DNA from: Candidatus Eiseniibacteriota bacterium
GTDB lineage: Bacteria > Eisenbacteria > RBG-16-71-46 > JABDJR01 > JAWXBZ01
Length of the DNA: 15,249 nt
Assembly: GCA_034440375.1 (NCBI GenBank)
Contig: JAWXBZ010000108.1
Location: forward strand, 1-15,249
Direction: 5' to 3'
Shown here piece after piece: positions 1 through 15,249 of this stretch. Under the pieces are notes generated by a model, which was not told the origin of the DNA, did no database searches, and was given only the letters and a program-made list of their open reading frames with translations. Made by a program: the position numbers and the translations under genes. Every line of letters starts with the position of its first letter. Position 1 is the stretch's first letter.

Positions 1-501
1 GGCGAAACGATCCCACTCCCGCGGGAAGAGGCGTCCTACATCGCGCGTGATCCATTCCACCTCGCGGCGCGACGTGGTTGACACCAGTGCCAGCACGAGG
101 GCGTTGACCCGATTCCGGTGGGCCTGGGCGTAGGCCAGGCCGAGCGTCGTTCCCCACGACAGGCCCAGGACGGTCCATTTTTCGACCTGGTGATGCCGGC
201 GGAGTGCTTCAATGTCGCTGATCAGATGCGCGGTGGTATTGGTGGTGAGATCGACGTCCAGCTCACCGGCCAGTGGACGGCTGCGGCCCGACCCGCGCTG
301 GTCGAACAGGACGACACGATAGGCATTCGGATCGAAGAATCGGCGCTGACCCGGAGTGCAGCCCGATCCGGGGCCCCCGTGGAGGTAGATCGCGGGCCTG
401 CCATCGGGATTGCCGCAACTCTCCCAGTAGATCTGGTGGCCGTCACCGACGTCGAGCCGGCCACTATCGTACGGTTCGATGGCTGGGAATCGGTCTCGCA
501 T
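1..501 (-). CDS. pip: Proline iminopeptidase (prolyl aminopeptidase, peptidase S33 alpha/beta hydrolase), 3' end outside the window
   Basis: Absent from the ORF track; translated by hand from ATG at 501: MRDRFPAIEPYDSGRLDVGDGHQIYWESCGNPDGRPAIYLHGGPGSG...RFFDPNAYRVVLFDQRGSGRSRP...NTTAHLISDIEALR...WTVLGLSWGTTLGLAYAQAH... It has the HGGPG oxyanion motif, DQRGxGRS and a GxSWG nucleophile elbow. The frame is open for 167 codons to the window edge. Confidence 0.93.
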   Translation of the reverse strand, partial: MRDRFPAIEPYDSGRLDVGDGHQIYWESCGNPDGRPAIYLHGGPGSGCTPGQRRFFDPNAYRVVLFDQRGSGRSRPLAGELDVDLTTNTTAHLISDIEALRRHHQVEKWTVLGLSWGTTLGLAYAQAHRNRVNALVLALVSTTSRREVEWITRDVGRLFPREWDRFA

Positions 502-894
502 CGGTTGCCCTTGGCCTCGCGGATCCGGCGCCCTGGATCAGGGGCCCCTCACTCCACCGAAGTGTAACTCGAACCCGCCCTGCGGCCGTTGCCCCAGGTG
601 GCTGAATCGAGCCGACCGCCTCCAGATCGCGCCACCAGTACCAGTTGACTGCGATCAATGGCGGGCGCCTCGGCAGGCCGGGGGATCTGACCCGTCGGTC
701 CCCGGAAAATCCAAAATCACGTTGTCCATGTCGGCAGCGCGAACATCCTGCCGCATCATGAGTTCCCGTGGCTGGGGCGCCGGCTTGCCGACTTGCCACG
801 CGCCCGGTATGGCAGTTGCTTGAACATTGAACGGCGTCAAAGCCACCCGCGAAAGTTACATCCGGCGGGCATGTCCGTGAGAAGGAGGACTCGC

Positions 895-1473
895 ATGAGA
901 TTGTCCAGCCTTTCCGCATGCAGGAAGCTCACCCCGCTCCTCATTACGGGCACTGTCATCGTGACCATTGCGCATCTTGGCTGCGGCAGCCAGGATCAGG
1001 CCACGGCGCCTCTCGCGTCGCAGAACATCGTTCTTGTCCCGACGCCGACGACGCTGAACCCGCTGGATAGCGGAAGTAATAGTGGTGACGGAGGTGGCGA
1101 TGAACAGACCGAAAAATTCATCGTCGCTTCGAATGGGGGCGTGGTGACCGCTGGACGGCACACCGTGATCATTCCCCCCGGAGCACTCTATCAAGACACG
1201 ACCATCCAGGTCGAGGACGAGAGCGATGACGGAGTTGTCCGATGCGAGCTCAAGCCGCACGGGATCAACTTCAGGAATCCGGTAACCCTGGTCACCCGTT
1301 TCTCGGACCTGGACAACCCCGCCGGCTACACCATGTTCTGGGATGCCGCCTCTCCCATGAGTGCCGTTGACATCTGGGTTGAAGTTGGAGGCCAGGTCAC
1401 CCCGGATAGGCTCGGGATCCAGGTCCAGCTCAATCACTTCTCTGCTTACGCACCCGGTAAGGCTGGTTGGTGA
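895..1473 (+). CDS. Probable exported lipoprotein with a ZU5-like beta-sandwich domain (192 aa)
   Basis: AGGAGG at 883-888 precedes ATG 895, favouring it over the track start at 793. Basic N-terminus, hydrophobic stretch and an imperfect lipobox (HLG-C30), then a Ser/Gly/Asp linker. The segment GGVVTAGRHTVIIPPGAL...ELKPHGINFRNPVTL...LNHFSAY resembles the ZU5 signature (IPxGAL, LxPxGxxFxxPVxL, HFS). Confidence 0.7.
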   Translation: MRLSSLSACRKLTPLLITGTVIVTIAHLGCGSQDQATAPLASQNIVLVPTPTTLNPLDSGSNSGDGGGDEQTEKFIVASNGGVVTAGRHTVIIPPGALYQDTTIQVEDESDDGVVRCELKPHGINFRNPVTLVTRFSDLDNPAGYTMFWDAASPMSAVDIWVEVGGQVTPDRLGIQVQLNHFSAYAPGKAGW

Positions 1474-1503
1474 TCGATGAGCCGAACCCCGGATACGAAG
1501 CCT

Positions 1504-3753
1504 TCAGGCCGACTCCAGCCCGACCTTCCGCACCAGCGGTGCGTAGCGCGGATCCATTCGGATCGAGGCAAGGCGCGGATGCACCCGCAACAGGATCAGC
1601 CCGGAGGCGCGTTCGTCGACCGCGATGTCGAGCCACCGAAAGGCTTCGTCGATGTCACCGAGGCTGGCATGCAGGGCCGCGATACCCCAGGCCGAGACGA
1701 CGCGTTTGGATCGGGCTTCGGTGAGCTCGGCCAGGATGCGCCGTGCTTCCGACTCGTTGCCGCTGGCCGCCTCGAGATGGGCGAGCCCGAACGACGGACC
1801 GGCAACCCCTCCGGCGAGCCGACGCCCCTCCTCGTATTCGGCGCGCGCCTCGTCGTAGCGGCCCAGCGCCTCGAGTGATCGAGCCAGATCGGTGTGGGCG
1901 CCATCGAAGCGGGGATCGAGCTCCAGGGCCATCCGGTAGTGAAAGACCGACTTCTCATACGCCCGCGCAAAGTAGTAGGCATCGCCGACGCCGGTGCGGA
2001 TGAGCATCGAGAGGGGATCGAGACTTACCGACTTGTTCTTCGCGACGAGCGCCTCCTCGTGGCGCTCATGCGAATAGAACATGCGACCAAGCACGCTGTG
2101 CGCCATGGCAAGGCCTGGATTCAGCTCGATGGCTTTTTGCAGAGCGCGGATACCGCCCGCGAGATCGCCCGTGTACGGCAGGATCATGCCGATCGAGGCG
2201 TGCGCATCGGCCAGTGACGGGTCCAGCTCGAGTGCCTTGTTCGCGGCCAGGGTCGCCTCCGCGATGGCCTCGGCGGGCGGCGCCATGCCGCGCGAGGCAC
2301 GGGAAATGTGGCAGTCGGCGAGCGCGGACCAGGCGGGTGCGAGCGCCGGATCGAGTTCGATGGCACGCCGTGCGTGGCGCAATCCCATCTCCACGGCCTG
2401 CGGCGAGCCGGCGAAAAACGAGTGACGACTTTTCAGGTACTCGAGATGCGCCTCGGGATTCACCACGGCGCGCTTCGCGAGCTGCGTCGCCTCGGTCGGC
2501 GTGATCTGGATGGCGATCTCCCGTGCGACGGACGCGGCCAACTCGCTCTGCAGCCCAAGGACATCCTCGAGCTGGCGGTCGTACCGTTCGGACCAGAGCG
2601 CCTCGTCGGCACGGGCGGAAATGAGCTGCACGCTGACGCGCACGCGGTCGCCGATGAGTAGCGCTGAACCTTCAAGCACCGCATCCACGTTCAACTCGCG
2701 CGCGATCTCGGGGAGCGACTTTCCGGAGTCCTTGTATTTCATGGCCGAGGTGCGTGAGATGACCCGAAGCGCCTTGATGCGCGCCAGGTCGGAAATGAGC
2801 GCCTCGGTCATTCCGTCGGTGAAGTACTCCTGTAACGGATCCTTGGAGACATTTCGCAGGGGGAGCACGACGATGGAACGGATCACTACGCGCCCGGACG
2901 GCGGGGGCGAATCCGCAGGCGCTCCGGCGCGAAGGTTCCTCAGCGCCTCGCCGACAGCCGCCGCCGATTCCGGGCGATCCGCCGCGGCCTTGCTCAGGCA
3001 GGCTGCGACGAGACTGTCGAGGCCAGCGGGCGTGTCCGCCCGGAGAGAACGGACCGAAGGGGCCGCGCTGGTGAAGATCTCGAACATCAGCGCTTCCGAA
3101 CGCTCCCGGGTAAAGGGTCGCAACCCGGTGGTCATCTCGTAGAGCGTTACACCCAGCGCATAGACATCCGTCCTCGCGTCGTCCGCTTCGCCAAGCAGCT
3201 GCTCGGGGGCCATGTAAGGAATCGAGCCAACGATGTTTCCGGTGTTTGTCAGCTTACCCGCGGTCCGACCGCCCTGCAGCAACAGGGCAAGTCCGAAGTC
3301 GAGGATTTTGGGCTGGCCATCCGCCGTGAGCACGATGTTGCCGGGCTTCAGATCGCGGTGAAGAAACCCGCTGCGGTGGGCATTGTCGAGCGCGTCGGCG
3401 ATGGAAATGCCCAGGTTGATGAGTTCGTCGATCGGGAGCGGCCCCCGCTCCAGTCGCGATTGAAGCGTGCCCCCCGGCACAAGCTCCATGACGAGAAAGT
3501 CCACGTCATCCTGGGAGTCAAAGTCGAAAATGGTCGCGACGCCCGGATGGGAAAGGCGGGAGAGAACGTGGGCCTCGCGACGGAAGCGGTCGCGGGTGGT
3601 CGGATCGTCCAACGCGCCACGGGTGAGCACCTTGATGGCGACCTCGCGGTCCAGGTGTGAATCGCGGGCCTTCCAGACCTCACCCGTGCCGCCGACGCCA
3701 ATGCGCTCGATCAGACGGTAGCGGCCAAGAGTGCTTCCGGAAGCGTGGAGCAT
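1504..3753 (-). CDS. Hanks-type Ser/Thr protein kinase with a TolB-like domain and C-terminal TPR repeats
   Basis: Kinase motifs GVGGTGEV, VAIK, HRDLKPGN, DFG, YMAPE and DVYALG. Then RSIVVLPLRNVS..QEYFTDGMTEALISDL..LRVISRTS (TolB-like) and several TPR units (ALELDPSLADAH, AIELNPGLAMAH, ALELDPRFDGAH). The start is ATG 3753 or ATG 3792; I prefer 3753 because the kinase fold begins right after it. Confidence 0.93.
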   Translation of the reverse strand: MLHASGSTLGRYRLIERIGVGGTGEVWKARDSHLDREVAIKVLTRGALDDPTTRDRFRREAHVLSRLSHPGVATIFDFDSQDDVDFLVMELVPGGTLQSRLERGPLPIDELINLGISIADALDNAHRSGFLHRDLKPGNIVLTADGQPKILDFGLALLLQGGRTAGKLTNTGNIVGSIPYMAPEQLLGEADDARTDVYALGVTLYEMTTGLRPFTRERSEALMFEIFTSAAPSVRSLRADTPAGLDSLVAACLSKAAADRPESAAAVGEALRNLRAGAPADSPPPSGRVVIRSIVVLPLRNVSKDPLQEYFTDGMTEALISDLARIKALRVISRTSAMKYKDSGKSLPEIARELNVDAVLEGSALLIGDRVRVSVQLISARADEALWSERYDRQLEDVLGLQSELAASVAREIAIQITPTEATQLAKRAVVNPEAHLEYLKSRHSFFAGSPQAVEMGLRHARRAIELDPALAPAWSALADCHISRASRGMAPPAEAIAEATLAANKALELDPSLADAHASIGMILPYTGDLAGGIRALQKAIELNPGLAMAHSVLGRMFYSHERHEEALVAKNKSVSLDPLSMLIRTGVGDAYYFARAYEKSVFHYRMALELDPRFDGAHTDLARSLEALGRYDEARAEYEEGRRLAGGVAGPSFGLAHLEAASGNESEARRILAELTEARSKRVVSAWGIAALHASLGDIDEAFRWLDIAVDERASGLILLRVHPRLASIRMDPRYAPLVRKVGLESA

Positions 3754-3909
3754 CTGATTCCTGTTCGTTGAAGCGTGGGCGTTGGAAGTCATGTATTATC
3801 AGCATCTTACACGCAGTCTGGTCAATTCGTATTCTGCGATCCCATTATAATATGTGACGCCTGAGCGTCGCATCGTGCTGACCGCGGAAGAAATGACATG
3901 CCTTGACGC

Positions 3910-3932
3910 GATTTCCGGCGCGGCCGGAAATC
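3910..3932. terminator. Perfect 10-bp inverted repeat downstream of the cyclodeaminase gene; possible terminator or operator
   Basis: GATTTCCGGC-GCG-GCCGGAAATC lies about 55 nt past the stop at 3987 on the minus strand. There is no U-tract, so a terminator role is uncertain. Confidence 0.4.
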
Positions 3933-3986
3933 TCTATGGTGATGCGGGAATGGCGTACATCAAGCGATAGGGCGCGACGCGGGTAC

Positions 3987-4982
3987 TCAGGGAGGGCCGC
4001 CCCACTCGAGCCACGTACCGGCGCCGCTTTCCAGCGCGCGACCATGTATGTGATGGGCCGCGGCGAGATCCTCGATCGCGATGCCGAGCGATTCGAAGAC
4101 AGTGACATCCCCGGGCGAGACACGTCCGACAATCTGGCCCAGAAACAGCTCGCCCAGCTCACCGAGCAGGTGGCTTTCGGCAATGGCGCCCTCCTGCCGC
4201 GGGATCAGGAAGTCGCCCGCCTCATTCAGGCACGACTCGCGGCAGTCGGTAAAGAACCGTGCGCGTTGCACGGCCTCCGTGTCGAGTTCCCGGGCGCCGG
4301 AAAAACAGGAGCCCACGGCATTCACATGCGCGCCCGGTGAGAGCCACCTGCCGAGCAGCACGGGTTGGCTGGACGAGGTGGTCGTGCAAACGAGATCCGC
4401 ACCCCGCACGGCATCCTCGGCGCTCGCCGACACCTCGATGGTGAGCCCTCCGGCCGCGGCCTCCTCGAGTGCGAAGCGCTCGGCATTCGCGCGCGTGCGG
4501 CTCCAGACGCGCACCCGCCGCAGCGTGCGAACGGCGCGCATCGCTTCCAGATGGGTGCGTCCCTGCGTGCCCGAGCCGATCAGGGCCAGATCACCGGCAT
4601 CCTCGTTTGCAAGTACATCGGTGGCGGCGGCCGAAGCGGCGGCGGTGCGGATGGCGGTGATCGAGGTGGCATCCAGGATGGCCAGCGGCTCGCCGTGAAT
4701 CAGGCCGAACAACATCACCACGCCCTGGTGCGAGTCGTAGGGCGTGCCGTGATTACCCGGCATGACGCTCACGACCTTGAGGCCGAAGCTTTGTGGTTGC
4801 CCAAGGTAACCGGGCATGAGGCCCAGAAGCCCGGAGCCGTTGGGAAGCCGCAGCATGCTGCGCAATGGCAGGACCGCGTCGCCGCGGGCATGGGTGGTGA
4901 GCGCCTCGCGCATGAGTCCGATGCACGACGCCATCGGCAGCAGCACCTTGACGCCGGCCTCGTTGACGAACAGCACTTTCAT
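3987..4982 (-). CDS. Ornithine cyclodeaminase/mu-crystallin family NAD(P)-dependent enzyme (substrate not assignable)
   Basis: GLMPGY...GLKVVSV..GN...SHQGVVMLF; ITAIRTAAAS; Rossmann IGSGTQG; GAHVNAVG; ELGEL; FESLGIAIEDLAAA. 331 aa is typical of the family. Confidence 0.92.
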   Translation of the reverse strand: MKVLFVNEAGVKVLLPMASCIGLMREALTTHARGDAVLPLRSMLRLPNGSGLLGLMPGYLGQPQSFGLKVVSVMPGNHGTPYDSHQGVVMLFGLIHGEPLAILDATSITAIRTAAASAAATDVLANEDAGDLALIGSGTQGRTHLEAMRAVRTLRRVRVWSRTRANAERFALEEAAAGGLTIEVSASAEDAVRGADLVCTTTSSSQPVLLGRWLSPGAHVNAVGSCFSGARELDTEAVQRARFFTDCRESCLNEAGDFLIPRQEGAIAESHLLGELGELFLGQIVGRVSPGDVTVFESLGIAIEDLAAAHHIHGRALESGAGTWLEWGGPP

Positions 4983-5073
4983 TTGGAGATCAGCACGGAT
5001 GGCCCCCCTGCGGTGACAGTTTCACGCCGGTTCCCGACGGGCGGAAATCGATTACCGTTTGCCTCACAATCTC

Positions 5074-5102
5074 ATGATACGGTGTCGAAGTCACCCTGTC
5101 AG
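5074..5102 (-). promoter_or_regulatory. Putative sigma70-type promoter for the cyclodeaminase gene
   Basis: On the minus strand, CTGACA (5102-5097), a 17-nt spacer, then TATCAT (5079-5074). Both boxes match consensus at 5/6, in a divergent intergenic region. Confidence 0.5.
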
Positions 5103-5134
5103 TAATAGATCGAGGGGGTCCCCTGGCGAAAAGT

Positions 5135-6055
5135 GTGAAGACGTGCCACGTGTCGGCGGAGCAGGCCGGACGAATCGACCTTGTCGTGGCGGCTCTGACC
5201 GGTCTGTCGCGGACCTGGATCAAGGGACTGTTCGACCATGACTGCGTCACTCGGAACGGCCGCCCGGCGCCGAATCCCGGGGAACGGGTCGAGGTCGGCG
5301 ATGCGGTGGAGGTTTGCTTCGACCCGCACACGCGTTATCGGGAGAAGCCCCGCGTGCGCGTGGACCCGGCCTTCCAGGTGCTGTACGAGGACGAGCACAT
5401 CATCGTTGTCGAGAAGGCGGCCTTCGTGCTGACCGTGCCAACCCAGGATGGGGAGACCGACACGCTGGTGCAGCGGGTGGGGCGCTACCTGGGCCGGGGT
5501 GGCCCGGAACACCGGGTAACGGTGGTGCAGCGGCTCGATCATGGAACGTCGGGGGTCATGGTCTTTGCGATCACCGAGGCGGCGGCCACCGAGCTCATCG
5601 ACCAGTTCAAGCGTCATGCGCCGGCCCGCGAGTACGTGGCGCTCGTCTCCGGGCTGGTCAAGGAAGATCGCGGCACGATCGAGAGCCGACTGGCCACCAA
5701 TCGAAGGCTCTCACGATATTCCACACACGGCGAAGATGGCGAACGGGCCGTGACGCATTTCGAGGTCGAGGAGCGCTTCCAGGATGTCACGCGAGTCCGG
5801 GTGAAGCTGGAGACGGGCCGCCGGAATCAGATCCGCGTGCACTTCGCCGAGGCGGGGCATCCGGTACTCGGCGATACGCGCTACCGGCCGGAACTGGCCC
5901 GCCATCCGCGCTGGCGCTCGCGCCGCCAGGCGCTGCATGCGGCGGTGCTTGGTTTTACACATCCGGTCTCGCGCCAACGGATGCGTTTCGAGTCGCCGCT
6001 GCCGCCGGAATTCGGCGCGTTTACCGGGGGCGAGAAGAAACGGGGCGCGAAATGA
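5135..6055 (+). CDS. RluA-family (RluD/RluC-like) 23S rRNA pseudouridine synthase with an N-terminal S4 domain
   Basis: GTG start; S4-like RIDLVVAALTGLSRT; VLYEDEHIIVVEKAA; catalytic motif QRLDHGTSG (canonical HRLDxxTSG); REYVALV; LETGRRNQIRVHFAEAGHPVLGDTRY; RQALHA. Confidence 0.93.
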   Translation: MKTCHVSAEQAGRIDLVVAALTGLSRTWIKGLFDHDCVTRNGRPAPNPGERVEVGDAVEVCFDPHTRYREKPRVRVDPAFQVLYEDEHIIVVEKAAFVLTVPTQDGETDTLVQRVGRYLGRGGPEHRVTVVQRLDHGTSGVMVFAITEAAATELIDQFKRHAPAREYVALVSGLVKEDRGTIESRLATNRRLSRYSTHGEDGERAVTHFEVEERFQDVTRVRVKLETGRRNQIRVHFAEAGHPVLGDTRYRPELARHPRWRSRRQALHAAVLGFTHPVSRQRMRFESPLPPEFGAFTGGEKKRGAK

Positions 6056-7257
6056 TGCCGCCCCCCCGCAAGTCGCCGCATCCCCCGGCGGTTGTGCTTG
6101 GCCTGACGACGAATGGACTTTCGTTCGTGCGCAGCCTCGGGCGACGCGGCATTCCCGTGACGATGCTCGAAACACTCTCCTGGCATCCGGGCATGACCAG
6201 CCGCTACGGAGTCCCCTGTCCCGTGCCCGACATCACCGAGCAACCCGATGCCTGGCTCACCGCGCTCGACGCGATCGCCCGCCGGGACGAACGCCCCGTG
6301 CTGATCGCCACCGGGGACGAACACATCCTGTTCGTCTCCCGTCACCGGGAATACCTGGAGCGGCACTTTCGCTTTCGCATCCCCGCAGCCGGACTTGCGG
6401 AAGCACTCTGCGACAAGCAGGCCCAGTACGAGCGGCTTCTCGACCTGGACTGTCCCCTGCCGAAGACAGCCTTCGTAACGCCTGGTCAGGCCGATTTGTT
6501 CGAGTTCGCCGAGCGGACCATCGGCTTCCCGTGTGTAGTGAAACCAAGCTTCTCCCACCTATGGCGCCGCCGTGCCACCGGCGTGAAGCTGCGGCTGGCT
6601 CACACCCCGGATGCGCTTCGCGCGGCGCTCCGCGACATGGTCGAAACCGGCGAGCCTTTCGTCCTGCAGGAGTTCATCCCCGGCGGCGACGACGCCATCC
6701 ACTGCTACCTGGCGCACTACGGTGAGGATGGCCGCCCATTGGCCTCCATGACGAAGCAGAAACTCCGCCAGAATCCGCCCCGTTGTGGCAACGGCGCGTT
6801 CCAGATATCCACGCACAACCCGGAAGTCACCGCCCTTTCTGAACAGATCCTCGGGCGACTTGCTTATCAGGGCCTCGTGGCCACCGAATTCAAGTGGGAT
6901 GTTCGGGACTCCCGCTACAAGTTGATGGAGATCAACCCTCGCAGCGTCTCCGGCAATCAGCTTGCTGTTGACGTCGATGTTGATCTGCCGTTCGTCTATT
7001 ACCGCGATGTGCTGGGCCTGCCGGTCCCCACGATCGCCTCCTACCGGTCAAACGTGAAGTACCTCCACCTGGGGTGGGATCTGCAGGCCTTCCTCATCGA
7101 ACATCGCGCCGGTCGAATGCCTCTTTTCCCCTGGTTTCGATCGCTGCTGGGAGCGCGCTCCTTCGCGTTGTTCAACTGGCGCGATCCGCGACCCTTCCTG
7201 ACCTATGCGTGGGAGGGTCTTCGCAGTTTCCGGTCGGCACAAAGGTTCCCGTCCTGA
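6052..7257 (+). CDS. ATP-grasp carboxylate-amine ligase (D-aspartate-ligase-like), about 401 aa
   Basis: The real start is the ATG at 6052 overlapping the pseudouridine synthase stop (ATGA), or the next ATG at 6055, not 5314. Motifs: NGLSFVRSLGRRGI, VLIATGDE, LCDK..QY, IGFPCVVKPS, VLQEFIPGGD, EFKWD.RD..YKLMEINPR, DVDLP. Confidence 0.85.
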   Translation: MMPPPRKSPHPPAVVLGLTTNGLSFVRSLGRRGIPVTMLETLSWHPGMTSRYGVPCPVPDITEQPDAWLTALDAIARRDERPVLIATGDEHILFVSRHREYLERHFRFRIPAAGLAEALCDKQAQYERLLDLDCPLPKTAFVTPGQADLFEFAERTIGFPCVVKPSFSHLWRRRATGVKLRLAHTPDALRAALRDMVETGEPFVLQEFIPGGDDAIHCYLAHYGEDGRPLASMTKQKLRQNPPRCGNGAFQISTHNPEVTALSEQILGRLAYQGLVATEFKWDVRDSRYKLMEINPRSVSGNQLAVDVDVDLPFVYYRDVLGLPVPTIASYRSNVKYLHLGWDLQAFLIEHRAGRMPLFPWFRSLLGARSFALFNWRDPRPFLTYAWEGLRSFRSAQRFPS

Positions 7258-7922
7258 TTTCCTCGCGAGAACTCGGTCGGGCCTCGGTGCCGGGAACGGA
7301 GGATCCCCTCATCCTGCTGCAGCGCGGCACCGTCTATGAGATCCGAGTTGGCGCGAGCCTGCTCATGTCCAGCCGGACCCATGGCTCGGAGGAACTTCTG
7401 GCCGAGCGGGCCTGCGCGCGGATTGCTGCCCGAAAGGACGCGCGCGTGTTGATCGGCGGGCTGGGGATGGGATTCACGCTGGCCGCTGCGCTCGGACAGC
7501 TTGGCCCGACGGCGCAGGTCGTGGTGGCCGACCTGATCCCGGCCGTCGTGGAGTGGAATCGTGCTCTGTTGGCGCATCTCGCCGATCGCCCCCTCGAGGA
7601 TCGCCGCGTATCGGTGGTGGAGCGGGATGTGGCAGGTTTGATTCGCGGCCAGCTCGACGCCTGGGACGCCATTCTGCTGGACGTGGACAATGGACCAAAT
7701 GGGCTGACCCGTGCCGCAAACAACTGGCTCTATTCGGCGGCCGGGCTTGGTGCGTCACTTTCTGCACTGCGCCCCGGCGGAGTCCTCGGTGTCTGGTCCG
7801 TGACACCCGATCGCGACTTCGGACGTCGGCTGGCGCGTGCCGGTTTCAAGGTCGAGGAAGAACTGGTGCGCGCGCGTCGAACGAAAGGGGCTAAACACAC
7901 CATCTGGTTGGCCGTACGTTAG
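7254..7922 (+). CDS. Spermidine-synthase-like class I SAM/dcSAM-binding protein (about 222 aa; start codon uncertain)
   Basis: LMSSRTHGSEELLA, VLIGGLGMGFTL, DAILLDVDNGP and LRPGGVLGVWS are signatures of the short spermidine-synthase-like family. The plausible N-terminus maps to CTG 7254, overlapping the upstream TGA, with AAAGG at 7241-7245. The track start at 7074 would overlap the ATP-grasp gene by about 180 nt. Confidence 0.82.
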   Translation: MISSRELGRASVPGTEDPLILLQRGTVYEIRVGASLLMSSRTHGSEELLAERACARIAARKDARVLIGGLGMGFTLAAALGQLGPTAQVVVADLIPAVVEWNRALLAHLADRPLEDRRVSVVERDVAGLIRGQLDAWDAILLDVDNGPNGLTRAANNWLYSAAGLGASLSALRPGGVLGVWSVTPDRDFGRRLARAGFKVEEELVRARRTKGAKHTIWLAVR

Positions 7923-7928
7923 GGATCG

Positions 7929-9740
7929 CTAATTCCCCACCAGCTCCTCGAACGCGTCCACATACTCCGCCAGCACCCCGAATGCCCGGTCCACCGGTTC
8001 CGATTGGGTCATGTCGACGCCGGCCCGCTTCAGCGCCTCGATCGGCGGCAGGCTGCCGCCGGCCGAAAGGAATTCGAGATAGGACTCGCGGGCACCGGTC
8101 TCGCCGGCCATGACGCGGGTGGCCAGGGCCTGGGCCGCGGCGATTCCGGTGGCATAAGTGAATACGTAGAAGTTCAGGTACATGTGGATCGGGAATTGTG
8201 CCCAGGTGATGCCGACGCGGTCCCGATCGATTTCCACGTCGGGCCCGAACGCCTCGCCGAAGTAACCTGACATCAGCTGGATCAGTTCATCCGTGCCGAC
8301 TCCCTGCCCCCTTTCCAGGCGCGAGTGGACCTCGAACTCGAATCGGGCCAGCGCCGGCATCAGGAACAGGTAGCGGTGGAGGTTGGCCATCGCCTCCTCC
8401 AGGATGGCCATCCGCATGGCCGGGTCTTTTTGTGTGTCGAGCAGATGCTTGCGGACCAGCGCCTGGTTGAAATTGCTGGCCACCTCCGCCACGAACTCGG
8501 TGTAATCGCAATAGGCCGGCGGCTGCGTCTTCCACGCCATCCAGGAATGCATCGAGTGGCCGATCTCGTGGGCCAGCGTCGAGAGGCCGAAGACATCGTT
8601 GTTGTAGGTCATGAAAATGAACGGATGAGTTCCGGGCTGGCCGCCGGAATAGGCGCCTCCCCGCTTGTTCTGGTTCGGCCGCCAATCGACCCAGCGCTCC
8701 TCGAAGATGCCGCGACGAAACGTACTCACGTACTCCTCGCCCAGCGGGGCCATGCCGTCACAGATCCAGTTGACCGACTTCTTCCAGTCGATGCCGGGTC
8801 GATCGCCGCCGATCGGCGCGGCCACATCGCACGGACGGAAGACATCCAGTTTCAGCGCCCGCTTCTTGATGGCCCAGTAGCGATGCCAGGTCGGAAGGTT
8901 CTTGCGATAGGCCGCGATCAGGTTGTGATACACCGCCACGGGCACTTCGCGGGGCTTCAAGCTGGCCTCGAGGGCGGACTCATATCGCCGCGCCCGTGAG
9001 ATGAAGACATTCTGACGCGCACCGGTCAGGAAGCAATCGGCGAACGTGTTGCGCAAGCCCAGGTAGCCGTCGGCATAGTTTTCCCAGGCAGAGCGACGCA
9101 GGGTGGCGTCGGCATCGGACAGGAGCATTCCGATTGATCCCTGCCCGATCGTGACGGGCTTGCCGGCCGAGGTGCACGCCGGGGCAAAGGTGAGATCGGC
9201 GTCGGATGCGGTGCCATGAACTCGGGTGGCGCTCTGGAACGGATCGGAGATGGCGCCCAGCAGTTCCTCGACATCAGAGGAACGAATATGAGGTTGACGA
9301 TCAAATACCCGGCGCGCCCACATCTCATAAAAGTGGAGTTTCGGCGTGGCGGCAATCCACCCGAGCACCGTGTCCCGGCCCAGAGCCAGAACCTCGGGCT
9401 CCGCAAAGGCCACCGCTTCGAGCATGCGCGCCCGAAGGCCCGCGCCCCGGTCATTGCGCTGCCGCCAGGAGGGATCGGCGGAATCGACATGATGCCCCAT
9501 CTGCCCATACACCGCCGCCCGCTCCACCCGCATCCGCAGCGCCCAGCTCTCCGCAAGCCACGCGGCCAGCACTTCCGGGCCTTCGCCGAGGCGCCCACTC
9601 CAGGCCCCGAGGGCATCCAGCGCGCCGGGCAGCGTGGCCACTTCGGCTTCCCACGCGGCCTCCGTGGGAAAAATGCTTTCCAGGTTCCAGCGGTCCGAGT
9701 CGGGTATCTCCGCTCGCGGCGGCGGGGCGGCGACGTTCAT
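7929..9740 (-). CDS. pepF: Oligoendopeptidase F (peptidase M3B), 603 aa
   Basis: GGAGG lies 5 nt before ATG 9740. N-terminal RAEIPDSDRWNLESIF; RWVD..PNQNKRGGAYS; Zn motif TLAHEIGHSMHS; FVAEVASNFN; HMYLNFYVFTYATG; GGS..PIEALKRAGVDM. Confidence 0.94.
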   Translation of the reverse strand: MNVAAPPPRAEIPDSDRWNLESIFPTEAAWEAEVATLPGALDALGAWSGRLGEGPEVLAAWLAESWALRMRVERAAVYGQMGHHVDSADPSWRQRNDRGAGLRARMLEAVAFAEPEVLALGRDTVLGWIAATPKLHFYEMWARRVFDRQPHIRSSDVEELLGAISDPFQSATRVHGTASDADLTFAPACTSAGKPVTIGQGSIGMLLSDADATLRRSAWENYADGYLGLRNTFADCFLTGARQNVFISRARRYESALEASLKPREVPVAVYHNLIAAYRKNLPTWHRYWAIKKRALKLDVFRPCDVAAPIGGDRPGIDWKKSVNWICDGMAPLGEEYVSTFRRGIFEERWVDWRPNQNKRGGAYSGGQPGTHPFIFMTYNNDVFGLSTLAHEIGHSMHSWMAWKTQPPAYCDYTEFVAEVASNFNQALVRKHLLDTQKDPAMRMAILEEAMANLHRYLFLMPALARFEFEVHSRLERGQGVGTDELIQLMSGYFGEAFGPDVEIDRDRVGITWAQFPIHMYLNFYVFTYATGIAAAQALATRVMAGETGARESYLEFLSAGGSLPPIEALKRAGVDMTQSEPVDRAFGVLAEYVDAFEELVGN

Positions 9741-9781
9741 GTGGACCTCCGGGTGGTGGTTCTCCTGCGGTTCGAGGGGGC

Positions 9782-9810
9782 ATTGTAGGTGATAGACTCG
9801 ACCCCGTGAA
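9782..9810 (-). promoter_or_regulatory. Putative sigma70-type promoter for pepF
   Basis: On the minus strand, TTCACG (9810-9805), a 17-nt spacer, then TACAAT (9787-9782), about 40 nt upstream of ATG 9740. This also argues against the track start at 9866. Confidence 0.5.
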
Positions 9811-9858
9811 CCTGGACTCGGCTTCGATGCTTGGAACCCGCCGTGCGCGGGAATTGCG

Positions 9859-10968
9859 ATGAGCACCGTCGAACCGCGAATTCAGGGTGAGGCCATTCAT
9901 TATCGGCTCTTTGAGGTCGGCTACGAGATCCAGCTCGACCACGCCGCCGAACTCCTGGCGTCGAACGCCCCGGAACGATTGCGGCCCCTGCGGGGCGAGG
10001 CCCAGGCCATCCAGATCGCGAATCCGCCGGTCACAGTCCTCCTCGGCAACGAAACCATCGTGGTGGATGGCCGGCCACGTCCGGCGGAGCTCTCGGCGCG
10101 CCTGTTCGATTTCGGCGTGGTGTCGCTGCGCGTACGGATCACGGCTCCGGCCGGAACTACCTGGGAGGAGTTTGCCGGGTTCGGCGAGGCCCTGCCTCCG
10201 GCGGAGGCCGATGCCCTGTTCGAGTCCTGGCGCGATCGACTGCTCGCGCGGATCCATGCCGCGATCACCCGGCCCAGCCGCAGCACGATCACCGAGGAGT
10301 ACACCATTTTCCGGGTGAATCGGCTCGAAGACGCCGCCGGGAATCCGTTCCAGCCGGACAAACTCGACGAACACGACCTCGCGCGATTGCTGCTGGGAGA
10401 GCGGAGGCCCCTCTGCCCGACGGCGCGGAAGGAGCTGATCTCGCCGCGGCTCTCCTACTTCGCCGACGACCTGACGGTCCTCACCTGGAGTGCCGGGCTC
10501 GTCGTGGAGCCGGCCATCGAGAACACCGACGTGCAGTATGTCCTCGAGTTCGCCAACGCCCAGCTTCTCGAGTTGCGGCACTACGACCATCTGCTCGACC
10601 AGGAACTGCCGCGGATCTACGGCGATGTTGTCGGGGCACGGCGGGCCTTCAAGATGCTGGGTCGCCGTTTCGGGCGTCTGCTCGGCAACATCCAGACCCG
10701 GGTGGCGGACGTGACGGAGTCGGTCGAGCGTGTCGAGAACTCATTGAAGGTGACCGACGACGTGTTCCTGGCCCGTGTGTACACGACCGCGCTCGACATC
10801 TTCCGCGGTCCCATCTGGCGGCGCGGTATCGACCGTAAAATGGGCCTCGTCCGGGATACCTACACGATGCTGAACGCCGAATCGCAGGCCCTGCGCACCG
10901 AGATCATGGAGTTGACCATCATCGGCTTGATCGCGCTGGAGATCGTGCTGGCCCTGTGGCGGGATTGA
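9859..10968 (+). CDS. RMD1/DUF155-like protein with a C-terminal membrane anchor (369 aa)
   Basis: Long ORF with GC3-rich codons. YRLFEVGYEIQL, RLFDFGVVSL, LEFANAQLLELRHYD, a long helical region, and a terminal MELTIIGLIALEIVLAL helix matching the E-x-x-II-x-LI-x-x-EI ending of RMD1/DUF155 proteins. Confidence 0.65.
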   Translation: MSTVEPRIQGEAIHYRLFEVGYEIQLDHAAELLASNAPERLRPLRGEAQAIQIANPPVTVLLGNETIVVDGRPRPAELSARLFDFGVVSLRVRITAPAGTTWEEFAGFGEALPPAEADALFESWRDRLLARIHAAITRPSRSTITEEYTIFRVNRLEDAAGNPFQPDKLDEHDLARLLLGERRPLCPTARKELISPRLSYFADDLTVLTWSAGLVVEPAIENTDVQYVLEFANAQLLELRHYDHLLDQELPRIYGDVVGARRAFKMLGRRFGRLLGNIQTRVADVTESVERVENSLKVTDDVFLARVYTTALDIFRGPIWRRGIDRKMGLVRDTYTMLNAESQALRTEIMELTIIGLIALEIVLALWRD

Positions 10969-10973
10969 CGAAC

Positions 10974-10991
10974 CGCCCGGTAGCCGGGGCG
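10974..10991. terminator. GC-rich hairpin between convergent genes; possible bidirectional terminator
   Basis: CCCGG-TAG-CCGGG core (10976-10988), extendable with one bulge, in the 31-nt gap between the stops at 10968 and 11000. No U-tract. Confidence 0.3.
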
Positions 10992-10999
10992 CGCCGCCC

Positions 11000-12103
11000 T
11001 CAAACGCTGAATTTGAAGTGCAGCACATCCCCATCGGCCACGACGTAGTCCTTCCCCTCGATCCGGTACAGCCCCTTCTCGCGCGCCGCGGCCACCGAGC
11101 CGCATTCCAGCAGGTCCTTGTACGACACGGTTTCGGCCTTGATGAAGCCGCGCTCGAAGTCCGAGTGGATGACGCCCGCCGCCCTGGGGGCGGTGTCACC
11201 GGCGTGGATGGTCCAGGCACGGACTTCCTTTTCGCCGGCGGTGAAGTAGGTCGAGAGGCCCAGCAGGTGATAGGTGGAGCGGATCAGCGCGCCGATGCCG
11301 CTCTCCTCCACACCCAGCTCTCTCAGGAACGCCTCGGCTTCTTCCGGCTCAAGATCGACCAGGTCACTCTCGATCTGGGCGCTGATGACGACCGCCTCGC
11401 AATCCATGTGGGTCCGCACGTAGTCGCGCACCTTCATCACATGGGGATTCGTGTCGGCCGTGGCCAGATCGGATTCGCGTACGTTGCAGGCGAAGATGGT
11501 TCGCTTGTCCGACAGGAGGAAGAACGGCAGCGACACGGCGCGTTCCTCGGGAGTCAGCTCCACGGTCAGCGCGGGTCGACCGGCCTCCAGGGACGTTTCG
11601 ATCCGGGCCAGCACGGAATCCTCGGCCACCGCGGTCTTGTCGCCTTTCTTGATGTCGCGGCCGAGTCGCTCACGTCGCTTCTGAACGGACTCGAGATCCG
11701 CCAGCATCAATTCGGTGTTGATGATCTCGATGTCACGCACCGGATCGATGGTTCCGGTCACGTGGTGGATGTCCTCGTCCTCGAAACAACGAACCACCTG
11801 GACGATGGCATCCACTTCACGGATGTGGGTCAAAAACTTGTTGCCCAACCCCTCACCCTGGCTGGCCCCCTTGACCAGGCCCGCGATATCGACAAACTCG
11901 ACCGCGGCCGGAATGACGACATTGGTCCTGGCGATCCGCTGCAGTTCAGCCAGCCGTGAGTCCGGCACCGTGACGATGCCCACGTTGGGGTCAATCGTGC
12001 AGAACGGATAATTGGCCGCCTGCGCCTTGCGGGTGCGGGTGACGGCATTGAACAAGGTGGACTTGCCCACGTTCGGAAGTCCGACGATTCCAGCTCTCAA
12101 CAT
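11000..12103 (-). CDS. ychF: Ribosome-binding Obg-family ATPase YchF
   Basis: [48 protein letters not shown], an NxxE-type G4 (NVRE), [33 protein letters not shown] and a TGS C-terminus. Confidence 0.98.
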
Positions 12104-12178
12104 GGTGGTATGAGCCTCGTTGGGTGATTCATGGATAAGGAAACGCGCGGGCCCGGCGGGAATCTCAAGATACGATGA

Positions 12179-12265
12179 CTGGAAGCCCCATTTGTACCCC
12201 CAAAAGCGTGTCAGCTTACCGGGCTTTTGTCGACAACGCCAGAGGGCACCGCCGCTGGAAGCCCC
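12179..12265. repeat. 11-bp direct repeat CTGGAAGCCCC (12179-12189 and 12255-12265) in the intergenic region between ychF and the pspA operon
   Basis: Two identical 11-mers whose starts are 76 nt apart. GGGCTT at 12221-12226 is a partial inverted copy between them. Confidence 0.6.
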
Positions 12266-12299
12266 TAAACTTCCGGGTGACCGGGGCGTAGGCGCTCAG

Positions 12300-12341
12300 G
12301 GGCATCCAAGCTGCTACAATCCCGCGCGAACTCCATGGAGG
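12300..12341 (+). promoter_or_regulatory. Putative promoter and RBS of the pspA-like operon
   Basis: Extended -10 TGCTACAAT at 12312-12320 overlaps a sigma54-like GG-N10-GC element, GGGCATCCAAGCTGCT (12300-12315). GGAGG at 12337-12341 precedes ATG 12352. Confidence 0.5.
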
Positions 12342-12351
12342 GAATCGTCTG

Positions 12352-13023
12352 ATGGCGAAGAAGTGGTACGACTTTTTCGTCGTGACCGACCGCGCGGAAA
12401 CGACGGCCGCACCGAAGGGGCCGCCGGGCCCGGAAGCGCCATCGCCCCCCCGGCGGGCCGTCGACCTGGTGACCGATGCGGCCGCGGAAACGACCTTCGA
12501 CGGGCCGGTTACGGACTCGGTCGGGTTCGACGAAATCTACACGGCGGCGCGCATCGCCCTGCCGCCACACGGCTATACGATCCTGAAGGTGGCTGAGATG
12601 CTGGGGAGTGAACATCTCCGCGAGTTGCCGCCCGATGTGAAGAAGAAATCGATCCTCGTGGCACTCGACGCCGCGGGGGTGTCGGTGGACGGCATCGTGG
12701 AGGATGCCGTGCAGCGCGACAGGGCCCTGGATACGTACGAACGCCTGCTCCAGAAAAATCTGGACGAGCTGCGGATCACTCACGAAGGGGACAACCGCCG
12801 GATCGAGGCGGAGATCGAGAGCCGCCTTGCGGAATTGCGGGCGCAGCTCGAGGCCAATCGTGGAAAGCTCCGTGACGAAAAGAGCCGACTTGACGAATGG
12901 CGCGCCAGGAAGCGCGTGGAGGAAGCCGGGATTGCGGAGGCCGTGAGCTATTTCGTGACGGAGAATCCCGTTTCGACGACCGACCAACACCCTACCCACA
13001 CTGGAGGCGATCATGTTCGCTAG
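12352..13023 (+). CDS. Hypothetical helical/coiled-coil protein (223 aa), first gene of the pspA-like operon
   Basis: RBS present and GC3-rich codons. Aromatic-basic N-terminus (MAKKWYDFFVV), Pro-rich linker, globular core (FDEIY..ARI...GYTILKVAEML...ILVALDAAGV) and a long E/R/L heptad region. Overlaps the next gene by 11 nt. Confidence 0.85.
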   Translation: MAKKWYDFFVVTDRAETTAAPKGPPGPEAPSPPRRAVDLVTDAAAETTFDGPVTDSVGFDEIYTAARIALPPHGYTILKVAEMLGSEHLRELPPDVKKKSILVALDAAGVSVDGIVEDAVQRDRALDTYERLLQKNLDELRITHEGDNRRIEAEIESRLAELRAQLEANRGKLRDEKSRLDEWRARKRVEEAGIAEAVSYFVTENPVSTTDQHPTHTGGDHVR

Positions 13024-13759
13024 GCTTTCCCGATTATTTCGCGCCTGGATGGGGTTCTTTATCTCGAAGGCGGAAGACGCGGAAATCATGCTCCAGGACG
13101 CCATCGAGGAGATGCGAACCACCATGCCGAGGCTGAACGCGGTGCTCGTGGCGACAAGGGCCACGGTGCTGCGCCTCGAAGAGGAACGGGATTCGCTGGT
13201 CCGGCAGGATCAGAACCTGTCCGCCTCGATCCAGGCCGCCCTGCGGGACGGTTCGGCGGCGGCGCGCAGCGTGGCCGAAGAGGACGCCTTCCAGCTTCAG
13301 CAACTCCGGGCGGACCTGAAGAGCACCCAGGATCAGCTCCTCGCGGCAACCAACGCCCACGACTCGGCCAGTGTTTCCGTCGAGGCCCTGAAGACCAAGC
13401 TGAAGGCCAAGATCGAAACGTGCCAGAAGGCGCTGAGGGAGCGCCAGAAGTCGCTCGTGATGAAGAAAGCCGCCGACGCCATCGTCGAGCTTCAGACGTA
13501 CGGGGTGGCCGCAACGGCCGACAAGTTCCTCGAGCAGATCAAGCAGGAAGCGGCGGAATCGAAGGCCGCCGTCGAGGTCGCCACCGGATCGATCGACATG
13601 GCCACGATCGAACGCGAACGGACATCCCGGAAGCTGAAGGCGGCCGGAATCCTGCACCAGTTCGAGGTGGAGATGGGCCTGGCGAAGCCCACGGCGATCA
13701 GCGAAACGCCCGCGGCGCCGACGGTCGGCCCCCGCACCGCCGAAAAGCAGGGCTCATAG
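13013..13759 (+). CDS. pspA: PspA/IM30 (Vipp1, ESCRT-III superfamily) protein, 248 aa
   Basis: GGAGG at 13003-13007. Amphipathic N-helix MFARLSRLFRAWMGFFISKAEDAEIML.DAIEEM (compare PspA F.R...EDP..ML...I.EM), helical hairpin turning at AALRDG...A, then FLEQIKQEAAESKA, C-terminal helix ILHQFEVEMGL and a flexible tail. Confidence 0.88.
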   Translation: MFARLSRLFRAWMGFFISKAEDAEIMLQDAIEEMRTTMPRLNAVLVATRATVLRLEEERDSLVRQDQNLSASIQAALRDGSAAARSVAEEDAFQLQQLRADLKSTQDQLLAATNAHDSASVSVEALKTKLKAKIETCQKALRERQKSLVMKKAADAIVELQTYGVAATADKFLEQIKQEAAESKAAVEVATGSIDMATIERERTSRKLKAAGILHQFEVEMGLAKPTAISETPAAPTVGPRTAEKQGS

Positions 13760-13766
13760 CGCCCCG

Positions 13767-14660
13767 ATGTCGCCAGACCGGGATCAGGATGACGAGTCGG
13801 CCGGTTCGATTCTCCGCGAGCTGATTCTCAACCAGTACCAGGCCATCGTCCTGGCCGGCACGACGCTGGCCTCGGTCCTGACTCTGAATCCGATGCCGCT
13901 GCTTCTGTGGCTTGGTTCGGAACTCGTTTTGCTTCCGATCCTGGATTCCGGACCACTCCGCCGTCTCGTCTCCCGACGACGCCGCGAGAGGGCCCGCCGC
14001 GGCTCACAGTCCCGCCGGAAGCAGCTGATCGCCTCGTTCGGTCCCGACTACGCCCGGCGGTTCGCCGCCATGGAGGGAGTCTGCCGTCAGATCGAATCGA
14101 ACTACCAGGGGCTGCACGGAATTTCCCGGGCCTACCTGTCCGAACAGCGCGGCAAGCTCGATCTGATCCTGGACAGTTGCCTGCAACGAATGTCGGCCCT
14201 GCAGCGCTACGAGCGGACGCTGACCAAACGGGCTCCCGACCGGATCGAATCGGAGATCGTCGGATTGGGACAGGAACTGGCTGAGCCTGGGCTTAACGAA
14301 CGGGCGCGGACGGCCATCGGAAAAAATCTCGAGCTCAAGAAGCGCCTCCTCCAGTCCTACGCGGAGGCCGAGGGAACGATGAGGGCGCTCTCGACCGAAC
14401 TGGACTCGATGGCTTCGCTCCTGGAGGTGCTGCTCCAGAGTTCCCTTTCGATGCGCGATCCGACAGCCATCTCGGAGGAACTGGACACGATCGTGCGCCA
14501 GTCGGAAGATTCCGGGCGTGTCGTCCGCGAGATGGAAACGCTGCTGCGTGAGGGCGTGACCGACTGGGAGGTCGATGCGCCGGAACACGAGGCCGGGCCG
14601 GCAACTCCCGGCAAAACAGCCGCCGCCGACCGGGCGCGGCGGAAGGTGACGGAGCGTTGA
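13767..14660 (+). CDS. Hypothetical membrane-anchored coiled-coil protein (297 aa)
   Basis: Starts 7 nt after the pspA stop. N-terminal hydrophobic hairpin (AIVLAGTTLASVLTL-NPMP-LLLWLGSELVLLPIL), a strongly Arg-rich juxtamembrane segment (RRLVSRRRRERARRGSQSRRK), then long amphipathic helices. Confidence 0.85.
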   Translation: MSPDRDQDDESAGSILRELILNQYQAIVLAGTTLASVLTLNPMPLLLWLGSELVLLPILDSGPLRRLVSRRRRERARRGSQSRRKQLIASFGPDYARRFAAMEGVCRQIESNYQGLHGISRAYLSEQRGKLDLILDSCLQRMSALQRYERTLTKRAPDRIESEIVGLGQELAEPGLNERARTAIGKNLELKKRLLQSYAEAEGTMRALSTELDSMASLLEVLLQSSLSMRDPTAISEELDTIVRQSEDSGRVVREMETLLREGVTDWEVDAPEHEAGPATPGKTAAADRARRKVTER

Positions 14661-15249
14661 GCGATCCGATCGACGGTTACCCGGACTGGGCCAGGAAACT
14701 GGCACACGGCATCCGCGCGCGGCTGGGCAATGCCTTCATCCTTCACGGCAATACGCACGACCTCGTGGCGGCGCCCCCGTCCGACGCGACATCCGGCGCG
14801 CCGCGCTTCGTGCCGCTGACCGGCTTCCTGGCCGAGCAGGTCTTCGGTCGGCGTGACGTCGTCATCGAGTACCAGCGCGCCAACGGGGCCGTGTTTCACA
14901 CCCGCGAATCGCACCGGCTCTTTAACGAGTGCCTCTCCTCGGTTGATGCCGTTCACGGCACGGACTACGCCCGGTCGATGCCGAGGGATCCGGCCACGTT
15001 CTGCTCGTTGCTCGACTCGTTCCTGAAGCAGATCGTCCATCGCGAGGCACCCCCCGGCGTGGCGGTACTCTTTCCATGGGCCGAGACGCTCCTGCCGGAA
15101 TCAGCCGGCGAGGCAGGCGCCGAAGACCGGGCGGTGCGGGTCTTCTTTCAGAAATGGTCCACCGATCCCAGCCTCCTCGCCGCCAATGTCACGTTTGTCC
15201 TGATGACCGAGAACCTGGCGGACCTGAGCACGCGCATGGTCCGCTCGCC
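14657..15249 (+). CDS. Probable AAA+ ATPase, N-terminal degenerate AAA-like domain; continues beyond the window
   Basis: Absent from the ORF track. TTG 14657 overlaps the upstream TGA (TTGA), with AAGGTGA at 14643-14649. The frame is open for 197 codons to the edge: MSDPIDGYPDWARKLAHGIRARLGNAFILHGNTHDLV...FLAEQVFGRRDVVIEYQRANG...MPRDP...GVAVLFPWAETLLP...EDRAVRVFFQKWSTDPSLLAANVTFVLMTENLADLSTRMVRS. The pattern resembles the inactive N-terminal domain of tandem bacterial AAA ATPases. Intact Walker motifs are not in the window. Confidence 0.72.
   Translation, partial: MSDPIDGYPDWARKLAHGIRARLGNAFILHGNTHDLVAAPPSDATSGAPRFVPLTGFLAEQVFGRRDVVIEYQRANGAVFHTRESHRLFNECLSSVDAVHGTDYARSMPRDPATFCSLLDSFLKQIVHREAPPGVAVLFPWAETLLPESAGEAGAEDRAVRVFFQKWSTDPSLLAANVTFVLMTENLADLSTRMVRS

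Follow-up and report, generated by a model that had tools for sequence, protein, structure and literature searches.

We found that four genes, g1, pspA, g3 and a tandem AAA ATPase gene, constitute a real, conserved bacterial operon, which most likely belongs to a six-gene envelope module. PspA and Vipp1 are polymers of the ESCRT-III superfamily that form on membranes. The operon, in which PspA is paired with a threading-type AAA motor, offers a direct candidate for an activity that would take such polymers apart in bacteria. The reading that we favor, with slightly more doubt than belief, is that a tandem AAA protein anchored by g3 would remodel PspA polymers in an ATP-driven manner.

The window, i.e. 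the whole stretch of DNA that was analyzed, is the entire contig JAWXBZ010000108.1 (C108; 15,249 nt). Four tightly packed plus-strand ORFs were listed at its end: g1 (12352..13023; 223 aa), the PspA/IM30 homologue (13013..13759; 248 aa), g3 (13767..14660; 297 aa) and the first 197 aa of the tandem AAA protein (14657..15249, ORF 14657-15247), which is open at the window end. Because the window comprises the whole contig, the truncation of this fourth gene is due to the assembly. In agreement with an earlier note on this DNA, g1 and pspA overlap by 11 nt, 7 nt separate pspA from g3, and the TTG start of the AAA gene overlaps the g3 stop by 4 nt (TTGA). Shine-Dalgarno-like motifs precede three of the starts (GGAGGG at 12337-12342, 9 nt before the g1 ATG; GGAGG at 13002-13006; AGGTGA at 14643-14649), and no clear motif of this kind was seen upstream of the g3 start. 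The promoter of the operon presumably lies in the 248-bp intergenic region (12104..12351, plus strand) between g1 and its divergent neighbor ychF (11000-12103, minus strand; YchF domains). The operon had been placed behind one promoter and ribosome-binding site; the single promoter is deduced only from the gap to ychF, and a sigma-70 consensus scan of 11900-15249 gave 0 promoter-like sites. Families of the PspB/C/F, Lia (LiaI/F/G) or ClgR type were absent from the 12 other ORFs scanned in the window, as had been observed before.

Among 80 loci classified out of 113 relatives found, the order g1-PspA-g3-AAA recurred in 26 (the compact form), and 7 further loci were truncated by contig ends yet consistent with this order. 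The reading as a tightly packed operon around PspA is thereby supported, and the operon is conserved. PspA and g3 lay on the same strand as the AAA gene in 54/63 and 56/63 loci with enough sequence, respectively. The conservation of the four-gene order is far beyond chance. Of 41 related genomes, 5 were found to have the AAA protein, and the same 5 had g3 and the AAA-linked PspA subfamily; these five carriers are kin, not independent, and are spread over 3 families. A long form, seen in 24/80 loci, consists of PspA, an insert of ∼3.5 kb and then g3-AAA, the insert being an ABC importer where examined. The g1 gene was missing from 22 of these 24 loci and shifts its position in others, so that it is not the fixed “adaptor” component that had been proposed.

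The constant neighbor of the AAA gene is g3, which lies at most 300 nt from it in 59 of the 63 loci holding g3, and the two form the tightest pair. This pairing favors an alternative in which g3 and the AAA protein would form an unfoldase or extractase at the membrane, comparable to Msp1, FtsH or Cdc48, with a client other than PspA, e.g. damaged or mislocalized envelope proteins, and PspA would be a co-expressed stress effector that seals the membrane during extraction. The separation of PspA from g3-AAA by the ABC importer in the long form points the same way, as do AAA relatives (41–49% identical) without PspA or g3 in 7/63 informative loci; the PspA-less relatives adjoin genes for LPP20/LpoB-type lipoproteins in Treponema and metabolic genes in a Rhodothermales MAG, and PspA therefore need not be the only client of the AAA family. 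The joint occurrence of the PspA subfamily, g3 and the AAA protein in the same 5/41 relatives stands against a client other than PspA, and we consider this alternative rather unlikely.

The operon continues past the window, as had been anticipated. The amine oxidase family PF01593 was matched by 18 of 19 downstream ORFs scanned, and local phmmer searches of the compact loci detected the amine oxidase in 23/26 and a protein combining SBP_bac_3 and LysM domains in 24/26. Contig C76 of the source genome begins with the last 336 aa of the oxidase (73% identity), followed by SBP_bac_3+LysM. Rather than the four genes of the earlier note, the module most likely comprises six, namely g1, PspA, g3, the tandem AAA protein, an exported flavin amine oxidase and SBP_bac_3+LysM, of which the last two are periplasmic. 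SBP_bac_3+LysM is predicted from its sequence to be a membrane-anchored, peptidoglycan-binding periplasmic solute-binding protein, and its pairing with the amine oxidase suggests a machine tied to a signal or chemistry beyond the membrane. The presence of periplasmic solute-binding and oxidase genes argues against an anti-phage defense or abortive-infection module, a role that had been suggested earlier and for which the AAA protein shows a generic likeness to IetA/IteA (PADLOC E 5.4e-8; NCBIfam 27.9 bits versus a cut-off of 510). PADLOC returned no other match, with none below E 0.003 for the other three proteins; the flanks consist of housekeeping genes and hold no mobile or defense genes; and the PspA of the window is the sole PF04012 match in the source genome (93.66% complete). 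A defense role is thus very improbable.

The identity of PspA was confirmed by its match to PF04012 over residues 2-216 (E 7.2e-13; 49.1 bits versus a cut-off of 33.9). Its N-terminal helix (alpha0; aa 1-18, nt 13013-13066) is amphipathic, with a hydrophobic moment of 0.50, and the N-terminal motif is kept across 27 aligned relatives. The C-terminal tail has the pattern L..F....G(L/I)..P (aa ∼210-226, nt 13640-13690), in which F217 and G222 are invariant in the alignment. This tail extends partly past the stretch covered by the Pfam model and is common to the compact and long forms. It is specific to the AAA-linked PspA subfamily, a peculiarity that speaks against an extractase acting on other clients.

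The g3 protein begins with an acidic N-terminus, followed by a hydrophobic helical hairpin (aa 24-62, nt 13836-13952) and an Arg-rich stretch; residues 62-268 were modeled by AF2 as an all-helical bundle, placed in the cytoplasm (pLDDT 81.1, pTM 0.69). A 2-TM anchor had been claimed for this protein. The hairpin, modeled at a pLDDT of ∼60, is moderately hydrophobic and a plausible membrane anchor, but with a maximum Kyte-Doolittle-19 value of 1.47 it does not establish two full TM spans. A Pfam scan of 31 members of the g3 family at E ≤0.1 gave no hit to Snf7 or to PspA, and the family matches no Pfam family; hhalign of g3 against the PspA alignment gave a probability of 0.6%, and the fold matches listed for g3 included no ESCRT-III chain and no known fold.

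The g1 protein, whose family numbers 999 representatives at E ≤1e-3, matched no Pfam or NCBIfam family. The family alignment and AF2 revealed a conserved N-terminal peptide, MxKKWYxFFVV, and a Pro/Ala-rich disordered linker, and the C-terminus carries a conserved FVxENPI motif. In the AF2 model (pLDDT 75.8), a small helical head (aa 59-108) is followed by a single helix of ∼92 residues (aa 112-203), which is a probable coiled coil; a fold search gave no match to a known fold. Because neither g1 nor g3 has detectable kinship with PspA or Snf7 or a known fold, the roles given to both are guesses.

The 197-aa AAA piece in the window gave no Pfam match, which reflects the limit of the assembly and is not a sign of a defective gene. 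It represents a degenerate first domain, in which the P-loop is lost (FILHGNTHDLV) and PY replaces the DE of Walker B; the second AAA domain of the source genome falls in an assembly gap. The full protein is a tandem AAA protein of ∼582 aa. A sister genome (G001) encodes an orthologue that shares 72% identity with the portion present in the window and matched PF00004 at residues 327-452 (E 2.6e-17), and an intact D2 in the source genome is assumed from such orthologues. Among solved structures, the D2 domains of Cdc48/p97/AFG2/VAT come closest to the AAA protein (E 4e-29); these are general unfoldases, and their proximity also favors the extractase alternative. The N-domain profile of the family (N-terminal 290 residues) aligns with the Walker B-to-lid region of Cdc48 D1 (E 6.1e-5), and a local hhalign comparison between the N and C halves of the family was not significant, at a probability of 0.3%; the first domain is termed a dead AAA domain because of the profile match to Cdc48 D1 and a published description. 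Identity with Vps4 or CdvC was rejected, since the full orthologue has no MIT domain in Pfam and two AAA domains, and the CdvC equivalog model of NCBIfam gave 31.7 bits, far below its cut-off of 650 and below the 67.2 bits for Cdc48 D2 likeness. The parallel with cdvABC/Vps4 drawn in the earlier note therefore fails at the ATPase level. By its sequence, the protein is classed as a classical-clade, Cdc48-type tandem with a dead D1 and a Cdc48-like D2 that is predicted to be active.

Classical AAA proteins have the Walker A consensus GxxxxGK[ST] and an Asn at sensor-1. Among 59 aligned full-length relatives, D2 carries the Walker B sequence DEAD in 58, a W-x-G aromatic pore loop in all 59 and the KRxGR arginines in all 59. 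A canonical Walker A was present in 36/59, the long clade. In 23/59, all from the compact clade, it reads GPVGSAK[TS], with Ala for the second Gly, and the sensor-1 Asn position of D2 is S/C/A in the variants listed. ATPase activity is therefore uncertain, and these substitutions lend weight to a reading in which the compact-clade ATPase would be catalytically dead or very slow and would serve as a scaffold, gated by nucleotide, that links g3 with PspA. However, the same sequences, at 70–80% identity, show strict conservation of Walker B, of the pore loop and of both arginines, which argues for selection on catalysis, and a dead scaffold is distinctly improbable. The AAA+ assignment made earlier for the fourth gene stood with respect to Walker B, the pore loop and the arginine fingers of the orthologues, but not with respect to Walker A in the compact clade or sensor-1, and the window piece itself holds only the degenerate first domain.

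The synteny that suggests remodeling would equally fit an assembly or loading chaperone, which would maintain PspA as a monomer or hand it over to g3 at the membrane, by analogy with the hold of PspF on PspA in E. coli; the available part of a 2025 review (PMC7619361) describes the AAA+ protein PspF as binding and restraining PspA in Proteobacteria. The AAA protein of the operon, however, is without a DNA-binding or sigma-54-interaction part; it belongs to the classical clade, and its conserved W-x-G pore loop is a hallmark of threading enzymes, which makes a chaperone of this kind improbable.

Complex prediction with the G001 AAA protein, g3 (60-272) and, as the partner, PspA (150-248) gave a median score of 0.32, in a range (passes ≤0.60) in which, by the calibration of the tool, false predictions outnumber true ones if the complex was not likely beforehand. 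The best of 3 controls scored 0.00, including the control in which the AAA chain was replaced (0.00), and the loss of the weak signal upon this replacement runs counter to the extractase alternative. Contact agreement was at least 38% and partner pLDDT at least 42, and no interface was obtained from these runs. The prediction weakly supports an AAA/g3/PspA complex.

In the favored reading of ATP-driven remodeling, PspA would polymerize on the inner face of the cytoplasmic membrane via its amphipathic N-terminal helix, a step that we propose because PspA/Vipp1 proteins are known ESCRT-III-superfamily polymers. The g3 protein would hold the AAA protein at the membrane, where ATP hydrolysis by D2 and the aromatic pore loop would pull PspA subunits, probably from the C-terminal tail, and this pulling would remodel or recycle the PspA polymer; the protein contacts and the direction of action, disassembly over assembly, are both inferred. 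Together with g1, the two periplasmic proteins may tune the system or supply it with a signal, either an amine/amino-acid-like solute or the condition of the wall. A bolder version, which is possible but doubtful, holds that the module would be a working bacterial counterpart of ESCRT-III/Vps4, in which a g3-anchored Cdc48-type unfoldase would dismantle PspA polymers via their tail and would be gated across the envelope by the wall-tethered binding protein and the amine oxidase, giving a ligand-controlled, ATP-driven membrane-repair cycle in a lineage that has no other PspA. With its few parts, the organism's only PspA and a defined tail to mutate, the compact form could be convenient for reconstitution.

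The compact variant belongs to a kind that Ravi et al. (mSystems 2024; PMC11237479) had already predicted in silico, and the earlier caution about novelty was well placed. The available portions of that article describe PspA with an “inactive AAA + active AAA” protein, neighborhoods that also contain a TM “Snf7” protein, and long operons that add an ABC ATPase, a permease and PBPB-OmpA; ATP-dependent membrane remodeling was proposed there from gene neighborhoods. To the extent that those portions allow comparison, the operon of the window resembles that system in having PspA with a two-AAA protein whose first domain is degenerate, a putatively membrane-anchored helical protein beside the ATPase, and a periplasmic protein predicted to bind solute and peptidoglycan within the unit, and a long form of the same type occurs in class-level relatives of the source genome. 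Unlike that system, the window form has g1 in front and is without the ABC permease and ATPase between PspA and g3; its binding protein has LysM, not OmpA, and follows the AAA gene and the flavin amine oxidase. The g3 protein may correspond to the “Snf7” partner in having a hydrophobic hairpin, but no Snf7/PspA likeness was detected in it. The words LysM, amine oxidase and PilZ are absent from the main text of PMC11237479 in the form available, in which the exported amine oxidase and LysM-tethered binding protein go unmentioned as a pair. Our search of the literature found no laboratory test of a PspA-tandem-AAA system.

The operon resembles the PspF-ABC, LiaIH and ClgR-PspAMN systems in that PspA is the effector and a small membrane protein is probably a receptor, but its AAA protein is not an enhancer-binding protein. 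The type II unfoldases Cdc48/p97/VAT/AFG2 are likewise tandem AAA proteins, with D2 as the closest match and D1 aligning with Cdc48 D1; the AAA protein of the operon differs from Cdc48/p97 in lacking the N-terminal double-psi barrel, in the loss of the D1 nucleotide motifs and in its length (∼582 aa, versus ∼800 aa for the solved Cdc48/p97 chains among the matches listed). A preprint (bioRxiv 10.1101/2025.05.20.655051), as far as its available part goes, links the C-terminal tail of VIPP1 with chloroplast Hsp70, and there, too, an ATP-driven chaperone is proposed to act on a PspA-family polymer via the C-terminal tail; because the ATPase is of another class and the genes are not linked, the comparison does not go beyond analogy. 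As in ESCRT-III/Vps4 of eukaryotes and Asgard archaea and CdvB/CdvC of TACK archaea, an ESCRT-III-superfamily polymer is encoded with a classical-clade AAA protein, although the operon differs from Vps4/CdvC in having no MIT domain and two AAA domains instead of one, and g1 and g3 match no Pfam family. The conserved C-terminal peptide on the polymer could recruit the motor, as in ESCRT-III/Vps4, and the two systems may work alike. If true, the reading as an ESCRT-III/Vps4 counterpart would overturn the statement, in the available part of the review PMC7619361, that bacteria appear to lack a Vps4-like regulator of ESCRT-III dynamics.

The window carries four co-oriented, tightly packed genes on the plus strand: g1, which encodes a coiled-coil-type protein (12352–13023, 223 aa); pspA (13013–13759, 248 aa); g3, which encodes a protein with a hydrophobic hairpin and a helical bundle (13767–14660, 297 aa); and the first part of an AAA gene, which starts with TTG at 14657 and is still open at 15249 (197 aa). 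Their junctions, an 11-nt overlap (g1/pspA), a 7-nt gap (pspA/g3) and a TTGA overlap (g3/AAA), bear out exactly the packing described in the earlier note. The window spans its contig from end to end, so the fourth gene is truncated by the assembly and not by the choice of window. Shine-Dalgarno-like motifs lie ahead of pspA and the AAA gene, and no clear motif of this kind was found upstream of g3. Of the single promoter and ribosome-binding site proposed for the set, the latter was recovered as a Shine-Dalgarno-like motif before g1, but a sigma-70 consensus scan returned 0 promoter-like sites; the 248-bp gap between g1 and the divergent ychF is the sole candidate promoter region. The flanking genes are housekeeping genes (YchF, an M3 peptidase, ornithine cyclodeaminase and a Ser/Thr kinase with TPR repeats). 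A defence role for the operon, suggested previously in the form of an anti-phage machine, was rejected, since nothing spoke in its favor and both PADLOC and these housekeeping flanks stood against it. Elsewhere in the window, long overlapping antisense ORFs at 793–1473 (+) versus 856–1437 (-) and at 9451–10590 (-) versus 9859–10968 (+) have no Pfam match on either strand, and a 647-aa ORF (5314–7257, +) gives a weak, sub-threshold match to PF15632 (Ter-operon-type ATP-grasp; 23.5 bits versus a cut-off of 29.1).

The 197 residues of the AAA protein inside the window have no Pfam match, and the remainder of its gene is absent from the assembly of this genome, the best match elsewhere being FtsH-like (28%). 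The sister genome G001, of the same family, carries the four genes in the same order (identities of 58% for g1, 82% for PspA, 68% for g3 and 72% for AAA), and its fourth protein is complete, with 582 residues. This protein matches PF00004 at residues 327–452 (E = 2.6e-17), and among solved structures it is closest to the D2 domains of Cdc48, p97, AFG2 and VAT (E = 4e-29). The Vps4/CdvC-like motor expected previously was not found: the motor is Cdc48-like, and CdvC came last in the NCBIfam ranking, behind CDC48, PAN and FtsH, with all four far under their cut-offs. A profile built from residues 1–290 of 25 relatives matched the Walker B-to-lid part of Cdc48 D1 (E = 6.1e-5) and gave weaker matches to other AAA domains. 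When the N- and C-terminal halves were compared by local hhalign, the Walker B, sensor-1 and lid positions were aligned at a probability of 0.3%, which is not significant, and ESM Atlas returned one weak AAA-named cluster at 0.90 for the N-terminal domain. In D1, the first AAA domain, the P-loop position of the family reads F-x-L-H-G-N-x-x-D-L-V, and Walker B reads P-Y or D-Y. Judged by its sequence, the protein is a tandem AAA protein whose first domain is dead, in agreement with the description by Ravi et al. 2024 (PMC11237479); the AAA+ identity claimed for the fourth gene therefore stands as a tandem AAA in the orthologues, but the part in the window is the dead domain only.

The second domain, D2, was examined in 59 full-length relatives. 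Its Walker B is DEAD in 58 of them, and all 59 have W-x-G in the pore loop as well as the KRxGR arginines; Ala replaces the second Walker A glycine in the compact clade, which has the order g1-PspA-g3-AAA (GPVGSAK[TS], 23/59), and the classical sensor-1 Asn position reads S, C or A. Thus, among the AAA motifs that the earlier note had named, Walker B, the pore loop and the arginines are present in orthologues, the only proteins in which they could be read, but a canonical Walker A (in the compact clade) and the sensor-1 Asn are not. It is with both the kept and the altered motifs in mind that two rival readings have to be weighed, one in which the AAA protein is a catalytically weak scaffold and one in which it has a holding or loading role.

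A degenerate-pattern scan with one genome per species yielded 113 relatives of the AAA protein, the best 80 loci of which were kept and classified with four protein profiles built from hand-checked alignments, with no cross-hits among the profiles. Among these best 80 of 113, the order g1-PspA-g3-AAA recurred in 26 loci, in line with the conservation that the proposed operon called for, and 7 were consistent with it and cut by a contig end. The long form, in which PspA is followed by an insert of 3.4–3.7 kb and then by g3-AAA, accounted for 21 loci, with one more carrying g1 in front (L051) and two planctomycete-labelled loci carrying g1 behind the AAA gene. The others comprised PspA-g3-AAA without g1 (1 locus), g3-AAA-PspA (1), g3 present and not adjacent (4), and AAA alone with at least 3 kb of upstream sequence (7) or with upstream sequence too short to judge (10). 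The content of the insert is known from L051, where it encodes an OmpA-domain protein, a permease (weak match) and an ABC ATPase, and from three class-level relatives, in which the same content was read by eye. Genes split over at least two frames occurred in L021, L023, L029, L036, L037, L039, L040, L042, L043, L048 and L053; as most such loci come from long contigs of one MAG series, the splits are likely assembly indel errors rather than pseudogenes.

In 59 of the 63 loci with g3, this gene lies no more than 300 nt from the AAA gene, making g3-AAA the tightest pair. A permuted order, g3-AAA-g1-PspA, was seen in genome G047 (L103, contig C2, 4629–9048), and in G124 (L101, contig C81, 5559–6985) g1-PspA is followed by 1.5 kb to the contig end without a g3 or AAA match; these loci fit two blocks, g3-AAA and g1-PspA. 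Of 41 related genomes, the same 5 gave matches to the N-terminal part of the AAA protein, to the g3 profile and to the PspA-subfamily profile; these 5 fall in three families and so do not represent five independent events. The AAA-alone relatives (41–49% identity, without PspA or g3) lie directly after a run of LPP20-/LpoB-type lipoprotein genes in Treponema-labelled MAGs (L054, L055, L056 and L070) and after D-aminopeptidase and aldolase genes in a Rhodothermales-labelled MAG (L046). These loci count against a strict link to PspA, and a rival reading, that g3-AAA acts on a client other than PspA, is to be set beside them, with the synteny and the shared phyletic pattern on the side of PspA. 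The host phylum is represented by 206 species representatives only in the searched genome set, and the closest copies of the operon genes (73–81% identity) stand under several phylum labels, mostly Acidobacteriota/Vicinamibacterales; either the labelling cannot be trusted or the operon is passed from lineage to lineage.

The next gene downstream of AAA in G001 encodes a flavin amine oxidase, whose signal, SRRRFL, is of the twin-arginine type. The ORF next to the AAA gene is a PF01593 amine oxidase in 18 of the 19 compact loci scanned, and by local phmmer 23 of the 26 compact loci have the oxidase behind AAA and 24 have a further protein behind the oxidase, the remaining two contigs ending first. 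Another contig of the window's genome, C76, begins within the oxidase gene and encodes the final 336 aa of the enzyme (3–1013; 73% identical to that of locus L015); the gene of a 371-residue protein (1010–2125) overlaps it by 4 nt. In this protein a membrane anchor at the N terminus is followed by an SBP_bac_3 domain and, at the C terminus, by LysM. Sequence comparison indicates that the window's contig and C76 are very probably neighbors, the start of C76 continuing the window's operon across a gap of ∼1.9 kb calculated from orthologue lengths. G001, the compact loci and C76 all bear out the expectation that the operon runs past the window, and its four genes are confirmed, but the unit most likely comprises six genes, g1-PspA-g3-AAA-amine oxidase-SBP/LysM, the last two forming a periplasmic arm. 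The compact and long forms share a wall-binding solute-binding protein, with LysM in the former and OmpA in the latter; the ABC permease and ATPase are not shared.

PspA matches PF04012 above the cut-off and is the single such match in its own genome (93.66% complete). Its N-terminal helix is amphipathic, and its C-terminal tail, L..F....G(L/I)..P, is kept in 27/27 aligned PspA relatives of the subfamily. The g3 protein belongs to no Pfam, NCBIfam or PADLOC family; its 672 database relatives are without a precomputed domain, and the best 120 of them bear hypothetical or mismatched automatic names. Its AlphaFold model (31-row alignment, pLDDT 81.1, pTM 0.69) consists of a hydrophobic helical hairpin (residues 12–59), an Arg-rich stretch and a compact helical bundle (62–268). 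Of the "2-TM anchor" proposed previously, the hairpin stands as a probable membrane anchor, but it is only moderately hydrophobic and does not amount to two proven TM spans. Fold searches with g3 yielded generic helical bundles only: Foldseek against the PDB gave nothing at E ≤ 0.001, and the best VIA-align match, a designed repeat protein (Z 12.1, rmsd 6.2 Å over 169 residues), is within helical-bundle noise.

The g1 protein likewise belongs to no family. In its AlphaFold model (pLDDT 75.8), the N-terminal third is disordered and is followed by a small helical head (59–108) and a single 92-residue helix. The head is conserved, as are the peptide MxKKWYxFFVV at the N terminus and the motif FVxENPI at the C terminus. 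Foldseek gave no match to the model, VIA-align matched coiled coils at best (Z 5.4), the small head being barely tested by these searches, and ESM Atlas returned unnamed clusters only. The idea that either protein is a hidden PspA or Snf7 was set aside: neither showed profile similarity to PspA in hhalign (probabilities of 0.6% for g3 and 0.9% for g1), and 0/31 g3 members match Snf7 or PspA in Pfam. In long relatives of g1 (350–530 aa; P0299, P0319, P0333, P0346, P0365, P0374 and P0388), the g1 domain is C-terminal, behind a PilZ-like N-terminal domain; a weak PilZ match was present in 7 of the 14 long relatives scanned, one of them exceeding the Pfam cut-off. For one PilZ-g1 fusion, PspA, g3 and AAA were near in 0 of 37 metagenome loci (L104–L140), and the neighbors in four loci scanned include a PF04185 phosphoesterase, NAD synthase, a DsbA-like protein and PhoU. 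From these fusions, no direct case can be made for regulation of the window's operon by c-di-GMP.

The best-supported reading is that the tandem AAA protein, anchored by g3, would remodel or recycle PspA polymers at the membrane. The grounds for it are the synteny, the common phyletic distribution, threading motifs that are intact, and the PspA tail specific to this subfamily. A three-chain complex prediction was run with G001-type orthologues (full AAA protein, g3 60–272, and PspA 150–248 as the scored partner). The support was weak, with a median score of 0.32; by the calibration of the tool, most passes at or below 0.60 are wrong when the guess had no prior likelihood. Among three controls the best score was 0.00, as it was for the complex with the AAA chain replaced. 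Contacts agreed by at least 38% between runs, the partner pLDDT was at least 42, and no interface was reported. The prediction may give a small push toward PspA contact with the AAA protein over g3. Overall, the earlier interpretation was right in outline, with three corrections: a Cdc48-like motor, a dead domain in the window and a six-gene unit. The interest of the locus is moderate, and would be high if a PspA-disassembly function were shown.

The available text of a 2025 review (PMC7619361) states that a Vps4-like ATPase appears absent in bacteria, and that of Makarova et al. 2024 (PMC10936438) confines vps4-plus-ESCRT-III systems to archaea and eukaryotes; in that of Popp et al. 2022 (PMC9239133), AAA is mentioned in the reference list only. 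Among the papers listed by our literature search, no experimental study of a PspA/tandem-AAA system was found. [quoted passage not shown] The words LysM, amine oxidase and PilZ are absent from its main text. The likeness to the window lies in PspA with a tandem AAA protein whose first domain is dead; as to the TM-bearing Snf7 homologs, g3 has the hydrophobic hairpin, and no Snf7 match was seen among its 31 relatives in Pfam. The window's operon is a variant of the system that Ravi et al. described in silico.
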